DNA from: Escherichia coli | GTDB lineage: Bacteria > Pseudomonadota > Gammaproteobacteria > Enterobacterales > Enterobacteriaceae | Assembly (NCBI RefSeq): GCF_044647545.1 | Contig: NZ_CP172818.1 | DNA: 64,000 nucleotides | Direction: 5' to 3' (one strand) | In this document: positions 1 to 64,000 of the stretch, one piece after another | Position numbering within the stretch: position 1 is the stretch's first letter | Layout: every line of letters starts with the position of its first letter | Position numbers and translations under genes: made by a program | The notes under the pieces: model-generated | The model's database searches: none | Told to the model about the DNA's origin: nothing | The model's input: the letters and a program-made list of their open reading frames with translations, nothing else

Positions 1-706
1 TGGGATCAACGGTAATCCGCGCATCCGGGAAGCGTTTCTTCAATGCACGAACAGTGTCGATTTCTTGCTCGCCAGGTAACACTCCGCCCTTAAGTTTGAA
101 ATCTTTAAAGCCATAGCGATCCTGTGAAGCTTCCGCCAGACGCACAACGGCTTCGCTGTTCATCGCTTTCTGATGCCGCAATTGATACCACTCATGGTTG
201 CCCGGAGTATTTTCCAGATAAGGAAGATCGGTTTTGGTCCGATCACCGATATAAAACAGATAACCGAGGACGGTAATAGCATCGCGTTGCTTGCCTGGCC
301 CTAACAGTTCGCAGACCGGAACATTCAGCGCCTGACCTAGCAGGTCAAGCAAGGCGGCTTCCAGCGCCGCCACGGCATTAACGCGCAATTCAAAAGTCCA
401 GGCACCTTTGCCGAAGGTATCAAAATCGGCTGCCTGATTACCTTTATGCACCTGCTGAACCACTTTATTCAGTCGTGCGATCTCCTGGCCCAACACCATC
501 GGAATAGCCTCGACCAGTGTTTGATAAATCACCTCTCCGCCCGGCGCTTCACCAATGCCGGTATGCCCGGCGTTATCGGTGAGTACCACAATATTGCGGG
601 TGAAATATGCGTTATGTGCACCACCAATATTAAGCAACATGCTGTCATGTCCGGCGACCGGAATGACTTTCATATCAGTAATAACAGGACTGGATTGTGT
701 CGTCAT
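1..706 (-). CDS. gudX: Glucarate dehydratase-related protein GudX, N-terminal part (gene continues beyond the left edge of the window)
   Basis: Reverse-strand translation gives enolase-superfamily sequence (e.g. [53 protein letters not shown]) and the start [23 protein letters not shown] at 704-706; sits immediately downstream of gudP as in K-12. Confidence 0.85.
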
Positions 707-707
707 C

Positions 708-2060
708 TTATTGCCCCGCGACAGGTTTCAGCTCAATACGCTTGATATCGCCCACCAGCACCAGGTAGCTGAGTACCGCGATTAAGGCATGAACACCAAC
801 ATAAATCAGCGCCCCATTAAAGGAGCCAGTCGTGCCAACGATATAACCAATTGCGATTGGCGTGACGATGCCAGAAATGTTACCGAACATGTTGAACAGG
901 CCACCGGAAAGACCGCTGATCTCTTTTGGCGCGGTATCTGCCATTACTGCCCAACCCAGCGCCCCGATGCCCTTACCGAAGAAGGCCAGCGCCATAAAGC
1001 CGATGATCATCCACTCAACGTTGACGTAGTTGCAGAACACCATCACCATCGACAGCAACATGCCCATTACGATCGGTGTTTTACGCGCAATGTTCAGCGA
1101 TCCCGTGCGGCGCATCAGCCAGTCGGAAATAATCCCACCCAGCACACCGCCGATAAAACCGCAAACCGCCGGAACGGAAGCCACAAAGCCCGCTTTCAGA
1201 ATCGACATCCCGCGTGCCTGCACCAGATAAACCGGGAACCAGGTAATAAAGAAGTAAGTCAGGGCGTTGATACAGTACTGACCGATATAAACGCCGATCA
1301 TCATCCGTGACCCGAGCAGCTGTTTGATCTGCCCCCACTTCACGCTGAACGGTACTTTAACTTTGGTGTTTTGCTGATCCATATTGATCAGCGCGCCACC
1401 CGCCGCGATGTACTCCAGCTCTTTCTGATTTACACCCGGATGTTGATTTGGCTCGTGGATGACTTTCAACCAGATAAAGCTGATGACAATGCCCAGACCG
1501 CCCATAAAGAAGAAGACGTGTGACCAGCCCACTTCATGCGTCAGCCAGCCCATAATCGGCGCGAAGATCACCGTTGCGAAGTATTGAGCGGAGTTAAAAA
1601 TCGACACCGCCGTTCCCCTTTCCTGCGCCGGAAACCAGGCCGCTACAATGCGACTGTTACCGGGGAAAGATGGCGCTTCAGCAAGCCCGACCAGGAAGCG
1701 CAGCGTAAACAGGGCAACGATAATGCCGAATCCACTAAAAATATCGACGAAGCCTTGCAGCAAGGTAAACATCGACCAGATAAAGATCGACCAGAAGTAG
1801 ACGCGTTTTGAACCAAAACGATCCAGCAACCAACCACCAGGGATCTGCCCGATAACATAAGCCCATGAGAAAGCAGAGAACACATAGCCCATTCCCACAG
1901 GATCAAGGCCGATATCTTTGGCCATTTCCGAACCGGCGATAGAGAGCGTAGCGCGGTCGCCGTAGTTGAAGGATGTGACGATAAACAACATCACCACTAT
2001 CCAGTAACGAGCATTCGTGCGTTTTTCCACACTGCTCGCAGCCTGACTTAAAGAACTCAT
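708..2060 (-). CDS. gudP: MFS glucarate/galactarate transporter
   Basis: 450-aa ORF with multi-span hydrophobic MFS-like sequence; length and sequence recognised as GudP; stop codon 1 nt from gudX start. Confidence 0.9.
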
Positions 2061-2494
2061 TGTTGCACTCCTGAAAATTCGCGTTAGCCACGCTCACTCT
2101 GGACTGCGACATCGCCAGGAAATCAGAGGTGACGTAGGGTGTTTTTTGCCGTTTTTATAGGTCGTTCGCCGAATGCGGCGCGTGTTTATATCTGGCAATA
2201 GCAGTATAAAAAGCGCGCCATAGCGGCTCACCGTGCAACAACACAACATTAATGCGTTCAATGAGGCCCGATTTTGGCATTAGCCCTGGACGGTGGAATC
2301 CACTTCACGGAAATGAAAACAAGAACAAGAAAGGAAGGGTTAAAACGAAGAAATAAAGAAGAGTATGAAATGGATCGCTTGACTCCAGGCAAACGCCAGT
2401 AAAAATCCGCACTATGAAGCAGTTTTTACTGGCATTTGCCTGAAAAGATTCGATTCAGCACTGCTAAAACGGCATTTACCGCTCGCTGAACATA

Positions 2495-2944
2495 TCAGGA
2501 CAACAGCGTGCCCCAATGTTCGACCCACGGATTTGATTCCGTTTCCGGTTCCGGGTTCTCACTGGCGTCAATCAACAGCATTTCTCCCACCCGCTGAGCG
2601 CTCTGTTCCTGCAACAAGGTATCGAACTGTTTGCCACCATTGCAGAAATTCACATAACTACTGTCGCCGAGCGCAATCACGCCATAACGCAGATTCGGCT
2701 GGAAGCCCAGGGTATCTTTAATTCCCTGAAAGAGCGGCACAATGCTATCAGGAAGGTCGCCCTGCCCGGTCGTGGACGTAACCACCAGAACATACTTATC
2801 CTGATAGGGCAGCCAGTCGCTTAATTCAGGATCTTCAAATACCGTTGCTTTGTGGCCCTGCGCGGTCAGAATTGCTTCCGCTTCTTCCGCCACTAACAGC
2901 GAATTTCCGTACATAGTGCCGACAAAAATACCAATTTCCGCCAT
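2495..2944 (-). CDS. yqcA: Flavodoxin-like protein YqcA
   Basis: 149-aa ORF, N-terminus [15 protein letters not shown] typical of flavodoxin fold; recognised as YqcA. Confidence 0.85.
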
Positions 2945-2961
2945 ACCGTTTTCTCCCTGGA

Positions 2962-3744
2962 TTAGGAACTTATCTCTCCATCCTGACCCGATGGCGCACT
3001 GAACTCAACCCTTTCATTTTCAGGAAGCAGACCCCGCCAGCCAAATTGTGATAACGCCTGCATCCAGGTGTCGTCCAGGCCCGCGTGAATAGTCAGCGGC
3101 TCGCCAGTAAAAGGATGCGTCAATGACAACTGACTGGCATGCAGCATTAACCGCTGAAGGCCAAAATGTTCAGCACCGCTGCGATTCTGGCGTAAATCAC
3201 CATGTTTGCTGTCGCCAATAATCGGGTGGCGCAAATGGGCAAGATGGCGACGGAGCTGGTGCTTACGTCCGGTTTTCGGCTCCAGTTCCACCAGGCCGTA
3301 GCGCGTGGTCGGGTAACGTCCGGTCGCTACCGGCATTTCTACGGTCGCCAGACCGCGATAATGCGTCACTGCTGGCTGCGGGCCTTTATCTTCGCGGGCA
3401 AATTTATCAGCGATTTTGTCCAGTTCTTCCACCAGTGGATAATCCAGCACCGCTTCTTCCATCAACCAGCCGCGCACAATCGCATGGTAACGTTTCTGGA
3501 TTTGGTGCTGTTCAAACTGTTGTGCCAGCAGCCGTCCGGCCTCGCTGGATAATCCCATCAACAACACACCAGAAGTGGGTCGGTCCAGACGATGAGCAGT
3601 AAACACATGCTGGCCTATCTGGTCACGCACGGTTTGCATGACCACTACTTTCTCGTCGCGATCCAGCCAGCTGCGGTGAACCAGCCAGCCGGAGGGTTTA
3701 TTTACCGCAACCAGCCATTCATCCTGATAGAGTATTTCCAGCAT
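2962..3744 (-). CDS. truC: tRNA pseudouridine(65) synthase
   Basis: 260-aa ORF with RluA-family motif [12 protein letters not shown]; recognised as TruC (YqcB). Confidence 0.9.
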
Positions 3745-4073
3745 TAGCTCGCATCATCCGCAAAAAGAGCATCCAGTTTTTCCAGCTCAGCCAGAATAAG
3801 CGCGCGTTGCGGGTGGTCCGTCGCCAGCGCCATTTCATAATAGGGTGCAACGGCAAAAGCGCCCGGTAACGGCTGGTTGTTATCTAACAAATCATGCATT
3901 CGCGGGATCAGCACCCACTGCAACCACTCCAGTGGTTCCATGGTGTCCATAAAGAACGGTTGGGTACTGTTAAATTGATGCGGCTGGGGTTTATCGTTGC
4001 GCCAGTGCTGATGTTCACGCAGTAACGCTTCAAGCGCCTGCAACTGGAGACGAACGCGGTCATGAGTGGTCAT
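3744..4073 (-). CDS. yqcC: DUF446 protein YqcC
   Basis: 109-aa ORF whose stop overlaps the truC start; recognised as YqcC. Confidence 0.8.
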   Translation of the reverse strand: MTTHDRVRLQLQALEALLREHQHWRNDKPQPHQFNSTQPFFMDTMEPLEWLQWVLIPRMHDLLDNNQPLPGAFAVAPYYEMALATDHPQRALILAELEKLDALFADDAS

Positions 4074-4116
4074 AAAGCAACCTCAATAAGAAAAACTGCC
4101 GCGAAGGATAGCAGGA

Positions 4117-4485
4117 ATAAAAAAAGGGAGCACTGTATTCACAGTGCTCCCGGTTCGTTTCGCAGCATTCCAGCTACTTTTGTTGCTCCCTGCTCATCCT
4201 TGACAACTTTTCCTCTGGCCTTGCGGCCAATCGTTCATCCTGAACTATTGCTTCCTGCTCACACCACCCCGATGTGATACTTCATCCTGAAGTGTCCCTG
4301 GCCTTCCTGACCCACCGAATCATCCTGACCGGTTCTCATTCTCCATCCTGGAGGTGTCCTTTAACGCGTCCTGCGTCATCCTCTTCGCTTCATCCAGAAG
4401 CCTTTCCCTGAAACACCATCCTGGTGTGTCCTTCAGAAGTGTCATCATCCTGATGTTCACTTCGTTGTCTGACTCCCTGTCGACG
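4117..4485 (-). ncRNA. csrB: CsrB sRNA (CsrA-sequestering RNA)
   Basis: About 369 nt whose reverse complement contains many CAGGAUG / AGGA motifs (seen as repeated 'catcctg' on the + strand) and ends in a GC-rich hairpin plus U-tail (rc of 4119-4151); located between yqcC and syd as in K-12. Confidence 0.9.
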
Positions 4486-4694
4486 AAGATAGAATCGTCT
4501 TTTTCGCGAAGTCTTACAAGGCGCTTACAGACAATGCCTTAAGGAAAATTTCATATGAAAGTTAAGAATTGACAAGCAATATATTGATTTTAAATGAAAA
4601 TAACGATTCTTATCTTTTTAAGTATTCGCTTATTTCCTGGCGATCTCCTACAGAGTCTGTAAGAGATCTCTCACAACAAGATGGGGTATTTGGA

Positions 4695-5240
4695 TTACAG
4701 AAGAGGCTTAAGTTGATTAAGGAATTCCGCAAGATTTGAGGCTAAATGCGTCCGTTTGCGTGTTCCCAGCGTCTCTTTGCACACTTCACCGGAGAGATTA
4801 CACACCGAGATGACCTCTAACTCTTCTTCCAGCGTCGCGATAAATAGCGTGGGCGGCAGTTTTAGCCTTTTCTGAGTCACCAGATGACCAATCAGATTTT
4901 CCTGCACCCGACGGAAGTCGTCTTCACTCCAGGTTTGCAGCAATGTCAGTTTGATATCGCCAAACTGCGCGTGCATATCCCCGGCAAACTGAGTCGTATA
5001 AAAGGTATGAATTGTGGGTTGTATCACAATATCAAAAGCACGTTCAACCGCGTTTACATTTTGTTCCCCGGTAAACGGCTGGGGTTGCCAGTATACGGCG
5101 TCTTCGGTGGTTGAAATAATGCACGGTGAAGGAACACCGTACAGTTCCTCACTCAACGGCCAGCTTTTATGCTCTTCATGCCACGCATCGCAGTAGCGTG
5201 CAGTAAAATCTTTCAGGGCTTGTGCGGTCAAATCGTCCAC
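4695..5240 (-). CDS. syd: SecY-interacting protein Syd
   Basis: 181-aa ORF recognised as Syd. Confidence 0.85.
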
Positions 5241-5307
5241 TAATTTCTCTCTTCACTTAAACCAGATACACTTGTCGTTTAGTTTATCTGGTTTATGACG
5301 GTGAAAC

Positions 5308-6156
5308 ATGTCTTCTTATGCAAACCATCAGGCACTTGCGGGCCTGACTCTTGGAAAATCAACCGATTACCGGGATACCTATGACGCCAGCCTACTGCAA
5401 GGCGTTCCGCGTAGTCTGAATCGCGATCCGCTGGGTCTGAAAGCGGATAACCTGCCTTTTCACGGTACGGATATCTGGACGCTGTATGAACTTTCCTGGC
5501 TGAATGCGAAAGGTTTGCCGCAGGTCGCCGTCGGTCACGTTGAACTTGATTACACCAGCGCAAATCTGATTGAGTCGAAGAGTTTTAAGCTCTATCTCAA
5601 CAGTTTTAACCAGACGCGTTTTAATAACTGGGATGAGGTGCGCCAGACGCTGGAGCGCGACTTAAGCACTTGCGCTCAGGGTAAGGTTAGCGTGGCGTTA
5701 TATCGTCTTGATGAACTGGAAGGCCAACCGATAGGTCATTTCAATGGCACTTGCATTGATGACCAGGATATCACTATCGATAACTATGAATTCACTACTG
5801 ACTATCTGGAGAATGCCACCAGTGGCGAAAAAGTAGTAGAAGAGACGCTCGTCAGCCACCTGCTGAAATCAAACTGCCTGATCACCCATCAACCAGATTG
5901 GGGATCGATCCAAATTCAGTATCGTGGACGCCAAATTGACAGAGAAAAACTGCTGCGTTACCTGGTCTCTTTCCGTCATCACAACGAGTTCCACGAACAG
6001 TGCGTGGAACGCATCTTTAATGACCTGTTACGCTTCTGCCAGCCAGAAAAATTGAGCGTTTACGCACGTTATACCCGTCGTGGCGGTCTGGACATTAACC
6101 CGTGGCGCAGTAATAACGATTTTGTCCCATCGACCACAAGACTGGTTCGTCAATAA
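5308..6156 (+). CDS. queF: NADPH-dependent 7-cyano-7-deazaguanine reductase (queuosine biosynthesis)
   Basis: 282-aa ORF recognised as QueF (YqcD). Confidence 0.9.
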
Positions 6157-6267
6157 ATTTTTTCTCAATTTTGCGTGCTGGATTCACGCAGAAGGTTGTG
6201 AAAGGTCATCAGGCAGGGCTATTGTAATCAAAGGGAATGACGATATTCGTCCCATAAGGAGTTTTTC

Positions 6268-7632
6268 TTGATTACACATATTAGCCCGCTTGGCTCCATG
6301 GATATGTTGTCGCAGCTGGAAGTGGATATGCTTAAACGCACCGCCAGCAGCGACCTCTATCAACTGTTTCGCAACTGTTCACTTGCCGTACTGAACTCCG
6401 GTAGTTTGACCGATAACAGCAAAGAATTGCTGTCTCGTTTTGAAAATTTCGATATTAACGTCCTGCGCCGTGAACGCGGCGTAAAGCTGGAACTGATTAA
6501 TCCCCCGGAAGAGGCTTTTGTCGATGGGCGAATTATTCGCGCTTTGCAGGCCAACTTGTTCGCGGTTCTGCGTGACATTCTCTTCGTTTACGGGCAAATC
6601 CATAACACCGTTCGTTTTCCCAATCTGAATCTCGACAACTCCGTCCACATCACTAACCTGGTCTTTTCCATCTTGCGTAACGCTCGCGCGCTGCATGTTG
6701 GTGAAGCGCCAAATATGGTGGTCTGCTGGGGCGGGCACTCAATTAACGAAAACGAGTATTTGTATGCCCGTCGCGTCGGGAATCAGCTGGGCCTGCGTGA
6801 GCTGAATATCTGCACCGGCTGTGGTCCGGGAGCGATGGAAGCGCCGATGAAAGGTGCTGCGGTCGGACACGCGCAGCAGCGTTACAAAGACAGTCGCTTT
6901 ATTGGTATGACAGAGCCGTCGATTATCGCCGCTGAACCGCCTAACCCGCTGGTCAACGAATTGATCATCATGCCAGATATCGAAAAACGTCTGGAAGCGT
7001 TTGTCCGTATCGCTCACGGTATCATTATCTTCCCTGGCGGTGTGGGTACAGCAGAAGAGTTGCTGTATTTGCTGGGAATTTTAATGAACCCGGCCAACAA
7101 AGATCAGGTTTTACCATTGATCCTCACCGGCCCGAAAGAGAGCGCCGACTACTTCCGCGTACTGGACGAGTTTGTCGTGCATACGCTGGGTGAAAACGCG
7201 CGCCGCCATTACCGCATCATCATTGATGACGCCGCTGAAGTCGCTCGTCAGATGAAAAAATCGATGCCGCTGGTGAAAGAAAATCGCCGCGACACAGGCG
7301 ATGCCTACAGCTTTAACTGGTCAATGCGCATTGCGCCAGATTTGCAAATGCCGTTTGAGCCGTCTCACGAGAATATGGCTAATCTGAAGCTTTACCCGGA
7401 TCAACCCGTTGAAGTGCTGGCTGCCGACCTGCGCCGTGCGTTCTCCGGTATTGTGGCGGGTAACGTAAAAGAAGTCGGTATTCGCGCCATTGAAGAGTTT
7501 GGTCCTTATAAAATCAACGGCGATAAAGAGATTATGCGTCGTATGGATGACCTGCTACAGGGTTTTGTTGCCCAGCATCGTATGAAGTTGCCAGGCTCAG
7601 CCTACATCCCTTGCTACGAAATCTGCACGTAA
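6268..7632 (+). CDS. ppnN: Nucleotide 5'-monophosphate nucleosidase, LOG family
   Basis: 454-aa ORF recognised as PpnN (YgdH); contains the LOG-family motif region [10 protein letters not shown]. Confidence 0.85.
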
Positions 7633-8187
7633 TCTCCCTCCCCCGGTGACGTTTGTTGCCGGGTTTTCTCGTTTTTGGTCACATACCCATCAATTTATTT
7701 CATTTGTTATATGAATGTTTCTTACCCCCCTCACGCGATAAATATCATTACAGTTAATATGTCATACAATTTATGTTGTAACGCAAACGTTTCCCTATTT
7801 TCATAAACCACATTTTATCGCTATGAAAAAGAAATTATCGCCATGATTAACTAAAAGTATTGATTTTTTCAGTTCAACCTACATATATTGCGCGCCCCGG
7901 AAGAAGTCAGATGTCGTTTAATGGGCAAATATTGCCCTTAAATTCTCTTTTACTTTTGATTTACAGAGTAAAGCGTTGGGATAATCTATCTTCCAAGTAG
8001 ATTATTGTATTTGGGATCAAGATCACTGATAGATACATAACTTGTGTGTATCTTTCCGCCCTCAAATTATTACGGCGGTAAATGATTAAGCCATCGCCGA
8101 TAGACAGATTTCATTTTTACGGTCAGGCACCTTCCCGGGCTGAACTGGCTAAAAGCTGAATTATTTGCATTCCTCCAGGAGAAATAG

Positions 8188-9477
8188 ATGGAAACGACTC
8201 AAACCAGCACGATTGCGTCGAAAGACTCTCGTAGTGCCTGGCGCAAGACAGACACCATGTGGATGCTGGGCCTTTACGGCACGGCAATCGGCGCGGGCGT
8301 GCTGTTCCTGCCAATCAACGCCGGTGTTGGCGGTATGATCCCGCTGATCATCATGGCTATCCTTGCGTTCCCGATGACATTTTTTGCTCACCGCGGCCTG
8401 ACTCGCTTCGTACTGTCTGGTAAAAACCCAGGCGAAGACATCACCGAGGTTGTAGAAGAACACTTTGGTATTGGCGCAGGTAAACTGATTACCCTGCTCT
8501 ACTTCTTCGCTATCTACCCGATCCTGCTGGTTTATAGCGTGGCAATCACCAATACAGTTGAAAGCTTCATGTCTCACCAGCTGGGTATGACACCACCGCC
8601 GCGTGCGATTCTGTCGCTGATCCTGATCGTGGGTATGATGACCATCGTTCGCTTCGGTGAGCAGATGATCGTTAAAGCGATGAGTATTCTGGTATTCCCG
8701 TTTGTTGGCGTACTGATGCTGCTGGCTCTGTACCTGATCCCGCAGTGGAACGGCGCAGCACTGGAAACGCTGTCTCTGGACACTGCATCTGCAACCGGAA
8801 ACGGTCTGTGGATGACCCTGTGGCTGGCAATTCCGGTAATGGTGTTCTCGTTCAACCACTCTCCGATCATCTCTTCTTTCGCCGTTGCGAAGCGTGAAGA
8901 GTACGGCGATATGGCAGAACAGAAATGCTCGAAGATCCTGGCATTCGCACACATCATGATGGTGCTGACCGTAATGTTCTTCGTATTCAGCTGCGTACTG
9001 AGCCTGACTCCGGCAGACCTGGCTGCGGCTAAAGAGCAGAACATCTCGATTCTGTCTTACCTGGCTAACCACTTTAACGCACCGGTTATCGCGTGGATGG
9101 CTCCGATTATCGCGATTATCGCTATCACCAAATCCTTCCTCGGCCACTACCTGGGCGCACGTGAAGGCTTCAACGGTATGGTGATTAAATCTCTGCGTGG
9201 TAAAGGTAAGTCTATCGAAATCAACAAGCTGAACCGTATCACTGCGCTGTTCATGCTGGTAACGACCTGGATTGTTGCCACCCTGAACCCGAGCATCCTG
9301 GGTATGATTGAAACCCTGGGCGGCCCAATCATCGCGATGATCCTGTTCCTGATGCCGATGTACGCAATTCAGAAAGTACCGGCAATGCGTAAGTACAGCG
9401 GTCACATCAGCAACGTATTCGTTGTCGTGATGGGTCTGATTGCAATCTCCGCAATCTTCTACTCTCTGTTCAGCTAA
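8188..9477 (+). CDS. sdaC: Serine:H+ symporter
   Basis: 429-aa polytopic membrane ORF recognised as SdaC; GGAG Shine-Dalgarno upstream of the ATG. Confidence 0.92.
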
Positions 9478-9534
9478 GTCCTTTCGCGCCGCTTTCGGGC
9501 GGCGCTTCCTCCGTTTTAACGCGATGTATTTCCT

Positions 9535-10902
9535 ATGATTAGCGTATTCGATATTTTCAAAATCGGCATTGGCCCTTCCAGTTCTCATACCGTTGGACCA
9601 ATGAAAGCGGGTAAACAATTTACCGACGATCTGATTGCCCGTAACCTGCTTAAAGACGTGACCCGCGTGGTGGTTGACGTGTACGGCTCGCTCTCTCTGA
9701 CCGGTAAAGGCCACCACACAGATATCGCCATAATTATGGGTCTGGCGGGTAACCTGCCGGATACCGTGGATATCGATTCCATCCCTGGTTTTATTCAGGA
9801 TGTGAATACTCATGGTCGCCTGATGCTGGCAAACGGTCAGCATGAAGTGGAGTTCCCGGTTGATCAGTGCATGAACTTCCATGCCGACAACCTTTCTCTG
9901 CATGAAAACGGTATGCGCATTACCGCACTGGCGGGCGATAAAGTCGTTTACAGCCAGACTTACTACTCTATTGGCGGTGGCTTTATCGTTGATGAAGAGC
10001 ATTTTGGTCAGCAGGATAGCGCACCGGTTGAAGTTCCTTATCCGTACAGTTCAGCAGCCGATCTGCAAAAACATTGTCAGGAAACCGGGCTGTCACTCTC
10101 TGGCCTGATGATGAAAAACGAGCTGGCACTGCACAGCAAAGAAGAGCTGGAACAGCACCTGGCGAACGTCTGGGAAGTCATGCGTGGCGGTATTGAGCGC
10201 GGTATTTCCACCGAAGGCGTGTTGCCTGGCAAACTGCGCGTTCCACGCCGTGCTGCGGCACTACGCCGGATGCTGGTCAGCCAGGATAAAACCACCACTG
10301 ACCCGATGGCGGTTGTTGACTGGATCAACATGTTTGCACTGGCAGTGAACGAAGAGAATGCTGCTGGCGGTCGTGTGGTGACTGCGCCGACTAACGGTGC
10401 GTGCGGGATTATTCCGGCCGTGCTGGCGTACTACGACAAGTTTATCCGCGAAGTGAACGCTAACTCACTGGCTCGTTACCTGCTGGTAGCCAGCGCCATT
10501 GGTTCTCTTTATAAGATGAACGCGTCGATTTCTGGTGCCGAAGTCGGCTGCCAGGGTGAAGTCGGCGTGGCGTGCTCAATGGCGGCAGCTGGTCTGGCAG
10601 AACTGTTAGGCGCAAGCCCGGCGCAGGTATGCATCGCGGCGGAAATCGCCATGGAGCACAACCTCGGTCTGACGTGTGACCCGGTTGCCGGACAGGTCCA
10701 GGTACCGTGCATCGAGCGTAACGCCATTGCGGCAGTAAAAGCGGTGAACGCCGCGCGTATGGCGCTGCGCCGTACCAGCGAGCCGCGCGTCTGCCTCGAT
10801 AAAGTTATCGAGACCATGTACGAAACAGGTAAAGATATGAACGCCAAGTACCGCGAAACCTCTCGCGGCGGCCTGGCAATGAAGATCGTTGCCTGCGATT
10901 AA
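9535..10902 (+). CDS. sdaB: L-serine dehydratase (deaminase) 2
   Basis: 455-aa ORF recognised as SdaB; immediately downstream of sdaC. Confidence 0.92.
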   Translation: MISVFDIFKIGIGPSSSHTVGPMKAGKQFTDDLIARNLLKDVTRVVVDVYGSLSLTGKGHHTDIAIIMGLAGNLPDTVDIDSIPGFIQDVNTHGRLMLANGQHEVEFPVDQCMNFHADNLSLHENGMRITALAGDKVVYSQTYYSIGGGFIVDEEHFGQQDSAPVEVPYPYSSAADLQKHCQETGLSLSGLMMKNELALHSKEELEQHLANVWEVMRGGIERGISTEGVLPGKLRVPRRAAALRRMLVSQDKTTTDPMAVVDWINMFALAVNEENAAGGRVVTAPTNGACGIIPAVLAYYDKFIREVNANSLARYLLVASAIGSLYKMNASISGAEVGCQGEVGVACSMAAAGLAELLGASPAQVCIAAEIAMEHNLGLTCDPVAGQVQVPCIERNAIAAVKAVNAARMALRRTSEPRVCLDKVIETMYETGKDMNAKYRETSRGGLAMKIVACD

Positions 10903-11769
<867 letters not shown>

Positions 11770-11771
11770 CG

Positions 11772-11858
11772 GCGTGCCGGATGCAAACGATTATCAACAC
11801 ATTGAATTTAATGCACTTATATGCCGGATAAGACACGGCTAGCGTCGCATCCGGCATT
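11772..11858. repeat. REP-like extragenic palindromes
   Basis: gccggatgc ... gcatccggc motifs typical of E. coli REP elements, in the convergent xni/fucO intergenic region. Confidence 0.55.
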
Positions 11859-11873
11859 ATCACATCAGCGCAT

Positions 11874-13022
11874 TTACCAGGCGGTATGGTAAAGCTCTAC
11901 AATATCCTCAAGCGTTGCTTCACGCGGGTTGCCACCGGTACAAACATCATCCAGTGCCGCCTGCGCCAGTGCCGGAATGTCTTCCTTGCGTACACCAACA
12001 TCACGTAAATGTGGCGGAATACCGACATCACGGTTGAGAGCAAACACCGCTTCAACAGCGGCATTACGCGCCTCTTCCAGGCTCATACCTTCCACTTTCA
12101 CGCCCATAACGCGCGCGATATCGCGGTACTTCTCACCGGTAAAGTCAGCGTTATAGCGCATGACATGCGGTAACAGGATGGCGTTCGCAACACCGTGTGG
12201 CGTGTTGTAAAACGCGCCCAGTGGATGCGCCATACCATGCACCAACCCTAACCCAACATTCGAGAAGCCCATACCCGCAACATACTGCCCGAGCGCCATT
12301 TCTTCTCCGGCATCCTTATCACCAGCAACCGATCCTCGCAGCGCCCCAGCAATGATTTCAATCGCTTTAATGTGCAGTGCATCGGTTAGCGCCCACGCGC
12401 CACGGGTAATATACCCCTCAATAGCATGAGTGAGCGCATCGACACCCGTCGCAGCTTTCAGCGCTGGAGGCATACCATCCATCATGTCAGCGTCAATAAA
12501 CGCCACCTGCGGGATATCATGCGGATCAACGCAAACAAACTTGCGCCGTTTTTCTTCGTCAGTGATCACGTAGTTAATGGTCACTTCTGCCGCAGTGCCT
12601 GCTGTGGTGGGGATTGCCAGAATCGGTACACTAGGTTTATTGGTCGGGGAAAGCCCTTCCAGGCTACGCACATCGGCAAACTCCGGGTTGTTGCTGATAA
12701 TGCCAATCGCTTTACAAGTATCCTGTGGAGAACCACCACCAATAGCGATCAGGTAATCCGCGCCGCTATTCTGGAATACATCGAGCCCTTCTTTGACGAC
12801 AGTAATTGTTGGGTTGGGCACGACGCCGTCGTAAATCGCCCATGCCAGTCCTGCCGCATCCATCTTATCGGTCACTTTCGCCACCACGCCGCATTGCACC
12901 AGCGTTTTATCGGTGACGATCAGCGCCTTCTGATAACCACGGCGTTTCACCTCATCGGTTAAAGCCCCAACAGCCCCCCGACCAAACCATGCCGTTTCGT
13001 TCAGAATCATTCTGTTAGCCAT
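11874..13022 (-). CDS. fucO: L-1,2-propanediol oxidoreductase (lactaldehyde reductase)
   Basis: Iron-containing alcohol dehydrogenase ORF (382/383 aa depending on which of two adjacent Met codons is used) recognised as FucO. Confidence 0.92.
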   Translation of the reverse strand: MANRMILNETAWFGRGAVGALTDEVKRRGYQKALIVTDKTLVQCGVVAKVTDKMDAAGLAWAIYDGVVPNPTITVVKEGLDVFQNSGADYLIAIGGGSPQDTCKAIGIISNNPEFADVRSLEGLSPTNKPSVPILAIPTTAGTAAEVTINYVITDEEKRRKFVCVDPHDIPQVAFIDADMMDGMPPALKAATGVDALTHAIEGYITRGAWALTDALHIKAIEIIAGALRGSVAGDKDAGEEMALGQYVAGMGFSNVGLGLVHGMAHPLGAFYNTPHGVANAILLPHVMRYNADFTGEKYRDIARVMGVKVEGMSLEEARNAAVEAVFALNRDVGIPPHLRDVGVRKEDIPALAQAALDDVCTGGNPREATLEDIVELYHTAW

Positions 13023-13049
13023 CATCCTTCTCCTTGTTGCTTTACGAAA

Positions 13050-13697
13050 TTACTCTTCAATCCGTAACCCGTAGGTTTTGAATTTCTCCAGCACTACGGC
13101 AATCTCTTCATCGCTCAGCACTGGCACCGGGTCCGTAATCGCCAGGGTCGTCAGGTAAAGTTGTGCCAGCACTTCAACTTCATGCGCCAGCCATAACGCT
13201 TTCTCCAGATTCGCCTCACAAGCGATAAGCCCATGATGTTGTAACAAAGTTGCCTTACGATTTTTGAGAGCCAGCGCAACATGTTCAGAAAGTTCGCGTG
13301 TTCCAAAGGTCGCATAAGGCGCGCAAGGAATAGAATTACCGCCAGCCGCCGCAATCATGTAGTGAATCGCGGGGATCGGTCGGTTAAGAATGGAAACTGC
13401 CGTACAATGAACGGCATGATTGTGAACAACCGCGTTGGCATCCGGTCTGCTTTGATAGGCCGCCATATGGAAACGCCACTCGCTTGAGGGGAGTTTTCCT
13501 TCCTCATGTTTGCCGTTGCCATCAATAAAGACAATATGCGACTCCGTCAGTTTTTCATATGGAATACCTGTAGGCGTAATCAGCATCCCATCCTGATAAC
13601 GTACACTGACGTTACCCGCTGTCCCCTGGTTCAGCCCCAGGCAAGTCATTTCCAGGCAAGTGTCAATAATCTGACGAGCAAGTTTATTTCGTTCCAT
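13050..13697 (-). CDS. fucA: L-fuculose-phosphate aldolase
   Basis: 215-aa class II aldolase ORF recognised as FucA. Confidence 0.92.
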   Translation of the reverse strand: MERNKLARQIIDTCLEMTCLGLNQGTAGNVSVRYQDGMLITPTGIPYEKLTESHIVFIDGNGKHEEGKLPSSEWRFHMAAYQSRPDANAVVHNHAVHCTAVSILNRPIPAIHYMIAAAGGNSIPCAPYATFGTRELSEHVALALKNRKATLLQHHGLIACEANLEKALWLAHEVEVLAQLYLTTLAITDPVPVLSDEEIAVVLEKFKTYGLRIEE

Positions 13698-14243
13698 TAG
13701 CTACCTCTCTCTGATTCAAAACAGGGCAATAATGTTGTTCCTTTCACACTATTGAATTAGCCGTTTAATTACTCACCATATTCTTCCTGATTAACCAGAA
13801 AGAAATTCACAAGCTTATATTTTGTGACCTGGTTCAACTAATCACAGTAAATAACTGCAATTTCTCTTTTTATAACCCCATTAAAAATGACCGCTCTTAA
13901 AAATATTTATCAAAACGGTCATTTTTCTACTCCTCCCTGCCAGGAATGCCCGTTTTCGGCACAAACAATTAATACGGTCATCTGGTTTGTGTTTTTTATG
14001 ATTTATTTTCTGAAACGGGCATGAAATTTCGATTATTAAAGTGATGGTAGTCACATAAAGTCACCTTCCGGCTAATAAGTGTGACCGCCGTCATATTACA
14101 GAGCGTTTTTTATTTGAAAATGAATCCATGAGTTCATTTCAGACAGGCAAATATTCACTGATATGAAGCCCGAACTCGCTGGTTTTGCACTTTTGAAAAC
14201 ATAACCGATTACGTGCTTAAGCTTCTGAACCTAAGAGGATGCT
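13698..14243. promoter_or_regulatory. Divergent fucAO / fucPIKUR control region
   Basis: 546-bp AT-rich intergenic region between divergently oriented fucA and fucP; contains a CRP-like palindrome aaGTGAtggtagTCACAta at about 14039-14056. Known from the literature to carry CRP and FucR sites; exact sites not mapped here. Confidence 0.6.
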
Positions 14244-15560
14244 ATGGGAAACACATCAATACAAACGCAGAGTTACCGTGCGGTAGATAAAGATGCAGGG
14301 CAAAGCAGAAGTTACATTATTCCATTTGCACTGCTGTGCTCACTGTTTTTTCTTTGGGCGGTAGCCAATAACCTTAACGACATTTTATTGCCTCAATTCC
14401 AGCAGGCTTTTACGCTGACAAATTTCCAGGCTGGCCTGATCCAATCGGCCTTTTACTTTGGTTATTTCATTATCCCAATCCCTGCCGGGATATTGATGAA
14501 AAAACTCAGTTATAAAGCAGGGATTATTACCGGATTGTTTTTATATGCCTTCGGCGCTGCATTATTCTGGCCCGCCGCAGAAATAATGAACTACACATTG
14601 TTTTTAGTTGGCCTATTTATTATTGCAGCCGGATTAGGTTGTCTGGAAACTGCCGCAAACCCTTTTGTTACGGTATTAGGGCCGGAAAGCAGTGGTCACT
14701 TCCGCTTAAATCTTGCGCAAACATTTAACTCATTTGGCGCAATTATCGCGGTTGTCTTTGGGCAAAGTCTTATTTTGTCTAACGTGCCACATCAATCGCA
14801 AGACGTTCTCGATAAAATGTCTCCAGAGCAATTGAGTGCGTATAAACACAGCCTGGTATTATCGGTACAGACACCTTATATGATCATCGTGGCTATCGTG
14901 TTACTGGTCGCCCTGCTGATCATGCTGACGAAATTCCCGGCATTGCAGAGTGATAATCACAGTGACGCCAAACAAGGATCGTTCTCCGCATCGCTTTCTC
15001 GCCTGGCGCGTATTCGCCACTGGCGCTGGGCAGTATTAGCGCAATTCTGCTACGTCGGCGCGCAAACGGCCTGCTGGAGCTATTTGATTCGCTACGCTGT
15101 AGAAGAAATTCCAGGTATGACCGCAGGCTTTGCCGCTAACTATTTAACCGGAACCATGGTGTGCTTCTTTATTGGTCGTTTCACCGGTACCTGGCTCATC
15201 AGTCGCTTCGCACCACACAAAGTCCTGGCAGCCTACGCATTAATCGCTATGGCACTGTGCCTGATCTCAGCCTTCGCTGGCGGTCATGTGGGCTTAATAG
15301 CCCTGACTTTATGCAGCGCCTTTATGTCGATTCAGTACCCAACAATCTTCTCGCTGGGCATTAAGAATCTCGGCCAGGACACCAAATACGGTTCGTCCTT
15401 CATCGTTATGACCATTATTGGCGGCGGTATTGTCACTCCGGTCATGGGTTTTGTCAGTGACGCTGCGGGCAACATCCCCACAGCTGAACTGATCCCCGCA
15501 CTCTGCTTCGCAGTCATCTTTATCTTTGCCCGTTTCCGTTCTCAAACGGCAACTAACTGA
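14244..15560 (+). CDS. fucP: L-fucose:H+ symporter
   Basis: 438-aa MFS ORF recognised as FucP. Confidence 0.92.
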   Translation: MGNTSIQTQSYRAVDKDAGQSRSYIIPFALLCSLFFLWAVANNLNDILLPQFQQAFTLTNFQAGLIQSAFYFGYFIIPIPAGILMKKLSYKAGIITGLFLYAFGAALFWPAAEIMNYTLFLVGLFIIAAGLGCLETAANPFVTVLGPESSGHFRLNLAQTFNSFGAIIAVVFGQSLILSNVPHQSQDVLDKMSPEQLSAYKHSLVLSVQTPYMIIVAIVLLVALLIMLTKFPALQSDNHSDAKQGSFSASLSRLARIRHWRWAVLAQFCYVGAQTACWSYLIRYAVEEIPGMTAGFAANYLTGTMVCFFIGRFTGTWLISRFAPHKVLAAYALIAMALCLISAFAGGHVGLIALTLCSAFMSIQYPTIFSLGIKNLGQDTKYGSSFIVMTIIGGGIVTPVMGFVSDAAGNIPTAELIPALCFAVIFIFARFRSQTATN

Positions 15561-15592
15561 ACATATTTTCCGAATAAAGTGAGGAATCTGTA

Positions 15593-17368
15593 ATGAAAAA
15601 AATCAGCTTACCGAAAATTGGTATCCGCCCGGTTATTGACGGTCGTCGCATGGGTGTTCGTGAGTCGCTTGAAGAACAAACAATGAATATGGCGAAAGCC
15701 ACGGCCGCACTGCTGACCGAGAAACTGCGCCATGCCTGTGGAGCTGCCGTCGAGTGTGTCATTTCCGATACCTGTATCGCGGGTATGGCTGAAGCCGCTG
15801 CTTGCGAAGAAAAATTCAGCAGTCAGAATGTAGGCCTCACCATTACGGTAACCCCTTGCTGGTGCTATGGCAGTGAAACCATCGACATGGATCCAACCCG
15901 CCCGAAAGCCATTTGGGGCTTTAACGGCACCGAACGTCCCGGCGCTGTTTACCTGGCAGCGGCTCTGGCAGCTCACAGCCAGAAAGGCATCCCGGCATTC
16001 TCCATTTACGGTCATGACGTTCAGGATGCCGATGACACATCGATTCCTGCTGATGTTGAAGAAAAACTGCTGCGCTTTGCCCGCGCCGGTTTGGCCGTCG
16101 CCAGCATGAAAGGTAAAAGCTATCTGTCGCTGGGCGGCGTTTCGATGGGTATCGCCGGTTCTATTGTTGATCACAACTTCTTTGAATCCTGGCTGGGAAT
16201 GAAAGTCCAGGCGGTGGATATGACCGAACTGCGTCGCCGTATCGATCAGAAGATTTACGACGAAGCCGAACTGGAAATGGCGCTGGCCTGGGCTGATAAA
16301 AACTTCCGCTATGGCGAAGATGAAAATAACAAACAGTATCAACGCAATGCCGAGCAAAGCCGCGCAGTTCTGCGCGAAAGTTTACTGATGGCAATGTGTA
16401 TCCGCGACATGATGCAAGGCAACAGCAAACTGGCCGATATTGGTCGCGTGGAAGAATCACTTGGCTACAACGCCATCGCTGCGGGCTTCCAGGGACAACG
16501 CCACTGGACCGATCAATATCCCAATGGTGACACCGCCGAAGCGCTCCTCAACAGTTCATTTGACTGGAATGGCGTGCGCGAACCCTTTGTCGTGGCGACC
16601 GAAAACGACAGTCTTAACGGCGTGGCAATGCTAATGGGTCACCAACTCACCGGCACCGCTCAGGTATTTGCCGATGTGCGTACCTACTGGTCACCAGAAG
16701 CAATTGAGCGTGTAACGGGGCATAAACTCGATGGACTGGCAGAACACGGCATCATCCATTTGATCAACTCCGGTTCTGCTGCGCTGGACGGTTCCTGTAA
16801 ACAACGCGACAGCGAAGGTAACCCGACGATGAAGCCACACTGGGAAATCTCTCAGCAAGAGGCTGACGCTTGCCTCGCCGCTACCGAATGGTGCCCGGCG
16901 ATCCACGAATACTTCCGTGGCGGCGGTTACTCTTCCCGCTTCCTTACCGAAGGCGGCGTCCCGTTCACCATGACTCGTGTCAACATCATCAAAGGCCTGG
17001 GACCGGTACTGCAAATCGCGGAAGGCTGGAGCGTGGAATTGCCGAAGGATGTGCATGACATCCTCAACAAACGCACCAACTCAACCTGGCCAACCACCTG
17101 GTTTGCACCGCGCCTCACCGGTAAAGGGCCGTTTACGGATGTGTACTCGGTAATGGCGAACTGGGGCGCTAACCACGGGGTTCTGACCATCGGCCACGTT
17201 GGCGCAGACTTTATCACTCTTGCCTCCATGCTGCGTATCCCGGTATGTATGCACAACGTTGAAGAGACCAAAGTGTATCGTCCTTCTGCCTGGGCCGCGC
17301 ACGGCATGGATATTGAAGGCCAGGATTACCGCGCTTGCCAGAACTACGGCCCGTTGTACAAGCGTTAA
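15593..17368 (+). CDS. fucI: L-fucose isomerase
   Basis: 591-aa ORF recognised as FucI. Confidence 0.92.
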
Positions 17369-17476
17369 TACATGACTCCCTGATGTGATGCCCGGTCGCT
17401 CCGGCTACCGGGCCTGAACAAGCAAGAGTGGTTAGCCGGATAAGCAATGTTATCCGGCTATATTGCAGGAGCGATT

Positions 17477-18895
17477 ATGAAACAAGAAGTTATCCTGGTA
17501 CTCGACTGTGGCGCGACCAATGTCAGGGCCATCGCGGTTAATCGGCAGGGAAAAATTGTTGCCCGCGCCTCAACGCCTAATGCCAGCGATATCGCGATGG
17601 AAAACAACACCTGGCACCAGTGGTCTTTAGACGCCATTTTGCAACGCTTTGCTGATTGCTGTCGGCAAATCAATAGTGAACTGACTGATTGCCACATCCG
17701 CGGTATCGCCGTCACCACCTTTGGTGTGGATGGCGCTCTGGTAGATAAGCAAGGCAATCTGCTCTATCCGATCATTAGCTGGAAATGTCCGCGAACAGCA
17801 GCGGTAATGGACAATATTGAACGGTTGATCTCCGCACAGCAGTTGCAGGCTATTTCTGGCGTCGGAGCCTTTAGTTTCAATACGTTATATAAGTTGGTGT
17901 GGTTGAAAGAAAATCATCCACAACTGCTGGAACGCGCGCACGCCTGGCTCTTTATTTCGTCGCTGATTAACCACCGTTTAACCGGCGAATTCACTACTGA
18001 TATTACGATGGCCGGAACCAGCCAGATGCTGGATATCCAGCAACGCGATTTCAGTCCGCAAATTTTACAAGCCACCGGTATTCCACGCCGACTCTTCCCT
18101 CGTCTGGTGGAAGCGGGTGAACAGATTGGTACGCTACAGAACAGCGCCGCAGCAATGCTCGGCTTATCCGTTGGCATACCGGTGATTTCCGCAGGTCACG
18201 ATACCCAGTTCGCTCTTTTTGGCGCTGGTGCCGAACAAAATGAACCCGTGCTCTCTTCCGGTACATGGGAAATTTTAATGGTCCGCAGCGCCCAGGTTGA
18301 TACTTCGCTGTTAAGTCAGTACGCCGGTTCCACCTGCGAACTGGATAGCCAGGCAGGGTTGTATAACCCAGGTATGCAATGGCTGGCATCCGGCGTGCTG
18401 GAATGGGTGAGAAAACTGTTCTGGACGGCTGAAACTCCCTGGCAAATGTTGATTGAAGAAGCTCGTCTGATCGCACCTGGCGCGGATGGTGTGAAAATGC
18501 AGTGTGATTTATTGTCGTGTCAGAACGCTGGCTGGCAAGGAGTGACGCTTAATACCACGCGGGGGCATTTCTATCGCGCGGCGCTGGAAGGGTTAACTGC
18601 GCAATTACAGCGCAATCTACAGATGCTGGAAAAAATCGGGCACTTTAAAGCCTCTGAATTATTGTTAGTCGGCGGAGGAAGTCGCAACACATTGTGGAAT
18701 CAGATTAAAGCCAATATGCTTGATATTCCGGTAAAAGTTCTCGACGACGCCGAAACGACCGTCGCAGGAGCTGCGCTGTTCGGTTGGTATGGCGTAGGGG
18801 AATTTAACAGCCCGGAAGAAGCCCGCGCGCAGATTCATTATCAGTACCGTTATTTCTACCCGCAAACTGAACCTGAATTTATAGAGGAAGTGTGA
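17477..18895 (+). CDS. fucK: L-fuculokinase
   Basis: FGGY-kinase ORF. ORF-track start is 17447 (482 aa), but the ATG at 17477 is preceded by AGGAG at the right spacing and the 17447 ATG lies inside a perfect hairpin, so the 472-aa form is preferred. Confidence 0.88.
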
Positions 18896-18896
18896 A

Positions 18897-19319
18897 ATGC
18901 TGAAAACAATTTCGCCGTTAATTTCTCCCGAACTATTGAAAGTGCTGGCAGAGATGGGGCATGGAGATGAAATTATTTTTTCCGATGCTCACTTTCCCGC
19001 CCATTCGATGGGACCGCAGGTGATCCGCGCTGATGGCCTGTTGGTGAGTGACTTGCTCCAGGCGATTATCCCGTTATTTGAACTGGACAGTTATGCACCG
19101 CCGCTGGTGATGATGGCGGCGGTAGAAGGTGACACTCTCGATCCTGAAGTAGAACGACGTTATCGTAATGCGCTTTCACTACAAGCCCCCTGTCCTGACA
19201 TCATCCGCATCAATCGTTTTGCGTTTTATGAACGGGCGCAAAAAGCCTTTGCGATCGTTATCACAGGCGAACGAGCGAAGTACGGGAATATTCTTTTAAA
19301 AAAAGGGGTAACACCGTAA
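18897..19319 (+). CDS. fucU: L-fucose mutarotase
   Basis: 140-aa ORF recognised as FucU (RbsD/FucU family). Confidence 0.9.
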
Positions 19320-19376
19320 TCTCATACCGGTACGCCCGCATGACGCGGGCGGTTATCGAATGATGGGGTGAAAAAT

Positions 19377-20108
19377 ATGAAAGCGGCACGCCAGCAAGCG
19401 ATAGTCGACCTGCTGCTGAACCATACCAGCCTGACCACGGAAGCTCTCTCTGAACAGCTAAAGGTCAGTAAAGAAACCATTCGTCGCGATCTCAATGAAT
19501 TACAGACGCAGGGTAAAATTCTGCGCAATCATGGACGCGCTAAATATATCCACCGTCAAAATCAAGACAGTGGCGATCCCTTTCACATCCGGTTGAAAAG
19601 CCATTATGCGCATAAAGCAGATATCGCGCGCGAGGCGCTCGCGTGGATTGAAGAAGGGATGGTAATAGCATTAGACGCCAGTTCAACCTGCTGGTATCTG
19701 GCACGCCAGTTGCCTGACATCAACATCCAGGTCTTCACCAATAGCCATCCGATTTGCCATGAACTCGGTAAACGTGAACGCATTCAACTGATCAGTTCCG
19801 GCGGCACACTTGAGCGCAAATATGGTTGTTACGTCAATCCCTCGCTGATTTCCCAGCTTAAATCGCTGGAAATCGATCTGTTTATTTTTTCTTGTGAAGG
19901 GATCGATAGCAGCGGCGCACTGTGGGACTCCAATGCCATCAACGCTGATTACAAATCAATGCTATTAAAACGCGCCGCACAATCGTTGTTATTGATTGAT
20001 AAAAGTAAATTTAATCGTTCAGGGGAAGCCCGCATCGGGCATCTGGATGAGGTCACGCACATTATTTCTGATGAGCGCCAGGTTGCAACTTCTTTGGTAA
20101 CAGCCTGA
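19377..20108 (+). CDS. fucR: DeoR-family activator of the fuc regulon
   Basis: 243-aa ORF (MKAARQQAIVDLL...) with N-terminal HTH, recognised as FucR; ORF track starts 3 codons earlier. Confidence 0.9.
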   Translation: MKAARQQAIVDLLLNHTSLTTEALSEQLKVSKETIRRDLNELQTQGKILRNHGRAKYIHRQNQDSGDPFHIRLKSHYAHKADIAREALAWIEEGMVIALDASSTCWYLARQLPDINIQVFTNSHPICHELGKRERIQLISSGGTLERKYGCYVNPSLISQLKSLEIDLFIFSCEGIDSSGALWDSNAINADYKSMLLKRAAQSLLLIDKSKFNRSGEARIGHLDEVTHIISDERQVATSLVTA

Positions 20109-20151
20109 CGGAAAGGGTAGCAGGCCGGAGACGACGCCCCGGCCTTGCCTG

Positions 20152-21252
20152 TTATCGCTCGTCGCGACGACCACCCACCGCAGCCCAGATACGGCGGACG
20201 TGCACCGTCACTTCTTCGCGATCGTGATACAACTGCCGCGCCTGGATCTGAGCATTTATGCCATGTTCATCAAGCTGTGCCTGAATATACGCCAGATTGT
20301 GTGACACTTCTTCGTAGCGTTTTTTCATCGGCAGTTTGAGGTTGAAAATGCTTTCACGGCACCAGCCATTAACCAGCCACTGCGCCATCAATGCCGCAAC
20401 TTTCGCCGGTTTTTCAACCATATCGCATACCATCCAGGAGATATTGCTGCGTGTCGGACGGAATTTGAAACCGTCTTCCCGCAGCCACGTCACCTGTCCG
20501 GTATCCATCAGACTTTGCGCCATCGGGCCGTTGTCGACGGAATAAACCCACATGTTGCGCTTCACCAGTTGGTAGGTCCAGCCGCCTGGGCAAGCGCCCA
20601 AATCCACCGCCCACATCCCGTTCGCCAGGCGTTCATCCCACTCATCCGCGGGAATAAACACATGAAATGCCTCTTCCAGTTTGAGCGTGGAACGACTCGG
20701 CGCATCTGCCGGAAATTTCAGGCGCGGAATGCCCATATAGAACGGCGAATTATTGTTGCTGTATGAGTAACCGGTATAGCAACAGCCTGGTGCAATAAAG
20801 AATACATGCACAACCGGACGCTTCGGCGTTTCATAGTTCGCCAGCACCCCCGCATCACGCAAGGCAGCGCGTAGCGGCACGGTGAATTTACGGCAGAATT
20901 TCAGCAACTCTTTGCTTTCGTTGGTATCGGCAACTTCAACACGCAGTTCACCGCCCTTCTCTACTACGCCCTGTAACATACCGACAATGGGGGTAATACG
21001 ATCTTCAGGCGGCAAATGCTGCAGGAGTTCCCCCACCACAAACCACTGGCGGGCAAAAATTAATGAACTGAACGGCAGCTCACGGATTAACTTATCGCCA
21101 TCATCAGGTTGATAACATTCATAAATGACATAACCCGCATTCTCTTTCACGCGGGCAAAACCGAAAATTTCCCGCTGACCGGCTTTATCGGTAATTTCTG
21201 CGGCGCACTCTTTTTCAAAGCCCGGACGGCACAGCAATACAACCTTATTCAT
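20152..21252 (-). CDS. rlmM: 23S rRNA 2'-O-ribose C2498 methyltransferase
   Basis: 366-aa ORF recognised as RlmM (YgdE). Confidence 0.88.
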
Positions 21253-21640
21253 GACTTACGCCCTTGCGCTTTAAACGGATAGCACCAACTAACATTAACG
21301 CCCAGCCCGCAAGGAAGCTCACGCCGCCAACCGGTGTGACAAACGCCCACAAACGCAGATGGGACAGCGCCAGGCAATAAAGGCTGCCGCTGAACAGCAC
21401 CGTGCCTAACGCGAGGAAAACGCTACTCCAGTAAAACCAGATACTGATGCGACGCTGCATTGCCACCGCCAGACCTAAGATCGCCAGCGTGTGGAACGCC
21501 TGGTATTCGAGACCGGTCTGGATCCAGCCCATCTCAACGGCCCCCATGGTTTTACTTAACACATGCGCGCCAAAAGCGCCCAGAGCCACAAAAATGAAGC
21601 CGCTAATGGCGGCGAAAATCAGCATAAAACGGCTGGTCAT
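21245..21640 (-). CDS. ygdD: DUF423 inner-membrane protein
   Basis: 131-aa hydrophobic ORF overlapping the rlmM start by 8 nt; recognised as YgdD. Confidence 0.8.
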
Positions 21641-21658
21641 GGTCGTACCCTACGTAAA

Positions 21659-22576
21659 TTATTGTTCATAACGAAAGCGGAATTTTTCTTGTTCAGCAGC
21701 GGCTTTCGCCAGGATCCATTGACGAAAGGCGGCTATTTTACCCAGTTCTGCCTGGCTGTCATGACAAACCAGATAAAAAGCGTTTTTACTGACCAGAACA
21801 TCATTAAACGGGCAAACAAGACGTCCGGCTTCAATTTCAGATTGCGCCATCACGTTATTTGCCAGCGCCACTCCCTGCCCGTGGATAGCCGCTTGCAGCA
21901 CCATGGCGCTATGGCTAAAAATTGGCCCTTGCTGAACGTTGATATGATTTAACCCCAACTGTCGGGTATATGTCTGCCAGTCACGGCGTGACGCATCATG
22001 TAATAACGTATGTTTAGCCAGATCTTCCGGGGTCTTCAAGGGTTTTTCGCCAGTCAGCAGTAGCGGCGAACACACCGGCAATAAATATTCGGCGTACAGT
22101 TTTTCCACCCGTAGCCCCGGCCAGTTGCCACGACCATAAAATATCGCCACATCAACATCATCCGCCAGCTTATCTTCCTGACGATCAACCGCCTGGATTC
22201 GAACGTCAATTCCCGGATAAGCTGAATTAAAGCTGGAAAGTCGCGGAACCAACCAATGAATGGCGAAACTGGGGAGTAAACTGACCGTCAACGCCCCCTT
22301 GGCGCTACGGGCCTGGAGTTTACGCGTCGCTTCGGTTAATTGCGAAAATATCTCTTTGATATCGAGGAAATAGCTTTGCCCTTCCTCGGTCAGCAGGAGT
22401 GAACGATTACGGCGGCGGAACAGTTTTAGCCCCAAAAAATCCTCAAGAGACTTGATTTGATGACTTACTGCGGCCTGGGTCACAAAAAGCTCTTCTGCTG
22501 CGCGAGTGAAACTTAAATGGCGTGCTGCGGCATCAAAAACTCGTAAGGCATTTAGCGGTGGTAATCGTTTAGACAT
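21659..22576 (-). CDS. gcvA: LysR-type regulator of the glycine cleavage system
   Basis: 305-aa ORF with N-terminal LysR HTH (PLNALRVFDAAARHLSFTRAAEEL) recognised as GcvA. Confidence 0.92.
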   Translation of the reverse strand: MSKRLPPLNALRVFDAAARHLSFTRAAEELFVTQAAVSHQIKSLEDFLGLKLFRRRNRSLLLTEEGQSYFLDIKEIFSQLTEATRKLQARSAKGALTVSLLPSFAIHWLVPRLSSFNSAYPGIDVRIQAVDRQEDKLADDVDVAIFYGRGNWPGLRVEKLYAEYLLPVCSPLLLTGEKPLKTPEDLAKHTLLHDASRRDWQTYTRQLGLNHINVQQGPIFSHSAMVLQAAIHGQGVALANNVMAQSEIEAGRLVCPFNDVLVSKNAFYLVCHDSQAELGKIAAFRQWILAKAAAEQEKFRFRYEQ

Positions 22577-22704
22577 GGCTTTTAAACTTTGATGTTAAAT
22601 GAATTTAACAATTAGATCACACTGTGTAACCTATTAGTTTTTTTAATCTGAGCCATTATAAATTGTCCGTTGAGCTTCTACCAGCAAATACCTATAGTGG
22701 CGGC

Positions 22705-22910
22705 ACTTCCTGAGCCGGAACGAAAAGTTTTATCGGAATGCGTGTTCTGGTGAACTTTTGGCTTACGGTTGTGATGTTGTGTTGTTGTGTTTGCAATTGG
22801 TCTGCGATTCAGACCATGGTAGCAAAGCTACCTTTTTTCACTTCCTGTACATTTACCCTGTCTGTCCATAGTGATTAATGTAGCACCGCCTAATTGCGGT
22901 GCTTTTTTTT
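22705..22910 (+). ncRNA. gcvB: GcvB sRNA
   Basis: Starts ACTTCCTGAGCCGGAACG, contains the G/U-rich region gttgtgatgttgtgttgttgtgtttgcaat and ends in hairpin caccgcctaattgcggtg plus T8; divergent from gcvA. Confidence 0.9.
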
Positions 22911-22926
22911 ACCTTGCGATCGCGAA

Positions 22927-23154
22927 TTACTGATCCAGTTCGACCATCTCTTTCACGTCAGTACGGTTGATCTGCTGTTTGTTGCCATTAGCGTCTTTAT
23001 ACGAAATCATACCGGTATCGTTATCAGTCTGTGGTTTGCCGTCAGAGACGATGGTACGTCCGTCATTGGTGTGCATCACATAGTTCGAACCGGAACAGGC
23101 GCTCAGGGCAAAAGTCAGCATACAGGCAGAAATAATTGCGGCAGTCTTTTTCAT
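22927..23154 (-). CDS. ygdI: DUF903 lipoprotein
   Basis: 75-aa ORF with lipoprotein signal peptide and lipobox (LSAC); recognised as YgdI. Confidence 0.8.
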
Positions 23155-23345
23155 CATCTTCTCCTTAAAGCGATTAATAAATCTTAATAGTATTGATTAA
23201 CAGGCTAAAATTAACGCCTAACACTATTCAGCATATGTTACTGACGCGGCTTCGCCAGGATATCCAGATAATTCTGATGGTTAGCACTCTCCTTGTATCA
23301 AAGTGAATTTTGCGTCACGATCGGTGCATCAAGCCGAGGAGTACC

Positions 23346-24551
23346 ATGAACGTTTTTAATCCCGCGCAGTTTCGCGCCCAGTTTCCCGCGCTACAGGATG
23401 CGGGCGTCTATCTCGACAGCGCCGCGACCGCGCTTAAACCTGAAGCCGTGGTTGAAGCCACCCGACAGTTTTATAGCCTGAGCGCCGGAAACGTCCATCG
23501 CAGCCAGTTTGCCGAAGCCCAACGCCTGACCGCGCGTTACGAAGCTGCGCGGGAAAAAGTGGCACAATTACTGAATGCACCGGATGACAAAAATATCGTC
23601 TGGACGCGCGGCACCACTGAATCCATCAACATGGTGGCACAATGCTATGCGCGTCCGCGTCTGCAACCGGGCGATGAGATTATTGTCAGCGTGGCAGAAC
23701 ACCACGCTAACCTCGTCCCCTGGCTGATGGTCGCCCAACAAACGGGAGCCCAAGTGGTGAAATTGCCGCTTAATGCGCAGCGATTGCCGGATGTCGATTT
23801 GTTGCCAGAACTGATCACACCTCGTAGTCGAATTCTTGCTCTGGGACAAATGTCGAACGTCACTGGCGGTTGCCCGGATCTGGCGCAAGCGATTACCTTT
23901 GCTCATTCAGCCGGGATGGTGGTGATGGTTGATGGTGCTCAGGGGGCGGTGCATTTCCCTGCGGATGTTCAGCAACTGGATATCGATTTCTATGCTTTCT
24001 CTGGTCACAAACTGTATGGCCCGACAGGCATCGGCGTGCTGTATGGCAAATCAGAACTGCTGGAAGCGATGTCACCCTGGCTGGGTGGCGGCAAAATGAT
24101 TCACGAAGTGAGTTTTGACGGCTTCACGACTCAATCTGCGCCGTGGAAACTGGAAGCCGGAACGCCAAATGTCGCTGGTGTTATAGGATTAAGCGCGGCG
24201 CTGGAATGGCTGGCAGATTACGATATCAACCAGGCCGAAAGCTGGAGCCGTAGCTTAGCAACGCTGGCGGAAGATGCGCTGGCAAAACGTCCTGGCTTCC
24301 GCTCATTTCGCTGCCAGGATTCCAGCCTGCTGGCCTTTGATTTTGCTGGAGTTCATCACAGCGATATGGTGACACTGCTGGCGGAGTACGGTATTGCCCT
24401 GCGCGCCGGGCAGCATTGCGCTCAGCCGCTACTGGCAGAATTAGGCGTAACCGGCACACTGCGCGCCTCTTTTGCGCCATATAATACAAAGAGTGATGTG
24501 GATGCGCTGGTGAATGCCGTTGACCGCGCGCTGGAATTATTGGTGGATTAA
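23346..24551 (+). CDS. csdA: Cysteine sulfinate desulfinase / cysteine desulfurase
   Basis: ORF-track ORF 23310-24551; 401-aa form starts [16 protein letters not shown]; class V aminotransferase with the [13 protein letters not shown]-lysine motif. Confidence 0.9.
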
Positions 24552-24994
24552 TGACGAACCCGCAATTCGCCGGACATCCGTTCGGCACAACCGTAACCGC
24601 AGAAACGTTACGCAATACCTTCGCACCGTTGACGCAATGGGAAGATAAATATCGCCAGTTGATCATGCTGGGGAAACAGCTTCCGGCTTTGCCAGACGAG
24701 TTAAAAGCGCAGGCTAAAGAGATTGCCGGATGCGAAAACCGCGTCTGGCTGGGATATACCGTGGCTGAAAACGGTAAAATGCACTTCTTTGGCGACAGCG
24801 AAGGGCGCATTGTGCGCGGCCTGCTGGCGGTGTTGTTGACTGCCGTTGAGGGCAAAACCGCCGCCGAATTGCAGGCACAGTCGCCGCTGGCATTGTTTGA
24901 TGAGCTGGGATTGCGTGCGCAACTTAGCGCCTCACGCAGCCAGGGGTTGAATGCGTTAAGCGAGGCGATTATCGCTGCGGCGAAGCAGGTTTAA
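24551..24994 (+). CDS. csdE: Sulfur acceptor protein CsdE (SufE-like)
   Basis: 147-aa ORF starting at the csdA stop; recognised as CsdE. Confidence 0.88.
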
Positions 24995-25044
24995 GCACAG
25001 AACCGGGTCGGAAAGGACGTTTGCGTCGCATCCGACCTGATTGT

Positions 25045-25851
25045 TTACCCCTGACGCGCCGCTTTCGCCATCATCTTCTTCAGCGCATGAGAAACCGCAA
25101 CAAAACCAAAGGTGGCGGTCACCATCGTCGCGGCACCAAATCCAGATGCACAATCCATCCGCTTTGGCCCTTCCGCCGTAGCTTTCATTGCACAGACCGT
25201 GCCATCTGACTGCGGGTACACCAATGCTTCGGTAGAGAACACGCAATCCACGCCGAGCTTACCTTTACTGTTTTTCACTATGCCAAAATCGCTTTTCAGG
25301 CGCTCACGCAACTTCGCCGCCAGCGGGTCCTGAATCGTTTTCGCCAGATCGGTAACCTGAATCTGCGTCGGGTCAATCTGCCCACCCGCGCCACCGGTTG
25401 TGACCAGTGGGATTTTATTGCGCCGACAATAAGCAATCAGCGCCGCTTTGGGCCGTACACTATCAATGGCATCAATCACGTACGAATAACCCACGCTCAT
25501 ATACTGCGCTACGTTATCCGGCGTCACGAAATCATCCACCACCGTTACACGGCACTCCGGGTTAATCTGGCGAATACGCTCCGCCATAACTTCCGCTTTT
25601 GCCAGCCCAACGTTATCGCGCAGGGCATGAATTTGCCGATTGGTATTGGTGACGCACACATCATCCATATCGATAAGCGTGATTGAGCCAATCCCCGTGC
25701 GCGCCAGCGCTTCCGCCGCCCAGGAACCGACACCACCGATACCAACCACACAAATATGCGCGTCAGCAAACAGTTGCAATGCTTTTTCACCATACAGACG
25801 CGCTGTGCCACCAAAACGCTGACGCCATGCATCACTAATTACCACAGACAT
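25045..25851 (-). CDS. tcdA: tRNA threonylcarbamoyladenosine dehydratase (E1-like)
   Basis: 268-aa ORF with ThiF/MoeB-type nucleotide-binding motif VVGIGGVGSWAAEALAR; recognised as TcdA (CsdL/YgdL). Confidence 0.88.
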   Translation of the reverse strand: MSVVISDAWRQRFGGTARLYGEKALQLFADAHICVVGIGGVGSWAAEALARTGIGSITLIDMDDVCVTNTNRQIHALRDNVGLAKAEVMAERIRQINPECRVTVVDDFVTPDNVAQYMSVGYSYVIDAIDSVRPKAALIAYCRRNKIPLVTTGGAGGQIDPTQIQVTDLAKTIQDPLAAKLRERLKSDFGIVKNSKGKLGVDCVFSTEALVYPQSDGTVCAMKATAEGPKRMDCASGFGAATMVTATFGFVAVSHALKKMMAKAARQG

Positions 25852-25926
25852 AGCACCTCAGAATTAAAAAGGGCGAGGTTTCCCTCACCCTGTCGTATCC
25901 GTCAAAACGGTATACAGAATAACACA

Positions 25927-27024
25927 TCAGCCGCTAAAGACGTTACCTGCGCCCGGGGCGGTTTTCAGCACCCAAACACGTCCATAGTGGTTGTACCAAC
26001 CTGCGCGGTGTCCGGCTTCCGGCCCGATACCTTGATAAATATCGAAGTGTTGGCCTTTGATTGCACCACCGACATCCAACGCCACCATCAGCCGTAGTTC
26101 GTACTGACCGTTAAATTTGCCGTTATTATCCAGCAGCGGCACTTCTGCCAGTAAGGTTGTACCAGGCGGGATAATGGAACGATCGGACGCAACTGAAGCG
26201 CGACCAACCAGCGGCACCGCACTTGCCCCTTTCACCGGAGCAAAAGATTGCGGTTTAAAGAAGACGAAAGACGGGTTCTGTTCCAGCAGCTCGCGAACCT
26301 CGGCTTCACTGTGTGTTTCACCCCAGTGACGAATCGCCTGCATCGACATATCTTCTTTTTTCACTTCGCCACGGTCGATCAGCACCTTACCAATGCTGCG
26401 ATAGGCATGACCGTTTTTCCCTGCATAGCTGAAAAAGTTAAGCGGACTGCCATCACCAAAGTCGATATACCCACTACCCTGCACATCCATAATGAAGTTA
26501 TCCATCAGAGAGTTGCTGTAAGCGAGGATGTATTTATCGCTCAATGCCCCCGCGTAGATCTCCGCACGAGACGGCAGACGACCACGTTTTGGCGGCATAC
26601 GGTAAATCGGATACTGAAACTCGCCCTGGCGGGTATGGCGCGCCTGAATTACTGGCGTGTAATAACCGGTAAACTGCACGTTACCATAGTTGTCGGCACC
26701 TTCCATCTGCCAGGCATCAATGCCGAACTGGCGCATATTGCGGGTATCACCGCCTGCGCGCAGCCACTCTTGCACCGCGTTATAAACATTACTCTGGTTG
26801 CCATACAGACGCGGTGACGAATTACGGATATGGTTAATTTGCTCGGCAAAATCACCGGCGTTAATCGGCGCGCCAACGGCATCTGGCTGGTTCACCAGAG
26901 AGAAAGGCTGGGTAAATTTCCCGTCTTTATATTGCTGTCCGCGATCGGTTGGTTTGGAAGAGCAGGCGGCAAGCATTGCCACAACCGTGCCCATAAGAAG
27001 GTACTTTACCCAACGTCCTTTCAT
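25927..27024 (-). CDS. mltA: Membrane-bound lytic murein transglycosylase A
   Basis: ORF-track ORF extends to 27306 through the tRNA genes; the real 365-aa product starts MKGRWVKYLLMGTVVAMLAACSS (lipoprotein signal) at 27024. Confidence 0.9.
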   Translation of the reverse strand: MKGRWVKYLLMGTVVAMLAACSSKPTDRGQQYKDGKFTQPFSLVNQPDAVGAPINAGDFAEQINHIRNSSPRLYGNQSNVYNAVQEWLRAGGDTRNMRQFGIDAWQMEGADNYGNVQFTGYYTPVIQARHTRQGEFQYPIYRMPPKRGRLPSRAEIYAGALSDKYILAYSNSLMDNFIMDVQGSGYIDFGDGSPLNFFSYAGKNGHAYRSIGKVLIDRGEVKKEDMSMQAIRHWGETHSEAEVRELLEQNPSFVFFKPQSFAPVKGASAVPLVGRASVASDRSIIPPGTTLLAEVPLLDNNGKFNGQYELRLMVALDVGGAIKGQHFDIYQGIGPEAGHRAGWYNHYGRVWVLKTAPGAGNVFSG

Positions 27025-27191
27025 TGTTCTCTTCTTCAGGTTAAAAAATAAGGCGCAACGAAGATAACAAACCGCCGCGTTTAATGAAATGAGCAGCCTC
27101 TCCCTGACGCAAATTTTGCACAAAAACCAGGCTTTAGTGATTTGTTTTTGCTCAAAATCATACCAAATCCGTGATCTGGGTAAAAAAAAGG

Positions 27192-27219
27192 TTGCATGAA
27201 AACGCGAGCGGAGTATAGT
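27192..27219 (+). promoter_or_regulatory. Putative sigma70 promoter of the metZWV tRNA operon
   Basis: TTGCAT - 16 bp - TATAGT about 14 bp upstream of the first tRNA, preceded by an A-tract (UP-element-like). Confidence 0.5.
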
Positions 27220-27232
27220 GCGCATCCACGGA

Positions 27233-27309
<77 letters not shown>

Positions 27310-27342
27310 ATTAAAATTTGATGAAGTAAAGCAGTACGGTGA

Positions 27343-27419
<77 letters not shown>

Positions 27420-27452
27420 ATCAAAATTTAATGAAGTAAAGTAGTACGGTGA

Positions 27453-27529
<77 letters not shown>

Positions 27530-30500
27530 ATTATCTGAATACCCAAGTTTTCACAATCGTTTTTTTTATTTAAATCTTTCCTGAATCACAAAGTTTTTTA
27601 TCTCCCTTCCTCGAATAATCAATTACACTAAATTATCCCTTTCTGTATACTCAATCCCCGATATCCTTGTAATGATATTTTCATTACATCTAAATTCCCA
27701 ACGTTCAACTAAACACATCCACCCCAAAACATTTCTTCTTCAATCACCTAATAAACCCCTCATCCACAACTCCCCCCATTGATGATCAACACATCCATCA
27801 TCACAAATATTTATACTAATAAATCTCCACTCAAAAAAACAAAAAACAATGATGAATCGACTCATAAAATATCTTCAATTATACAAATGAATCCACTTTT
27901 CACAACTAATCTTTTTTCAAAACTAAAACTCAACATCAAAACAATAACCTTCCCATTTTTCCAATATCGTACCAACACAATACGTTTACCTTTAACCCAC
28001 CATCACTCACCCATACCATTTTCATCCATGATACACCGATATTTTCATCCCGAAATAATCCAATGATAAATTCCCAACCATTTGAATTAATCCCAACCAT
28101 TATTACAATAATACTATTCCTCCACGAAATCAATATTTCTATCCCCTCCCGAATCTCGATATTATTTTCACACCAACACAATAACTTCCCCTATAACAAT
28201 CTTCCCAACCCAAATAATCTCTAATCATATTCTATTTAACAATCCCACATTATTCTTAATAATAAATTAAAATTATTCTCTCTACAACCCAAAACACTCT
28301 AAAACACTACCAAACATTTTTATACACACTCACTTCAAAAACCACCCCAAAAATACTTACTGTATTTATATTTTAAATTATGAATTTCTTTAACCATCAC
28401 CCCTGATGATAAACCGAAACACACATAAATTTTTTCAATTCAAATCAACCCACCCATCACCAACAACCAAACAACATCCACACATATCTAAACTAAATTA
28501 TCCCCTCACTTTACGATTTCAACAATAAATCACAACTTACCAACATATATACTAAAAAATCAAATAATTACCCATTTTTTTCAACACATTCCCAATTTCC
28601 CTCTCACACTTTTGAAATAAAATAACAACATCTCTTCCCACATCCAATCCTGTACCCTCCTACCTAACAAAAAACGAATCCTACTCAAAATCCGATTTTC
28701 CAATAAACCGACTTACCAACACCAATAAAAACAACTTTTCCCTACAAATTTATACTTTAATTAAAACGAATCAAAATATCAATAACTCTCTACTTAATTC
28801 TTACATAAAATTTTAATAATATATCTTATTCATTTTTATTCTCCCTGATTAATATTTTTAATTACACTCACAAACCGTAACCCCATATATAATTTTTCTC
28901 ACCCACCATTCAAGAATACCCTCCCCCTCCGTTCCATAACATCCCCCCATAACCATTTCCTTCATGAATTAACACTTAAAATTCATCAAAAGATAACCAA
29001 TACAAACAATCTACCAAAAAAACAACATCACTCCTACATCAATTCAATATTTTATTCAATACTAATTGAATTAACAATATTCTTTAATGATTTACATCCC
29101 AATCTAACAATAAACAATTATATTCATACTATGGATTTACAAAACTATACGATATCTTCTAACTTATGATTAAAATTACTCATTAAATCATAAGATCTTA
29201 TCAAATTAAATTCATATCATTATACTACTACTTTTTCTTTTTTTATTTTAACCGATGTAACTACTCATTAAAAACAAAATCACTATGATTTCATCTAACA
29301 TAACAAATTATCCTTAACCACATTTTATATTCTTCTTCCACCAACTTCCTCGTTATGAGATTACATAATAACACCATCTCTTTTATCTTAAACAAATCCC
29401 ATTATACTACCCCCCTCATTTTTTATAATCAAAACTTCAAATATTCCCTATTTTTTACATCAAAAACATTAAACATTAAAAACAAATATTATCACACGAT
29501 CAATAATCTATTCTTTTCAATAATACATCACATCTATATTATCCATTCATTTTATCTTTTATATTTTATAAACCATTTACTACCATTCAATATTCACATT
29601 CAAACAGTACCTAAAATCTTTCCAAGTTTTCTTAATCCCTACACACTTCTTATCAAATCCATATCTAAATAAAATGTAATACATCTTTTACACCAAATCT
29701 CCCCAAAATCCCATTTACAATATTTCCTTCAAACAGTATTAAAAACATCCATCACATATCCATTATTATCCATATCCACCAACATGACTTTATACCGATA
29801 ATATTTATATTTTATCAATTTAATATAATTCCCCACTCTTTTTATTCTCCTCAATCAACCCATATCGATTTTAAACTAAAGATACCAATTATCCAGATTT
29901 AATATTCTCTTTACCACAATCCTTAACATCTCTCTCTTCACTCTATTTATCAACGTATATCCCTATACTATCCTCATACTTCACTACAATACTCTTCACC
30001 ACTCATCAGTTAAATTTAAAATACAACAACACAAAGTAATAAATAAAAAATACCACTTCGACACACACCTATTCAACTTTCTTCCACCAAACCCAAACTA
30101 ATAAATTGAATCAACCCATAAATCCCATCTTCACCCCATAACAAACACGAATCCATTCATAAATCATAAACAAACACATACTACAAATAAAAAAAATCCA
30201 ACTCCTACCCCCAATAATGATTAACACCCCAAATAACAATCTTTATACTTTTCTTTTACATACATCGATACACCACCCACCACCAACATACTAATCATCA
30301 TTTCTTTCCATTTTCCCCCAAACCACAATACCATTCTCTACACCCATAAAATCATCCATAATACTCTCCCCCAATCACACCTAAACCGACGTAAACAAAA
30401 ATCACCAGATTTTAACCAAAAAACTCACTCCAACTCATAAAAAATAACCGAACAACCGAATATATCATCCAATGACATGAAAATTAAAAACCCAATAAAA

Positions 30501-31641
30501 GAATGATCAACCAAACCATCATCACAATCATTAATAACACAACCTATAAAAACTAATATCTAACTAAATTAACGTCTTTTTAACACCATAATAACCCACA
30601 ACAATTCCTCTAAACCTTATTTAACTGATCCCAAATATTTATCGACATTTACACACCAATAATCTCTTTTAAATAAAATTCTCCCAGACACCCATAAAAC
30701 AATAAAGAAAAACATATTTATCCTCTTTTTTTTAATAACCAAGAATTTACCAAACAAACATAATAACAAACAAACAAACCAAAACAATAAACAATATTTT
30801 TATTATGAAACCAAAATAATTAATCCATATCATCATCTAAACATCCACCTACATCACACATACAACAACAAGAAATAAACCTCATCTAAAAAAAATCCAC
30901 TTTCTTTTATTTCATATAAATTTATATATAAAATTAATACTACGAATAAAATATATTTTCTCTAAATACATATTTAAAACAACAATACTCAATTTATGAA
31001 TTAAAATTCTTTCTCAAAAATCATAATCACAATATTCTTTTTTTTATACATAAAACAAAAAAAATAATCATCATAACTTAAATTAAATAATCTCACTTAT
31101 AAAACCGATAACTTTATTTTTTAATAATAAAAAGCATAACAATGAATTCAATTATTTAAAACAAATAAAATTCATCAAATTAAACTAAATTATAATAACA
31201 CAATATTTACAATTTATCAAAAAAAATTATTATTTTACCAAAAAATAAAACAAAAAACAAAAATTTAATTTTTCAAATACACAAACAACAACAAAACAAC
31301 AAATACATAATAATATAACGGGTGTTTTTTTGTTTCTTGTCTCCCATAAAAGAGCCAGCCATCTCAGACGACATTCCATATTTTTTTTTAACCACCCACC
31401 CAGAAATATAACCTCTCCATTCACACTTACACAATTATTTCATACTTATATCAATACTCCCAAAAAAAACAACACTCAAATAATAATACTCAAACAATAA
31501 CATACAAAATAACAACAAACAAACGAATTTTTAATTAAAAACTTTATTTTCAACGACATTCAAAATCCACATCATCACAAAACATCTAATATTCATAAAT
31601 TTATCTATCAACGAAATATAAATTCATAATAAATAAAAACA
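27530..31641. other. About 4.1-kb non-native, apparently non-coding block with extreme G-depletion on the + strand (A/C/T-rich, AT-rich); origin and function unknown
   Basis: By eye, most 60-nt lines contain 0-3 G. No ORF longer than about 105 codons in any frame, and those present translate to low-complexity peptides. No obvious long direct or inverted repeats, no integrase, no duplication of the tRNA 3' end. Fills the whole gap between metV and the amiC stop, where K-12 has only tens of bp (from memory). Confidence 0.85.
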
Positions 31642-32895
31642 TTATCCCCTTCTCGCCAGCGTCGCCCCATCGGCAAAATACGCTTTAATTCCCGCAAGAA
31701 TAGACTCCGCAACTTCCTGCTGGAAAGTCGCCGTTTTCAGTTTACGCTCTTCCTCAACGTTACTGATAAACGCCGTTTCGACCAGAATGGAGGGAATATC
31801 TGGTGCCTTTAGTACGGCAAACCCAGCCTGTTCAACTTGATTTTTATGCAGCTTGTTGATTTTACCGAGCTTATTCAGCACCGCTTTACCAAACTTAAGG
31901 CTGTCGGCAATGGTCAGCGACTGCACCATATCGAACATAGTGTGGTCGACATAGCGGTCACCGCTTTTGCTTACGCCACCAATCAAGTCCGAGGCGTTCT
32001 GGGTTTGTGCCAGATATTTTGCCGCAGTACTGGTTGCACCTTTGGTTGAGAGCGCAAACACAGAGGAACCGCTCGGCTGACGACTGGTAAAGGCGTCGGC
32101 ATGGATAGAGACAAACAGGTCAGCACGCTGTTTCTGGGCTTTTGCTACGCGCACTTGCAACGGAATGAAGATGTCTTCATTGCGCGTCATGTACACCTTC
32201 ATATTGCCCTCTTTCTCGATCAGAGAGCGCAGACGGCGAGCTATTTGCAATACCACGTCTTTTTCGCGCGTTTTGTATTTCCCCACCGCACCGGAGTCTT
32301 CGCCACCGTGGCCAGGGTCAAGCATAATGACAATCGGACGATCCCGCCCAGCTTTACCCGGTTGTGGACCACTTTGTGCTGGCGGCACCTGCTTTTCGAG
32401 GTCGCCTTTGTTGTAATCCTCCAGCAGCGCCAGCAGCGGGTCCTGCATGTCCTGAGCATTGGCAGGATAGAGATCCATCACCAGACGCTCTTTAAACCCG
32501 GCGACCGGCGCAAGGGCAAACAGCTGCGGTTTTACGTTTTGCTTTAATTCAAAAACCATGCGTACGGTTTGCGGGTCAAATTGCCCGACGCGCGCCGACT
32601 TGATGAACGGGTCGTCTGCACGAATTTGTGCCGCCATCCCCTTGAGTACCGAGTTCAGGTTTACATCTTCGATATCCACCACCACGCGTTCCGGGTTACT
32701 CAACGCGAACTGCTTATATTTCAGCTGACGATTTGATTCTACCGTCACGCGGGTGTAGCTGGACGCAGGCCAGACGCGCACCGCCACGACCTGGCTGACC
32801 GCAGCCAGACTGACCTGACTTACGCTCAATAGCCACATGGCACCCGCGCCTTGCAGTAAACGACGACGGCTGATTGCAGTGTTGGATCCTGACAT
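31642..32895 (-). CDS. amiC: N-acetylmuramoyl-L-alanine amidase AmiC
   Basis: ORF-track ORF 31642-32985; the 417-aa product starts [23 protein letters not shown] (Tat twin-arginine signal) at 32895. Confidence 0.9.
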
Positions 32896-33126
32896 GCCTC
32901 TCCCGAGCAAAAGAAATCTAAGCTGTGTAACAAGTAAACGACTAATTTGACCGAAAACTTTAGCGAAAGACGCATAATCTGTCATCTATAAAACGGTAAA
33001 CATTCTTTTTATATTCACGGTATTACTGATAAAAAACTCGCTCCCGCATAAAATTTACACTTGCACCCTGCGAAAAAACAGAATAAAAATACAATAATTT
33101 CGAATAATCATGCAAAGAGGTGTGCC

Positions 33127-34458
33127 GTGGTAAAGGAACGTAAAACCGAGCTGGTCGAGGGATTCCGCCATTCGGTTCCCTATATCAATACCCACCGGGG
33201 AAAAACGTTTGTCATCATGCTCGGCGGTGAAGCCATTGAGCATGAGAATTTCTCCAGTATCGTTAATGATATCGGGTTGTTGCACAGCCTCGGCATCCGT
33301 CTGGTGGTGGTCTATGGCGCACGTCCGCAGATCGACGCAAATCTGGCTGCACATCACCACGAACCGCTGTATCACAAGAATATACGTGTGACCGACGCCC
33401 AAACGCTGGAACTGGTGAAGCAGGCTGCGGGAACATTGCAACTGGATATTACTGCTCGCCTGTCGATGAGTCTCAATAACACACCGCTGCAGGGCGCGCA
33501 TATCAACGTCGTCAGTGGTAATTTTATTATTGCCCAGCCGCTGGGCGTCGATGACGGCGTGGATTACTGTCATAGCGGGCGTATCCGGCGGATTGATGAA
33601 GACGCGATCCATCGTCAACTGGACAGCGGTGCAATAGTGCTAATGGGGCCGGTCGCTGTTTCGGTCACTGGCGAGAGCTTTAATCTGACCTCGGAAGAGA
33701 TTGCCACTCAACTGGCCATCAAACTGAAAGCTGAAAAAATGATTGGTTTTTGCTCTTCCCAGGGCGTCACTAATGACGACGGTGATATTGTCTCCGAACT
33801 TTTCCCTAACGAAGCGCAAGCACGGGTAGAAGCCCAGGAAGAGAAAGGCGATTACAACTCCGGTACGGTGCGCTTTTTGCGTGGCGCAGTGAAAGCCTGC
33901 CGCAGCGGCGTGCGTCGCTGTCATTTAATCAGTTATCAGGAAGATGGCGCGCTGTTGCAAGAGTTGTTCTCACGCGACGGTATCGGTACGCAGATTGTGA
34001 TGGAAAGCGCCGAGCAGATTCGTCGCGCAACAATCAACGATATTGGCGGTATTCTGGAGTTGATTCGCCCGCTGGAGCAACAAGGTATTCTGGTACGCCG
34101 TTCTCGCGAGCAGCTGGAGATGGAAATCGACAAATTCACCATTATTCAGCGCGATAACACGACTATTGCCTGCGCCGCGCTCTATCCGTTCCCGGAAGAG
34201 AAGATTGGGGAAATGGCCTGTGTGGCAGTTCACCCGGATTACCGCAGTTCATCACGGGGCGAGGTTCTGCTGGAACGCATTGCCGCTCAGGCGAAGCAGA
34301 GCGGCTTAAGCAAATTGTTTGTGCTGACCACGCGCAGTATTCACTGGTTCCAGGAACGTGGATTTACCCCAGTGGATATTGATTTACTGCCCGAGAGCAA
34401 AAAGCAGTTGTACAACTACCAGCGTAAATCCAAAGTGTTGATGGCGGATTTGGGGTAA
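33127..34458 (+). CDS. argA: N-acetylglutamate synthase
   Basis: ORF-track ORF 33061-34458; the 443-aa form uses GTG at 33127 ([25 protein letters not shown]); N-terminal amino-acid kinase domain and C-terminal GNAT domain. Confidence 0.9.
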
Positions 34459-34470
34459 GCGATGGAAATC

Positions 34471-34530
34471 GCCGGATGCGACATGCATAACATTCACAGG
34501 CATGATAAGACCCACATGCGTCGCATCCGG
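34471..34530. repeat. REP-like extragenic palindrome
   Basis: gccggatgcgac ... gtcgcatccggc inverted repeat in the convergent argA/recD intergenic region. Confidence 0.55.
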
Positions 34531-34539
34531 CAATTACGT

Positions 34540-36366
34540 TTATTCCCGCGAACTAAACAACGCCGCCAGACCACTGCGCCGCTCGGTGCGCGTGGCAATT
34601 GCCGCACTTAAAATGCGCTCATCGGCATACAGCGACAGACGGCGACGCGCGCGGGTCACTGCGGTGTAAACCAGCTCTCGCGTTACTACCGGCGTGCGTT
34701 GACTCGGTAAAATCAACGCCGCATGGTCGAACTCCGATCCCTGCGATTTATGTACCGTCATCGCCCACGTCGTTTCGTGCTCTGGCAGGCGACTCGGTTG
34801 CACAGACTTAATATTGCCGTCCGGCATCGCAAACCAGACGCGCGTCCCCTGCCCACGATCCAGCGCAATACCGATATCGCCATTAAACAACCCAAGCGCG
34901 CTGTCATTACGGGCAATCATCACCGGTCGGCCTTCGTACCAACGAGAGTGCGGATGACGATGAATTTTGCGCTTCTGTTGCATAAACTGCTCAATTCGCT
35001 CATTCAGTCCAGCCACGCCAAACGGCCCTTCCCGCAGGGCGCACAAAAGCTGGTACTCATTGAACGCCTGAATGATTAAATCCGGCTCGGCACGCGCTTG
35101 CAGCAGATCCAGATAACGTCCGTAACCCGCAAGAGCTTCCTCAAGCATCGCAATATAATCTTCGCCGCTCTGTAAAAGCCGTTTTTCGATATCAGAAAAA
35201 TCCTGCTGAAAAACGGTTTTCACTGCCGTTTTATCACCACGGTTGATCGCCGCAGCTAACTGACCAATGCCAGAATCGCTGCCGAAACGATAGCTTTTTT
35301 GCAACAGGCAGAGACTGTCGCGCAAAGATGCCGCTTCTGTGCCAGTTCCTGCCGGAACGTGAGTTCCCGTCAGGCGGCTTAGCTGCCCGGCACGCTCGGC
35401 GGTAAAGCCGGCATTGGCATAAGCACAAATATCGCCCAGCACAGCCCCAGCCTCAACCGAGGCCAGTTGATCACGATCGCCGAGAAAGATCACTCGCGCA
35501 TGATCGGGCAAGGCGTCTATCAGTCTCGACATCATCGGCAGATCGATCATTGACGCTTCATCTACCACCAGCACATCAAGATGCAGCGGGTTACCGGCAT
35601 GATGGCGTAAACGCTGGCTACCTGGCTGCGCGCCCAGCAATCGGTGCAAAGTACTGGCATCTTCCGGAATGCGTTTCTTTTGTTCATCGGTCAGCGGTAA
35701 CTGGCGCAAAGCCTTGCCGAGAGATTCGGTTAAGCGCGCGGCAGCTTTACCCGTTGGTGCAGCCAGACGGATACGGCAGCGTTCGCCGTCGGCCATTTGA
35801 ATTAACGCTGCCAGCAACTTCGCTACGGTGGTCGTTTTACCGGTGCCAGGGCCGCCGGAAATCACTGAGATCCGCCGCGTCAGCGCCACTGCCGCCGCAA
35901 CTTTTTGCCAGTTAATTTCATCGCTTACTGGAAAAAGTTTGTCCAGGGTTTGCGCCAGTAGTGCTTCATCAACCTCAATGGCATGATTCACTTCGTTGAA
36001 AAAGCGTGCCACTGTGCGCTCGTTACACCACATGCGATTCAAATAAAGACGATCGCCACAGAGGATCATCGGCGTTGGTTCATCTCCCCGGCTGACCGCT
36101 TGTGAAGCCAGCAAGCATTCTTCCCAATTTTGTAGCTCACCGATTTCACTGACACAGGTCGCCAACAGCGGATGCGATGCCTCGTTATTTTCCAGTCGTG
36201 AAAGCGGCAAACAAACGTGTCCCTCTCCGGCATCATGACTTAACAGTGCCGCCGCGAGGGTGACGGCAGGATGTTCATCTCCCGCCACGGTCAGGGCAAA
36301 CTGCACGTCCAGCGGGCGTAGCTGTTTGTGCTCCACAGCTTCCAGTAATTGCTTTTGCAATTTCAT
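34540..36366 (-). CDS. recD: Exodeoxyribonuclease V alpha subunit
   Basis: 608-aa ORF with Walker A motif [10 protein letters not shown]; the start codon overlaps the recB stop (TAATG). Confidence 0.92.
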
Positions 36367-39300
36367 TACGCCTCCTCCAGGGTCATACCGGCAAACATCT
36401 CATCCATCAGGTCAATCAACCCGGCGTTGGGTCGGGTCGCGTAGATCCCTTGTTGCGGATGTTCTTTATCAACGCCACGCAGGAACAGATAAATAACGCC
36501 GCCAAAGTGGCGCTCATAGTCGTAATCAGCAATGCGATGGCGCAGATAACGGTGCAGCGCCAGGGTATAAAGCTGATATTGCAGATCATAGCGGTGCGCC
36601 TGCATTGCCGCTGCCATAGCCTGTTGGGTGTAAGCCGAACTGTCTTCACCCAGCCAGTTGGATTTATAGTCGAGCAGGTAATAACGCCCTTCGTGGCGGA
36701 ACACCAGGTCGATAAAGCCTTTTAACATGCCACGTACCTGCATGAACTCCAGCGGCGGGCAGCCAGCGGATAGCGGGTCAAACTGGCGAATTAGTGCATC
36801 AAGCTGACTGGCGATAAGCGGTTCACTAATCGGCAGGTAAAACTCCATCTCCACCTGTTTATCGCGATCGGAAAGCTGATTCAGGCTAACACCCGTTTCA
36901 TTGAGAGGTGCCTGGAGGACAGCCGTGATCCACTCAGTCAACACCGGTTCCCACTGCGGTTCAAAGCCGCCGAGCTCCAGTTTTTCCTGTACCCAGTTCG
37001 GGTCAACCGGCTGGGTAAAATCGAGGTCTTCAAACAAACTGTGCAAGAATGTCCCCGGTGACGCACCGCGCGGGAACTGATGCGGTGTTAACGTCGGTTC
37101 TTCAACGACGCTGACCACGCCTGCGGCATCAACATCCAACCGTGGCATCAGATCCTGAGCGATACCGTGACCACGCTGCTGCAAACCGGAGTAGCTGGTG
37201 ACACGCCAGTTATCGCCGGGCAATCGTTGTAGCGTCCTCGCATTCAGTTCTGCAGTTAATGCATCATTAACCTGCCAGGGCTGGTTATCACCAGTTTGTG
37301 CCGTTTGCCAGGCAATATCATCATCGCATAACGCTTCAATACAGGTGCGAAGCCCTGCCGCATCTTGCGGTTCCCCTTTTTGCAGCAAACGCCCGAGCGC
37401 ACTTTGGTGGACGTCGGTATCACCTTTTTTATCGCCACGACGGCGCACCAGCGGTGCAACGCCGAGACTGCAATGCCAAACCGAACGCGTCAGCGCCACG
37501 TAAAGCAAACGCAGATCTTCCGCCAGACGTTCGGCCTCCGCGAGGTCGACGCTTTCTGGCGCAGCATTAAGATCCAGAACAGCCTCAAACGAGTGGCGAT
37601 CGTGATAAAACGCCTGATCCTGGACGCGGAAATTGGTGATAAACGGCAGCCAGACCAATGGATATTCCAGCCCTTTCGATTTGTGGATCGTGACAATCTG
37701 CACGAGATGTTTATCACTTTCGAGACGCATTTGTTGGCTGGAGGCATTACTGTCTGGCTCGAGGATATGTTGCGATAACCAGCGTACCAGCGCATGTTCA
37801 CTTTCCAGCTGCGTGCCGGCTTCTTGTAGCAATTCGCTGATATGCAAGATATCGGTAAGACGCCGCTCACCGCCTGCTGTTGCCAGCAAGTTTTCTGCAA
37901 TGTTACGCGCCGACATCAGCGCCCGCAGCATCGGCATAACGCCACGTTTGCGCCAGATTTGCCGATAACCATCGAACTCTTCGACTACCGCATCCCACGC
38001 ATGTTCGTCATTATTCAGCGTTTCAATATCCAGCGCATTCAGCCCCATCATTGACGTTGCCAGCGCACTGCGCAGGGTGTTCTCACGTTCGGGTGTCATC
38101 ACCGCCTGCAACAGCCAAAGCATCTCCTGTGCTTCCAGAGTTTCAAAAACACTGTCGCGGTTCGAAAGGTAAACGGAAGGGATTTCCAGCAGCGTTAAGG
38201 CATCGCGCACCTGAGCGGCCTCCTGGCGGCTGCGCACCAGCACACTGATGTCCGAAGCACGCACCGGACGCGCGTCGTCGCCGTTCATCAGCAACGCTTC
38301 GCCCCGCTGTCCGGCTTGTAGCCAGTCGCGGATTTGCGCAGCACATACCTGCGCCATGGTACTTTGATAGTCGCCAACGCCGCAGCTTTCGCCTTCCATC
38401 AGCCACATTTTCATCGCAGGCTGCGTTTCACCTTTAAACACAAAACGTAACGCCTGATTTTTCCCGGCTGATTTCACTGGAATAAAAGGAATTTCGCGAA
38501 ACATGAACGCGTCATCAGTCTGACTGAAAAGTTTGTTAACGCTGTTCACCATTCCCGGTGCGGAACGCCAGTTGGTGTCTAAGGTGTAGTGGGCGTGAAC
38601 TTCGCTACGCGCCTTCATATAAGTGAAGATATCCGCACCCCGGAATGCATAAATGGCCTGTTTCGGGTCGCCAATCAGCAACAATGCGGTTTCCGGCTGA
38701 TGGTGCCAGATACGGCGAAAAATTCGGTACTGCTGGGGGTCGGTATCCTGAAATTCATCGATCATTGCCACCGGGAATCGCGTACGGATCGCCGCTGCCA
38801 ATACCTCGCCGCTTTCACTACGCAGCGCGGAATCGAGCCGACTTAACATGTCATCAAAACCCAATTCGCCACGGCGGCGTTTTTCACGCGCTACTGTTTC
38901 GCGGATCTCAGCTAATGCGCGAGTGATCACCAGATCGCGGATCGACAATGGTTCTGCAAGCAGTTGATCGATCGCCTCAAACAGTGGATGTCGCGGGGTT
39001 TCCCCCCGGCTTTCGTGCGATCTTCTAAGAAACGCTGAGAGAATTTTTCCAGCGACTCTGGCAACTGATAGCTGTTGGTCTCTTCTTCTGCCCAGGCGCT
39101 GATCTTGTCGATCCATTTAGCCTGATTGCTACGGTTAAACTTGCGTCGATCAATACCAGAAGATTCGATCAGCGCATCCAGTTCACCCACCGCGTCGCGC
39201 CACTGCTGTTTTACCGTATCAATACGCGCCACAATTTGCGCGTGGCGGGAAGCCAGCGTTTCATCATCGGGCGGCGGCGCTTTGATAACCGGCGCTTCGC

Positions 39301-39907
39301 CTTGCAGATAACGATTAATATCGCGCAGTAACGCCTGCGGCCCTTTCCAGGTTTCAAAGACGACCTGGGCAATTTCACGCGGCAGCGGGTAGCAGTGGCG
39401 ACGCCAGAAATCGGCGCAGGCCTGGTAACGTAGCAGAGACTCATCTTCAATCAGCTGCTGCTCAAACAGCATGCCGGATTCAAAGGCATTCAGGTTGAGC
39501 ATGCGCTGGCAAAAACCGTGAATAGTAAAGACTGCCGCTTCATCCATCTGCCGTTCGGCTAACAACAACCACTGCGCGGCTTGCGCTTTATCGTCGATCT
39601 CTTCCAGCAGGCGTTTGTACAGTGGATTGTCGGTGGTTTCACGCAGACAGGCGATGCGCAACTCGTGGATATTGCTACGGATACGACCGCGCAATTCTGC
39701 CGTGGCAGCCTCGGTAAAGGTGACCACCAGCAGTTCTTCAACGGTCAGCGGGCGGGGAAAGGCGGCAGAACCGCCTAGTCCAAGTAACAGGCGCAAATAG
39801 AGCGCCGCAATCGTAAAGGTTTTGCCTGTGCCGGCAGAGGCTTCAATCAGGCGCTCGCCCTGTAAGGGCAAGCGCAAAGGATCTAGTGTCTCGGCGACAT
39901 CACTCAT
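36366..39907 (-). pseudogene. recB: Exodeoxyribonuclease V beta subunit RecB, disrupted by a -1 frameshift (or a homopolymer sequencing error)
   Basis: Two overlapping same-strand ORFs, 38927-39916 (329 aa, RecB N-terminus with Walker A ASAGTGKTFT) and 36366-39116 (916 aa, rest of RecB). The frames switch at a run of 6 C at 39000-39005 (+ strand); 7 would give ...RTKAGGETPRHPLFEAIDQLL... in one frame. Total span is 3542 bp against 3543 bp expected for 1180 aa plus stop. Confidence 0.85.
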
Positions 39908-42788
39908 TCTTTTCACTCATCAGGGGCATTGTTTGCTGCAACGCGCTGACGTTCTCCCACACTTTCCAGCCTTCAGGATGCACATATTCGGCTTTCCCGT
40001 TCTGGCTGCCGGAAATCTGCGACAGAATAGCCATACCTTGCGGCTCGACCACCGCCTGATGGAAGAAATCAGCAAGTTTTTGCGGCGTCAGCAGTTTTAT
40101 CTGGGCCACGATTTTATCACGCGAATCGAAGCGCATATTGCCGCGATCGAAATCTTTACTTAACTTCGATGCTTCTTCGCCGAGCGTTTGCGGTGCCTGC
40201 AGCATCTGGGTAATTACCGCCTGCTGGATTTGCGCAAACTCTTCTGGCTTCATCGCCCGCAGTTTCGCTTCTGCGGTCGGGAAAAACGCCTTGTAACGCT
40301 CCCACAAGAATGAAGGCTGTTTATCATTGCTTTGCAACAGGAAGCCCATGCCCCACTGACGCCCCACGCTCATTGGAAACGCAAACACGGCATAGCCCAA
40401 CTGTTCTTCGGTACGCAACTGATTGTAGAACCACGGCTGTACGATCTGCCCCAACAGAGAACTATACGCTGAACTGGTGTATTCATCGTAGCCAGTCGGT
40501 ACAAATACCGCTGCCAGTGCGGAGTCGGTGCTGTTACCGGCTTTTTCAAAGATGACGGATTGTTTTTTATCGACCACGACATCTTTGTTACGACACCACT
40601 CCGAACCATCAGCGCCCAACTGTTTTTGCACATCGCGTGCCAGCGTTGTTGCCTGGGCCTCGGTCATGTTGCCGATAACCATAAACTCTGGTCGAGCCCC
40701 TGATTTTAAGGCGTCGCGATAGGCCAGAACTTCTTTCAAAGTAATGGAGGGCAAAATTTTGCGCCGTTCATCTCGCGAGAAGTATGGTACTTGCGAGAGC
40801 ATCTGCGCGGGCATAATCGCCTGCTCGAACGCTTTGCCCTTTTCTGCAGAATCCATCATCTGGTTATACCAGGACTTCGCCTGCTCAAGCTGATCTTCCG
40901 TAGCGGTATAGCTAAAGTACCCCTCGAGCAATGCCTGGAACAGCTGCGGCAGGCGCTGGGTGTAACCATTGGCATTAACCATAAGGCCGTTGTTAGCATT
41001 GGTGGAAAAACTTATGCCACCAACCGACGCCTGGTTGCTTAACTGATCAAGCGCCAGCCCTGCGAGATAATCATTGAGCGCAAACATCACCTGATTGCGG
41101 GCGCTATCCATGGCTTTTGGATTACGCAAAATCAGGCTGACATCAGCTTTGGGTTCGCTGGAAAAATAACGGCTTGGCGCATACACCACACGCAGATTCG
41201 ACTCATCAACAATCAGCTCTGGATGGTCATATTTCTTCTCTGACTTAATCAGCGAGAAATCGTCAGGAATATAGGGGTTAAGCTCTGGCAAAGAGAGCGC
41301 AATGTCGGCGGCTTTTTTCTGCCAGTCAGCGAAAGTTTGTGCGCTAATTTTATCGACCTGATACGGCGCATCGACAAAGTAAGCCGTTTTGTTGTGCGGC
41401 TCTTTCGGGCTGATATACCAGATACGCGCATTCTGCGGCGTCATCATCGCCAGGCGTTCTTTTACTGCTTTAGCGTCGTACCGATCGGCAATATTGACTG
41501 CATCCAGCGTATGCTCAACAGGAACGCGAATCATGGTATCTGCCAGCCATTCGACGTAATCCATATCACGGGTGATTGACGGATAACGGAAGTCGATATC
41601 CAGCACATTCGCCAGTTCATCGAAGTATTGTTTATCAATCCCTTTTTCGCGTAACAGATTGAGGTAGCTAAAAATGGCCGCCACAACCTGATCGCGATTC
41701 GCCAGACCTTTATCGGTTAAAGACGCAGAGATCGCTAATACGCCGCTGTTGCCGTTGACGATAGGATCGGAATTGGCGCTAATACCCTCAACTAATCCCT
41801 GCTTTTGCAGCCAGTCAGAAAGTGTACCTGGGCTGCGATTACCAATCAGATAGGTAATCAATTCATCCGTTTTACTACGGAACTTCGCTGAATTGTTATC
41901 GATGCGAAACTCAACGCGCAGAACTTTACGCGGCAACGCCGGGACGTAATGAATGATAATGCCCTTTTGCGCGTCGGTGACTACCGGCACGGTGATTTCC
42001 GGTTTTTTGCTCTCTTTGTTCGGCACGCGACCAAAGGTGTCCGCCGCCATTTTCGCCAACTCCGGCAACGGTTTATTGCTGTAAATAACCGCCTTCATCA
42101 GATTGGCGGAATAGTACTTCTCGTGGAAATCTTTCAGCGCCTGCTGTACCGGATTACCTGGTTTGTCGCTTAAAGTTTCGAGGTTACCACCAGAAAACTT
42201 TGAACCGGGGTGTGCCGGGTTAATGGTTTCTGCGCTGACCTGTGCCATGCGCATCCCGTCACGCGTACGCGCCATGGTTAATTCGGCATTCACTGCATTA
42301 CGTTCACGTTCGGCGTATTTCTTGTCGAGCAAGGGTTCTGCAATAGCATCGGCCAGGCGGTCTACCGCACCGGGTAAGGCATCGTTCTCAACTTCCAGAT
42401 AGAAAGCCGTGCGATACGGTGCCGTGCTGGCATTGTGACTGCCACCGTGCATTTTGAGATATTCGGCCAGACTGTCAGCCTGCGGGTACTTTTTCGACCC
42501 CATCAGACTCATGTGTTCAAGGTAATGCGCCAGCCCCTGATACGCCTCGGGATCTTCCAGCGACCCAACGGGCACCACCAGCGCCGAGAGCGATTTAACC
42601 GCCTGCGGATCAGAAACCAGCAAGACCACCATACCGTTATCCAGACGTATAGCCTGATACTGGCGGTTATCTTTATCACTTTTACGGATGGTTTCCTGAA
42701 TCGGCTGCCATCCCGTTTCTGCCTGACTTAAGGGTGCCCAAAGGGCAACAAACAACAATAATGCTTTGAACCAGATGCTGCGGGGCAT
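39900..42788 (-). CDS. ptrA: Protease III (pitrilysin), periplasmic M16 zinc metalloprotease
   Basis: 962-aa ORF with signal peptide and inverted zinc-binding motif HYLEH; recognised as PtrA; 3' end overlaps the recB start by 8 nt. Confidence 0.92.
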   Translation of the reverse strand: MPRSIWFKALLLFVALWAPLSQAETGWQPIQETIRKSDKDNRQYQAIRLDNGMVVLLVSDPQAVKSLSALVVPVGSLEDPEAYQGLAHYLEHMSLMGSKKYPQADSLAEYLKMHGGSHNASTAPYRTAFYLEVENDALPGAVDRLADAIAEPLLDKKYAERERNAVNAELTMARTRDGMRMAQVSAETINPAHPGSKFSGGNLETLSDKPGNPVQQALKDFHEKYYSANLMKAVIYSNKPLPELAKMAADTFGRVPNKESKKPEITVPVVTDAQKGIIIHYVPALPRKVLRVEFRIDNNSAKFRSKTDELITYLIGNRSPGTLSDWLQKQGLVEGISANSDPIVNGNSGVLAISASLTDKGLANRDQVVAAIFSYLNLLREKGIDKQYFDELANVLDIDFRYPSITRDMDYVEWLADTMIRVPVEHTLDAVNIADRYDAKAVKERLAMMTPQNARIWYISPKEPHNKTAYFVDAPYQVDKISAQTFADWQKKAADIALSLPELNPYIPDDFSLIKSEKKYDHPELIVDESNLRVVYAPSRYFSSEPKADVSLILRNPKAMDSARNQVMFALNDYLAGLALDQLSNQASVGGISFSTNANNGLMVNANGYTQRLPQLFQALLEGYFSYTATEDQLEQAKSWYNQMMDSAEKGKAFEQAIMPAQMLSQVPYFSRDERRKILPSITLKEVLAYRDALKSGARPEFMVIGNMTEAQATTLARDVQKQLGADGSEWCRNKDVVVDKKQSVIFEKAGNSTDSALAAVFVPTGYDEYTSSAYSSLLGQIVQPWFYNQLRTEEQLGYAVFAFPMSVGRQWGMGFLLQSNDKQPSFLWERYKAFFPTAEAKLRAMKPEEFAQIQQAVITQMLQAPQTLGEEASKLSKDFDRGNMRFDSRDKIVAQIKLLTPQKLADFFHQAVVEPQGMAILSQISGSQNGKAEYVHPEGWKVWENVSALQQTMPLMSEKNE

Positions 42789-42963
42789 TCACGGACCTCA
42801 TAATCAACTTTATTTTCTGGCCAGATTCAACAGGTTAACGCAAATCATCTGCCAGAATTTAATCTTGTGCTGCACGAGTCAGCCTATGTCTATATATCCA
42901 TCAGTCCGTGACTGGTGCGCATCATAAAGCAAGCAGATATATTGCGCAATTTTTATACAGCAC

Positions 42964-45900
42964 TCATGACTGATTAAAGCGAAACAGCGGTAACAGGAAA
43001 CGTTGCGACTGTTCAACGATGGCCTCCATTGTCTCTGGTGTTAATTGCCGCCAGAGCCGTTGATACCAGATATCATCACCTTCGCCACGCACCATCATGT
43101 TGCCTTCGTAAGCCTGAAGGAATTTCGTTCGGGCTTTTTGCAACGTGGAATCGTCATCCAGCATGGCATCGTTTTGCGCGTCATAACAGGTTTTTAGCCA
43201 CGCGCCGCCACTTTCAGGTAACACCAGCAATGGCGCGGACATTCCTTCACGATACCCCTCAATCAGTTGTGAGAGGTAATGCAAAGCCTGTTCGGCTGCA
43301 AGCGGCGGAAAACGCCACTCGCCGTCTTTGCGTAGAAAAAGGCGACTTTCACCATTACCACCGCTGGCACAGTAGACAAGGTGTTCCAGCCAAAGTTGCA
43401 TTCCCTGCGCCACACTTAATAAAGAGGGACGCCAGCGCAACAGGCCATCCGGCTGCACCTGCGGCAACCAGCCAGTTATCTGCACACCGTTGCAGGCGAG
43501 ATCAATCTCCATACTCTGCCCTGGCTGGCGACAGGCAATGACTCTGTCGGCAAGTTGCTGCATCTCCTGACACTGCGTTTCCCAGAAAATTTCACCAAAG
43601 GCACCATACGGCAAATCACCTGCCGCCCGGAATCGGCGGAACAAGCGTTCGGCATCATCCTGCTCAACCAGTGCATTTAATAACTGCTGGTTGATTTGAT
43701 AACGACTAAGCCCTTCAAGAATAAAAGGTTCGGTGTCGGGAATTTCGCTGTCTTCGGTACGGAAGTTCACCTGCAAACGCATCTGGAAAAACGCCCGCAC
43801 CGGATGCGCCCAGAATCGTTGTAGCGTCTCCAGCGGCACAGTTTCCGGCAAGGTAAACGGCAGCGGCTGAACAAATTCAGAATGTGCTTTACCAGCCTGG
43901 CTGGCCGCAGGTAGCCACTCGCGCGCATAGCTTTGTCGTTCGCCTGGCTGGTAGTTTTGTGGATCAAACGGCATTCGGGTATGGAGGCAAGTAAGATGCG
44001 CTTTTACCCTTGCCTCGCTTTCATCACAGTTGAGCGCTTCATCTCCCGGTAGATAATGGCTTTGCCCGATGTAGTCGATCAGTTCCTGCACCAGTACCGA
44101 CGGGAAACGTTCACTGTTATCCTGAATGGAACGCCCGATATAGCTGATATAGAGTTTTTGCTGCGCGGAAATTAACGCTTCCAGGAACAGATAGCGGTCG
44201 TCATCGCGACGGCTACGGTCGCCACGCTTCGGTTTCTGGCTCATCAGGTCAAAGCCCAATGGCGCAAGCTGGCGTGGATAAACGCCATCGTTCATTCCCA
44301 GCAGGCAAACCACTTTGAATGGGATGGAACGCATTGGCATCAGAGTACAAATGTTAACCGGTCCGGCGAGAAAACGCTGGCTGATACGTTCCTGATCCAG
44401 GCGCTGTGCCAGTTCATCACGCAATAGTGACAGCGGCACCGCGTCGCCATACTGCGCACCTAAACCTTCGGCGATAATCGCCTGCCATTGTTGTTCGATC
44501 AGCGTCATCGCCGCTTCGGTTTCCGCATCCGGCAGGAAGAAGGCGTTGAGCATATCGCGACAAACCGGCAACCACTCTTCCAGCGGACGCTCCTGCGCCA
44601 GCCCGCGACGCCAGATGTTTAGCTGCATTAGCAGTGAAGCCAGATGCCCCACCAGTTCTGCAATTAAGCCGCTCGATTCATCATAAGGTAGAACCGATTG
44701 CCACTCGCCCTGCGCGCTCTCCATCGCGTAGCCCAGCAACATGCGCGTCAGGCCAAACCGCCAGGTGTGTTGACCGGTAGCGGGGAGTTCCAGCTCGCGA
44801 ACGTTGTCGTCATCTATCCCCCAACGAATTCCGGACTCGTTGACCCACTGGCGTAAATAACGCAGCCCTTCTTCGGTGATGTCAAACCGCGCCGCCAGCA
44901 CCGGCACATCCAGTAATGCCAGAACGTCCTCCGACACAAAGCGGCTGTCTGGCAACGATAACAGGCTGATAAACGCTTCAAGTACAGGATGCGACTGCCG
45001 CGCCCGACGGTCGGAAATGGCGTAAGGTAGGTAACGATCCGCAGGTGCGCTACCAAACACAGCCTGAATAAACGGACTGTAGCTGTCGATGTCGGCCACC
45101 ATCACAATGATGTCGCGCGGAGTAAGTGTCGGATCTTCTTCCAACATCGCCAGCAGGCGATCGTGTAAAACTTCAACTTCACGCTGTGGGCTATGGCAAA
45201 CGTGGAAGGTGATACTGCTATCCAGTGGATCAAGCGGGCGTTTGTTATCGCTACGGGAAAACTCTTCGATGTTCACACCCGCAACGGCGCGGTTTTCCAG
45301 TTCCAGAATGTCAGACTGAATGTTATGCAGCAGGTTATCTGGCGTCACATCGACAAAAGCGTCCAGCTCCTGGCTGCTCTCCAGATCAGAAAGGAGATAA
45401 ATGTAGTCGCGTCCAAGCTTGCCCCATGAGGCCAGCAGCGGGTTGCCGACATCCTGTTCACCATCGCTGTTAAAGAGCTGCCCGGCATTTTCGCTGTCGC
45501 GAAATAGCGGTAATTCGCGATCTTCAAAACTGTGTCGGCGCTGGCGAGTCAGCAGTTTCGCCAGATAAGCAGGATCTTTAATGTCGCCCCAGTAATAACG
45601 GCAGGGGTTGGTAAACAGGAGATGGATTTCAATATGTTTACCCAGCGCCTGTAGCGCCTGGAGATAAACAGGCGGTAACGCGGAAATACCGCATATAAAG
45701 ACGCGCGAAGGTAGCCCCGGCGGGCAGGTCGTCGCGGACTCCAGCGTTTCGATAAAGCGCTGATAGAGATTGGCGCGGTGCCAGCGCGGTTGCCCGAGTT
45801 GATGGGTATATTCCACCAACGCCTTCCACAACGGCGCTTGCCAGGCCTGTGCTTCTCCCAGCCCTTCAACCAAATGTCCTGTTTCCCACTGTGCCAGCCA

Positions 45901-46332
45901 GTCCGGACGATAGACCAGATACTGGTCAAACAGGTCCGCCGCTTTTGAAGAAAGCTGGAACAGTTTTCGCTTGTCGCTATCGTCAGTCAGATAATGCCGC
46001 AACAGGGTAAAGTCTTCGCGATCCAGCAATTGCGGCAACAGAGTCATCAGTTTCCAGCTCATGCTCTGTTTGTTAAAGGCGCTCTCTTTGGGGATCTCCG
46101 ATAACACCCGGACGAACATATCCCAGATAAAGCTCGCAGGCAGCGGAAAATCAATGTTTGCCGCAATACCAAACTTTTGCGACAGGGTCATTTGCAGCCA
46201 CTGCGCCATACCGGTACTTTGCACCAGAATCATCTCTGGTTCGAAAGGATCGTCCAGCCGTTCGCGTTCGACAATAAACTCCATCAACGCTTCCAGCACG
46301 TCCAGACGATTGGAATGGTAGACCCTTAACAT
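42964..46332 (-). CDS. recC: Exodeoxyribonuclease V gamma subunit
   Basis: 1122-aa ORF recognised as RecC. Confidence 0.92.
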   Translation of the reverse strand: MLRVYHSNRLDVLEALMEFIVERERLDDPFEPEMILVQSTGMAQWLQMTLSQKFGIAANIDFPLPASFIWDMFVRVLSEIPKESAFNKQSMSWKLMTLLPQLLDREDFTLLRHYLTDDSDKRKLFQLSSKAADLFDQYLVYRPDWLAQWETGHLVEGLGEAQAWQAPLWKALVEYTHQLGQPRWHRANLYQRFIETLESATTCPPGLPSRVFICGISALPPVYLQALQALGKHIEIHLLFTNPCRYYWGDIKDPAYLAKLLTRQRRHSFEDRELPLFRDSENAGQLFNSDGEQDVGNPLLASWGKLGRDYIYLLSDLESSQELDAFVDVTPDNLLHNIQSDILELENRAVAGVNIEEFSRSDNKRPLDPLDSSITFHVCHSPQREVEVLHDRLLAMLEEDPTLTPRDIIVMVADIDSYSPFIQAVFGSAPADRYLPYAISDRRARQSHPVLEAFISLLSLPDSRFVSEDVLALLDVPVLAARFDITEEGLRYLRQWVNESGIRWGIDDDNVRELELPATGQHTWRFGLTRMLLGYAMESAQGEWQSVLPYDESSGLIAELVGHLASLLMQLNIWRRGLAQERPLEEWLPVCRDMLNAFFLPDAETEAAMTLIEQQWQAIIAEGLGAQYGDAVPLSLLRDELAQRLDQERISQRFLAGPVNICTLMPMRSIPFKVVCLLGMNDGVYPRQLAPLGFDLMSQKPKRGDRSRRDDDRYLFLEALISAQQKLYISYIGRSIQDNSERFPSVLVQELIDYIGQSHYLPGDEALNCDESEARVKAHLTCLHTRMPFDPQNYQPGERQSYAREWLPAASQAGKAHSEFVQPLPFTLPETVPLETLQRFWAHPVRAFFQMRLQVNFRTEDSEIPDTEPFILEGLSRYQINQQLLNALVEQDDAERLFRRFRAAGDLPYGAFGEIFWETQCQEMQQLADRVIACRQPGQSMEIDLACNGVQITGWLPQVQPDGLLRWRPSLLSVAQGMQLWLEHLVYCASGGNGESRLFLRKDGEWRFPPLAAEQALHYLSQLIEGYREGMSAPLLVLPESGGAWLKTCYDAQNDAMLDDDSTLQKARTKFLQAYEGNMMVRGEGDDIWYQRLWRQLTPETMEAIVEQSQRFLLPLFRFNQS

Positions 46333-46344
46333 AGCGGCTCCTGA

Positions 46345-46668
46345 CTACTGACGATTCGGGCAATGCAGGCGGGTCATCTCGCCTTCTCTGCCCCCGGGTG
46401 AAACTAGCGTAACGCTGATGCTGACACATCCCGCCTGCGATGTCTGCATTCGGTTGACCTGCCAGTTGGCAGGTGGCGAAATCGCACGCAGTTGCGTTTG
46501 CTGCCAGCCATGCCGCCAGAGCTGTTGGTACTGGTTTCTGCTGGCAAGACTGTTCATTAATGTTCGCTGGAAACCCGATAACGCAGTGACAATCATCACC
46601 ATCAACACCATCGCCAACATTACCTCCGGCAGGCTAAAGCCTTGTTGATTCTTCAGGGAAGCTGACAT
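46345..46668 (-). CDS. ppdC: Prepilin peptidase-dependent protein C (minor pseudopilin-like)
   Basis: ORF-track ORF 46345-46755; the 107-aa form starts [27 protein letters not shown] (prepilin-type N-terminal motif). Confidence 0.8.
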
Positions 46669-47060
46669 AACGCCCTCTCTTTCAGCGGACAAAAATCGCT
46701 CCAGCCGCGTGGCGAAAAAACAATGTTTCCATCGATGACTTCGCCTGTTCGCCACAACGAAACGCCTTCATAACCGGCAATCAATAAAGCCTCATTATCT
46801 GCCAATAAACGCAGACAAACCCGGGCACCGGTGGCAGCGTACAGTAAGCACTGAACTGCTGGCTGCGTCTGCCAGGAGTGCATTTTTCCCCACTCCAGCG
46901 CCGACTGAACGATGGCATGGCGGCGCAATGACTGACTTTCCATGCTCACGCGAGAGGCAAAACTGCGATCCTGTTGGCTCATTCCTTGTAATAGCAAGCT
47001 ACCCAAAATCAGCAGCATCAGGACCAGAGCCAGTGACGAGACACCCTTTTCGCGGTTCAC
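46653..47060 (-). CDS. ygdB: DUF2509 protein YgdB
   Basis: 135-aa ORF with N-terminal hydrophobic segment; overlaps ppdC and ppdB ends. Confidence 0.8.
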
Positions 47061-47620
47061 AGGTTGGATCCTGTCACGCTATAGCTGGCATCCACCACGG
47101 TTTGCGGATCAGCCTTGCTGGCAGCGTGCATATTAACCGTCAACACCGGCGAGAAGCCGCTGACATCCTGACGTACGACCTGAAAAGTGTCGATAATGAT
47201 GGCATCCGGATTAGTGACTTTATCCCAGCCCTTACCTTCACAGGATGTCGCACCGCGTAGCGTTTCCAGCACATGCTCCTTCAGACGAAATCCAATCTGG
47301 TCGGACTCTTTTACCGGTTCGCGATCCCAGATACCGTTACTGTTCGCATCCCACTGCACAATGACACAGTCACCCTGTCCGACAATTTCCAGCCCTTCGC
47401 CGGTACAGCTGCCATGACAATAACCCGCCCTCTGGAGATGCTTCGCAACGGTAAATACCCGCAGCCAGATTTCATCTTCCAGCGCCAGCTTACGGGTGCT
47501 CGTTAAACTGTCACGCTGTAACGCAGGCAGAAAGCGTGCAGCCCCCAGCAACAATACGCTACTGATCGCCATAGCAATCAACACTTCCAGCAGAGAAAAA
47601 CCTTGCTCTTTTACAGGCAT
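47057..47620 (-). CDS. ppdB: Prepilin peptidase-dependent protein B
   Basis: ORF-track ORF 47057-47860; the 187-aa form starts [27 protein letters not shown] (prepilin-type N-terminus). Confidence 0.8.
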
Positions 47621-48081
47621 CCTTCTGTTTCTCCTTGCTGACAAAGCCGGAGTCTTCCCCACGGCGAAACCACCAGCCACCACTCGCCCGTTGAGTTTTT
47701 GAAGCGAATATGCCCGGCCCATGCGGTATTGCGCAGGCCAAAGAAAGCAAGCGAAGGTGTCAGATCGCTCATTTCGACTTCGGGCCAGCGTGGCACAAAG
47801 ACCAATGGTGAACTGCCATGACAGGTATTGGCCCCAGCAGCGGAACTCACAAGGCACCATAACGTCCCCTCCCTGATAACACTGATACTGTGGTCGCGGT
47901 TATGCCAGTTGGCATCTTCACGTAAATAGAGCAAATAGTCCCGCGCCTGGCTGGCGGTTTGCCAAAGCCGTTGCGACTGCTGCCAATATTGCCAGCCATA
48001 GAGCCCACTTGCGCTTAGCATGACCAGAATCAGCATCGCGACCAGCGTTTCAATCAGCGTATAACCACGTTGTGTTTTCAT
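47611..48081 (-). CDS. ppdA: Prepilin peptidase-dependent protein A
   Basis: 156-aa ORF starting [22 protein letters not shown] (prepilin-type N-terminus). Confidence 0.85.
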
Positions 48082-48265
48082 GCCGGCAGTATGGAGCGAG
48101 GAGAAAAAAAGACGAGGGCCAGTTTCTATTTCTTCGGCGCATCTTCCGGACTATTTACGCCGTTGCAGGACATTGCAAAATTGCGGGAAGGCGTCTCGAA
48201 GAATTTAACGGAGGGTAAAAAAAACCGACGCACACTGGCGTCGGCTCTGGCAGGATGTTTCGTAA

Positions 48266-49060
48266 TTAGATAGCCACCGGCGCTTTAATGCCCGGATGCG
48301 GATCGTAGCCTTCAATCTCAAAGTCTTCGAAACGGTAGTCGAAGATGGATTCGGGTTTACGTTTGATAATCAACTTCGGCAGCGGACGCGGTTCGCGGCT
48401 TAATTGCAGATGAGTTTGATCCATATGATTGCTGTACAGGTGCGTATCGCCACCGGTCCAGACAAAATCACCCACTTCCAGATCGCACTGCTGCGCCATC
48501 ATATGCACCAGTAACGCGTAGCTGGCAATGTTGAACGGCAGGCCGAGGAAGACGTCACAGGAGCGCTGATAAAGCTGGCAAGAGAGTTTGCCGTCTGCCA
48601 CATAGAACTGGAAGAATGCATGGCACGGTGCCAGCGCCATTTTATCCAGTTCGCCTACGTTCCACGCTGAAACAATAATGCGGCGCGAATCCGGGTCGTT
48701 TTTCAGCTGGTTCAGTACCGTAGTGATCTGGTCAATATGACGACCATCTGGCGTTGGCCAGGCGCGCCACTGTTTACCATACACTGGCCCGAGGTCGCCG
48801 TTTTCATCGGCCCATTCGTCCCAGATGGTGACATTGTTTTCGTGTAGATAAGCAATGTTAGTGTCGCCCTGCAGAAACCACAGCAGTTCATGGATGATGG
48901 AACGCAGGTGGCAACGTTTAGTTGTCACCAGCGGGAATCCATCCTGCAGGTTAAAACGCATCTGATGACCAAAAATGGAAAGCGTTCCGGTTCCGGTACG
49001 GTCGTTTTTCTGTGTGCCTTCGTCGAGCACTTTTTGCATCAGTTCTAAATACTGTTTCAT
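48266..49060 (-). CDS. thyA: Thymidylate synthase
   Basis: 264-aa ORF recognised as ThyA (active-site region [13 protein letters not shown]). Confidence 0.95.
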
Positions 49061-49066
49061 GGTTCC

Positions 49067-49942
49067 TCAGGAAACGTGTTGCTGTGGGCTGCGACGATAT
49101 GCCCAGACCATCATGATCACACCCGCGACAATCATCGGGATGGAAAGAATTTGCCCCATGCTAATGTACTGCACCCAGGCACCAGTAAACTGCGCGTCGG
49201 GCTGGCGGAAAAACTCAACAATGATGCGAAACGCGCCGTAACCAATCAGGAACAAACCTGAGACAGCTCCCATTGGGCGCGGTTTACGAATATACAGGTT
49301 GAGGATAATAAACAGCACCACACCTTCCAGCAGCAGCTCGTAAAGCTGTGATGGGTGGCGCGGCAGCACACCGTAAGTGTCGAAAATGGATTGCCACTGC
49401 GGGTTGGTTTGCAGCAGCAAAATATCTTCTGTACGGGAGCCAGGGAACAGCATGGCAAACGGGAAGTTCGGGTCAACGCGGCCCCACAATTCACCGTTAA
49501 TAAAGTTGCCCAGACGCCCGGCACCAAGACCAAACGGAATGAGTGGTGCGATAAAATCAGAAACCTGGAAGAAGGAACGTTTAGTACGACGGGCGAAGAT
49601 AATCATCACCACGATAACGCCAATCAGGCCGCCGTGGAAGGACATGCCGCCGTCCCAGACACGGAACAGATACAGCGGATCGGCCATAAACTGCGGGAAA
49701 TTGTAGAACAGAACATAACCAATACGTCCACCGAGGAAGACGCCGAGGAAGCCCGCATAGAGTAAGTTTTCAACTTCATTTTTGGTCCAGCCGCTGCCCG
49801 GACGATTCGCCCGACGTGTTGCCAGCCACATTGCAAAAATGAAACCCACCAGATACATCAGGCCGTACCAGTGAAGCGCCACGGGTCCTATTGAGAAAAT
49901 GACCGGATCAAACTCCGGAAAATGCAGATAGCTACTGGTCAT
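49067..49942 (-). CDS. lgt: Prolipoprotein diacylglyceryl transferase
   Basis: 291-aa polytopic membrane ORF recognised as Lgt; 6-nt gap to thyA. Confidence 0.92.
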
Positions 49943-50092
49943 CTGTCACCACAAGTTCTTGTTATTTCGCTGAAAGAGAACAGCGATTGAAATGCGCGCC
50001 GCAGGTTTCAGGCGCTCCAAAGGTGCGAATAATAGCACAAGGGGACCAGGCTGGTTGCCGGATACCGTTAAAAGATATGTATATGATCCGCG

Positions 50093-52339
50093 CTATAACC
50101 CTCCGCGAATCAGCCCGCCCATGCCGCGACGCTCCATAAAGGCTGCAACCTGATGGCGAACTTCGGTCGCCAGTTGCGCTTCCAGACTACGCTGCGCAAG
50201 ATTTTCTGCTTCAGCAAAATCAATGCGCCGCAGCAGGTATTTTACGCGCGCTACAGAACGTCCGTTCATAGACAGATGGCGATACCCAAGCCCAATGAGG
50301 ATTGCCACGCACATGGGATCGCCCGCCATTTCACCGCACAAACGGAGATCGATTCCATGTATTTCCGCTTCCCGGGCGATCATCGCCAGAGCTCGTAACA
50401 TTGCAGGATGAAGACTGTCATAAATGTTCGCCACCCGGGTATTGTTGCGATCAACGGCCAGGATGTATTGCGTCAGATCGTTGGTGCCAACAGAGATGAA
50501 ATCGACCCGCTTTGCCAGATGCGGCAGCATAAATACCATTGACGGCACTTCCAGCATGATGCCGATACGTGGTTTGGGAATTTCGTAACCGATCATCTCC
50601 TCGACTTCACGTCCGGCACGTTCAATCAGGCGGCGTGCTTCGTCAACTTCATCGAGGCTTGTGACCATCGGCAACAGAATATTCAGGTTGCCCGTAGCGG
50701 CATTAGCACGCAGCATCGCACGCACCTGGATCAAGAAGATCTCCGGCTGATCGAGCGTAATGCGAATCCCACGCCAACCCAGGCATGGATTCTCTTCGCT
50801 GATCGGCATGTAAGGCAGCTGCTTATCTGCTCCGACATCCAGCGTACGCAAGGTGACGGGTTTATCATTAAACATTTGCAGCATCCCCTGATACTGCGCC
50901 ACCTGTTCTTCTTCCGACGGAAAACCACTTTGCAGCATGAATGGGATTTCAGTGCGATAAAGTCCTATGCCATCAATACGGCTGCCCAGTTTTTCTTCAT
51001 GTTCCGGGCTTAAACCGGCATTGAGCATGACTTTAATGCGCTCGCCGCTTTTTAACTGGGCGGGTAAATTGACGTCATCTTCCGCCAGACGGCTAAGCTC
51101 AATCTCTTCACTAATTAGCCGCTGATATTCTTGCAGCAGTACCGGCTCCGGATCGACCAGCAATTCACCGCGATAACCATCGACGATCAGCGTCCGACGA
51201 TGCAGCACCGAAGGCTGAATATCCGCGCCCATCACGGTAGGGATCCCCAGCGCACGTACCATGATCGCAGCATGGGAGTTGGCAGCGCCATCGCGCACGA
51301 CAACACCGACTAAGCGATCCTGGGGCAGCTCAGCAAGCGTTGTCGCTGACAGTTCATCTGCCACCAGAATGAAACGTTCCGGCCAGGCGTTCGGCCCTTG
51401 ATTAGCGTCATCAAGATGAAACAGCAATCGCTGGCCCAGCGCACGTAAATCGCCAGCCCGCTCTTTGAGATAGTTATCGCTTAGCGCGGCAAACTGTTCG
51501 GCAAATTTTTCAATGACCGTTTTTACCGCCCACTCTGCCACCGAGCCTTTATCAACCTCGGCAAACAATTCGCGACGCAGCCGGGTATCCGAAAGCAGGT
51601 GTGAGTAAAGATCGAAAATAGCCGCCGTTTCTTTTTGTGCACCGGCAGCAAAGCGTTTGCTATAACGGCGAAACTCGTTTGCCGCTTCTTCCAGCGCCCC
51701 GGTCAGTCGTTCGCGTTCCAGAGCCGGATCCAGCGTTGATGCCTGATACACCTGTTCCATTAAAGGTAACGTGGCATCCTGCCAGCCTTCGGCAATCGCC
51801 ACACCAGGTGCTGCCGGTAATGCGCGGATTCGCGTCTGGCGATATTGCCCAAACAAGGCAGTCAACTGCGACTGAGAAAGAATAGCTGCCATCTGGGTGG
51901 CAAGCGTCACCAGGAAGGATTCTTCACTTTCGTCATACTGGCGCAACTCTCGTTGCTGTACCACCAGTACACCAAGCAACTGGCGACGTTGAATAATTGG
52001 TACGCCTAAAAATGCGCGGAAACGTTCTTCTTTTACGGAGGGGACGTATTTGAAGCTGGGGTGCTTTTGCGCATCTGCAAGGTTTATCGGTTCCGCCAGC
52101 CTGCCAACCAGGCCGACGATCCCTTCATCAAACGCGAGCGTTACAGTGCGACCGCGTGGTTTTTTCAGCCCCCGGGTCGCCATCAGGTAGTAACAACGTC
52201 GATCATGATCGGCAAGGTAAACCGAACAGACCTCGGTATCCATCGCAAGACAGATGTCGGTAACCAGAATATTTAACGCCTCATTCAGGCGTGGTGCGCT
52301 GGCTACCTTTTCGACTATTTCGCGCAGGCGAGTGAGCAT
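50093..52339 (-). CDS. ptsP: PEP-protein phosphotransferase Enzyme I-Ntr (GAF domain + EI)
   Basis: 748-aa ORF recognised as PtsP. Confidence 0.92.
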   Translation of the reverse strand: MLTRLREIVEKVASAPRLNEALNILVTDICLAMDTEVCSVYLADHDRRCYYLMATRGLKKPRGRTVTLAFDEGIVGLVGRLAEPINLADAQKHPSFKYVPSVKEERFRAFLGVPIIQRRQLLGVLVVQQRELRQYDESEESFLVTLATQMAAILSQSQLTALFGQYRQTRIRALPAAPGVAIAEGWQDATLPLMEQVYQASTLDPALERERLTGALEEAANEFRRYSKRFAAGAQKETAAIFDLYSHLLSDTRLRRELFAEVDKGSVAEWAVKTVIEKFAEQFAALSDNYLKERAGDLRALGQRLLFHLDDANQGPNAWPERFILVADELSATTLAELPQDRLVGVVVRDGAANSHAAIMVRALGIPTVMGADIQPSVLHRRTLIVDGYRGELLVDPEPVLLQEYQRLISEEIELSRLAEDDVNLPAQLKSGERIKVMLNAGLSPEHEEKLGSRIDGIGLYRTEIPFMLQSGFPSEEEQVAQYQGMLQMFNDKPVTLRTLDVGADKQLPYMPISEENPCLGWRGIRITLDQPEIFLIQVRAMLRANAATGNLNILLPMVTSLDEVDEARRLIERAGREVEEMIGYEIPKPRIGIMLEVPSMVFMLPHLAKRVDFISVGTNDLTQYILAVDRNNTRVANIYDSLHPAMLRALAMIAREAEIHGIDLRLCGEMAGDPMCVAILIGLGYRHLSMNGRSVARVKYLLRRIDFAEAENLAQRSLEAQLATEVRHQVAAFMERRGMGGLIRGGL

Positions 52340-52351
52340 AATTGGCGTGAC

Positions 52352-52882
52352 TTAACCTCTTTTACGTCGATAAGCAGATGCGTTTTGTGGTTTTGGCGTA
52401 TTTTCCTGCAGTGACATCACCACACTCGCGAACTCTTTCATTACCTTACGGTAGACATCACGTTTAAATGACACCACCTGTCTGACCGGATACCAGTAAC
52501 TTACCCATCGCCAGCCGTCAAACTCTGGTGTACTGCTGGTTTGCATATTGATTTCTGCATCGCCGCTCACCAGCTGCAAGAGAAACCATTTTTGTTTTTG
52601 GCCGATACAAACCGGCTTCGTGTCCCAACGCACCAAACGTTTCGGTAATTTGTAGCGCAACCAGTTACGCGTTGAAGCAAGGATTCGAACGTCTTTACGG
52701 CTTAATCCTACTTCTTCAAACAATTCACGGTACATCGCCTGCTCTGCGGATTCTCCGGGGTTGATTCCGCCTTGCGGAAATTGCCAGGAGTGCTGACCAA
52801 ATCGCCGGGCCCACATTACCTGCCCCTGGCGATTACAAATCACGATACCTACGTTTGGGCGGTAGCCATCGTCATCAATCAC
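52352..52882 (-). CDS. rppH: RNA pyrophosphohydrolase (Nudix)
   Basis: 176-aa ORF with Nudix box [22 protein letters not shown]; recognised as RppH (NudH). Confidence 0.92.
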
Positions 52883-53566
52883 CGGACTACCTCAAAATAA
52901 AGCTTTATATACGAATGATTGTTTCATACTCCAGGAAGACGGTAAACCACTCTCTGCAGGGCATTACACACTAATAACAATTGAATAACTCACAGTTATG
53001 TGCAGAGTTATAAACAGAGGAAGGGGTGGATAGCCGTTTTTATTCACCTTTTCTGTGGATAGAGTTGTGAAGAACTACGGAATTACTACGGGAAAACCCG
53101 GAGCATTCTGAATAAGCCCGATATAGACATTTTAAAATATTCATTATCAGTCAATGCATTACATGTAATTTTAGTAATAAAAAAGAGTAATTCGTGACCC
53201 AGGTCACACCTCTCATTTACGGGTTGGCGAAAGATCAACCAATGCCGTATTTATCCACAGAATGTGCCACTAAGTTAAGCACTGAACCACTAAAAACTGG
53301 AGTTTCGTCGCACGTCAAGGCTGTAAATGGAAACAGTAGTGGAGGTTTTTCACAGTTATCCCAGCTTTCTGTGGATAACATGGTGTAAGATCCTGTTTAT
53401 TTTCAGTGACCAGATTTGGAAAACCCATTGCAGTGTTGCGCAACTCGATTACCGGCAACCTAAAAAGCAATATAAATCAGAGGATTGAACAACGCCTGTG
53501 GAAAAAGTTACACTGCGAATATTCGGCACATAATTGCTGTTTGTTTTTTAACCAAGGTATCGTGAC

Positions 53567-54256
53567 ATGTCCCAACCTCGCCCACTGCTCTCTCCTCCCG
53601 AAACTGAAGAACAGTTGTTAGCGCAAGCACAGCAACTTTCTGGTTATACATTGGGAGAACTGGCGGCACTTGCCGGGCTGGTTACGCCAGAGAATTTAAA
53701 ACGCGATAAGGGCTGGATTGGCGTGTTACTGGAGATCTGGCTAGGTGCCAGCGCAGGGAGTAAACCTGAGCAAGATTTTGCTGCTCTGGGCGTGGAACTT
53801 AAAACTATCCCTGTGGATAGTCTTGGTCGTCCGCTGGAAACAACATTCGTTTGTGTTGCCCCGTTAACGGGTAATAGCGGGGTGACCTGGGAAACCAGCC
53901 ACGTGCGCCACAAGCTCAAACGCGTACTGTGGATACCGGTTGAAGGCGAGCGCAGCATCCCGCTGGCGCAGCGTCGCGTAGGATCACCGTTACTGTGGAG
54001 CCCGAATGAAGAGGAAGACCGACAGCTACGCGAAGACTGGGAAGAATTAATGGATATGATTGTTCTCGGTCAGGTTGAGCGGATTACCGCTCGTCACGGG
54101 GAATATTTACAGATACGACCGAAAGCAGCGAATGCGAAAGCGCTTACCGAAGCCATTGGTGCCCGGGGCGAACGGATTCTGACGCTGCCACGCGGCTTTT
54201 ATTTGAAGAAGAATTTCACCAGTGCACTACTGGCCCATCATTTTCTGATCCAGTAG
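53567..54256 (+). CDS. mutH: DNA mismatch repair endonuclease MutH
   Basis: 229-aa ORF recognised as MutH. Confidence 0.92.
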
Positions 54257-54324
54257 CCATCGCTTTGACCTGCCGCTTTCCGGGCATATAATTACCGCTT
54301 CATTTTTTTGGCAGGGCTTTTTAG

Positions 54325-55038
54325 ATGTTATTTGCATGGATAACCGATCCTAACGCCTGGCTTGCGCTCGGTACGCTGACGCTGCTGGAGATCGTTCTTG
54401 GGATCGACAATATTATTTTTCTTTCTCTGGTGGTGGCAAAGCTCCCCACAGCACAACGTGCTCATGCGCGGCGTCTGGGGTTGGCGGGAGCCATGGTTAT
54501 GCGTCTGGCGCTGCTGGCATCAATCGCCTGGGTTACGCGCCTGACAAATCCGCTTTTTACAATATTCAGCCAGGAAATTTCCGCCCGTGATTTGATTCTG
54601 CTTCTGGGTGGCTTGTTCCTTATCTGGAAAGCCAGCAAGGAAATCCACGAATCCATTGAAGGTGAAGAAGAAGGGCTGAAAACACGCGTTTCATCATTCC
54701 TCGGCGCTATCGTGCAGATTATGCTGCTGGATATTATCTTCAGCCTCGACTCGGTGATTACCGCTGTGGGTCTGTCAGATCACCTGTTTATTATGATGGC
54801 CGCCGTGGTGATTGCCGTAGGCGTGATGATGTTCGCCGCACGCTCGATTGGTGATTTTGTCGAACGCCATCCTTCGGTAAAAATGCTGGCGCTCTCTTTC
54901 CTGATTCTGGTGGGCTTTACCCTGATTCTTGAAAGTTTCGACATCCACGTACCGAAAGGTTACATCTACTTCGCGATGTTCTTCTCTATTGCGGTTGAAA
55001 GCCTCAACCTGATTCGCAACAAAAAGAATCCGCTCTGA
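54325..55038 (+). CDS. ygdQ: TerC-family inner-membrane protein
   Basis: 237-aa hydrophobic ORF recognised as YgdQ. Confidence 0.85.
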
Positions 55039-55175
55039 TACTCCGTACGCTCTCCTGCGGGAGGGCGTACTCACTCCTGTTACCCTCACAGTTTAAGATT
55101 TTCCTGCTTTCAAGATATATAACGTCGGTTTATAAAAAGACTATTATCATAGGTGGGCCAAATGAGGATAACCGG

Positions 55176-55394
55176 ATGAAAAAATGGGCAGTAATAATTT
55201 CTGCAGTCGGACTGGCGTTTGCTGTATCCGGGTGTTCCAGTGATTACGTCATGGCGACCAAAGATGGCCGTATGATTTTGACCGATGGAAAACCTGAAAT
55301 TGATGATGATACCGGGCTGGTGAGTTATCACGATCAGCAAGGTAACGCGATGCAAATTAACCGTGATGATGTTTCGCAAATTATTGAACGTTAA
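55176..55394 (+). CDS. ygdR: DUF903 lipoprotein
   Basis: 72-aa ORF with lipoprotein signal and lipobox (VSGC); clear paralogue of YgdI elsewhere in the window. Confidence 0.82.
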
Positions 55395-55501
55395 CAAATA
55401 AGGTCAGCATCCGGCTGGCCTTAAGATTTTTCTCTTTCCCTTTTCCCTTCCCTCTGCCATTTTTATATTCCTTATGTCGTGATTATAAAAAGGAAACGGC
55501 T

Positions 55502-56542
55502 ATGCAATATCACCGTATACCCCACAGTTCGCTGGAAGTCAGCACGCTGGGGCTTGGCACGATGACGTTTGGTGAACAGAACAGCGAAGCCGACGCCCAC
55601 GCACAACTCGACTATGCCGTCGCTCAGGGCATTAACCTTATCGACGTTGCCGAAATGTACCCAGTACCTCCGCGCCCCGAAACTCAAGGGCTAACCGAAA
55701 CCTACGTCGGCAACTGGCTGGCGAAACATGGCAGCCGCGAAAAGTTAATTATCGCCTCCAAAGTGAGCGGACCGTCGCGCAATAATGACAAAGGCATCCG
55801 CCCGGATCAGGCGCTGGATCGGAAGAATATCCGCGAAGCGCTGCATGACAGCCTCAAGCGTCTGCAGACTGATTACCTCGATCTCTATCAGGTGCACTGG
55901 CCGCAGCGCCCAACCAACTGCTTCGGCAAACTCGGTTATAGCTGGACGGATTCTGCGCCTGCGGTTTCGCTGCTGGATACGCTGGACGCACTGGCAGAGT
56001 ACCAACGCGCGGGAAAAATTCGTTATATCGGCGTGTCGAACGAAACTGCATTTGGCGTAATGCGCTACCTGCATCTGGCGGACAAACACGATCTGCCGCG
56101 TATTGTCACCATTCAGAACCCCTACAGCCTGTTAAACCGCAGTTTTGAAGTAGGTCTGGCAGAAGTCAGCCAGTATGAAGGGGTCGAACTGCTGGCCTAT
56201 TCGAGCCTGGGTTTCGGCACACTGACCGGGAAATATCTCAATGGTGCAAAACCCGCTGGCGCACGTAATACGCTCTTTAGTCGGTTCACCCGCTATAGCG
56301 GTGAGCAAACGCAAAAAGCCGTCGCGGCGTATGTTGATATCGCCAGACGTCATGGCCTGGACCCTGCTCAGATGGCGCTCGCATTTGTACGCCGTCAACC
56401 GTTTGTTGCCAGCACTCTGCTGGGCGCAACCACGATGGAGCAGCTGAAAACTAACGTCGAAAGTTTGCATCTGGAGTTAAGCGAAGACGTATTAGCTGAA
56501 ATTGAAGCGGTGCATCAGGTTTATACGTATCCTGCACCATAA
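55502..56542 (+). CDS. tas: NADP(H)-dependent aldo-keto reductase Tas
   Basis: 346-aa ORF recognised as Tas. Confidence 0.9.
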   Translation: MQYHRIPHSSLEVSTLGLGTMTFGEQNSEADAHAQLDYAVAQGINLIDVAEMYPVPPRPETQGLTETYVGNWLAKHGSREKLIIASKVSGPSRNNDKGIRPDQALDRKNIREALHDSLKRLQTDYLDLYQVHWPQRPTNCFGKLGYSWTDSAPAVSLLDTLDALAEYQRAGKIRYIGVSNETAFGVMRYLHLADKHDLPRIVTIQNPYSLLNRSFEVGLAEVSQYEGVELLAYSSLGFGTLTGKYLNGAKPAGARNTLFSRFTRYSGEQTQKAVAAYVDIARRHGLDPAQMALAFVRRQPFVASTLLGATTMEQLKTNVESLHLELSEDVLAEIEAVHQVYTYPAP

Positions 56543-56573
56543 GATTAACGCCGGTTAAAACCGGCGTTAAATA

Positions 56574-59940
<3,367 letters not shown>

Positions 59941-60006
59941 TCAGTAAAAGCGAATGGAGGGAGATTACACGAGATAAAGAACGCGAGCGACAGTAAATTA
60001 GGTGCG

Positions 60007-60094
60007 AAAAAAAACCTGCGCATCCGCGCAGGTTGGTGCAAGAGACAGGGTACGAAGAGCGTACCGAATAATCTCACCAATCAATACCTCTGGG
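60007..60094 (-). ncRNA. omrA: OmrA sRNA
   Basis: Reverse complement reads CCCAGAGGTATTGATTGGTGAGATTATTCGGTACGCTCTTCGTACCCTGTCTCTTGCACCAACCTGCGCGGATGCGCAGG + U8 (88 nt), recognised as OmrA. Confidence 0.9.
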
Positions 60095-60209
60095 ATCTTG
60101 ATTGTGGTCTGCACGACGACTCTTCGCCAGCGAGAAAACGCAAAGGAATGAAGGGAAATGCAACGAGGTGTGTAAATTGTCGGTTACTGTTACAGATTGA
60201 TGACCGGCA

Positions 60210-60291
60210 AAAAAAAACCTGCGCATCTGCGCAGGCTGGTGTAATTCATGTGCTCAACCCGAAGTTGACTTCACCTATCAATACCTCTGGG
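60210..60291 (-). ncRNA. omrB: OmrB sRNA
   Basis: Reverse complement reads CCCAGAGGTATTGATAGGTGAAGTCAACTTCGGGTTGAGCACATGAATTACACCAGCCTGCGCAGATGCGCAGG + U-tail; shares 5' and 3' ends with OmrA. Confidence 0.9.
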
Positions 60292-60504
60292 ATCACCACT
60301 TTAGCAACCTGAAGCCAAACGCCACCAGCAGTCAATCGCAACAGCGTTTCGCAAAGTGTAACCAAAGGTTTGCAATCTCTTTTTTTGTCTTACTTATTTG
60401 CGTTTGGCTCACATTCCCACGATGAAAGCATGCCCCCCCTTGAACCAACGGGCGTTTTCCGTAACACTGAAAGAATGTAAGCGTTTACCCACTAAGGTAT
60501 TTTC

Positions 60505-61536
60505 ATGGCGACCATAAAGGATGTAGCCCGACTGGCAGGCGTTTCAGTCGCCACCGTTTCACGCGTCATTAATAATTCACCCAAAGCCAGCGAAGCTTCC
60601 CGACTGGCTGTGCATAGTGCAATGGAGTCTCTTAGCTATCACCCGAACGCCAACGCCCGTGCGCTGGCGCAGCAGACCACTGAAACGATCGGTCTGGTCG
60701 TTGGTGATGTTTCCGATCCGTTTTTCGGTGCAATGGTGAAAGCGGTCGAACAGGTGGCTTATCACACTGGTAATTTTTTATTGATTGGCAACGGTTACCA
60801 CAACGAACAAAAAGAGCGTCAGGCCATTGAGCAACTGATCCGCCATCGCTGTGCTGCGCTGGTTGTCCATGCCAAAATGATCCCGGATGCTGATTTAGCC
60901 TCATTAATGAAACAAATGCCCGGTATGGTGCTGATCAACCGTATCCTGCCTGGCTTTGAAAACCGCTGTATTGCTCTGGACGATCGTTACGGTGCCTGGC
61001 TGGCAACGCGTCATTTAATTCAGCAAGGTCATACCCGCATTGGTTATCTGTGCTCTAACCACTCTATTTCTGACGCCGAAGATCGTCTGCAAGGGTATTA
61101 CGATGCCCTTGCTGAAAGTGGTATTCCGGCCAATGACCGGCTGGTGACATTTGGCGAACCAGACGAAAGCGGGGGCGAACAGGCAATGACCGAGCTTTTG
61201 GGACGAGGCAGAAATTTCACTGCGGTAGCCTGTTATAACGATTCAATGGCGGCGGGCGCGATGGGCGTGCTCAATGATAATGGTATTGATGTACCGGGTG
61301 AGATTTCGTTAATTGGCTTTGATGATGTGCTGGTGTCGCGCTATGTGCGTCCGCGTCTGACCACCGTGCGTTACCCAATCGTGACGATGGCGACCCAGGC
61401 TGCCGAACTGGCTTTGGCGCTGGCGGATAATCGCCCTCTCCCGGAAATCACTAATGTCTTTAGTCCGACGCTGGTACGTCGCCATTCAGTGTCAACTCCG
61501 TCGCTGGAGGCAAGTCATCATGCAACCAGCGACTAA
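60505..61536 (+). CDS. galR: Galactose repressor (LacI family)
   Basis: 343-aa ORF with N-terminal HTH MATIKDVARLAGVSVATVSRVIN; recognised as GalR. Confidence 0.92.
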   Translation: MATIKDVARLAGVSVATVSRVINNSPKASEASRLAVHSAMESLSYHPNANARALAQQTTETIGLVVGDVSDPFFGAMVKAVEQVAYHTGNFLLIGNGYHNEQKERQAIEQLIRHRCAALVVHAKMIPDADLASLMKQMPGMVLINRILPGFENRCIALDDRYGAWLATRHLIQQGHTRIGYLCSNHSISDAEDRLQGYYDALAESGIPANDRLVTFGEPDESGGEQAMTELLGRGRNFTAVACYNDSMAAGAMGVLNDNGIDVPGEISLIGFDDVLVSRYVRPRLTTVRYPIVTMATQAAELALALADNRPLPEITNVFSPTLVRRHSVSTPSLEASHHATSD

Positions 61537-61542
61537 CCGCAG

Positions 61543-62805
61543 TTAAAGCAATTCCAGCGCCAGTAATTCTTCAATGGTCTGGCGACGGCGAATCAACCGC
61601 GCCTGACCATTATCAAACAGAACTTCTGGTAACAGCGGACGACTGTTGTAGTTGGATGACATTGATGCGCCATATGCCCCCGTATCATGCAGTACCAGAT
61701 AATCACCCGCCTTCACTTCCGGCAAGGCGCGGGTTTCGACATTTCCCCCTTCCTGCTGGGTAAAGACATCGCCCGATTCACATAACGGCCCGGCGACGAC
61801 GGTTTCCACCGTTGGCGCGTGTTCCAGAGAACGACCATCAGCTGCCAGGGCACTGATATGGTGGTAACTACCGTACATTGCCGGGCGCATCAGATCGTTG
61901 AACCCGGCATCAACCAGCACAAAGTGGCGGCTACCCATTTGTTTGACGCTTCGCACTTGAGTAATTAATACGCCAGCCTGCGCTACCAGAAAGCGACCCG
62001 GTTCAATTTCCAGTTTCACAGGATGGCCCAAATGGCGGGCGATTTGCTCACGCGCGGCATTCCATAGACCATAATAATGTTCAGTATCAACCGCCTCTTC
62101 ACCCTGTTGATAAGGAATAGAAAGCCCACCGCCCGCAGAAATAGCCTGTAAATCCTGACCGAATTCGAGGACCTGACGCACCATAGCACCACATACCTGT
62201 TCCAGATGGGCATAATCGACGCCAGAACCAATGTGCATGTGAATGCCGACCAGCTGTAGATGATGACGTTGTATCACGTCCAGTGCGGCGGGCAGATCGG
62301 TGTACCAGATACCGTGCTTGCTGTTTTCGCCACCGGTATTGGTTTTTTGGCTATGCCCGTGACCAAACCCCGGATTAACACGCAGCCATACCCGATGCCC
62401 TGGCGAAACCTGACCCAGTTGGTCGAGCATATCAACAGAACCCGCATTCACCGGAATTTGCAATTCACTGACGCGTTCAAGCGTCGCCTGATCGATAACA
62501 TCTGCCGTAAAAACAATATCATCGGGGTGCGTTTGCGGATTGTAACCCGCCGCCAGTGCACGCTCTATTTCGCCTAACGAGACGGAATCCACTTTTACGC
62601 CCTGCTCACGCATTAAGCGCAAAATATGAATATTGGAACAGGCTTTCTGTGCAAAGCGCACCACATCAAACTGTTTCAGCGCTGCAATCTGCCGACGAAT
62701 AATTTGCGCATCGTAGACCCACACCGGGCAGCCAAATTCTGCGGGCAAACGCAGCAGATTTTCGGCGGTGAGATCGGTATCAGTGCTGAACAGTGAATGT
62801 GGCAT
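61543..62805 (-). CDS. lysA: Diaminopimelate decarboxylase
   Basis: 420-aa ORF recognised as LysA. Confidence 0.92.
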   Translation of the reverse strand: MPHSLFSTDTDLTAENLLRLPAEFGCPVWVYDAQIIRRQIAALKQFDVVRFAQKACSNIHILRLMREQGVKVDSVSLGEIERALAAGYNPQTHPDDIVFTADVIDQATLERVSELQIPVNAGSVDMLDQLGQVSPGHRVWLRVNPGFGHGHSQKTNTGGENSKHGIWYTDLPAALDVIQRHHLQLVGIHMHIGSGVDYAHLEQVCGAMVRQVLEFGQDLQAISAGGGLSIPYQQGEEAVDTEHYYGLWNAAREQIARHLGHPVKLEIEPGRFLVAQAGVLITQVRSVKQMGSRHFVLVDAGFNDLMRPAMYGSYHHISALAADGRSLEHAPTVETVVAGPLCESGDVFTQQEGGNVETRALPEVKAGDYLVLHDTGAYGASMSSNYNSRPLLPEVLFDNGQARLIRRRQTIEELLALELL

Positions 62806-62926
62806 AACAAACTCCAGATAAGTGCTTTTTTATGATTACGCCACATCATAAAAAGAATAAAAAATATCGATTTGTGTCGAGTCTATGCAAAAATGATATG
62901 GATTACCGGATTGCGAGAGAGCGCTA

Positions 62927-63862
62927 ATGGCCGCCGTTAACTTACGTCATATTGAAATTTTTCATGCGGTAATGACCGCCGGAAGTCTGACTGAGGCGGC
63001 ACACCTGCTACACACCTCACAGCCAACCGTCAGCCGCGAACTGGCGCGCTTTGAGAAGGTGATCGGGCTGAAATTGTTTGAGCGCATACGTGGACGATTA
63101 CATCCTACCGTGCAAGGACTGCGTCTGTTTGAAGAAGTGCAACGATCCTGGTACGGACTGGATCGCATTGTCAGTGCCGCAGAAAGTCTGCGCGAGTTTC
63201 GCCAGGGAGAACTGTCTATTGCCTGCCTGCCGGTCTTTTCGCAATCTTTTTTACCGCAGCTCCTGCAACCCTTTCTGGCACGTTATCCCGATGTCAGCTT
63301 AAACATCGTGCCCCAGGAATCACCGCTACTTGAAGAGTGGCTCTCGGCCCAGCGTCATGATTTAGGACTCACTGAGACACTCCATACGCCTGCGGGAACA
63401 GAACGTACCGAATTACTCTCTTTAGATGAAGTGTGTGTGTTACCTCCGGGCCATCCGCTGGCGGTAAAAAAGGTATTAACGCCGGATGATTTTCACGGTG
63501 AAAACTACATCAGCCTTTCCCGTACTGACAGCTATCGCCAGTTGCTGGATCAATTGTTTACTGAGAATCAGGTTAAACGACGCATGATCGTAGAAACCCA
63601 CAGCGCCGCGTCAGTCTGCGCAATGGTACGGGCGGGGGTAGGCGTTTCGGTAGTTAACCCACTCACCGCACTGGATTATGCGGCAAGCGGTTTAGTGGTG
63701 CGGCGGTTCAGCATTGCGGTTCCATTCACCGTCAGCCTGATCCGCCCCCTGCACCGCCCGTCATCAGCGCTGGTGCAGGCGTTTAGTGAGCATTTACAAG
63801 CGGGATTACCGAAACTGGTCACTTCTCTTGACGCTATTTTGTCGTCAGCTACGACAGCATAA
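62927..63862 (+). CDS. lysR: LysR transcriptional activator of lysA
   Basis: 311-aa ORF with LysR-type HTH, divergent from lysA. Confidence 0.92.
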
Positions 63863-64000
63863 AAGCGACAGCATCCTCGGCATGGATCGCCGCGGTATCA
63901 AACACAGGCAGAACACTGCGCTCTTCTGGCACCAGTAAACCAATTTCTGTGCAGCCAAAAATGACGCCCTGTGCGCCCTGTTCTGCAAGGCGAGCAATCA
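63849..64000 (-). CDS. ygeA: Asp/Glu racemase-family protein, C-terminal part (gene continues beyond the right edge of the window)
   Basis: Reverse-strand translation from the window edge gives ...[49 protein letters not shown]-stop, with a conserved GCTE active-site-like motif; stop at 63849-63851 overlaps the lysR 3' end. Confidence 0.7.

Follow-up and report, generated by a model that had tools for sequence, protein, structure and literature searches.

The ppnN–sdaC intergenic region of Escherichia coli: a known multi-input control region with a probable class II CRP-dependent main promoter

Introduction

The sdaCB operon of Escherichia coli, responsible for L-serine uptake and deamination, is preceded by a 555-bp interval (positions 7633–8187) in which RefSeq annotates no feature, either in K-12 MG1655 or in one strain that is 100% identical. 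The interval lies within a 64,000-nucleotide stretch of E. coli DNA, referred to here as the window. A first-pass annotation, made from the sequence without database searches, had described it as a long AT-rich leader upstream of sdaC, carrying A/T tracts and TGT/ACA half-sites consistent with a complex regulated promoter. This raises the question of how much of the interval is leader, which of its parts control sdaCB, and which of these are shared with related species.

The 555 bp are not a single leader, but consist of the terminator of the preceding gene ppnN, a regulatory stretch of approximately 390 bp and a 5′ UTR of 127 nt. Very likely, the interval as a whole controls sdaCB at both the transcriptional and the post-transcriptional level, with a proximal promoter, P1, as its main promoter. 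Control of sdaCB by CRP, Lrp, YieP and ArcZ has already been published, and the region is an ordinary multi-input catabolic promoter that was known before and contains no new element. Sequence comparison makes two small additions to this picture: the presumed CRP-dependent core is universal, and the YieP sites are confined to Escherichia.

Position, composition and constraint of the interval

The gene order in this part of the E. coli chromosome is csrB, syd, queF, ppnN (6268–7632), the gap, sdaC (8188–9477), sdaB and xni. The reading frame of ppnN, also called ygdH, runs to 7632 and sdaC begins with an ATG at 8188, which confirms the boundaries given for the non-coding stretch. The CsrB sRNA gene at 4116–4475 on the minus strand is a full-length Rfam match (382.9 bits), and K-12 has csrB at the equivalent position. 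The gap is 100% identical to that of strain FDAARGOS_497 and 97.8% identical to that of K-12, and of 5,426 complete E. coli genomes 5,425 contain it, all except one of them with at least 95% identity. Its length ranges from 436 to 648 bp across all 76 Enterobacteriaceae species compared. Alignment to NC_000913.3, which shows 11 substitutions and one 1-bp indel, gives the K-12 coordinate as window position − 7632 + 2927673 for window positions above 7637; this conversion was applied to all published coordinates.

The AT-richness of the gap is real, with a GC content of 37.5% against 50.1% for the window, which corresponds to the 6.8th percentile among 555-bp windows. The A/T tracts and TGT/ACA motifs that had been offered as evidence for regulation are not distinguishable from composition. 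The gap contains 19 TGT and ACA trinucleotides, compared with 15.6 ± 2.9 in dinucleotide shuffles, 17% of which reach 19, and 13 A/T runs of at least 7 nt, compared with 10.6 ± 1.9, a value of 13 being reached by 16% of shuffles. A few of these motifs do fall within real sites, one example being TGTCATACA in YieP site 2.

Divergence is unevenly distributed over the gap. Of the 12 differences between the window and K-12, 11 lie upstream of 7842 and one, a G for A, in the left half-site of the CRP site, which leaves a single difference in the 346 nt of 7842–8187. For comparison, divergence is 2–6% at third codon positions in the flanking genes and 5.3% in 7673–7859. Conservation over the gap peaks at 7997–8082 when 76 Enterobacteriaceae species are aligned, and within Escherichia the spacer 7897–8008 evolves at a near-neutral rate. 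The CRP site, the −10 element and the Shine-Dalgarno sequence are the universal parts of the region, and the YieP sites and the distal promoter the Escherichia-specific ones.

A different kind of anomaly was observed elsewhere in the window. Downstream of three tRNA-Met genes (27233–27529), the 4.1 kb of 27540–31640 contain only 2–3% G on the plus strand, with a GC content falling to 17%, and no ORF of at least 120 amino acids. The first 2.6 kb (to 30140) align at 75.6% identity (blastn without low-complexity filter) to an intact gene block of normal E. coli encoding a phosphoglycerate dehydrogenase, KpsF/GutQ, MalY/PatB and a PTS EIIC component; 760 bases are deleted in this alignment, 401 of which are G. 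Strain FDAARGOS_497 has these genes intact. The segment looks like a corrupted G-dropout copy, an artefact or alteration rather than natural DNA.

The terminator of ppnN

The first 40 bp of the gap belong to the upstream gene. A terminator scan identified an intrinsic terminator of ppnN at 7642–7672 on the plus strand, comprising a stem at 7642–7663 followed by a T-rich tail. The stem is GC-rich, with 9 bp that include 6 GC pairs, and folds with −14.9 kcal/mol (z = −1.8). A Term-seq 3′ end of ygdH/ppnN at K-12 position 2927709 corresponds to window position 7668 (Adams 2021), so that a GC-rich hairpin, a U tract and a mapped 3′ end coincide here, as in Rho-independent terminators. A read-through transcript from ppnN to sdaC is also listed in the SMRT-Cappable-seq table. 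Transcription of ppnN stops at 7642–7672, with some read-through into the operon.

The proximal promoter P1 and its CRP site

The CRP site (8009–8030) has the core TGGGA-TCAAGA-TCACT at 8012–8027, centred on 8019.5. With 8 of 10 matches to TGTGA-N6-TCACA, this core ranks among the top 6 of approximately 64,000 window positions and is the sole strong CRP-like match in the gap; its half-sites are nearly invariant across the 76 species. Occupancy in vivo is known from the literature: in enterotoxigenic E. coli (ETEC) H10407, CRP ChIP-seq reported AGTGATCTTGATCTCA at sdaC (Haycocks 2015), and this sequence is the other strand of 8012–8027 with one difference. For CRP regulation of sdaC, Frendorf 2024 cites Hollands et al. 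2007, a study in which the dependence of sdaC on CRP was tested.

Downstream of the CRP site, the P1 core (8046–8058, plus strand) is a conserved block that contains the −10 hexamer TATCTT (8049–8054) and the start of a GC-rich discriminator. Of 78 Enterobacteriaceae sequences, 62 share the 12-mer TGTATCTTTCCG of this core unchanged. Variants of the −10 element, such as TACATT in Kluyvera, retain the TAnnnT pattern, with T at −12, A at −11 and T at −7. The distance of the CRP site and the position of TATCTT predicted a start at about 8061 before the SMRT-Cappable-seq value was found. That dataset gives K-12 position 2928102, which is window position 8061, as the start of both b2796 and b2796|b2797|b2798; the transcripts of sdaC, sdaCB and sdaCB-xni thus share this start on the plus strand. 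TATCTT occupies −12 to −7 relative to it, and the CRP centre lies 41.5 bp upstream, at −41.5. The start at 8061 comes from one dataset, the Mendoza-Vargas 2009 and Cappable-seq 2016 supplements containing no entries for the sdaC locus, and transcription begins there at a C, where a purine would be more usual. The first-pass annotation had suggested start-site mapping and would have given up its reading for a start immediately upstream of sdaC with no regulatory occupancy above it; the published start lies 127 nt before sdaC and has occupancy upstream, so that the reading stands in this respect.

The spacing suggests that P1 is a class II CRP-dependent promoter in the classification of Busby and Ebright, as restated in Frendorf 2024. 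cAMP-CRP bound at 8012–8027 would replace a −35 element and recruit RNA polymerase to P1, where the polymerase would use the −10 hexamer and start at 8061. Through cAMP-CRP, P1 would couple serine catabolism to the carbon status of the cell. A tidier map of the region emerges, in which the main promoter is defined by the 8061 start, by CRP binding at −41.5 to a site validated by ChIP, and by a −10 element that hardly varies.

An imperfect 10-nt inverted repeat, GATAGATACA/TGTATCTTTC, at 8028–8056 covers the P1 spacer and the −10 element. In other genera it reads GATACAT-N13-ATGTATC, and it overlaps the second motif of the CRP ChIP-seq table. As a structural hairpin it was rejected, since changes in the left arm occur without compensation in the conserved right arm, and it could instead be an operator for some other factor. 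Two further repeats were set aside: a CCGCC/GGCGG hairpin at 8056–8078, which straddles the start site, and the inverted repeat AATCTA/TAGATT at 7982–8002, for which an apparent compensation (ATCCAC/GTGGAT), judged by eye, is present in some genera, not all.

A distal promoter and the YieP and Lrp sites

A σ70-like promoter, P2, is predicted farther upstream at 7860–7889 on the plus strand. It consists of TTGATT, an 18-nt spacer and TATATT (7884–7889), followed by a GC-rich discriminator, and scores 9/12 in a consensus scan. Its predicted start at about 7896 implies a leader of approximately 291 nt. P2 coincides with published promoter-up mutations: Table S1 of Heyde 2021 places the PsdaC* insertions, which were selected in cAMP-deficient cells, at 2927924 (+A) and 2927928 (+ATT), and coordinate conversion puts both on the P2 TATATT. 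Frendorf 2024 describes PsdaC* as −10 insertions beside a GC-rich discriminator and states that the sdaC promoter has so far had no experimental verification; for the annotated σ70 start it cites Huerta and Collado-Vides 2003, an analysis of promoter signals. The "sdaC promoter" of this literature, the site of the up-mutations, is distinct from P1, whose start lies 165 bp farther downstream.

A third promoter-like match (TTGATT, 18-nt spacer, GATAAT, with TG upstream) falls within the weakly constrained spacer, at 7956–7985, and no start is assigned to it among the SMRT-Cappable-seq entries listed.

Upstream of P2, the AT-rich and fast-evolving stretch carries the two YieP sites. In Freddolino 2021, an orphan occupancy peak was detected ahead of sdaC and YieP was pulled down; two sites were examined by gel shift, ChIP-exo and reporter assays, and both were mutated (PMC8282354). 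Site 1 (ATTTGTTATATGAAT, 7702–7716) is an exact match to the site mutated in that study, and site 2 (ATATGTCATACAATT, 7757–7771) is the exact published site, located in the IPOD-HR and ChIP-exo occupancy peak; the window therefore contains both experimentally defined 15-mers of this GntR-family regulator unchanged. Site 1 has 0–1 mismatches in Escherichia sequences and at least 3 in every other genus. Site 2 is exact in 5 of 5 Escherichia sequences, and elsewhere has 2 mismatches in one sequence and 4–6 in the remainder. YieP control of sdaC is accordingly a recent addition confined to Escherichia.

Approximately 296 and 349 bp separate the YieP sites from the P1 start downstream, too great a distance for classical activation of P1 to be plausible. 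YieP may act on P2, or may displace a repressor such as Lrp. YieP is bound in glucose-rich medium, where sdaC is highly expressed, and IPOD-HR RNA-seq shows sdaC to be approximately 20-fold higher in rich defined medium with glucose (PMC8282354). Because cAMP-CRP should be low in glucose, a CRP-independent route consisting of P2 with YieP may dominate under some conditions.

An Lrp site is listed in EcoCyc, approximately 200 bp downstream of the YieP peak (PMC8282354), which places an approximate Lrp zone at 7950–8008, in the poorly constrained spacer between P2 and P1. The motif scan that had been proposed for both regulators was informative for CRP, with its one strong match in the gap, and uninformative for Lrp: the best Lrp consensus match in the region, 12/15 at 7995–8009, is reached by 82% of shuffles. 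Lrp and YieP would modulate expression from upstream.

If P2 were the only real promoter, as drawn by Frendorf et al. 2024, sdaC would have a single long leader and the conserved CRP block would exert its effect from inside the transcribed region. The expression-raising insertions on its −10 element and the 9/12 score are in line with this, as are the YieP sites approximately 130 and 185 bp upstream of P2 and the high level of sdaC in glucose-rich medium. P2 also diverges by only 0–2.7% within Escherichia, compared with 6–11% at sdaC third codon positions. However, no start near the distal promoter (K-12 ~2927936) appears among the SMRT-Cappable-seq entries listed beside 2928102, and relative to a P2 start CRP would be located at about +123, which is at odds with the activation described in the literature. 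Moreover, the −35 and −10 elements of P2 are poorly conserved beyond Escherichia and Salmonella, whereas the P1 core is universal; Frendorf et al. report no verified sdaC promoter, the reference they cite for the annotated start being a promoter-signal analysis; and the mutations are gain-of-function changes, arising under selection in cya cells, in which P1 is unable to fire. A single distal promoter is therefore an improbable explanation of the region.

With P1 retained as the main promoter, P2 is probably not mere noise, judging from its low divergence within Escherichia and from the high sdaC expression in glucose-rich medium. P2 is constrained within Escherichia and is the target of the up-mutations selected in cAMP-deficient cells. 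The PsdaC* insertions would strengthen the CRP-independent P2 while P1 is dead in the cya mutant, and the silence of P1 would explain why selection falls 165 bp above the main start. Treating P1 and P2 as separate thus provides a simple reason for the position of the up-mutations. A tentative extension, held with rather low confidence, is that sdaCB has two promoters with separate logic: an ancient, universal and CRP-dependent P1, and a distal, CRP-independent P2. With the same reserve, P2 and the YieP sites may have arisen jointly, and in Escherichia alone, with P2 under purifying selection there. The P2 leader of approximately 291 nt would cross the CRP and Lrp operators of P1, and bound CRP or Lrp may consequently act as a roadblock.

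The 5′ UTR and ArcZ

Transcription from P1 gives a 5′ UTR of 127 nt (8061–8187, plus strand), delimited by the mapped start and the ATG. Only this part of the gap lies downstream of the mapped start, and the earlier term "long leader" is too wide. The UTR folds no more stably than its shuffles (z = +0.39), and RNAalifold on the UTR of 76 species yields −0.84 kcal/mol with 3 pairs, that is, essentially no consensus structure. At E ≤ 1, no Rfam match was found in the gap of E. coli or of four other genera, and Adams 2021 lists no Term-seq 3′ end within the sdaC UTR. The UTR thus has neither the RNA family or covarying structure of a riboswitch or structured leader, nor the conserved ORF with a premature termination site of a uORF attenuator.

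A possible 5′-proximal hairpin is predicted at 8073–8099 on the plus strand, with the arms CGGCGGU/AUCGCCG and a 13-nt A/U-rich loop. Equivalent hairpins with different stem sequences are predicted in most species, and Salmonella lacks one at this position. Compared with arm shuffles, the hairpin reaches p < 0.05 in 15 of 70 species and p < 0.2 in 45 of 70, the window itself giving p = 0.14. As a model, the recurrent hairpin with its A-rich loop may be an Hfq landing pad for control by ArcZ.

The Shine-Dalgarno region (8175–8186, plus strand), with GGAG at 8178–8181, coincides with the published ArcZ site at −13 to −2 from the ATG. Pairing of ArcZ with the sdaC ribosome-binding site was reported for Salmonella at −13 to −2, according to a review citing Papenfort 2009, and the window carries the same target sequence as Salmonella. 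Nucleotides 1–10 of processed ArcZ pair with −13 to −2 through 10 bp and one bulge (−12.8 kcal/mol), an energy that 34.5% of shuffled targets equal. The duplex energy of full-length ArcZ was discarded as meaningless, because it ignores the ArcZ terminator hairpin. Hfq-dependent ArcZ would mask the Shine-Dalgarno sequence at the end of the UTR and thereby repress translation.

Small open reading frames and a motif of other genera

The gap contains several small reading frames in E. coli. A 25-codon uORF starting with ATG (8082–8159, plus strand) lies in the UTR and is probably not functional: it is present in 6 of 78 sequences and restricted to Escherichia, has ATT at the start position in other genera and, by eye, has no good Shine-Dalgarno sequence. 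A 29-codon ORF at 7911–8000 on the plus strand, which includes the palindrome GGGCAAATATTGCCC (7924–7938), is probably not a gene. It is likewise present in 6 of 78 sequences; in one Escherichia relative it is reduced to 2 codons, and elsewhere it is missing. A 46-codon ORF at 7860 occurs only in Escherichia. None of the five candidate ORFs of the gap has a Pfam match, and the rows listed from the sORF table of Stringer 2021 contain no relevant match.

Other genera share a different element. The motif [AG]TG NTA GCC TTC GCG CCN occurs 245–273 nt upstream of the sdaC ATG in 45 of the 76 species outside Escherichia; the loci are L010 (from position 2236), L021, L048, L019 and 41 others, and the equivalent segment of the window is 7911–7945. 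In 30 of the 45 species it opens a 10-codon ORF, encoding for example MVAFAPVNSL, MIAFAPQISG or VIAFAPINLR, each followed by a stop codon. Translation is favored by the alternation of the start between ATG and GTG and by the common 10-codon length in clades with different C-termini. Conversely, the third codon positions are invariant, while the first positions of codons 2 and 7 vary, and invariant third positions favor a nucleic-acid motif. The coding reading of the mini-ORF is therefore doubtful. In Escherichia, the flanks of the motif survive and its core is replaced by the palindrome GGGCAAATATTGCCC; the overwritten motif or mini-ORF may be a lost regulatory element. The library that was searched contained no paper linking sdaC to a uORF. 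TGGTAGCCTTCGCGC, present in other genera, was dismissed on visual inspection as a σ54 promoter because its −12 element lacks TTGC.

In Citrobacter youngae (L021), the segment 5237–5300 downstream of sdaB matches naRNA4, a REP-like nucleoid-associated RNA in Rfam, below threshold (43.1 bits against a gathering score of 59.5).

These data also bear on the idea that sdaC is controlled in cis by its leader RNA, for instance as a riboswitch, as an attenuator or through a uORF. The length of the gap in all 76 species speaks in its favor, as do the weak 5′ hairpin with its A-rich loop in most species, the 25- and 29-codon ORFs, and the conserved motif or mini-ORF of other genera. On the other hand, the UTR has neither an Rfam match nor a stable or conserved fold nor a listed Term-seq 3′ end, both E. 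coli ORFs are Escherichia-restricted, one of them being truncated in a relative, and the conserved sequence is accounted for by the CRP site and the −10 element at the DNA level. A cis-acting RNA is consequently very unlikely.

Even less probable, to the point of being close to negligible, is an independent gene, sRNA or small protein hidden in the gap. The long spacer, its blank RefSeq annotation and several promoter-like hexamers would be compatible with such a gene, but the sole terminator-like site is that of ppnN, and a promoter scan yields 2 sites where 2.2 are expected. The SMRT-Cappable-seq entries listed contain no extra starts, and the candidate ORFs lack conservation as well as Pfam matches. 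The earlier statement that no ORF or sRNA could be supported agrees with the Rfam and Pfam searches and with the lack of ORF conservation. The interval is thus best described as the control region of sdaCB, with P1 as its main promoter.

Comparison with known systems

The architecture of P1 resembles that of class II CRP promoters such as galP1, where CRP is located at −41.5. The sdaC site likewise has its 8/10 core at −41.5, no recognizable −35 element, a −10 element at −12 to −7 and published occupancy in vivo. Unlike in these promoters, transcription of sdaC starts at a C, and a second, weaker CRP-like motif, listed in the ChIP-seq table (8027–8042), overlaps the P1 spacer.

The region is the same locus as the published sdaCB region (Frendorf 2024, Freddolino 2021, Haycocks 2015, and Papenfort 2009 via a review), and the window contains the YieP sites, the CRP ChIP site, the PsdaC* insertion positions and the ArcZ target at the exact coordinates. 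In the literature consulted, the 2928102 start and CRP at −41.5 are not connected, and the distal promoter is taken as "the" promoter. As in the tandem-promoter catabolic operon gal, with its promoters P1 and P2, the candidate promoters of sdaC appear to differ in their regulatory logic, and mutations improving the CRP-independent promoter were selected in the absence of cAMP. In contrast to gal P1 and P2, which are 5 bp apart, the two sdaC promoters are separated by approximately 165 bp, and the distal one is putative in the wild type.

Follow-up and report, generated by a model that had tools for sequence, protein, structure and literature searches.

The perfect palindrome in the spacer between fucI and fucK of Escherichia coli, hereafter called hairpin 2, is a relic of a REP pair and not an active or mobilisable REP. 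The ATG in its loop arose incidentally from the loop of the REP (GCGCAATGCC in Citrobacter) and is not the start codon of fucK, which lies downstream at position 17477. This identity of the element and this start codon are jointly very probable. Combined with a role of the folded spacer as a barrier to exonucleases, a part which is tentative when taken by itself, they give the best explanation overall, with a probability of about 0.7. The DNA analysed, a stretch of 64,000 nucleotides (64 kb, the window), includes the fucPIKUR operon of E. coli, with the gene order fucP-fucI-fucK-fucU-fucR in the RefSeq/PGAP annotation of matching DNA. Many E. coli chromosomes match the 901 bases around the site with 100 % identity, and of 5426 complete genomes 5424 contain them; the spacer of K-12 MG1655 differs from that in the window by one base. 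The fucI-fucK spacer has a length of 108 nt and is non-coding. The features of the region are listed in Table 1.

Table 1. Features of the fucI-fucK region, with positions given in the 64-kb window
Feature	Position	Strand	Description	Basis
fucI (L-fucose isomerase) CDS	15593..17368	+	stop codon TAA at 17366-17368	ORF list, RefSeq annotation of identical DNA
Hairpin 1	17390..17413	+	GCCCGGT-CGCTCCGGCT-ACCGGGC, then CCTGAAC at 17413-17419	inverted repeat, fold, alignments
GTTAG, mutated remnant of the REP GTAG(G) foot	17431..17435	+		aligned under GTAGG of 11 orthologues
Hairpin 2	17433..17460	+	perfect 11-bp stem, relic y-type REP	inverted repeat, RNA fold, homology to GTAGGCCGGATAAGCGCAATGCCATCCGGC
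Upstream in-frame ATG	17447..17449	+	start of the mechanical 482-aa ORF, in the loop of hairpin 2, not the functional start	ORF list, comparative, TetRP
Shine-Dalgarno AGGAG	17467..17471	+	5 nt before ATG 17477	GGAG invariant in orthologue alignment
fucK (L-fuculokinase) CDS	17477..18895	+	472 aa, start ATG at 17477-17479	RefSeq K-12, PGAP, TIGR02628, tblastn

The arms of hairpin 2, TAGCCGGATAA (17433-17443) and TTATCCGGCTA (17450-17460), which were identified with an inverted-repeat finder, are 11 nt long and 100 % complementary, and they enclose a 6-nt loop, GCAATG (17444-17449). The perfect stem of 10 bp (17434-17459) given in the preliminary description is real and is one pair longer than claimed. 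The candidate upstream ATG of fucK was also correctly placed within the hairpin, of which it forms the last three loop bases. Read from 5' to 3', the local order is GGT, TAGCCGGATAA, GCAATG, TTATCCGGCTA, TATTGC, AGGAG, CGATT and ATG AAA. Folded alone as RNA, hairpin 2 had a dG of -17.5 kcal/mol and a z-score of -6.2, none of 200 shuffled sequences being equally stable, and the whole fucI-fucK spacer (135-nt region folded) had a z-score of -3.5. Of perfect hairpins with 11 bp or more in the stem and 3-10 nt in the loop, the window contains only three distinct examples, whereas Markov-simulated sequence gave a mean of 0.18 entries, and hairpin 2 is therefore beyond chance. The 24-nt palindrome of hairpin 2, searched for in the 64-kb window with up to 3 mismatches, matched only itself. 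The other two perfect stems of at least 11 bp were found at 4126-4151 (GGGAGCACTGT-ATTC-ACAGTGCTCCC) and at 56545-56570 (TTAACGCCGGT-TAAA-ACCGGCGTTAA); the former, which by its offset to K-12 lies near the csrB/yqcC boundary, is probably a terminator. Hairpin 1, with a dG of -18.2 kcal/mol, begins 22 nt past the stop codon of fucI.

The ancestry of both hairpins was apparent from orthologous spacers. Two canonical opposed REPs, in the layout ...GCCCGGTGGCGCAAGCTTACCGGGCCTAC - linker - GTAGGCCGGATAAGCGC(N)GCGCCATCCGGC..., occupy the spacer in Citrobacter, Klebsiella, Salmonella, Raoultella planticola and a 'Serratia' assembly, and in MAFFT alignments the E. coli spacer matched these REP-bearing spacers column for column. 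GCCCGGT, TACCGGG, GGAG (columns G100, G101, A102 and G103) and ATG were invariant in the spacer alignment, and CCGG-T-G and ATCCG-C nearly invariant. The sequence GTAGGCCGGATAAGCGCAATGCCATCCGGC of Citrobacter sp. NCU1/R56 aligned with GTTAGCCGGATAA--GCAATGTTATCCGGC of E. coli and hairpin 1 was placed under GCCCGGTGGCGCAAGCTTACCGGGCCTAC, as a degenerate equivalent of the inverted REP ...TACCGGGCCTAC present in Citrobacter and Klebsiella. The two E. coli hairpins, both of them degenerate copies, have the relative orientation of a REP pair with a linker of approximately 19 nt, and are aligned to the REP pairs of the other genera. The same order of inverted REP, linker and REP is present in the BIME between tcdA and mltA of K-12, and GTAGGCCGGATAAG recurs at the K-12 intergenic sites barA-gudD, tcdA-mltA and lspA-fkpB. 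Judged from these alignments, the spacer holds a worn-down REP pair in a BIME-like arrangement (inverted REP, linker and, as hairpin 2, a y-type REP), and hairpins 1 and 2 together are a BIME-like relic. The canonical BIME of K-12 tcdA-mltA itself (z1 REP, linker, y REP; approximately 163 nt, L049:30858-31020) is missing from the strain of the window, where the corresponding site is at ~25857/25858; it is flanked by an imperfect direct repeat (TCAGAATTAAAAAGGGCGAGGTTATCCCTCACCCT / TCAATAATCAGGATGTGAGGTTACCCCTCACCCT) and represents a presence/absence polymorphism.

Compared with the aligned REP, GTAG has become GTTA in E. coli, the upper part of the stem-loop is 2 nt shorter, and a change of CC to TT closes the characteristic AA bulge, giving hairpin 2 two extra base pairs. 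In the partner, hairpin 1, CCTGAAC is found where the REP has CCTAC. An intact GTAGG or CCTAC has been kept in 24 of about 40 non-Escherichia spacers. The energies of the two hairpins (-17.5 and -18.2 kcal/mol) compare with -14.9 to -19.7 kcal/mol for canonical REPs. No second site of the REP type of hairpin 1 (TACCGGGCCTAC) was found in the orthologous loci searched. We take its ancestor type (GCCCGGTGGCGC...TACCGGGCCTAC) to be repetitive in the genomes of Klebsiella and Citrobacter.

REPs of the E. coli type are defined as palindromes of 20-50 nt with a 5' GTAG and an AA-GC bulge, of which K-12 has about 600 copies (PMC8266576). Hairpin 2 is a palindrome of 28 nt and is intergenic, and its GC-rich stem has the y REP core GCCGGATAAG...ATCCGGC, in common with the extragenic REPs and BIMEs of E. 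coli (y, z1 and z2 REPs, associated with TnpA_REP/RAYT). In form only, both copies being degenerate, its pairing with an opposed hairpin over a short linker also resembles the layout of BIMEs such as that of K-12 tcdA-mltA. Unlike REPs, it measures only 24 nt from GCCGG to CCGGC, compared with 26-31 nt, and shares with canonical REPs only the 10-nt core GCCGGATAAG; GTTAG (17431-35) stands in place of GTAG, GGATAA pairs with TTATCC in a perfect stem where canonical orthologues retain the bulge, and the exact 32-mer occurred at a median of one place per genome in 4910 genomes. Any mutation of GTAG abolishes the activity of the E. coli TnpA_REP (RAYT) (PMC8266576). The designation 'REP-like' used in the preliminary description thus holds as a statement of ancestry, by positional homology to the REPs of sister genera, and fails under the strict definition, since GTAG and the bulge are lacking and the element is single-copy. 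Hairpin 2 is an ordinary degenerate REP, of which no earlier description as such was found; the literature on fucK and REPs and the RepRanger supplements contained no mention of it. The K-12 RefSeq record has no repeat_region features in the 79 kb examined, although canonical REPs lie there, and the missing REP annotation at fucI-fucK is for that reason uninformative. A scan with Rfam 15 covariance models of positions 15000-20000 on both strands (E <= 10) gave no match.

The mechanical ORF list predicts that fucK extends from 17447 to 18895, with an ATG start and 482 amino acids. RefSeq K-12 (NP_417283.2, 1419 nt) and PGAP both begin the gene at the ATG equivalent to 17477. From U00096.2 to U00096.3 of K-12 the annotated start shifted downstream by 30 nt, the left end of fucK changing from 2935460 in the 2006 annotation to 2935490 in that of 2014, in 2006 coordinates (PMC4909307, Table S3). 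In the tetracycline ribosome profiling (TetRP) of Nakahigashi et al. (PMC4909307), fucK was assigned to the class '3. 2014', with reads at the 2014 (short) start only, so that the ribosome-profiling check of fucK initiation proposed earlier has a published answer, the TetRP signal being confined to the short start. The canonical AGGAG expected before ATG 17477 is present, separated from it by 5 nt.

Comparison of protein families led to the same start. The NCBIfam model TIGR02628 (L-fuculokinase) matched over its full length with 844.6 bits (curated cut-off, 470.9). In the 482-aa form its position 1 corresponds to residue 14 and position 1 of Pfam FGGY_N to residue 15, so that the extension of 10 amino acids lies outside the family. 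The alignment with the only solved FucK, that of S. pneumoniae (PDB 4c23), starts at residue 13 of the same form, and no structure of E. coli FucK showing the native N-terminus was found in the PDB. In tblastn, 43 orthologous loci from 40-odd species of Enterobacteriaceae matched from residue 1 of the short FucK, all with GGAG 7-12 nt upstream of the short-form ATG. Apart from three Citrobacter, the in-frame ATG at -30 was limited to genomes resembling that of E. coli, and E. albertii has ATA instead. Many species have in-frame stops or other spacer lengths in the region of the extension, and the 10 codons are unconserved. No start codon is present 10 codons inside the short form, as judged by inspection of the sequence. 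In the table of Hon-yaku, a negative sign is presumed to denote a shorter protein, a convention inferred from the rows of lon (-43) and guaB (+23). Hon-yaku (2007) gave the short fucK site a probability of 1.000, compared with 0.410 for the long site of the EcoGene set; fucK was its largest 'error', with a site 10 codons shorter, and homologues were argued to show that the short site is correct (PMC1805508). EcoGene and GenBank later adopted the short start, in the EcoGene-driven re-annotation of 2014. The shorter FucK of 472 amino acids favoured in the preliminary description is upheld by RefSeq/PGAP, TetRP, the family models and the orthologues, and is an already accepted, experimentally supported start. 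The overlap of the hairpin with the upstream ATG is weak evidence for the choice of start; the comparative and ribosome-profiling evidence is decisive.

That both starts are used, giving FucK isoforms of 482 and 472 amino acids with the hairpin gating the upstream ATG or access to the ribosome binding site, is very unlikely. The EcoGene-derived set that listed the long start in 2007 was described as N-terminally verified, i.e. as consisting of N-terminally sequenced proteins, and the authors of Hon-yaku placed fucK among their 'multi-TIS candidates' (PMC1805508). In the literature, no primary protein-sequencing evidence for a long FucK could be traced. Hairpin 2 does end only 6 nt before the Shine-Dalgarno sequence, in line with such gating, but the TetRP signal was seen at the short start only (PMC4909307), the extension is unconserved, with the ATG absent in E. 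albertii, and the sole upstream triplet resembling a Shine-Dalgarno sequence (GGA, 17438-17440) is inside the stem. Codons 5-8 of fucK (TTATCCTGGTA, 17490-17500) resemble the 3' arm TTATCCGGCTA, so that the 5' arm could potentially pair with them at 9 of 11 positions (82 % complementary), and CAGGA of the Shine-Dalgarno sequence could pair with UCCUG at 17493-97. As a regulatory switch the pairing of the Shine-Dalgarno sequence with codons 5-8 was rejected, since the predicted fold was no better than that of shuffled sequences (z = -0.73), and it is probably due to chance.

The exact 32-mer of hairpin 2 was present in 4910 of 5426 E. coli genomes. The Escherichia variants retrieved all differed in the loop and none in the stem. 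G17444A is shared by strain WP4-W18-ESBL-09 and Escherichia sp. MOD1-EC7003, and E. albertii has GCCATA for GCAATG, the three substitutions in or near hairpin 2 all falling in the 6-nt loop. Since all of the spacer is 97-100 % identical throughout the species (5424 genomes), the invariance of the stem is only a weak sign of selection. Hairpin 2 is missing from E. whittamii, which has a normal Shine-Dalgarno sequence and ATG, and hairpin 1 from C. sedlakii, showing that neither hairpin is indispensable. Between genera the spacer varies in sequence type, with REPs of the z, y or GCCCGG type or a GC hairpin of unrelated sequence that has a T-run behind it, and folds with z <= -2 were obtained for 42 of 44 orthologous spacers, whatever their type. 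In Enterobacter sp. 10-1 (L024:2458-2488), a hairpin and TTTTTTTGTT match the terminator consensus directly before the Shine-Dalgarno sequence of fucK. This comparison suggests that a structured element between fucI and fucK, possibly one acting in attenuation, may be a recurrent feature. In several genera (L024, and similarly L019, L025, L028, L040 and L043) the spacer is only approximately 52 nt long, with the unrelated GC hairpin and T-run. In E. coli 13KWH46 (L055, NZ_CP019250.1 1825455-1825932) an IS3-family element is located inside hairpin 1 and the spacer matches only from TCCGGCTACCGGG onwards; fucI is not adjacent at that locus, and the operon is probably split.

The preliminary description suggested a role as mRNA stabiliser, which is plausible. 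The role proposed here for the stem-loops is that of an exonuclease barrier, at somewhat less than even odds. The spacer would be transcribed within the polycistronic fuc mRNA, and its two U-less stem-loops of approximately -18 kcal/mol may act as passive barriers to the 3' to 5' exonucleases PNPase and RNase II. If the mRNA were cleaved, or transcription ended by Rho-type termination, further downstream, the upstream fucP-fucI segment would be protected, and expression would thereby be biased to fucPI over fucKUR. The stem would at the same time bury the only triplet resembling a Shine-Dalgarno sequence before the spurious ATG (GGA, 17438-17440). U-less stem-loops shield E. coli transcripts from PNPase and RNase II (PMC6061677), and literature on REPs as exonuclease barriers is cited in PMC8266576. 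The fuc hairpins resemble such protective stem-loops in energy and in the lack of a U-tract, and the block of PNPase and RNase II proposed here would be a further likeness; unlike the U-less stem-loops at mapped transcript ends, hairpin 2 lies between two genes of one operon. Hairpin 2 was also considered as a target of RNase III and rejected, the 11-bp stem being too short.

Nearly as likely as the exonuclease barrier is a neutral fossil, i.e. a decaying REP remnant without effect on fuc expression, which would persist only because the recent divergence of Escherichia has left too little time for its erosion. A fossil would fit the 97-100 % identity of the spacer in 5424 genomes, which makes the conservation of the stem uninformative, the loss of hairpin 2 in E. 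whittamii with the Shine-Dalgarno sequence and ATG still normal, the turnover of z-type, y-type and GCCCGG-type REPs at the site, and the strain with an IS3-family insertion in hairpin 1. It fits less well with a relic that gained pairing, by the closing of the AA bulge through CC to TT, and did not lose it, with a dG equal to that of intact REPs, with three substitutions in or near hairpin 2 that all fall within the loop, or with a strong hairpin in nearly every orthologous spacer, even across sequence families. BIME-associated attenuation was reportedly observed by Espeli et al. in 2001, and the hairpins could be imagined to terminate transcription partly, intrinsically or by a Rho/BIME-associated route, between fucI and fucK, lowering fucKUR. 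A GC hairpin with a T-run, in agreement with the terminator consensus, is indeed present in the same spacer of Enterobacter, Raoultella, Kluyvera and relatives. In E. coli, hairpin 2 is like intrinsic terminators in being a GC-rich hairpin and unlike them in being followed by AUAUUGCAGGAG, neither hairpin has a U-tract after it, and a scan for intrinsic terminators over 17000-18000 gave 0 sites. Strong termination would, moreover, abolish the kinase and the activator, as the spacer has no promoter-like site from which fucK, fucU and fucR, located beyond it, could be transcribed. An attenuator is consequently improbable in E. coli.

A sigma-70 promoter scan of 17000-18000 found no site, and an internal fucK promoter is unsupported. 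The same lack of a promoter-like site nearby speaks against the 28-bp palindrome acting as DNA, as the operator of a dimeric regulator or a site for gyrase, IHF or Pol I. Its perfect dyad symmetry, and the reported binding of gyrase, IHF or Pol I to BIMEs (PMC2817692, PMC8266576), would be consistent with such a site, but orthologues swap in unrelated hairpins, so that structure is kept and not sequence, and the conserved REP and BIME motifs have been lost in the relic. Such a site is very unlikely.

A further reading is exaptation, in which the REP, having lost transposase recognition (GTAG to GTTA) in the Escherichia lineage, would have been re-tightened to a perfect 11-bp stem under selection for an RNA hairpin that sets the ratio of FucP and FucI to FucK, FucU and FucR; it might at times gate initiation at the AUG in its loop as well, yielding a minor FucK isoform of 482 amino acids. 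This is a speculative proposal with a low probability; such an isoform, if made, would account for the old listing of the long form in EcoGene.

For annotation, the consequence is that gene callers choosing the longest ORF would add 10 false residues to FucK, the long start being an artefact of an ATG in a repeat-derived hairpin. The importance beyond annotation is small. The spacer is also an example of a REP pair that decays in place yet retains or even improves its folding as RNA. Stabilisation of mRNA within operons by REPs is a mechanism known since the 1980s, and if hairpin 2 were shown to tune fucPI relative to fucKUR, it would be one more case of it.

Follow-up and report, generated by a model that had tools for sequence, protein, structure and literature searches.

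The small genes ygdI and ygdR, located on opposite strands of the window (the whole 64,000-nucleotide stretch of DNA that was analysed), stem from an ancient duplication and belong to the core genes of Escherichia coli, each being transcribed independently. Their products are very probably known, paralogous DUF903 lipoproteins of the outer membrane, non-enzymatic and belonging to the envelope. The first-pass annotation had named the two genes, assigned their products to the DUF903 mini-lipoproteins and claimed a homology along the whole length of the proteins, lipobox included; the profile matches, the RefSeq annotation and the alignments described below agree with each of these points. The pair is already known, being annotated genome-wide, covered by curated Pfam and NCBIfam models and represented by solved structures, and the find is therefore correct but ordinary. 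The earlier reading overlooked the solved structures, the gcvB gene that abuts ygdI and the fact that mutH is not adjacent to ygdR.

The two genes and their products

Two open reading frames were found, ygdI on the minus strand and ygdR on the plus strand, and their translations are identical to the protein strings given in the earlier reading. The genes are the same as those encoding YgdI and YgdR in E. coli K-12, with the window DNA being 100% identical to annotated RefSeq E. coli genomes; the K-12 locus tags are presumably b2809 (YgdI) and b2833 (YgdR). The features of the two genes are as follows.

22927-23154, minus strand: ygdI coding sequence, 75 aa plus stop; RefSeq "ygdI: YgdI/YgdR family lipoprotein" at 100% identity; DUF903 E=7e-24, NF033216 E=3.7e-33
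23095-23154, minus strand: YgdI lipoprotein signal peptide, 20 aa, lipobox L-S-A-C, Cys20, Ser at +2 (from the translation)
22939-23085, minus strand: YgdI DUF903 domain, residues 24-72, small Sm/SH3-like beta-barrel
23161-23166, minus strand: putative ygdI Shine-Dalgarno sequence AAGGAG, 6 nt from the annotated ATG (from its spacing)
22882-22903, both strands: GC-rich hairpin common to the convergent ygdI and gcvB (terminator scan; -16.2 kcal/mol on either strand)
55176-55394, plus strand: ygdR coding sequence, 72 aa plus stop; RefSeq "ygdR: lipoprotein YgdR" at 100% identity; DUF903 E=1.7e-24
55176-55235, plus strand: YgdR lipoprotein signal peptide, 20 aa, lipobox V-S-G-C, Cys20, Ser at +2 (from the translation and the family alignment)
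55242-55388, plus strand: YgdR DUF903 domain, residues 23-71, Pfam match to model positions 1-49 of 49; structures 2JN0 (NMR) and 3FIF
55164-55168, plus strand: putative ygdR Shine-Dalgarno sequence GAGGA, 7 nt from the ATG (from the sequence)
55399-55423, plus strand: hairpin resembling an intrinsic terminator of ygdR, with a T-rich run after it (terminator scan; fold -15.5 kcal/mol, z=-3.45)

Both precursors start with MKK, continue through a hydrophobic core and reach a lipobox at residues 17-20 with its cysteine at position 20, and according to the translations both lipoboxes (L-S-A-C in YgdI and V-S-G-C in YgdR) conform to the pattern [LVI][ASTG][GA]C. A tether of 3-4 residues leads from this cysteine to the first beta-strand, so that the architecture of both proteins comprises a signal peptide, a tether and a single beta-barrel of ~50 residues, with other domains absent. 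The mature domains are acidic, carrying a net charge of -3 in YgdI and -6 in YgdR.

Each gene has a Shine-Dalgarno sequence and a terminator-like hairpin of its own. An extra in-frame ATG is present at 23155-23157 on the minus strand, one codon 5' of the annotated ygdI start, and a product initiated there would begin with MMKK; the annotated start (23154) is favoured over the alternative (23157) because AAGGAG lies 6 nt from the former and 3 nt from the latter. Upstream of ygdR, the RcsB-box-like sequence TAAGATTTTCCTG was considered as a regulatory site and dropped, its spacing being one base short of the consensus.

An ancient duplication

YgdI and YgdR share 43 of 72 residues over their full length (60% identity, one gap, E=1e-31 by BLASTP). 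With the signal peptide and the lipobox cysteine removed, 29 of 50 residues are still identical in an ungapped alignment (58%, E=9e-23), so the pairwise alignment that had been proposed as a check confirms that the similarity extends past the signal peptide and through the mature domain. The pair has a local BLOSUM62 score of 166, whereas 2000 shuffles averaged 24.8 (sd 5.0, maximum 46); this corresponds to z=28. At the nucleotide level the two genes are 59% identical, with dN=0.38 and saturated synonymous sites (pS=0.81); the saturation indicates that the duplication is ancient.

These nucleotide values also refute the view that the pair arose by recent duplication or gene conversion, or that it is an artefact of how the window was assembled. 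Such an origin is highly improbable: a corrupted stretch does exist between ygdI and ygdR, but about 5425 of the 5426 complete E. coli genomes carry each gene once, and each has its own conserved synteny in Enterobacterales. The idea that the likeness reflects generic lipoprotein signal peptides, or chance between short open reading frames, can be discarded. In its favour, the N-termini of both proteins are typical lipoprotein signal peptides and their weak PHROG matches to unrelated families run mainly through the signal peptide (mostly via residues 1-50), but it is refuted by the ungapped mature-only identity, the z-score and a DUF903 match over 49 of 49 positions in both proteins.

Conservation and gene neighbourhood

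The window is chromosomal E. coli DNA. A 701-bp ygdI probe and an 801-bp ygdR probe each match about 5425 of the 5426 complete RefSeq E. coli genomes, most at an identity of at least 99%, and the annotated features at the matched sites are ygdI, csdA, ygdR, ygdQ and tas. In the window, ygdI is flanked by the gcvB sRNA gene and by csdA (cysteine desulfurase), and ygdR by ygdQ (TerC family) and by tas (aldo-keto reductase). The earlier claim that both genes sit next to genes of nucleic-acid or sulfur metabolism therefore holds for ygdI, which adjoins csdA, but not for ygdR, as mutH is two genes upstream of it.

Beyond E. coli, the order csdE-csdA / ygdI / gcvB / gcvA-ygdD is kept in all of the 80 best Enterobacterales loci, ranging from Escherichia to Erwinia, Pantoea and Serratia; these loci were taken from a scan with a 6-sequence alignment and comprise YgdI orthologues only. 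The order mutH-(terC)-ygdR-tas is kept in Musicola and Rouxiella. Outside the Enterobacterales the neighbours change. At the Aeromonas locus shown, a single DUF903 gene adjoins a peptidase S8 gene and a gene for a DUF2541 protein, and on a Halopseudomonas-like contig (L095) two tandem DUF903 genes (4544-4762 and 5001-5219, products 49% identical) adjoin genes for a GGDEF/EAL protein and a TonB-dependent receptor. With these changes, no conserved functional partner gene emerges from the neighbourhoods of ygdI and ygdR across Enterobacterales, Aeromonas and Halopseudomonas, in agreement with the lack of obvious linkage remarked on in the first reading. A partner drawn from the ygdI synteny was likewise rejected, since this synteny is positional only and the arrangement is absent in Aeromonas and Halopseudomonas; the same applies to the synteny of ygdR. 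The Halopseudomonas-like tandem is a third independent case of DUF903 genes occurring in pairs.

The junction between ygdI and gcvB is tight. The GcvB sRNA gene (22705-22910, plus strand; Rfam 199 bits) and ygdI are convergent, the 3' end of GcvB lying 16 nt from the stop codon of ygdI. On the plus strand, the hairpin at 22882-22903 terminates GcvB; on the minus strand, where a U-tract is absent, it is probably the ygdI terminator. As the genes are convergent and 16 nt apart, the GcvB terminator is the sole hairpin available to ygdI transcripts. [quoted passage not shown] This gain in fitness may be a polar effect on the abutting one-carbon regulators gcvB/gcvA.

Protein family and fold

YgdI and YgdR match PF06004 (DUF903) with 83.9 and 85.9 bits, respectively, over model positions 1-49 of 49 (cut-off 27), and NF033216 (lipo_YgdI_YgdR) with 113.2 and 105.9 bits over positions 1-71 of 71 (cut-off 42). 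DUF903 was the only Pfam match at E<=0.01 in the Pfam and NCBIfam scans of the two proteins, and the LSM/Hfq models were unmatched; a sub-threshold match to a peptidyl-prolyl isomerase ran through the signal peptide. One source labels a YgdR-like protein (P0264) as BamE (SmpA/OmlA); this label was set aside, as the scans of YgdI and YgdR return DUF903 and NF033216, not BamE.

The family is covered in the PDB by eight entries with seven distinct sequences. Mature YgdR has the same sequence as the chain of 2JN0 and 3FIF, YgdI orthologues were solved as 2RA2 and 5CAI, and other family members as 3BDU, 2RD1, 2RB6 and 2K57. As in these solved family members, YgdI and YgdR each consist of a single small Sm/SH3-like beta-barrel.

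A profile search of 1.84 billion representatives returned 184 DUF903 clusters at E<=1e-3, nearly all of them single-domain lipoproteins of 65-85 aa, and the named members are gammaproteobacterial. Domain fusions were considered and rejected, because the few long matches are ORF-calling extensions or unrelated repeat proteins, the latter matching the profile only through a short 'KDxxGN..Q' stretch. Among 33 aligned representatives, the lipobox cysteine is kept in 32; in all of these 32 the +2 residue is Ser, Ala, Thr or Gly, never Asp, and the tether is 3-4 residues long. Pro41 and Gly57 are invariant in the same 33-sequence alignment. A resemblance to an aspartic-protease or Ca-binding motif ('DxDTG') was dropped, because family members differ at its T and G positions. 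In a rough NJ tree the sequences fall into three groups, namely an enterobacterial YgdR-type group, a YgdI-type group that includes plasmid copies and a broader non-enteric group, whose sequences end in '...ER' as YgdR does.

One 75-aa entry of a public protein collection (P0134) differs from YgdI solely by the changes T>I, A>V, S>F, R>C, P>L and H>Y. Reads with C-to-T (bisulfite-like) conversion would produce just such changes, suggesting that chemically converted sequence is present in public assemblies.

Published regulation and localisation

Both genes have been recorded repeatedly in studies of stress responses. Expression of ygdI is positively RpoS-dependent and is lower in a Citrobacter rodentium cpxRA mutant (PMC6153362), and the Salmonella orthologue is one of the small proteins under sigma-S control (PMC5437024). 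Treatment with a LolCDE inhibitor raised ygdI 25-53-fold and ygdR 8-12-fold, with co-induction of the lysozyme inhibitor genes mliC and ivy, and the same work gives ygdR as Rcs-induced (PMC5105897). Modest induction of both genes was reported for a cathelicidin-derived peptide (PMC6737244) and for rapid acidification (PMC2270276). Additionally, a 3-hydroxypropionate tolerance study picked ygdI as one of eleven up-regulated genes for overexpression (PMC12591173), and in Serratia a DUF903 cluster was correlated with the presence of a type VI secretion system (T6SS; PMC12165300).

At the protein level, His-tagged YgdI behaved as an outer-membrane lipoprotein and was enriched in vesicles after peroxide treatment (PMC8284480), and EcoGene text quoted in PMC8767339 describes YgdI as a 'verified lipoprotein'. 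The published work cited here assigns no function to YgdI or YgdR, which upholds what the first-pass annotation had said on this point. The two genes encode outer-membrane lipoproteins that are conserved and strongly induced by stress but still have no assigned function.

Proposed role in the envelope

The precursors of YgdI and YgdR would be directed to export by a Sec-type signal peptide ending in the lipobox and, going by established lipoprotein biology, would be processed by Lgt, LspA and Lnt. Under the Lol sorting rule, a residue +2 that is Ser rather than Asp leads to the outer membrane. Since Ser and not Asp occupies this position in both proteins, outer-membrane delivery is to be expected, and LolCDE, LolA and LolB would carry them to the inner leaflet of the outer membrane in the predicted topology. 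Sorting of the pair to this membrane is thus predicted from the +2 rule and one study of tagged YgdI (PMC8284480). Once in place, the short tether would keep the barrel flat on the membrane and out of the reach of peptidoglycan, and the barrel may bind an envelope protein or lipid during stationary-phase or envelope stress. The paralogues appear to be wired to different stress regulons, with RpoS/Cpx acting on ygdI and Rcs on ygdR.

For an acidic barrel of 50 residues without conserved catalytic residues, a binding module is the most plausible role. Our tentative proposal is that YgdI and YgdR could serve during envelope stress as a binding or adaptor module without enzymatic activity, placed on the periplasmic side of the outer membrane; size, fold, tether length and regulation point in this direction. 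The trimethoprim/sulfamethoxazole phenotype of ygdI lacks an obvious fit with envelope stress and counts against the model.

The induction table for the LolCDE inhibitor that contains ygdI and ygdR also includes OsmE, YbaY, MliC and Ivy, which are likewise small exported proteins (PMC5105897). OsmE and YbaY additionally resemble YgdI and YgdR in having no clear function assigned in that work. All four differ from YgdI and YgdR in belonging to other named families, with no sequence relationship detected, and MliC and Ivy differ from the DUF903 proteins in having a defined target, lysozyme.

Plasmid-borne copies and a possible protective role

According to tblastn, genes of the YgdI/YgdR family are carried by 381 PLSDB plasmids, 278 of which are predicted to be mobilizable; most of the DUF903-bearing plasmids come from Enterobacter, Pantoea, Klebsiella and Salmonella. 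One of them is a ColE1-type mini-plasmid of 2,495 bp whose annotated genes are only a YgdI-type lipoprotein gene, rop and one hypothetical open reading frame; 212 plasmid records match at least 80% of its length. Mobilizable plasmids of 4.1 kb carry two tandem DUF903 genes, whose products share 48% identity; their identity to YgdI is about 54%. Examples of plasmid-borne copies are listed below.

L088, NZ_CP085745.1: 593-820
L089, NZ_AP019693.1: 2854-3336
L090: a further plasmid example

The tandem genes of the 4.1-kb plasmids lie just past mbeD, in the slot that exc2/exc1 occupy in ColE1, downstream of mbeD on the opposite strand. ColE1 Exc2 is, like the DUF903 proteins, annotated as a lipoprotein; Exc2 (139 aa) and Exc1 (145 aa) differ from them in being twice the DUF903 length. 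Homology to Exc1/Exc2 was rejected, as a DUF903 match is absent from both ColE1 proteins and the equivalence is positional only.

The plasmid distribution raises the question of whether DUF903 lipoproteins act as the receptor-blocking phage lipoproteins Llp/Cor, exclusion proteins or periplasmic immunity proteins do, by binding an outer-membrane component and masking or modulating it, a role that we regard as unlikely. It is favoured by the number of (mobilizable) plasmids, by the YgdI-type gene being the sole evident cargo of the mini-plasmid in its 212 records, by the tandem copies in the exc2/exc1 slot, by the DUF903-T6SS correlation in Serratia (PMC12165300) and by the co-induction with mliC and ivy (PMC5105897). 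The absence of homology to Exc1/Exc2 speaks against it, as does the reassignment of the ColE1 exclusion role from these proteins to MbeD (PMC2831885). Moreover, immunity or exclusion genes do not usually belong to the universal core genome, as the chromosomal ygdI and ygdR do. Such protection, in the form of resistance to phage, colicin, type VI effectors or incoming DNA, is given the same low credence, and so is the reading of DUF903 as a selectable, mobile envelope-protection module whose barrel masks or stabilises a specific outer-membrane component. If the latter were true, the module would make its bearer resistant to a phage, a colicin, a T6SS effector or a host peptide, and the chromosomal YgdI and YgdR would be its stress-regulated housekeeping versions.

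The PADLOC defence families gave zero matches for YgdI and YgdR. No genuine phage homologues were found either, the six matches in the phage collection being bacterial contigs or fragments filed as phage. The plasmid copies offer a practical genetic handle on DUF903 function, namely the gain or loss of one small gene on a 2.5-kb plasmid.

Pairing of the paralogues and resemblance to Hfq

An obligate heteromer of YgdI and YgdR would account for the recurring pairs, which arose independently as dispersed genes in Enterobacterales and as tandem genes on ColE1-type plasmids (48% identity) and in Halopseudomonas (49%). This explanation is improbable, as the regulons of the two chromosomal genes differ (RpoS/Cpx for ygdI and Rcs for ygdR; PMC6153362, PMC5105897) and a single copy is present on the 2.5-kb plasmids and likewise at the Aeromonas locus shown. 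A linked YgdI-YgdR AF2 model also argues against it, with a pTM of 0.38 and no confident interface, a weak argument because the model is single-sequence and control-free.

Even less probable is a function like that of Hfq, in which the Sm-like barrel would form rings and bind nucleic acid or another polymer in the periplasm. YgdI and YgdR do share the Sm-like beta-barrel fold that characterises Hfq/Sm proteins. However, identity to Hfq in structural alignments is 6-12%, the Pfam LSM/Hfq models are unmatched, and the Sm1/Sm2 motif and the N-terminal helix of Hfq/LSm proteins are absent from DUF903 proteins. The signal peptides additionally indicate that YgdI and YgdR are exported and lipid-anchored, the acidic charges (-3 and -6) are unfavourable to nucleic-acid binding, and the linked AF2 model, with the same weakness as above, offers no confident interface.

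Other features of the window

Between three tRNA-Met genes (27233-27526) and amiC (31642-32985), the window contains a G-depleted stretch of 4.1 kb (27531-31641) with a GC content of 0.14-0.35, a GC skew of about -0.8 and almost no open reading frames; the base counts at 27600-31620 are A 1663, T 1251, C 999 and G 108. Its alignment to the metV-island genes of other E. coli, which are intact and span 5.4 kb, consists only of short gapped blocks, about 470 in number; the genes encode a phosphoglycerate dehydrogenase, KpsF/GutQ, MalY/PatB, a PTS EIIC and a PRD protein. Most G residues of this reference are missing from the stretch and some have been substituted (G>A 113, G>C 76, G>T 58), and other bases were lost too. 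Zero complete RefSeq E. coli genomes match the stretch above 80% identity. Its appearance is that of a copy that is corrupted or of low quality, or that was altered deliberately, and not that of clean deamination.

This degraded stretch affects the distance between the two lipoprotein genes. The spacing of about 32 kb first reported is correct for the window (about 32.0 kb), but the figure is distorted by the 4.1-kb stretch, which shortens the distance by about 1.4 kb; in FDAARGOS_497, a 100% match at both probed flanks, the spacing is about 33.7 kb.

Small RNA genes other than gcvB are also present. [quoted passage not shown] Matches at the Rfam gathering threshold place the OmrA/OmrB sRNA genes at 60007-60094 and 60210-60291 on the minus strand, about 4.6 kb downstream of ygdR, and CsrB at 4116-4475 on the minus strand, near the start of the window.

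Follow-up and report, generated by a model that had tools for sequence, protein, structure and literature searches.

The metV gene of Escherichia coli is a known integration hotspot for genomic islands (PMC7545054), a general statement that was the only result of our literature search on the metV-amiC island. Integrase-mediated islands at tRNA genes lie directly 3′ of the tRNA gene, at a recognised insertion site, and are identified by an integrase gene and by attL/attR direct repeats that duplicate the tRNA 3′ end. Deaminase- or bisulfite-type hypermutation, a second class of system to which the locus can be compared, depletes a single base on one strand over several kilobases. A third point of comparison is homologue-guided polishing of assemblies: Homopolish edits indels only, never mismatches, and assigns each position to a class (insert A, T, C or G, delete, or keep) from the counts of A/T/C/G matches and of deletions in related genomes (PMC8011154). 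The closest relative of the locus analyzed here is the metV-amiC PTS island of strains IMT16316, CFSAN061771, 536 and FDAARGOS_497, which sits at the same locus, with flanks identical to those of ST648 genomes, and contains 99.3% of the bases of our block in the same order. The block differs from it in that approximately 26% of the island bases are missing, five reading frames and a terminator are destroyed, and a patch of the spacer found in island-free strains is embedded within it.

The window, a stretch of 64,000 nt of E. coli DNA analyzed at its full length, carries the three tRNA-fMet genes of the metZWV operon of E. coli, identical to one another, and directly 3′ of them a block that is nearly devoid of G on the strand presented:

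27233..27309, plus strand: tRNA-fMet gene metZ (ARAGORN), same sequence in K-12 and ST648
27343..27419, plus strand: tRNA-fMet gene metW (ARAGORN)
27453..27529, plus strand: tRNA-fMet gene metV (ARAGORN), with its CCA end marking where, on the left, island-carrying and island-free E. coli begin to differ
27530..27544, plus strand: left border ATTATCTGAATACCC, closer to the island-free spacer over its first 14 nt (ATTATTGAACACCC) than to the start of the island; a K-12 BLAST match reaches 27544
27530..31641, no strand assigned: apparent corrupted copy of the 5,566-nt metV-amiC island, 4,112 nt long and altered almost only by deletions
31642..32895, minus strand: amiC, intact; the corrupted block ends on the right at its stop codon

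G makes up 2.7% of 27530-31641, beside 41.3% A, 31.3% T and 24.6% C, whereas both flanks have 24-25% G and roughly 25% of each base. GC skew across the block (27500 to 31500) lies between -0.7 and -0.85, and within the 64 kb a frequency below 10% for any base is seen only here. The longest ORF in the block encodes 105 aa, and the longest on its minus strand 81 aa. An earlier note, made from the letters of the window alone, had placed the onset of the G depletion at the 3′ CCA of metV, and this is confirmed: metV ends at 27529, the G content falls from approximately 25% to 2.7%, and the first lost bases come directly after 27530.

The same note had reported no direct repeat of the tRNA 3′ end at the right border, and our searches agree with it. 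With up to three mismatches allowed, the last 25 nt of the tRNA match only the three tRNA genes over the whole window, and no tRNA 10-mer is present in 27530-33500. In the intact locus L001, neither the last 25 nt nor the last 15 nt of the tRNA, again with up to three mismatches, occur outside the tRNA genes; a repeat search of the intact island returned no repeat of the tRNA 3′ end, and none of its five genes encodes a tyrosine or serine integrase. The locus therefore resembles integrase-mediated islands in its position, the block starting 1 nt past the CCA of metV, but differs from them in that its intact form, a 5.6-kb swap for a 73-nt spacer, has neither an integrase nor a duplicated tRNA 3′ end. 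Since both are missing even from intact copies, the metV-amiC island does not belong to the classical integrase-mediated elements but represents a metabolic operon that is polymorphic for presence/absence (replacement). The earlier argument against a conventional integrase-mediated island at the tRNA is thus upheld, whereas the biologically anomalous, G-depleted block that accompanied it is not, for reasons that emerge from comparison with the intact locus.

When the block was used as a megablast query on 5,426 complete E. coli genomes, 1,578 gave a single match each, at 76.5% identity and at the metV-amiC locus, over genes annotated as phosphoglycerate dehydrogenase, KpsF/GutQ isomerase, MalY/PatB protein and PTS EIIC. 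The intact island found at this position is 5,566 nt long, has a G+C content of 40% and carries five genes (198-526 aa), all on the minus strand, between metV and amiC. It is present in 1,689 of the 5,426 genomes, nearly always at full length and with 91.6-100% identity, and the predicted sequence of its intact left junction is ...CCAACACTTATGATGCTGATAAGCCGCAATGTGTTTCACAGATTGCGGTTTTTTTG. NCBIfam models assign the five products to the D-2-hydroxyacid/phosphoglycerate dehydrogenase family, to the SIS-domain KpsF/GutQ-like isomerases, to the PatB-family C-S lyases (with a score over the curated cut-off), to the MalX-like maltose/glucose PTS IIBC proteins and to the LicT/BglG-family antiterminators. 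These five genes make up a sugar-uptake (PTS) operon that lies on the opposite strand and is transcribed in the direction of metV.

Where the island otherwise sits, K-12 and other island-free strains carry a 73-nt metV-amiC spacer, which is present in 3,353 genomes. The island swaps out this spacer exactly, from 1 nt past the CCA to the amiC stop codon (L001 5957-11522; L003 2957-8522), and amiC itself ends in TAA where the island is carried and in TGA in K-12. Because its divergence among E. coli reaches 91.6% identity, the island appears to be an old polymorphism, not a recent insertion.

An alignment of the block and the intact island under a low gap cost has 4,081 identical columns, alongside 24 substitutions and 7 insertions, amounting to 99.4% identity over aligned columns, collinear at the same locus and between the same flanking genes. 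The island bases missing from it number 1,461 (879 G, 315 T, 227 C and 40 A), or 88% of the G, 20% of the T, 18% of the C and 2% of the A in the island; they have been lost one to a few at a time along its length, leaving the block 1,454 nt shorter. The longest common subsequence with the island takes in the 99.3% of the block already mentioned, and approximately 75% of shuffled versions. None of the five minus-strand frames is intact, and all five genes are destroyed:

27586..28323, minus strand: remnant of the D-2-hydroxyacid/phosphoglycerate dehydrogenase-family gene, reduced from 948 to 738 nt, no open frame
28378..28833, minus strand: remnant of the SIS-domain KpsF/GutQ-like sugar-phosphate isomerase gene, reduced from 597 to 456 nt
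28836..29752, minus strand: remnant of the PatB/MalY-family C-S lyase gene, reduced from 1,176 to 917 nt
29752..30910, minus strand: remnant of the MalX-like maltose/glucose PTS IIBC gene, reduced from 1,581 to 1,159 nt
30931..31453, minus strand: remnant of the LicT/BglG-family PRD antiterminator gene, reduced from 825 to 523 nt

Given this deletion spectrum and the extent of the common subsequence, the block is not a new element but the ordinary island minus approximately 1,460 single bases, for the most part G. The anomaly described in the earlier note dissolves accordingly: the block owes its composition to bases having been taken, one by one, out of a normal island of 40% G+C.

Several other accounts of the depletion were considered and rejected. 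A novel non-coding or G-less element is at odds with the 76.5% megablast match to a known island and with the subsequence test. Hypermutation of G to A, by a deaminase, by bisulfite or by a MutaT7-like system, shares with the block the depletion of a single base on one strand over several kilobases, but here the Gs have been deleted and not converted (only 2 G-to-A changes, against 879 G deletions), and length has not been preserved. A codon-aware or designed sequence was dismissed on the finding that neither codon phase nor coding status affects base loss, and homopolymer-driven loss on the finding that per-base retention is constant with run length.

The pattern of retention has further structure. 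The 107 Gs surviving in the block are strongly enriched in a pyrimidine-G-A-(A/T) (Y-G-A-W) context, with 46% of G retained in CGA, 27% in TGA and about 0-4% in AGN and GGN. Loss of T and C climbs from roughly 10% to 30-55% towards the right of the block (window ~30740-31500, L001 10157-11357), and in this same part the loss of A (<6%) and of G (~90%) is steady.

A rho-independent terminator is expected to combine a G+C-rich hairpin with a U-run directly after it and to be more stable than shuffled sequence. The window contains no such element downstream of metV. Its first 51 nt past the tRNA (27530-27580) fold at -1.7 kcal/mol (z -0.18) and its first 150 nt (27530-27679) at -6.8 kcal/mol (z +0.85), neither better than shuffled sequence; a terminator pattern scan of the window found nothing 3′ of metV, and a T8 run at 27560-27567 is all that remains of the signal:

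27541..27567, plus strand: remnant of the metZWV intrinsic terminator, stem Gs gone and T-run kept; intact, it reads AAGCCGCAAUGUGUUUCACAGAUUGCGG and then U7

For the window as given, folds and pattern scan alike thus support the earlier statement that a hairpin with a U-run is missing after metV. The intact allele, in contrast, passes the same test. Its hairpin and U7 lie 21-51 nt past the CCA, and the terminator region (L001 5957-6012) folds at -19.5 kcal/mol (z -4.22), a value matched by 0 of 200 shuffles; K-12 passes as well, its spacer carrying a different hairpin, also with U7, at -11.1 kcal/mol. The simple pattern scanner overlooks the hairpin of the intact allele. The window is without a metZWV terminator because the loss of G erased the stem of the intact hairpin, and the missing terminator is almost certainly a data artefact. 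The suggestion that termination of the tRNA operon is unclear does not survive this comparison, intact genomes carrying a strong hairpin and U7 terminator; judged from these folds, the true sequence would have a normal intrinsic terminator for metZWV directly past metV.

The remaining 59.9 kb of the window differ from ST648 strain IMT16316, in which the island is intact, by 0 mismatches and two 1-nt indels. The damage starts after 27530, and the last deletion lies 14 nt before the amiC stop codon, the final 14 nt containing no G. These limits are exactly those of the segment absent from island-free genomes. One stretch inside the block departs from the island altogether:

31316..31367, plus strand: patch of the island-free (K-12-type) metV-amiC spacer, 90.4% identical over 52 nt (E = 1e-8), with its Gs kept

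The sequence of this patch (TAACGGGTGTTTTTTTGTTTCT.GTCTCCCATAAAA...) includes the 3′ arm and T-run of the terminator of the island-free allele, and it overwrites the LicT-like gene remnant. In a global alignment of the spacer with the island, the spacer scatters under cheap gaps; local alignment of the spacer core alone is informative, and its best placement on the island (L001 11099-11128) is the position at which the patch is found. An artefact would be expected to confine differences to the allele-variable segment between perfect flanks and to place sequence of the other allele where it aligns best, and both are observed. An island-carrying chromosome has no source for the island-free spacer, and the position of the patch at the optimum of the aligner speaks for two alleles having been blended by computation.

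Outside the block, the two indels are the only differences from IMT16316 in the 59.9 kb. At window position 25880, in the tcdA-mltA intergenic region, one A is missing relative to IMT16316 (GGGCGAGGTTATCCCTCACCC vs GGGCGAGGTT-TCCCTCACCC). In recB (minus strand, window position 39001), a C7 run in the ST648 references is C6 here, splitting a product of 1,180 aa in IMT16316 into ORFs at 36366-39116 (916 aa) and 38927-39916 (329 aa). The C6 is either a real frameshift or a homopolymer error. Homopolymer frameshifts such as C7-to-C6 are an error typical of long-read assemblies, and we counted the recB frameshift, as an error of this type, in favor of an artefactual explanation of the block.

Because perfect flanks, limits that coincide with the allele-variable segment, an embedded spacer patch, independence from codon phase and homopolymer length, and an ordered subsequence produced almost exclusively by deletions are observed in combination, we consider it highly probable that the block is no DNA of a cell, and that the metV-amiC island of an ST648-like E. 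coli was damaged while the sequence record was being built. A G-depleted block running from the CCA without a terminator is not a real feature of this locus. Most likely, a consensus or polishing step would have set evidence from the island-free allele, taken perhaps from related guide genomes or from reads that were mixed or stemmed from a contaminant, against an island-carrying draft. At every column of the island the other allele would then have voted for a gap, a decision rule sensitive to the base would have discarded G for the most part, T and C to some extent and A hardly at all, and where the 73-nt spacer could be aligned to the island the bases of the other allele would have been written in instead.

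The software step behind the damage is one that we infer, and a polisher that edits indels only under the guidance of homologues, as Homopolish does, would fit it. The likeness lies in edits restricted to indels, in a target segment absent from other genomes of the species and in the insertion of the bases of another allele; the differences lie in the base hierarchy, the Y-G-A-W context and the rightward rise of T and C loss, which such polishing leaves unexplained, and our search retrieved no published description of this exact failure. Some observations speak against the explanation as a whole. The hierarchy of loss, with G far above T and C and these far above A, and the survival of Y-G-A-W do not derive from documented tool behavior, the context dependence matches no chemistry known to us either, and the close ST648 relatives all carry the island, where a polisher guided by the nearest homologues should meet no gaps.

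Damage during polishing or assembly has to be weighed against other origins of the block. It may have arisen as an edit in silico, whether deliberate or through an error in file or alignment processing (e.g. the consensus of a gapped alignment of two alleles), involving no sequencing chemistry. The exactness of the edges, the near independence of per-base loss from run length, codon phase and coding status, and the alternative allele at its best-alignment position all favor this view, as does the failure to find the sequence elsewhere: an exact 49-mer of the block has no match in metagenome contigs or GTDB genomes, and in the RefSeq complete E. coli set no match exceeds the 60-80% identity band. 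The strong dependence of G survival on context and the gradient of T and C loss nonetheless represent more structure than a simple random-deletion script would leave, and we regard such an edit as unlikely. Corruption in silico, deliberate or accidental, and a pipeline artefact are not distinguishable from one another, and the verdict is the same in either case, namely that the block is not real DNA. Somewhat different is the proposal that a gap was filled by a single uncorrected long read, or by one-strand reads with base-specific dropout, so that the flanks were polished and the island left raw. A one-strand origin fits the strand-asymmetric deletion profile (A 2% vs T 20%, G 88% vs C 18%), the drift of T and C loss along the block is in keeping with it, and the recB homopolymer error suggests long-read data. 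Raw long reads, however, have substitution and insertion rates comparable to their deletion rate, and the 24 substitutions and 7 insertions seen here against 1,461 deletions are unlike such error. The proposal also leaves unexplained the island-free spacer patch and the coincidence of the limits with the allele boundary, and a unique 5.5-kb island of 40% G+C is not expected to form an assembly gap. We rejected it on the error spectrum and the spacer patch, and hold it to be very unlikely.

The block could, finally, be genuine chromosomal DNA, in which a strand-specific process (deaminase hypermutation, error-prone copying or G-skipping lesion bypass) degraded the island, taking most guanines singly from one accessory segment and sparing the flanks. 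Although the depletion is indeed strand-specific and confined to one accessory segment, the near absence of G-to-A changes excludes deamination, and some 1,460 separate deletions in 5.5 kb would have had to accumulate beside 59.9 kb without a mismatch. The embedded island-free spacer cannot come from an island-carrying allele, and it sits at the optimum of the aligner. We know of no mechanism that deletes 88% of one base without substitutions, and we regard a chromosomal origin of the block as scarcely credible.

Read as damage to the sequence record, the block holds no new biology. The operon beneath it is a known, annotated accessory operon, and the finding is of use as an example for quality control: what looks like an exotic 4.1-kb non-coding island, skewed in composition and devoid of an att site, is a common operon in damaged form. 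Scans for islands or novelty based on composition will flag such regions, and in an annotation of the window as given, five genes and the metZWV terminator would go missing. Assemblies could be screened for damage of this kind by its signature, in which deletions alone turn a known allele into an ordered subsequence of itself and the limits coincide with a presence/absence polymorphism.

What the first reader, a model, noticed from the sequence alone, without database searches (positions are those of the whole stretch)
27530..31641. 4.1-kb non-coding block with near-total G depletion on the top strand, inserted between the tRNA-Met cluster and amiC
Seen directly: from the base after the metV CCA end to the base before the amiC stop codon, the + strand is built almost only from A, C and T, whereas the flanking genes have ordinary balanced E. 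coli composition. The block is also AT-rich. Six-frame translation gives no ORF above about 105 codons in 4.1 kb, and the few present (27779-28066, 29355-29672, 31230-31424) translate to low-complexity peptides. No long direct or inverted repeats or periodic arrays were spotted by eye. From memory, K-12 has only a few tens of bp here, so this is extra DNA. A transcript of the + strand would be G-less and one of the - strand C-less, so either could form almost no G-C or G-U pairs and would be essentially unstructured. I cannot tell whether this is a real horizontally acquired non-coding element, the footprint of strand-specific deamination on a former island, or a synthetic or assembly artefact.
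Basis: partly seen in the sequence, partly recalled or inferred. Interest (0 to 1): 0.85.

Follow-up and report, generated by a model that had tools for sequence, protein, structure and literature searches.

The report
Corrupted copy of ordinary gene island
The G-poor 4.1-kb "non-coding" block is the strain's own well-known five-gene sugar-uptake island with about 89% of its G letters (and some T and C) simply missing, which points to a sequence-record artefact rather than a new genetic element.

Summary
Window 27530-31641 has 2.7% G on the + strand, against at least 21.8% for G or C in any equal-sized stretch elsewhere. It has no ORF above 105 codons.

The block is not a novel element. Both flanks (about 59.9 kb) match E. 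coli IMT16316 (ST648-like lineage) with zero mismatches. In that genome the metV-amiC interval is a 5,566-bp island with five intact minus-strand genes: phosphoglycerate dehydrogenase, KpsF/GutQ isomerase, MalY/PatB, PTS EIIC and a PRD antiterminator. This is the c3405-c3410 set of PAI-CFT073-metV.

The block is collinear with that island and almost a pure subsequence of it:
- 4,082 bases match, with 0 substitutions.
- 1,484 bases are missing in 995 runs of 1-12 nt. Loss rates are G 89%, T 20%, C 19%, A 2%.
- 30 bases are stray.

The dropout ignores codon phase. It is stochastic, context-biased, and worsens from left to right.

A 52-bp patch (31316-31367) keeps its Gs. It is the K-12-type metV-amiC spacer, which the parent lacks, and it sits at the island's best match to that spacer.

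No known mutational process deletes one nucleotide type at about 900 sites without a single substitution. I conclude it is a computational corruption (a consensus or polishing failure, or an in-silico edit). Whether it was accidental or deliberate cannot be decided here.

The parts
27233..27529 (+). Three tandem initiator tRNA-Met genes (metZ/W/V equivalents; 27233-27309, 27343-27419, 27453-27529). They are intact and form the left anchor of the block.
   Evidence: ARAGORN. 100% identical to IMT16316.
27530..31641 (-). The whole block: a letter-dropout rendering of the 5,566-bp metV island (c3405-c3410 type). The parental genes lie on the minus strand.
   Evidence: Global alignment to the isogenic parent: 4,082 matches, 0 substitutions, 1,484 deleted bases (G 891/998, T 321/1601, C 230/1234, A 42/1733), 30 stray bases. 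Collinear throughout, with reference-to-block expansion of 1.23-1.81, against about 3.3-3.9 for shuffled controls.
27586..28323 (-). Remnant of the phosphoglycerate dehydrogenase gene (948 nt in the parent, 738 nt here).
   Evidence: Coordinate mapping through the alignment. Parent annotation.
28378..28833 (-). Remnant of the KpsF/GutQ-family sugar-phosphate isomerase gene (597 nt reduced to 456 nt).
28836..29752 (-). Remnant of the MalY/PatB-family gene (1,176 nt reduced to 917 nt).
29752..30910 (-). Remnant of the PTS EIIC transporter gene (1,581 nt reduced to 1,159 nt).
30931..31453 (-). Remnant of the PRD-domain antiterminator gene (825 nt reduced to 523 nt). This is the zone of heaviest T/C loss, about 50%.
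31316..31367 (+). G-retaining patch that matches the K-12-type metV-amiC spacer (spacer positions 15-63), a sequence absent from the parental island. It lies inside the PRD-gene remnant.
   Evidence: Local alignment score 78, against a shuffle maximum of 28. 9 of the 30 stray bases cluster here, and all of them turn island sequence into spacer sequence. The same spacer is found in 3,346 E. coli genomes. The patch sits at the island's top-scoring local match to the spacer, reference 5142-5172.
31453..31641 (-). Remnant of the 258-bp regulatory/intergenic region upstream of the PRD gene (189 nt here).
   Evidence: alignment shown.
31642..32895 (-). amiC, intact. It is the right anchor, and exact identity to the reference resumes at its stop codon.

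Best explanation
The block is not a biological element. It is a corrupted rendering of the strain's own 5,566-bp metV island, an ordinary five-gene PTS/sugar-phosphate operon. Letters were dropped rather than changed: about 89% of + strand Gs, 10-50% of Ts and Cs, and about 2% of As. A short piece of the more common island-less (K-12-type) spacer was written in where it best aligns.

Shown: the parentage, the deletion-only spectrum, the blindness to reading frame, the stochastic and drifting character, the chimeric patch, and the absence of any other copy.

Inferred: the corruption happened in silico. The likely routes are a sequential or neural consensus/polishing step, possibly competing against an island-less haplotype, or a deliberate or generative edit of the record. 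By this reading the physical chromosome carries the intact island. I cannot tell an accidental pipeline failure from a deliberate in-silico edit, and I rate them roughly equal.
For: (a) Both flanks match IMT16316 with 0 mismatches over about 59.9 kb. The interval there is 5,566 bp with five intact CDSs.

(b) The block is a near-perfect subsequence of that interval: 4,082 matches, 0 substitutions, and 1,484 deleted bases in 995 runs of 1-12 nt. It is collinear end to end.

(c) The IMT-type allele leaves 30 block bases unexplained, against 99-269 for six other natural alleles. The parent is therefore the lineage's own copy, with no divergence.

(d) Retention does not depend on codon position: G is kept at 0.10, 0.11 and 0.12 at positions 1, 2 and 3. 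All five ORFs are destroyed.

(e) Identical 7-mers give discordant outcomes. Retention is context-biased, with G kept in 46% of CGA, 28% of TGA and about 1% of NGC. It drifts from left to right: YGA retention falls from 61% to about 20%, and T/C loss rises from about 10% to about 50%. It is mildly clustered.

(f) The K-12-type spacer patch keeps its Gs and sits at the island's best microhomology to the spacer.

(g) The damage starts within 2 nt of the tRNA end and stops within 15 nt of the amiC stop, which is exactly the segment that differs between island-bearing and island-less genomes.

(h) No other copy was found. 1,689 complete E. coli genomes carry the intact island, and none carries the G-less form at more than 80% identity. 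There were no hits in GTDB representative genomes, JGI metagenomes, PLSDB or the phage collection.

(i) Elsewhere the window differs from its relatives only by two private 1-bp deletions, one of which frameshifts recB. That is an indel-type error profile.
Against: No reads, quality values or assembly metadata are available, so the claim that the physical DNA is intact is an inference.

I know of no documented pipeline failure that drops one base type on one strand at 89%.

A simple consensus against gap-bearing sequences does not by itself explain the base specificity or the roughly 20 stray bases. Those bases do not match natural alleles (4 hits, against 4.2 expected by chance).

The exact 40-mer scans used one probe only.
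Confidence: 0.93

Rival explanations
1. The DNA is physically real. A natural, strand-specific, G-targeted deletion process (for example lesion-skipping bypass at damaged guanines) degraded this one island in vivo.
For: The depletion is strand-specific and confined to an accessory island. Most events are 1-nt deletions (711 of 995 runs), the class produced by polymerase slippage or lesion skipping.
Against: About 890 independent G deletions plus about 590 others occur with zero substitutions in 4,082 retained bases. The adjoining 59.9 kb has no mismatch to a sister genome. No known process has that specificity, density or sharp boundary. A mutational process cannot create the K-12-type spacer patch. 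No second isolate has the block.
Confidence: 0.02
2. The DNA is physically real but man-made: a synthetic G-poor construct deliberately placed at the metV locus of an ST648-like strain.
For: The replacement is exact, from the tRNA end to the amiC stop. G-less templates exist as transcription-assay tools (background knowledge).
Against: The sequence does not look designed. 113 Gs remain. T and C are lost at a drifting 10-50%. Outcomes for identical 7-mers differ. There are no promoter/terminator modules, selection marker, scars or vector sequence, and the plasmid and phage collections give no match. A designer would have no reason to embed a K-12 spacer fragment inside it.
Confidence: 0.03
3. 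The block is the footprint of strand-specific cytosine deamination (APOBEC/AID-like, or a targeted deaminase) on a former island.
For: Strong G depletion together with A enrichment on one strand.
Against: Deamination would give G>A transitions at constant length. The spectrum observed is 878-891 G deletions against 0-3 G>A changes, and the region shrank by 1,454 bp. T and C are lost as well.
Confidence: 0.005
4. The block is a foreign, horizontally acquired non-coding element, or a vector/organelle contaminant joined in by misassembly.
For: Composition very different from E. coli, and no long ORFs.
Against: The block is collinear with the native island along its full length. Plasmid and phage searches at blastn sensitivity found nothing.
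Confidence: 0.005

Closest known systems
c3405-c3410 gene set of the metV genomic island (PAI-CFT073-metV). It is listed as 'PTS system, maltose/glucose specific' in PMC2831201. The metV island also encodes the regulator PafR (PMC8882828).
   Same: Same chromosomal site (tRNA-Met cluster to amiC), the same gene order, and nucleotide collinearity over the entire block. The parent allele is identical to that of IMT16316/FDAARGOS_497.
   Different: None of the five genes is readable here: 26.7% of the letters are missing and the longest ORF is 105 aa. I did not verify that the PRD gene here is pafR itself.
K-12-type metV-amiC spacer (73 bp in MG1655)
   Same: Window 31316-31367 matches spacer positions 15-63 with two mismatches and three extra bases, and the Gs are intact.
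   Different: In real genomes the spacer and the island are alternatives at this site. Here a spacer fragment is embedded about 275 bp from the right end of the degraded island, inside the PRD-gene remnant.
Insertional RNA-editing 'cryptogenes' (kinetoplastid U-insertion, Physarum mitochondrial C-insertion); a resemblance from background knowledge only
   Same: The DNA looks like a gene set lacking mostly one nucleotide type (C on the coding strand).
   Different: The loss is stochastic, also affects other bases, ignores the reading frame, and is absent from isogenic relatives, which carry the intact genes. No such machinery is known in E. coli.
Indel-type consensus errors of long-read assemblies
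   Same: The errors are deletion-only, and the same window carries two other private 1-bp deletions, one of them in a C7 run.
   Different: The density (27% of bases), the base and strand specificity, and the chimeric patch go far beyond ordinary residual errors.

Membership tests
Functional metV-island PTS operon (c3405-c3410 type) | Located between the tRNA-Met cluster and amiC, and collinear with the island at nucleotide level | tested here: met
Functional metV-island PTS operon (c3405-c3410 type) | Five intact ORFs (PGDH, KpsF/GutQ, MalY/PatB, EIIC, PRD) | tested here: not met
   The longest ORF is 105 aa. Each gene remnant is 22-37% shorter than its parent.
Deaminase hypermutation footprint | C>T / G>A transitions at preserved length | tested here: not met
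   0-3 G>A changes against 878-891 G deletions; length 5,566 reduced to 4,112 bp.
Ordinary pseudogene/island decay | A mixture of substitutions and indels without base specificity, with divergence accumulated relative to sister strains | tested here: not met
   0 substitutions in 4,082 aligned bases. Deletion rates are G 89%, T 20%, C 19%, A 2%. The flanks are identical to the sister genome.
Designed G-less cassette / synthetic insert | Complete and regular absence of G, with designed modules or vector-derived sequence | tested here: not met
   113 Gs remain. Retention is stochastic and drifts along the block. No plasmid or phage match.
Insertional-editing cryptogene | A reproducible, frame-restoring pattern of missing nucleotides that is conserved among relatives, together with editing machinery | tested here: not met
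   Relatives carry the intact genes. The pattern is frame-blind and stochastic. The machinery cannot be tested with these tools.
Sequence-record artefact (assembly, polishing or in-silico edit) | Derivable from a known parent by a non-biological operation; unique to one record; not reproduced by independent reads | tested here: inconclusive
   The first two features are met. Read-level support cannot be tested here.

The most novel reading that the evidence does not exclude
The 4.1-kb G-poor sequence physically exists in the chromosome. It would be the product of an unknown process that removes guanines from one strand of a single accessory island without causing substitutions, or of an undocumented synthetic replacement.
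Probability: 0.03. Interest if true: 0.9.

Novelty: not a real feature. Interest (0 to 1): 0.06.

Why it matters
As biology it does not matter. The locus is the ordinary metV-adjacent PTS/sugar-metabolism island, present intact in about 1,690 of 5,426 complete E. coli genomes.

It matters for data quality. Five genes are silently lost from this record, and a composition-based scan would flag the region as a striking novel element. The same record also has a frameshifted recB. Both should be checked before anyone draws conclusions about gene content or recombination proficiency in this strain.

Tried and rejected
(1) G>A hypermutation model. Rejected, because the alignment shows deletions rather than substitutions.

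(2) A large internal deletion as the cause of the 1.45-kb shortfall. Rejected, because the longest deletion run is 12 nt.

(3) A different island allele as the parent of the poorly aligning right-hand part. Rejected. The block is collinear throughout, and six other alleles fit worse.

(4) Consensus with homologous island alleles (homologue-based polishing) as the source of the stray bases. Not supported: 4 coincidences, against 4.2 expected by chance.

(5) Independent per-base dropout at fixed rates. Rejected in its simple form, because the rates depend on context, drift with position and are clustered.

(6) A deterministic text or k-mer rule. Rejected, because identical 7-mers give discordant outcomes.

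(7) A codon-aware recoding. Rejected.

(8) Vector, plasmid or phage origin. No hits.

(9) An exact 40-mer of the block in GTDB representative genomes and JGI metagenomes. No hits.

(10) A naive global alignment of the K-12 locus to the island locus, to predict where the spacer would be placed. It scattered the spacer over several short matches and was uninformative. The local alignment was informative.

Full report
**Observation**

The compositional anomaly is real and extreme. The 4,112 bases at window 27530-31641 contain 1697 A, 1289 T, 1013 C and only 113 G. GC skew is about -0.65 to -0.89 throughout, and GC content is 14-35%, against about 52% in the flanks. In 1,034 other windows of the same length, neither G nor C ever falls below 21.8%.

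The left edge is the 3' end of the third initiator tRNA-Met, at 27529. The right edge is the stop codon of amiC, starting at 31642. The longest ORF is 105 codons.

A + strand transcript would indeed be almost unstructured: -0.033 kcal/mol/nt, against -0.30 in the flank. A - strand (C-less) transcript would still fold moderately through G-U and A-U pairs, at -0.147.

**What the block derives from**

A megablast of the block against 5,426 complete E. coli genomes hit 1,578 of them. All hits were at 60-80% identity, over a cluster annotated as phosphoglycerate dehydrogenase, KpsF/GutQ isomerase, MalY/PatB and PTS EIIC.

Both flanks are 100% identical to several genomes of one lineage, including IMT16316, ST648 and FDAARGOS_497. 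Against IMT16316 the whole window outside the block has zero mismatches. In that genome the metV-amiC interval is 5,566 bp and carries five intact minus-strand genes, the four above plus a PRD-domain antiterminator. The literature describes this as the c3405-c3410 'PTS system, maltose/glucose specific' gene set of PAI-CFT073-metV (PMC2831201). The intact island is present in 1,689 complete genomes.

**How the block differs from its parent**

It does not differ by substitutions. Global alignment of the parent interval to the block gives 4,082 matches, 0 substitutions and 30 unexplained block bases. 1,484 parental bases are missing, in 995 runs of 1-12 nt. The losses are 891 of 998 G (89%), 321 of 1,601 T (20%), 230 of 1,234 C (19%) and 42 of 1,733 A (2.4%).

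Even when mismatches are allowed, only 3 G>A changes appear.

The block is collinear with the island from end to end. Each 200-nt piece of the block spans 1.23-1.81 times its length in the parent, whereas shuffled pieces need about 3.3-3.9 times.

Six other natural alleles of the island (91.6-97.3% identical to the parent) explain the block worse, leaving 99-269 unexplained bases against 30. The parent is therefore this lineage's own allele, with no divergence at retained positions.

**Character of the dropout**

- It is blind to the reading frame. G retention is 0.10, 0.11 and 0.12 at codon positions 1, 2 and 3.
- It is stochastic. Identical 7-mers centred on G, T or C have discordant outcomes.
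- It is context-biased. G is kept in 46% of CGA, 28% of TGA, 18% of CGT, 10% of TGT, 1-4.5% of AGN and about 1% of NGC.
- It drifts from left to right. YGA retention falls from 17/28 in the first 800 nt to about 20% later. T and C loss rises from about 10% to about 50% near parental positions 4,400-5,200, then falls to 20-30%.
- It is mildly clustered. There are 12 runs of at least 6 nt, against 2.6 expected under independent local rates, and the lag-1 residual correlation is 0.13.
- About 20 stray bases outside the patch look like random substitutions or insertions, often at G positions. They do not coincide with natural alleles: 4 coincidences, against 4.2 expected by chance.

**The chimeric patch**

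At window 31316-31367 the block keeps its Gs, and 9 of the 30 stray bases cluster there. This stretch matches positions 15-63 of the K-12-type metV-amiC spacer, with a score of 78 against a shuffle maximum of 28.

That spacer is present in 3,346 genomes but not in the parental island. The patch lies at the island's single best local match to the spacer, parental positions 5142-5172.

So a fragment of the alternative, island-less haplotype has been written into the degraded island, at the place where an aligner or a sequence model would confuse the two.

**Interpretation**

No known mutational or enzymatic process removes about 890 guanines from one strand of a 5.6-kb segment while introducing no substitution in the 4,082 retained bases, leaving the adjoining 59.9 kb untouched, and also importing a piece of a different haplotype.

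- Deamination is excluded by the mutation spectrum.
- Foreign or vector origin is excluded by the collinearity with the native island and by the empty plasmid and phage searches.
- A designed G-less insert is implausible, given the residual Gs, the drifting T/C loss, the stochastic outcomes and the absence of any engineered module.

The damaged interval is exactly the segment that distinguishes island-bearing from island-less genomes: it starts 2 nt after the tRNA, and its last change is 15 nt before amiC. The G-poor version occurs nowhere else that I could search, namely RefSeq complete E. coli genomes, GTDB representative genomes, JGI metagenomes, PLSDB and phage records.

I therefore conclude that the block is a corruption of the sequence record and not a feature of the organism.

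**What remains inferred**

The left-to-right drift, the context-biased stochastic dropout, the avoidance of G by deletion or occasional replacement, and the confident 'recall' of the commoner spacer haplotype all suggest a sequential or neural step (consensus, polishing or a generative model). A fixed-rate deletion script fits these features less well.

The window's only other differences from its relatives are two private 1-bp deletions, one of which frameshifts recB. That fits an indel-prone assembly.

A deliberate in-silico edit is not excluded, and I rate the two origins as roughly equal. Deciding between them needs reads, assembly metadata or a PCR across the locus.

**Verdict**

This is not a real feature, and its scientific interest is low beyond flagging the record.

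Noticed in passing
window 39007 (recB; ORFs 38927-39916 and 36366-39116, minus strand): A C7 run in all near-identical genomes is C6 here. This splits recB into 329-aa and 916-aa ORFs, against an intact 1,183-aa ORF in IMT16316. It is either a homopolymer sequencing error or a genuine recB frameshift.
   Followed up: partly
window 25880 (intergenic, mltA-tcdA): A private 1-bp deletion (GGTTATCCC becomes GGTTTCCC) relative to IMT16316 and the other near-identical genomes. Together with the recB change, the roughly 59.9 kb outside the block shows 0 substitutions and 2 deletions.
   Followed up: partly
L002 (IMT16316 island), parental positions 5142-5172, inside the PRD-domain gene: The intact island contains a 31-nt stretch (TGTTTTTTTGTTCATTTCTGACATAAAAAA) resembling positions 22-52 of the K-12 metV-amiC spacer. 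The score is 31, only slightly above the shuffle maximum of 28 obtained when the spacer was aligned to shuffled versions of the block. It is probably chance microhomology, but it is where the spacer patch appears in the block.
   Followed up: partly
window 31453-31641; parental positions about 5340-5405: The parental upstream region has an inverted repeat (AAGGCAAGGCA ... TTGCCTTGCCTG), possibly a regulatory hairpin of the antiterminator-controlled operon. In the block its right arm is removed entirely, in the longest deletion run (12 nt), while the left arm lost only its Gs.
   Followed up: no
E. coli genome collection: One of the 1,691 places matching the island lies on a record classed as a plasmid. 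I did not examine it.
   Followed up: no

Follow-up and report, generated by a model that had tools for sequence, protein, structure and literature searches.

A G-depleted block between metV and amiC in an Escherichia coli genome record is almost certainly the native islet with bases missing

Between metV and amiC in the Escherichia coli contig NZ_CP172818.1 (assembly GCF_044647545.1) lies a long sequence in which G is scarce on one strand. This raises the question of whether it is foreign or designed DNA, a product of mutation, or a fault in the record. The window, meaning the whole 64,000 nt stretch of the contig that was analysed, reads from mltA through metZ-metW-metV and a 4,112-nt block to amiC on the minus strand. 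The G-depleted block has a GC content of 26–31%, with a GC skew of -0.81 to -0.83 over 28–31 kb; elsewhere in the window GC is approximately 52% and the skew is near zero. There are 113 G in the 4,112 nt of the block, compared with 998 in the 5,566 nt of the native islet described below. The preliminary description placed amiC on the minus strand with its stop codon at 31642–31644 (tta on the plus strand), and the window does match strain FDAARGOS_497 from the annotated end of amiC. It also reported that G-depleted sequence reaches this stop codon, which the skew and the G count bear out. The features of the interval are as follows.

27233–27309, 27343–27419 and 27453–27529, plus strand: metZ, metW and metV, three tRNA-Met(CAT) genes, intact (ARAGORN)
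27530–31641, no strand assigned: corrupted form, 4,112 nt long, of the native metV-amiC islet of 5,566 nt (megablast, global alignment, longest common subsequence)
27586–28323, minus strand: remnant of a 2-hydroxyacid/phosphoglycerate dehydrogenase-like gene, 948 nt native and 738 nt here (coordinate mapping, RefSeq, NCBIfam, ORF list)
28378–28833, minus strand: remnant of a KpsF/GutQ-family sugar-phosphate isomerase gene, 597 nt native and 456 nt here (mapping, RefSeq, NCBIfam, ORF list)
28836–29752, minus strand: remnant of a PatB/MalY-family C-S lyase gene, 1176 nt native and 917 nt here (mapping, RefSeq, NCBIfam, ORF list)
29752–30910, minus strand: remnant of a MalX-like PTS IIBC transporter gene, 1581 nt native and 1159 nt here (mapping, RefSeq, NCBIfam, ORF list)
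30931–31453, minus strand: remnant of a LicT/BglG-family (PRD) antiterminator gene, 825 nt native and 523 nt here (mapping, NCBIfam)
31316–31367, plus strand: patch of metV terminator/spacer of the islet-less (K-12) type, in which the G's are kept (spacer comparison)
31543–31557, minus strand: remains of the amiC-side intrinsic terminator hairpin, which in intact strains is GTCGGCTTGAAAAATAAGCCGAC followed by a T-tail (coordinate mapping)
31642–32895, minus strand: amiC, intact and the same as in the closest relatives, stop codon at 31642–31644 (comparison with FDAARGOS_497)

A megablast search of 26800–32600 against 5,426 complete E. coli genomes gave matches with 83% query cover and approximately 83.5% identity, and in the genomes matched five genes are annotated in this interval, from metV to amiC. 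In strains CFSAN061771 (L002) and FDAARGOS_497 (L004/L005) the metV-amiC interval is 5,566 nt and holds five minus-strand genes (CA902_RS04840–RS04860 and EGY17_RS03285–RS03305, respectively). According to RefSeq and NCBIfam these encode a dehydrogenase-like protein, a KpsF/GutQ isomerase, a PatB/MalY C-S lyase, a MalX-like PTS IIBC transporter and a LicT/BglG antiterminator. The islet is present in 1,689 of the 5,426 complete genomes. About 3,353 match the islet-less arrangement, in which a 73-nt K-12-type spacer with the metZWV terminator takes its place. The five-gene metV-amiC islet is an ordinary sugar-utilisation islet of the lineage to which the window belongs.

The metV locus is a known hot spot for tRNA-associated genomic islands (PMC7545054), and like those islands the islet lies directly 3' of metV and is present in some strains and absent from others. 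Unlike integrase-type tRNA islands, neither the islet nor the block has an integrase, a direct repeat of the tRNA 3' end or a target-site duplication. In the RefSeq annotation of the intact islet there are five metabolic and regulatory genes and no integrase or transposase. The preliminary description had implied that marks of a natural insertion, such as target-site duplications, were lacking. A search of both the native islet and the block agrees, with no target-site duplication or terminal inverted repeats and only short repeats at chance level, none of them at the ends.

The block has the same position, orientation and gene order as the islet of FDAARGOS_497 and CFSAN061771, is colinear with it across all five genes and has near-identical flanks. 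It differs in lacking 1,461 bases, in having no open gene, in the loss of the terminator hairpin and in carrying an embedded 36–52-nt piece of islet-less sequence. The longest common subsequence of block and islet takes in 4,082 of the 4,112 bases of the block (99.3%), compared with approximately 3,080 for shuffled blocks. A global alignment gives 4,082 matching positions and 1,461 native bases that are deleted, with only 23 substitutions and 7 insertions besides. The block is therefore 1,454 nt shorter than its parent islet, 26% of the islet positions having been lost, and insertions and substitutions together amount to 0.7% of the block. The low identity between block and islet is due to deletions, rather than to substitutions. 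All five islet frames are broken in the block; the longest open reading frame listed for the block, at 105 aa, is unrelated to the islet proteins.

Loss depends strongly on the base. G is deleted at 880 of 998 positions (88%), T at 315 of 1,601 (20%), C at 227 of 1,234 (18%) and A at 39 of 1,733 (2%), the deletions being read on one strand only. It depends also on the neighbours at -1, +1 and +2 (p from 4e-9 to 1e-16). Nearly all of the G's that are retained stand before A or T, and an isolated G is deleted in 73% of cases if A follows, in 89% if T follows and in 99% if C follows. Longer runs of T and C lose fewer bases, with none of 58 lost from T6–7 runs where approximately 12 would be expected, and A5–7 runs show 0–6% deletion. 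This dependence on base and neighbour, together with the sparing of runs, fits a trained caller rather than a uniform process. Coding and non-coding positions of the islet have like deletion rates, and the fraction of G deleted at codon positions 1, 2 and 3 (0.88, 0.91 and 0.86) has no codon periodicity. The loss of C and T climbs from left to right, starting near 10% in the left gene and reaching its highest values, 45% for C and 39% for T, in the antiterminator gene. Among non-G bases, deletions were found at 33% of sites that vary among natural islet alleles versus 24%, a weak and non-significant difference (p = 0.08).

The edges of the block are sharp. On the left the window is 100% identical to CFSAN061771 up to 27530, and the first deletions come straight after CAACCAA, 1–3 nt past the end of metV. 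The sequence at this edge, ATTATCTGAATACCC, is also similar to the K-12-type spacer over the initial 14 nt of the latter; islet sequence with deletions explains it equally well and it was therefore not counted. On the right, deletions can be detected as far as 31627. The native sequence then has no G before 31655, and from 31655 onward all G's in contexts with 99% deletion inside the block are retained. The right edge thus lies somewhere in 31628–31654, which is compatible with the amiC stop codon but is not proof of it. Both edges match the islet/backbone junctions within the resolution available, 3 nt on the left and 27 nt on the right. They fall at gene ends because that is where the islet/backbone junctions lie in every natural carrier.

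The preliminary description held that amiC has no native-looking 3' flank and that the native spacer and terminator appeared to have been replaced or buried by an inserted block. Neither statement survives comparison with the lineage itself. The last 14 nt before the stop codon (31628–31641) are the same as the native flank of the lineage, and the last 100 nt or so are that flank minus approximately 15 single bases. What natively flanks amiC on its 3' side in the lineage is the islet's right end and not the K-12 spacer. The native terminator is still traceable about 100 nt past the amiC stop codon (7699–7677 in CFSAN061771), its stem destroyed by missing bases. Insertion into a K-12 background was rejected, as the window is 98% identical to K-12 and approximately 100% identical to islet-bearing strains; the block is the islet of the lineage with dropped bases.

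Within the antiterminator gene remnant, a patch of sequence from the islet-less allele takes the place of an islet stretch. Positions 31316–31351 correspond to positions 15–50 of the K-12-type spacer with 35 of 36 bases identical (E 2e-14), and the likeness continues at approximately 90% to 31367, close to spacer position 63, giving a patch of 36–52 nt. Of the 32 non-deletion events in a wider alignment, 10 cluster at 31319–31354 and several of these create G's. In contrast to the 73-nt spacer of islet-less genomes, the patch is not intact, is situated approximately 3.8 kb from metV and lacks the final 10 nt or so, the right end of the block being of the islet type. Alignment with the K-12 spacer, as suggested in the preliminary description, does recover K-12-type bases, at 31316–31367, although that spacer is not the native state of the lineage. 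A natural islet variant with a K-12-like patch was considered and rejected, since the patch is absent from three divergent natural islet alleles, which have ordinary antiterminator coding sequence at that place. The patch sits on a 12-nt exact match between spacer and islet (7373–7384 in CFSAN061771), one of the two longest found; there is no patch at the other (6394–6405). In a MAFFT alignment the K-12 spacer did not fall at the patch, which leaves the 12-nt seed as the sole ground for anchoring. The surrounding 5' part of the natural antiterminator gene (7368–7404 in CFSAN061771) is itself about two-thirds identical to spacer positions 15–50, including the 12-nt match. This likeness to the metV terminator could be chance or a relic of an ancestral spacer.

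The flanks of the block have only three differences from FDAARGOS_497 in approximately 59.9 kb (about 99.995% identity). Two of these, a substitution at 1803 and a 1-nt deletion at 25880, are in 1–27529, and the 32,359 nt of 31642–64000 differ by a single 1-nt deletion at 39001. Identity to K-12 over the window is approximately 98%. Many other strains are 100.0% identical over 24.4 kb rightward, and strains with an identical right flank are also among the megablast matches listed (for example IMT16316 and Ecol_881), in which the islet is present. The islet is normal in every one of the closest complete genomes. Two Logan assemblies (L011 and L016, from runs DRR393831 and SRR18681712), traced through the recB fragment described below, have 0 mismatches to the window over 16–18 kb. 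The portion of the islet that they cover, the right 1.1–2.7 kb, is of normal base composition with deletions only in homopolymers or at CCWGG (Dcm) sites.

The recB gene (minus strand; ORFs 36366–39116 and 38927–39916) has a run of six C's at 38995–39009, where K-12 and all of the closest complete genomes have seven. This splits the gene into pieces of 326 aa and approximately 850 aa. The 326-aa fragment recurs in error-prone public data, where at least 34 blocks of run assemblies, spread over several lineages, contain it. The change from C7 to C6 is probably a recurrent homopolymer miscall, a real frameshift being less likely, and it suggests that the record is derived from nanopore data.

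The presence of a normal islet in the same lineage, flanks that carry three changes and the lack of codon phase in the deletions make the block a defect of the record. It is almost certainly a fault in the data rather than biology: in the record the native islet has lost roughly one base in four, including nearly all of its G's. Megablast did not find the corrupted sequence in the RefSeq complete E. coli genomes, an exact 44-mer of the block had no match in GTDB representative genomes or JGI metagenomes, and six block ORFs were not in the protein collection.

As to how the error arose, a consensus or polishing process that decided column by column between base and gap across the islet is the likely, if far from assured, origin. 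In such a process many rows of the pile-up would have lacked the islet, being either reads of a mixed sample or genomes, homologous or reference, supplied to an indel-only polisher of a nanopore assembly. The outcome of the vote would have been set by the base and its local context, with A kept, C and T mostly kept, G dropped and long homopolymers spared. Only the segment absent from islet-less genomes would have been touched, which would place the edges at the end of metV and at the amiC stop codon. The 73-nt spacer of the islet-less rows may have been anchored on a 12-nt match and have won the vote there, producing the patch at 31316–31367. Reference-guided consensus on K-12 over the whole window is a weakened version of this idea. 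The intergenic region between xni and fucO has a clean segment of approximately 40 nt at 11783–11822 that is not found in K-12, so the template cannot simply have been K-12 applied across the whole window.

Homopolish is an indel-only homology polisher which uses per-base matched counts, deletion counts and one-hot homopolymer length as features and makes no mismatch correction (PMC8011154). In the same study Racon, MarginPolish and HELEN were reported to introduce false deletions, and Homopolish was reported not to (PMC8011154). Like the action of homology polishers (PMC8011154), the changes in the block are indel-only, per-base, aware of homopolymer length and confined to where the pile-up would show gaps. 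Unlike reported polisher errors, which occur at far lower rates (PMC8011154), they remove 26% of the bases over 5.6 kb. The dependence on neighbouring bases seen in the block is not a stated feature of such polishers; the Homopolish features alone would not predict an effect of the +1 and +2 neighbours, which counts against naming a specific tool. So do the MAFFT result for the spacer and the non-significant excess of non-G loss at sites polymorphic among islet alleles, a comparison made to look for an origin in a pile-up of homologues.

The main rival to a consensus or polishing artefact is in silico editing, deliberate or accidental, in which a script or a sequence model rewrote the metV-amiC interval of a genuine genome. 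This is possible but rather unlikely, although such a corruption of the interval would give a similar picture. The coincidence of the edges with annotated feature ends is as it would predict, as is the absence of the exact sequence from the public collections searched. So too are changes that are almost purely deletions and keep the lengths of long homopolymers, unlike any raw-read profile. A model that had memorised K-12 could also emit the K-12 terminator patch. Against this, a simple script deleting each base at a set rate would not give the dependence on neighbours and homopolymers or the rise in C and T loss from left to right, nor would it place a patch of the other allele on a 12-nt seed match. 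A free-running generator, for its part, would not keep colinearity with the islet for 4.1 kb and then rejoin amiC exactly. The preliminary description had regarded boundaries of this kind as typical of engineered or in silico constructs; the region is indeed unnatural, and an in silico origin is still a live sub-option, but an insertion or a designed cassette is not what the sequence contains. It is improbable that the block is instead an unpolished gap fill, built on a single very poor long read or a few such reads of one strand and lying beyond the reach of later polishing. The strand-specific loss, the variation in error intensity along the block and the recB change, with its suggestion of a long-read origin of the record, would all agree with this. 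Raw errors of nanopore, PacBio and flow-chemistry sequencing, however, cluster as indels in homopolymers and include insertions and substitutions at appreciable levels, which is the opposite of a block with insertions and substitutions below 1%, T6–7 runs kept exactly and A5–7 runs nearly so (0–6% deletion). The nanopore-like assemblies of the lineage have only homopolymer and Dcm-site errors in the islet, and a gap fill leaves the K-12-type patch and the edges at the islet junctions unexplained. The bases ranked by loss, A << C ~ T << G, follow the ranking of their dyes by brightness in two-channel sequencing, but such fixed-cycle chemistry makes no deletions.

That the block is physically real DNA, whether an engineered G-poor cassette, the result of G-skipping degradation in vivo or deaminase-type hypermutation, is very improbable. 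Its strand-asymmetric G depletion does superficially resemble hypermutation or a G-less cassette, and its edges are sharp. The G's of the block are nevertheless deleted, C and T are also lost, and the structure of a designed promoter or cassette is absent. Deaminases, RIP and DGRs act by substitution and not by deletion, whereas here two G>A substitutions stand against 880 G deletions. Conversion of G to A, by hypermutation or in a bisulfite-like manner, was rejected on these grounds, the alignments showing deletions at non-conserved length and not transitions. No known process would strip a 5.6-kb segment of 1,461 single bases and leave its 60 kb of flanks with three changes. There are no scars, markers or foreign DNA, the native islet and the spacer patch together explaining all but approximately 30 bases, and a search of the block for FRT and loxP scars with up to 3 mismatches allowed found none. 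No open reading frames of the islet are left, the amiC terminator is destroyed, and independent data from the same lineage have a normal islet. It is least probable of all, to the point of being barely worth entertaining, that the block exists in living E. coli as an islet rewritten by strand-specific copying that skips G, for example during gap-filling under extreme dGTP starvation across a recombination intermediate. Real DNA of this kind would point to a mutational process not yet known, and nothing here supports that.

For quality control, the 4.1-kb stretch is unfit for annotation, for calls of islands or horizontal transfer based on composition, or for counting as a loss of the five genes. 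The combination of an ordered subsequence of the native allele, base- and context-dependent dropout, perfect flanks and an embedded fragment of the alternative allele can serve as a signature of base-versus-gap consensus failure at a presence/absence polymorphism.

Some smaller differences are seen in the remainder of the window. The G/A difference from FDAARGOS_497 at 1803, within gudP, is synonymous and looks like ordinary strain variation. At 25880, between tcdA and mltA, a GC-rich hairpin has lost one A from its loop, outside any homopolymer; relatives have gggcgagg-ttat-ccctcaccc, with tttccc here. In the same intergenic region, at approximately 25875–25891, about 145 nt are found only in K-12, while the xni-fucO intergenic region at 11783–11822 has its 40 or so extra nucleotides relative to K-12 in uncorrupted form. 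Both of these differences from K-12 are common to the close relatives and are therefore ordinary lineage variation.

Follow-up and report, generated by a model that had tools for sequence, protein, structure and literature searches.

A G-containing patch in the G-depleted metV-amiC block of an Escherichia coli assembly: a fragment of the island-less spacer, probably left by consensus or polishing

Introduction

Between the tRNA gene metV and amiC, the window (the whole 64,000-nt stretch of Escherichia coli DNA that was analysed) holds a block with very few guanines on the plus strand and, near the right end of this block, a short stretch where G is much more frequent. The question raised by this locus is what the short stretch is, and whether it has the same origin as the sequence that surrounds it. 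A preliminary description, based on the letters alone, had pointed to positions 31315-31385 as a G-containing and T-run-rich island, and had proposed for it a remnant of different sequence, such as a terminator-like element or an insertion junction, in a block that would not be homogeneous. The following sections deal with the locus and its flanks, the origin of the block, the identity of the patch, and the process that could have produced both.

The Locus and Its Flanks

The window is a segment of the E. coli chromosome with the order gudP ... fuc ... mltA-metZWV, block, amiC-argA-recDBC ... lysR; the coordinates of the features discussed are collected in Table 1. The displayed flank identity is 100.0% to FDAARGOS_497, IMT16316, Ecol_881 and ECONIH1. 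FDAARGOS_497, the closest relative, is identical to the window through metZWV up to position 27530, and the ∼60 kb of flanks differ from it at three points, namely one SNP and two one-base deletions.

As for these differences, the SNP is an A>G change in gudP (window 1803), and a private one-base deletion in the tcdA-mltA intergenic region (window 25881) turns GGTTATCCC of FDAARGOS_497 into GGTTTCCC. In recB (window 39002-39008) there is a C6 run, which is C7 in FDAARGOS_497 and in the other top relatives; the loss splits the gene into two ORFs, of 916 aa (36366-39116) and 329 aa (38927-39916), the protein having 1,180 aa in relatives. The shorter run probably reflects a homopolymer error that remained in the assembly, not a true frameshift; both private one-base deletions of the flanks are of the kind typical of residual long-read assembly errors.

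Regarding the site itself, metV is a known integration hot spot (PMC7545054), and the metV-amiC interval is structurally polymorphic in E. coli: some strains have a 5.57-kb five-gene island, and most have a 73-nt spacer with two terminators. In public assemblies (loci L012-L021), at least four natural configurations occur, i.e., the empty 73-nt spacer, the five-gene PTS/antiterminator island, a T6SS island, and the T6SS island together with the five-gene island; a look-up of contigs anchored on AmiC returned normal locus types only (empty site, five-gene island, T6SS island, or both).

Table 1. Features of the metV-amiC locus in the window
Feature	Coordinates	Strand	Basis or remark
metZ-metW-metV, three initiator tRNA-Met genes	27234..27530	+	Rfam tRNA, 61.4 bits each; annotated in relatives; intact left anchor
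Corrupted island copy, 4,111 nt	27531..31641	-	Global alignment to L001/L006
Left junction, ATTATCTGAATACCCAAG	27531..27550	+	Similar both to the island-less spacer at its start, ATTATTGAACACCCTAACG, and to the beginning of the native island
Phosphoglycerate dehydrogenase remnant	27586-28323	-	
KpsF/GutQ remnant	28378-28833	-	
MalY/PatB remnant	28836-29752	-	
PTS EIIC/B remnant	29752-30910	-	
PRD antiterminator remnant	30931-31453	-	
64-aa ORF	31230..31424	-	Frameshifted echo of the PRD protein N-terminus (MNGQEVI... -> VNGEVI...)
Patch, TAACGGGTGTTTTTTTGTTTCTTGTCTCCCATAAAAGAGC	31316..31355	+	38/40 identical to the island-less metV-amiC intergenic region
Right part of the G-containing stretch, CAGCCATCTCAGACGACATTCCATA	31356..31380	+	Native PRD-gene subsequence
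T9 run, native TTTTTTGTTGT minus two G's	31381..31389	+	Complement of codons AAC AAA AAA of GYNKKYG
Wrecked native leader terminator upstream of the PRD gene	31457..31499	-	Folding
amiC	31642..32895	-	Intact right anchor of the locus

The G-Poor Block Is a Deletion-Ridden Copy of the Native Island

In relatives, 5,566 bp of native island separate the 3' end of metV from the stop codon of amiC, and carry five minus-strand genes: a phosphoglycerate dehydrogenase, a KpsF/GutQ isomerase, a MalY/PatB protein, a PTS EIIC/B component and a CAT+PRD antiterminator. Global alignment of the block to this island gave ∼1,460 single-base deletions, distributed as 879 G, 315 T, 227 C and 40 A, and leaves the block 1,455 nt (26%) shorter than its parent; retention was 97.5% for A, 81% for C, 80% for T, and 10.7% for G. 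Outside the patch, there were 17 substitutions and 5 insertions in 4,057 bases (0.54%). By alignment, then, the block is an almost pure subsequence of the native island, not foreign DNA. All five island genes and the native operon leader terminator are destroyed in it. The block was absent from the RefSeq complete E. coli genomes, where the best match had 84.7% identity over 84% of the query, and none of ten ORFs taken from it occurred in a collection of 15 billion proteins.

The loss of G depends on context: no G was kept before C (0/290), one before G (1/177) and eight after A (8/276), with 27-49% kept in [C/G/T]GA. A simple deterministic deletion rule was rejected, given that the same 5-mer, CTGAA, is both retained and deleted. 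G-to-A conversion of the deaminase or bisulfite type was also discarded, with two G>A substitutions against 879 G deletions and a length that is not unchanged. C and T are lost more and more often toward the right, up to a maximum immediately left of the patch, where the loss reaches ∼48% of all bases. The ends of the block match those of the polymorphic segment, the corruption running from the metV 3' end to within ∼20 nt of the amiC stop.

A channel that consists of deletions, with 0.54% of substitutions and insertions, looks like an algorithmic decision on accurate sequence and not like read noise. It would be quite improbable, then, that the block derives from one or a few very poor single-molecule reads that spanned the island and missed the G signals, with the patch as a brief change of base-calling mode. 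Such reads would agree with a base-specific and context-dependent loss, with a gradient over ∼5 kb that suggests a single molecule, and with the strand asymmetry, which fits evidence from one strand; however, in raw reads, deletions at 26% always come with comparable substitutions and insertions, here 0.5% with 97.5% of A kept, and the island, as unique sequence, is expected to have the same coverage as the near-identical flanks. Moreover, a base-caller cannot invent 38 of 40 bases of another strain's spacer, which is what the patch contains (see below).

At the left end, the ∼20 nt after metV (27531-27550) appear to be a blend of the start of the island-less spacer, ATTATTGAACACCC, and that of the native island. 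When this stretch was forced onto the native sequence, deletions of bases other than G became locally over-represented and an A had to be inserted at 27538; it is possibly a second trace of the empty-site allele, a reading that its ambiguous alignment leaves tentative. In island-bearing strains, metZWV ends in a different terminator located inside the left end of the island (CCGCAAT...ATTGCGG + T7, z = -4.0; L006 27590-27660). This terminator is destroyed in the window (27528-27580, z = -0.15), so that the tRNA operon is without a terminator as written.

Toward the right end, the native leader upstream of the PRD gene (L001 6840-6925, minus strand) folds at -31.6 kcal/mol (z = -6.1), and its counterpart in the window at -1.9 kcal/mol (z = +0.9); the native hairpin (L001 6846-6912, minus strand) is followed by T9 and can no longer be recognised in the window. 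Compared with BglG/LicT leaders, the native hairpin is, by analogy, a candidate target of antitermination.

Composition of the Patch

The 71 nt at 31315-31385 contain 11 G, 17 A, 16 C and 27 T, against 2.5% G elsewhere in the block (27540-31638), and the quoted sequence and its G enrichment are thereby confirmed. The binomial probability of at least 11 G in 71 nt is 1.6e-6; when the G's of the block were re-placed at random, the 71-nt maximum reached 11 in 0.18% of 5000 trials (scan-corrected P ∼0.002), and the excess is beyond the random fluctuation that had been named as its refutation. The other 71-nt windows of the block have at most six G's, save those overlapping the patch. A context-aware expectation computed from the native sequence was 2.1 retained G (sd 1.2), and a value of 11 or more occurred in none of 2e6 simulations. 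In addition, the stretch 31319-31354 accounts for 9 of the ∼30 substitutions and insertions counted over the entire block; hence, the patch departs from the deletion-only rule of the block.

The two long T-runs of the preliminary description are present, a T7 at 31325-31331 and the T9 at 31381-31389; runs of 7-8 T's or A's are nothing unusual in the block, which has five other T-runs and seven A-runs of at least 7. In the right part of the G-containing stretch (31356-31380), several G's survive in contexts that usually lose them, and the spacer sequence GCGCCATTCAGCGCC has matching G's for some of these.

Identity of the Patch

A search with the patch alone matched 3,353 of the 5,426 complete E. 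coli genomes, always in an intergenic position, with E = 1e-8 (against 28 Gb); the search that the preliminary description had proposed for this segment thus led to the island-less spacer. Alignment of the K-12 locus identified this spacer: in island-less E. coli (K-12, BL21), the 73 nt between metV and amiC read ATTATTGAACACCCTAACGGGTGTTTTTTTGTTTCTGGTCTCCCATAAAAAAGCGCCATTCAGCGCCTTTTTA. The patch contains the 3' arm and the T7 of the metZWV terminator, the inter-terminator stretch, and, in complement, a portion of the T-tract of the amiC terminator. From this sequence match, the patch is a fragment of the empty-site metV-amiC spacer, with an origin other than that of the rest of the block; the suspicion that the block was not homogeneous and held a remnant of different sequence proved right. 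The 59-nt patch had no exact match in genome_contigs or metagenome_contigs.

Regarding the distribution of the spacer, its motif was found in no fetched locus where the five-gene island adjoins amiC, and it was present next to amiC where the cluster is lacking; it also adjoins amiC, in the K-12-type form, in a locus with a T6SS island and no five-gene cluster (the T6SS-only type, L015). The patch was also considered as an allelic variant of the island itself, and this option was rejected: five native alleles, with 91-100% identity, all lack the patch sequence and read AAAGTTTGTTTTTTTGTTCATTTCTGACATAAAAAATCC at that position.

The patch replaces 39 nt of the native PRD-antiterminator gene by 40 nt, in register. 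It departs from the spacer at two positions, and at one of them, 31338, it has the T of the native sequence, as expected from a column-wise mixture of two alleles. As for its position, three scoring schemes were used to align the 73-nt spacer with the intact island, and each placed the best local alignment at L006 32728/32735-32764 (= L001 6666-6702), which is exactly the native segment replaced by the patch. The score was at or above the maximum of the shuffles, with 0-1% of shuffled islands scoring as high. The spacer-like stretch in the PRD gene, TGTTTTTTTGTT ... CATAAAAAA, is a chance resemblance; this resemblance accounts for the place where the patch landed. Over L001 6666-6704, in the CAT domain (...VRNEQKNKLYK...), the native sequence agrees by chance with the K-12 spacer at ∼72% over 43 nt, the best match that the island offers.

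These two results bear on a generic corruption of the sequence, introduced on purpose in silico or caused by a faulty file, a processing error or another software failure, in which the resemblance to the spacer would be incidental to the mechanism. A scripted edit fits the deletion-only channel and the sharp borders at annotated features as well, and the exact sequence was in none of the public collections searched. Nevertheless, a fault of this kind cannot create 38/40 identity to a sequence missing from the fetched island-bearing loci, nor can it put the spacer sequence at its one best-alignment site; besides, the context-dependent and non-deterministic retention of G is unlike a simple script, and the private homopolymer-type indels of the flanks point to a real long-read assembly. 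On balance, generic corruption is unlikely, with some weight left to it.

Function Tests on the Patch

The spacer from which the patch derives carries two terminators: in K-12, that of metZWV (GAACACCC-UAAC-GGGUGUUU + T run) has z = -2.9, and that of amiC, on the opposite strand, z = -6.1. The patch has the 3' arm, GGGTGT, alone, and thus no rho-independent terminator stem; the T-runs of a terminator are there, as T7 and T9, the latter arising from G deletion. The region around the arm (31300-31345, plus strand) folds at -1.8 kcal/mol (z = +1.30), and 31300-31400 gave z = -0.07 on the plus strand and -0.68 on the minus strand against shuffles, so the folding that had been put forward as a check found no structure signal. 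A scan with the terminator consensus returned a weak minus-strand site with a poor tail (31372-31358), and Rfam reported nothing beyond the three tRNAs in 27000-32500 at E <= 1. A working terminator or a structured RNA was rejected on these grounds: no fold signal on either strand, no Rfam match, and a weak consensus match only. The terminator-like reading holds for the source, a terminator-bearing spacer, but not for the patch, which keeps the 3' arm and T7 and folds no better than shuffles.

An att-type junction of a tRNA-integrated island was also rejected, the patch having no tRNA-derived sequence and the native island no integrase. The insertion-junction reading is correct insofar as the spacer is the junction sequence of island-less genomes, but the patch is no physical insertion junction in this DNA. 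Regarding coding capacity, the 64-aa minus-strand ORF exists as described, but it is not the only minus-strand ORF of the block, which also has one of 81 aa (27936-28181, minus strand) and several of 40-56 aa. The exact sequence of its product was not in the collection of 15 billion proteins; as a frameshifted PRD remnant absent from that collection, it was discarded as a real small protein. In conclusion, the patch encodes nothing, terminates nothing, and has no biological significance.

The same data weigh on the option that the block is true DNA, a decayed and G-stripped island with a short gene-conversion tract from the island-less allele, where the patch would be a relic terminator or junction. 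The sequence does exist in the window, with no further support, and metV is known as a site of frequent integration (PMC7545054). However, this would require ∼1,460 one-base deletions in 5.6 kb against one SNP and two indels in the 60 kb of flanks; the pattern is not deaminase-like (2 G>A versus 879 G deletions), and the patch does not fold as a terminator. True DNA of this kind is therefore very improbable. Its most explicit form, a genuine 4.1-kb G-stripped DNA in which some process removed plus-strand guanines (coding-strand cytosines) one by one from a silenced island, and gene conversion then re-imported half a terminator as the patch, is barely credible. To our knowledge, no mutational process deletes G selectively.

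A Consensus or Polishing Artefact as the Probable Origin

The patch is best explained as a by-product of a consensus or polishing step that merged island-bearing and island-less sequences, not as a feature of the DNA molecule; the probability assigned to this explanation is roughly three in four. What the sequences show is the derivation of the block by deletion, the identity and placement of the patch, the near-identical flanks, and the loss of all function; the type of software step, and its having been fed two populations of sequences, we infer from these. The evidence mixed in that step could have been mixed reads, or related genomes used for polishing.

The proposed sequence of events is as follows. 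Across the island, the island-less sequences would supply gaps only, and each island base would come near the threshold between being kept and being deleted; between the complete island and its absence, one subsequence of the island would then be about as "central" as another. Which bases survive would depend on weights specific to base and context, with A kept almost always, C and T mostly, and G almost never. Such weights would give the clean deletion-only pattern and the A > C = T > G ranking, with borders that coincide with those of the polymorphic segment and flanks that remain near-identical. As for the 73-nt spacer, it would be forced to align inside the island and would settle on its best chance match, in the PRD-antiterminator gene, where its bases, G's included, would outvote the island bases or mix with them column by column, leaving the G-containing patch.

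Two observations are those looked for in an artefact of this type: the errors stop at the limits of the polymorphic segment, beyond which the sequence is near-identical to that of relatives, and bases of the alternative allele occur at the best-alignment site of that allele. Polishing mistakes, seen as dense clusters of changes, are known to arise from balanced structural heterogeneity (Wick et al. 2023, PMC9980784). A literature search for a named polisher bug (Homopolish, medaka) found only the general statement on balanced heterogeneity. We know of no published example of such an extreme base-specific deletion outcome, or of this exact G-stripping signature.

Some features speak against a consensus or polishing artefact. 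The strand asymmetry, with unequal losses of G and C and of A and T, is not predicted by a pile-up of reads from both strands, so base-asymmetric software weights or evidence from one strand would be needed. The rise of C and T loss from left to right, with its peak left of the patch, has no detailed explanation in this scheme. Finally, the flanks carry no trace of a second population. The island-less allele cannot be derived from the island-bearing one by simple excision, hence the second population would be another strain or reference genomes.

Significance

The value of the patch is diagnostic: it marks the block as a probable computational chimera of two metV-amiC alleles; the block is neither foreign DNA nor a new element, and hypermutation did not produce it. 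What truly stands at this locus is almost certainly the 5,566-bp island in its intact form, as found in FDAARGOS_497, ECONIH1 and strains related to them. Whatever is called within 27531-31641, be it genes, islands predicted from composition or "novel ORFs", is to be discarded. More generally, assemblies can be screened for the following signature of mixed-haplotype consensus failure: a block that reads as a near-perfect subsequence of a relative's accessory region, with loss of one base type, ends abruptly at a polymorphic site and includes a short stretch of the alternative allele.

Comparison with Known Systems

The closest counterpart of the patch is the island-less metV-amiC region of the K-12/BL21 type, with the metZWV terminator on the plus strand and that of amiC on the minus strand. 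The patch shares with it GGGTGT + T7 and the spacer up to ...CCCATAAAAAAGC; unlike it, the patch lacks the 5' arm GAACACCC and the amiC hairpin, has two mismatches, and does not fold. In addition, the island-less spacer lies directly between metV and amiC, whereas the distances of the patch from metV and amiC are 3,786 and 287 nt, respectively.

Regarding the surroundings of the patch, both its flanks are subsequences of the gene for the native BglG/LicT-family PRD antiterminator (L001 6014-6838, minus strand; Pfam CAT_RBD + PRD), in its CAT RNA-binding region, and the T7 run is common to the patch and to the codons CAA AAA AAC of that gene. In contrast to the native gene, the frame is destroyed in the window and 39 nt are swapped for spacer-type sequence, so that no protein is possible.

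As for the block, its extreme G depletion on one strand recalls deaminase- or bisulfite-type hypermutation and engineered G-less cassettes, but its G's are deleted rather than converted, and it is 26% shorter than its parent. The polishing errors described at sites of balanced heterogeneity (PMC9980784) resemble it in the dense changes at a structurally variable locus, the near-perfect flanks, and the residual homopolymer indels; the examples reported there are invertible switches and prophage excision, whereas the two alleles merged here would be unrelated sequences.

Follow-up and report, generated by a model that had tools for sequence, protein, structure and literature searches.

A one-base deletion in a G run divides recB in an Escherichia coli genome record and is probably a sequencing or assembly artefact

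Introduction

In the E. coli record analysed here (one stretch of 64,000 nucleotides, hereafter the window), recB is divided between two reading frames by the absence of a single G from a homopolymer, and the question that this locus raises is whether the strain has lost RecB or the record has lost a base. A real frameshift would be notable, since it would leave a natural isolate of a pandemic extraintestinal lineage devoid of its main nuclease for double-strand-break repair and anti-phage defence. A sequence-only reading of this DNA had left the choice between a true recB defect and a homopolymer-length error; this choice was apt, and the evidence assembled below favours the second of the two. 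On the strength of sequence comparisons, we assign a probability of roughly 0.84 to the reading that the missing G is a sequencing or assembly artefact and that the strain would carry an intact recB.

The recB lesion

The homopolymer is a run of six C on the plus strand at 39002-39007, i.e., G6 in the sense of recB (the sequence-only reading had recognised this run and placed it two bases away, at 39000-39005). In the normal allele the run is G7 and makes up the codons of Gly301 and Gly302 and the first base of Glu303. As found in the window, recB occupies 36366-39907 on the minus strand and measures 3,542 nt, where the complete gene has 3,543. Its N-terminal frame (38927-39907, minus strand; 326 codons and TGA) reads ...FSQRFLEDRTKAGG to Gly302, ending in RTKAGG, and is correct RecB up to there (residues 1-302); after Gly302 the same frame gives KPRDIHCLRRSINCLQNHCRSAIW (24 out-of-frame residues) and terminates at the TGA at 38929-38927. 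The continuation of RecB, (E)TPRHPLFEAIDQLLAEPLS..., lies in the adjacent frame (36366-38999, minus strand; T304 to A1180 and the stop) and proceeds to the normal stop at 36366. The earlier description of a genuine RecB N-terminus that runs out of frame to a stop ending at 38927, with the continuation in the adjacent frame, was therefore correct, except for the length of 916 aa that it gave to the continuation: this is the length of the mechanical ORF at 36366-39116, the first 38 residues of which are read out of frame upstream of the lesion and are not RecB, and the RecB part of which amounts to 877-878 residues (T304-A1180).

Insertion of one C after 39007 yields a single ORF of 1180 aa without an internal stop, as had been anticipated for one extra G, and this restored protein matches the RecB of E. 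coli IMT16316 at every residue (exodeoxyribonuclease V beta subunit, WP_001571833.1). Apart from the missing base, no nucleotide differs from the IMT16316 allele over the 3.5 kb of the gene; a second lesion or an excess of substitutions was looked for in recB and not found. Comparison with intact orthologues confirms that a homopolymer of recB has lost one G and that the gene is thereby split, and because this comparison is direct, chance is not at issue for the lesion. The change is thus of 1 nt in a long homopolymer of a gene that is otherwise identical to intact alleles, and since recB is otherwise undamaged and the restored protein equals the reference, an artefact is favoured. The run has a normal length of G7, and no other coding G/C run of the window reaches seven.

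The identity of the divided gene was established by profile searches, in which both pieces of recB were matched by the NCBIfam families NF008128 and TIGR00609 (equivalog cut-offs of 1697 and 696 bits, respectively). The C-terminal ORF scored 1743 bits (NF008128) and 1196 bits (TIGR00609) and exceeded both cut-offs; the N-terminal fragment scored 592 and 340 bits over profile positions 2-315 and, taken alone, stayed under both. Jointly, the two pieces span the RecB profile from end to end, as expected of a full-length member of the family. In the restored protein, the Pfam domains UvrD-helicase (15-436), UvrD_C (441-808) and PDDEXK_1 (950-1155) were identified, i.e., the RecB architecture of an SF1 UvrD-like helicase followed by a C-terminal PD-(D/E)XK nuclease.

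The gene order of the window is the canonical recC - ptrA - recB - recD, all on the minus strand, and the three neighbours of recB are intact: recC (42964-46332, 1122 aa), ptrA encoding pitrilysin (39900-42788, 962 aa; 8-nt overlap with the recB start at 39907) and recD (34540-36366, 608 aa; overlapping with the recB stop at its start). IMT16316 shares the ptrA-recB-recD operon, the upstream recC and the Pfam architecture of RecB; the window departs from it in the change from G7 to G6, which breaks the ORF after Gly302.

The Walker A motif GTGKT (26-30) sits in the N-terminal frame, and helicase motif II DEFQD (384-388) sits in the C-terminal frame together with the other helicase motifs and the PD-(D/E)XK nuclease domain; no single uninterrupted ORF of the window contains both Walker A and motif II. 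If the lesion were true, the product would consist of 302 residues of RecB and 24 junk residues, with Walker A cut off from motif II, from the remainder of the helicase and from the nuclease domain, and it is predicted that no functional RecB would be made. The same outcome, absence of functional RecB, characterises null alleles of the recB21 type (the classical recB21 is an IS186 insertion); these differ from the present case in the type of lesion and in being laboratory alleles with measured phenotypes, whereas the lesion in the window is known from sequence only.

Full-length RecB might still be made from the divided gene if ribosomal -1 frameshifting or transcriptional slippage occurred on the G run. 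Very little RecB is needed per cell, and G runs permit low-level slippage; however, about 99% of the orthologues are single ORFs, so that there is no conserved recoding site, the sequence GCC GGG GGG AAA does not contain a canonical X XXY YYZ heptamer, and transcriptional slippage needs longer runs, typically of 9 or more A/T. We give such a rescue next to no weight. Two further candidates were considered and rejected: a programmed frameshift site (the split is not conserved and the slippery heptamer is missing), and long-term decay into a pseudogene (there is a single lesion only, and the restored protein is that of the reference).

Comparison of the window with E. coli IMT16316

The nearest complete genome is that of E. 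coli IMT16316 (NZ_CP023815.1), with many other genomes scoring equally over a 25-kb query; IMT16316 is a strain used in studies of the ST131 and ST648 lineages (PMC4794485). The window falls into two kinds of sequence relative to this genome: a corrupted stretch of 4.1 kb at 27531-31628, and the remaining about 59.9 kb (1-27530 and 31629-64000). In the latter we found no substitution and exactly two differences, both of them 1-nt deletions, at 25881 and 39008. The first (25880-25881, plus strand) is the missing A of GGTT[A]TCCC in the intergenic region mltA-tcdA, about 30 nt upstream of tcdA and outside any homopolymer; the second is the recB lesion. Among the approximately 5,400 complete RefSeq E. 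coli genomes, neither deletion was found on the haplotype of the window.

The corrupted stretch (plus strand) is a copy of a five-gene PTS/MalY/SIS/PGDH island from which about 1,484 bases are missing. The intact island of IMT16316 comprises 5,551 bases between three tRNA-Met genes and amiC and encodes a PRD regulator, a PTS EIIC, MalY/PatB, an SIS isomerase and a phosphoglycerate dehydrogenase; all five genes are destroyed in the window. Relative to IMT16316, the bases lost are 891 G, 321 T, 230 C and 42 A, and substitutions occur at 30 positions at most, which leaves 113 G in 4,098 nt and a GC skew of about -0.8. The loss of G is uniform across the stretch (83-93%); the loss of C and T climbs from about 0.1 to 0.4-0.55 toward its 3' end. 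The losses depend on the neighbouring bases, and the borders of the stretch are sharp. We know of no natural process that deletes individual G residues in this manner, and its appearance is that of a poor read of one strand, or of corrupted data, set between clean sequence, and not that of biology. The stretch is far worse than ordinary residual long-read error and needs a separate explanation. As it is dominated by deletions, the record must hold uncorrected sequence, and the source record of the window should be used with care.

The three tandem tRNA-Met genes (27231-27531, about 110 nt each in the IMT16316 annotation) show 3 SNPs between copies, and the corrupted stretch starts exactly where the third copy ends. 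The start at this repeat boundary suggests a join or a patch.

The differences between the window record and IMT16316 are essentially all deletions: the record contains further indel errors (the deletion at 25881 and the 4.1-kb stretch) and few substitutions. Because all other differences are deletions as well, with no substitution in about 59.9 kb, an artefact is favoured also for the missing G of recB. The rival explanation is a real, very recent -1 frameshift, which would make the isolate or the sequenced culture RecBCD-deficient. The about 59.9 kb of flanking sequence, error-free except for one other deletion, would fit a well-polished assembly with a genuine G6, and recB null mutants are viable. 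In mutation-accumulation studies, substitutions outnumber indels about tenfold, and two private 1-nt deletions without any substitution in this length of sequence are unlike spontaneous mutation. A real frameshift also has to be reconciled with the gross corruption that the same record shows 7 kb away, with the strong fitness cost of recB loss and with the fact that no secondary decay was seen in recB, recC or recD in the window. We regard a true defect as unlikely, and the distribution of the G6 allele, described below, bears on it further.

The G6 allele in complete E. coli genomes

A 71-nt query centred on the G run was searched in 5,408 complete RefSeq genomes of E. coli. Perfect matches to the G6 form were obtained in about 42 of them (about 0.8%), and the remainder had one G more: the run is G7 in K-12 MG1655 and in about 99% of the complete genomes. 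G8 was found in none of the complete genomes searched, compared to about 42 with G6. In all nine G6 genomes that were inspected, PGAP calls recB "frameshifted", and recC, ptrA and recD are intact. Examples of such RefSeq entries are C25 (NZ_CP127314.1), 447 (NZ_CP183089.1) and 05-3629 (NZ_CP027373.1), which, like the window, have G6 in an otherwise intact recB; the same lesion in an otherwise intact gene is present in 2012C-4227 (NZ_CP013029.1) and CFSAN004176 (NZ_CP014583.1). These RefSeq genomes differ from the window in their haplotypes, which are 100-230 SNPs per 8 kb away; the haplotype of the window combined with G6 is absent in complete genomes and present in assemblies of public sequencing runs.

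When the ptrA-recB-recD region was aligned over 8 kb, G6 was seen on at least seven haplotypes, 100-230 SNPs apart, with four haplotypes among five genomes of a Taiwanese accession series and three among three genomes of a Russian series; the lesion therefore arose many times independently. Its occurrence follows the accession batches: eight tight accession batches (including CP1830xx-CP1831xx from Taiwan, CP1272xx-CP1273xx from Perm, CP1465xx and the CDC STEC series CP0273xx) hold 32 of the 42 G6 genomes. There are about 76 same-batch pairs of G6 genomes, compared to about 3 expected, by a rough estimate, for random scatter. The sequencing platform was read for two of the about 42 G6 assemblies, and both are PacBio-only: 2012C-4227 (PMC4683243) and CFSAN004176 (PMC5567499) were assembled from PacBio RSII data with HGAP3 and without short-read polishing. 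The lesion thus recurs independently and clusters by accession batch, with the platform known for two assemblies. The recurrence of the identical lesion in unrelated assemblies by batch favours an artefact; the one-way bias toward G6 (42 to 0 relative to G8) fits undercalling of the run. Both the clustering by batch across unrelated lineages and the absence of G8 argue against a real frameshift in the window.

Recurrence by itself carries less weight than its pattern, since G7 tracts are natural hot spots of replication slippage and independent recurrence alone is no proof of error; to this extent the tract speaks for the reality of the frameshift. It could even be thought that the G7 run is a phase-variable contingency site, at which RecBCD would be reversibly switched off in some cells or isolates, e.g., with altered handling of phage or foreign linear DNA. 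The run is kept in nearly all of the about 5,400 genomes, although synonymous codons could interrupt it, and G6 recurs on many haplotypes. However, this recurrence tracks sequencing batches and not ecology, the length polymorphism is not two-way (no G8, about 42 G6), and the documented G6 cases are PacBio-only (PMC4683243, PMC5567499). A literature search for homopolymer frameshifts or phase variation in recB returned no relevant report. We consider a contingency site very improbable. Only slightly better, and still very doubtful, is the related proposal that the G7 at recB codons 301-303 is a hypermutable switch and that about 1% of isolates, including the present one with its IMT16316-like haplotype, are truly and perhaps reversibly RecBCD-off; if it held, phage defence, the uptake of linear DNA and quinolone tolerance would be affected.

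The truncated product in public sequencing runs

The exact 326-aa truncated RecB is encoded on at least 23 contigs from public sequencing runs (25 contigs are on record overall, one of them an NCBI contig of 4.5 Mb), and the 90% cluster of this fragment has 562 member sequences. Exact-protein searches gave no record of the 916-aa ORF or of a 105-aa ORF from the corrupted stretch. Three of the contigs (L012, L017 and L019, from runs DRR393831, SRR18681712 and SRR30896103) belong to the same lineage (ST648-like). Their differences from IMT16316 are almost exclusively 1-nt deletions in homopolymers (T8, T7, A6, G7, A5, T4, T9, A7 and G4), recB is broken into 3-4 pieces, and ptrA or argA is split too. 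Such a pattern clearly bears the mark of error-prone runs entering public assemblies, and because these G6 contigs of the same lineage show 1-nt homopolymer deletions, an artefact is favoured for the window as well. Others of the contigs with the 326-aa fragment come from different lineages and from the same run series. On some of the public-run contigs (L013-L016 and L018), the G6 is accompanied by no other coding frameshift nearby; such otherwise clean contigs are a point in favour of a genuine frameshift, and a minority of the public G6 calls could reflect real alleles.

A homopolymer undercall as the probable cause

Under the preferred reading, an artefact of sequencing or assembly, the G7 of recB would have been undercalled as G6 in long-read-type sequencing or in the consensus; as an alternative technical route, the base may have dropped out when the record was handled later. 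An intact recB and a working RecBCD are predicted for the strain. From the anatomy of the lesion, the deletion-only pattern of the record and the recurrence by batch, we infer that a technical cause is most likely in this particular record.

The errors that remain in long-read assemblies are mostly indels in homopolymers, and the deletions among them result from conservative estimates of length (PMC12007338). The window resembles the homopolymer errors that long-read (PacBio CLR, ONT) or flow-based sequencing produces in that a 1-nt deletion affects a G/C run of seven or more, recurs by batch and has other deletions beside it, and it is unlike the typical case in that, of the remaining long homopolymers in the window, most are correct (outside the corrupted stretch, the T8, T9, A8 and A9 runs agree with the reference). 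The other G/C run of seven, C7 at 60433-60439 in the intergenic region galR-aas, was found as C6 in none of the genomes of this haplotype. This C7 occurs in IMT16316 and in the complete genomes that share its flank and is absent in three other lineages examined; because it is lineage-specific, it provides no useful control for undercalling.

The frameshift is present in the record and is probably not a property of the organism. More generally, the G7 tract of recB likely gives rise repeatedly to false recB pseudogenes in databases, at a rate of about 0.8% of complete RefSeq E. coli genomes. From calls of a "frameshifted recB", no RecBCD deficiency should be inferred without confirmation by accurate reads, and the about 42 RefSeq assemblies with G6, likely a systematic annotation artefact, merit flagging to curators. 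In one of them, strain 447, a second gene near recB is also called "frameshifted" (it encodes a VasL-domain protein); its indels, left out of the evidence here, lie outside homopolymers and may be natural variation.
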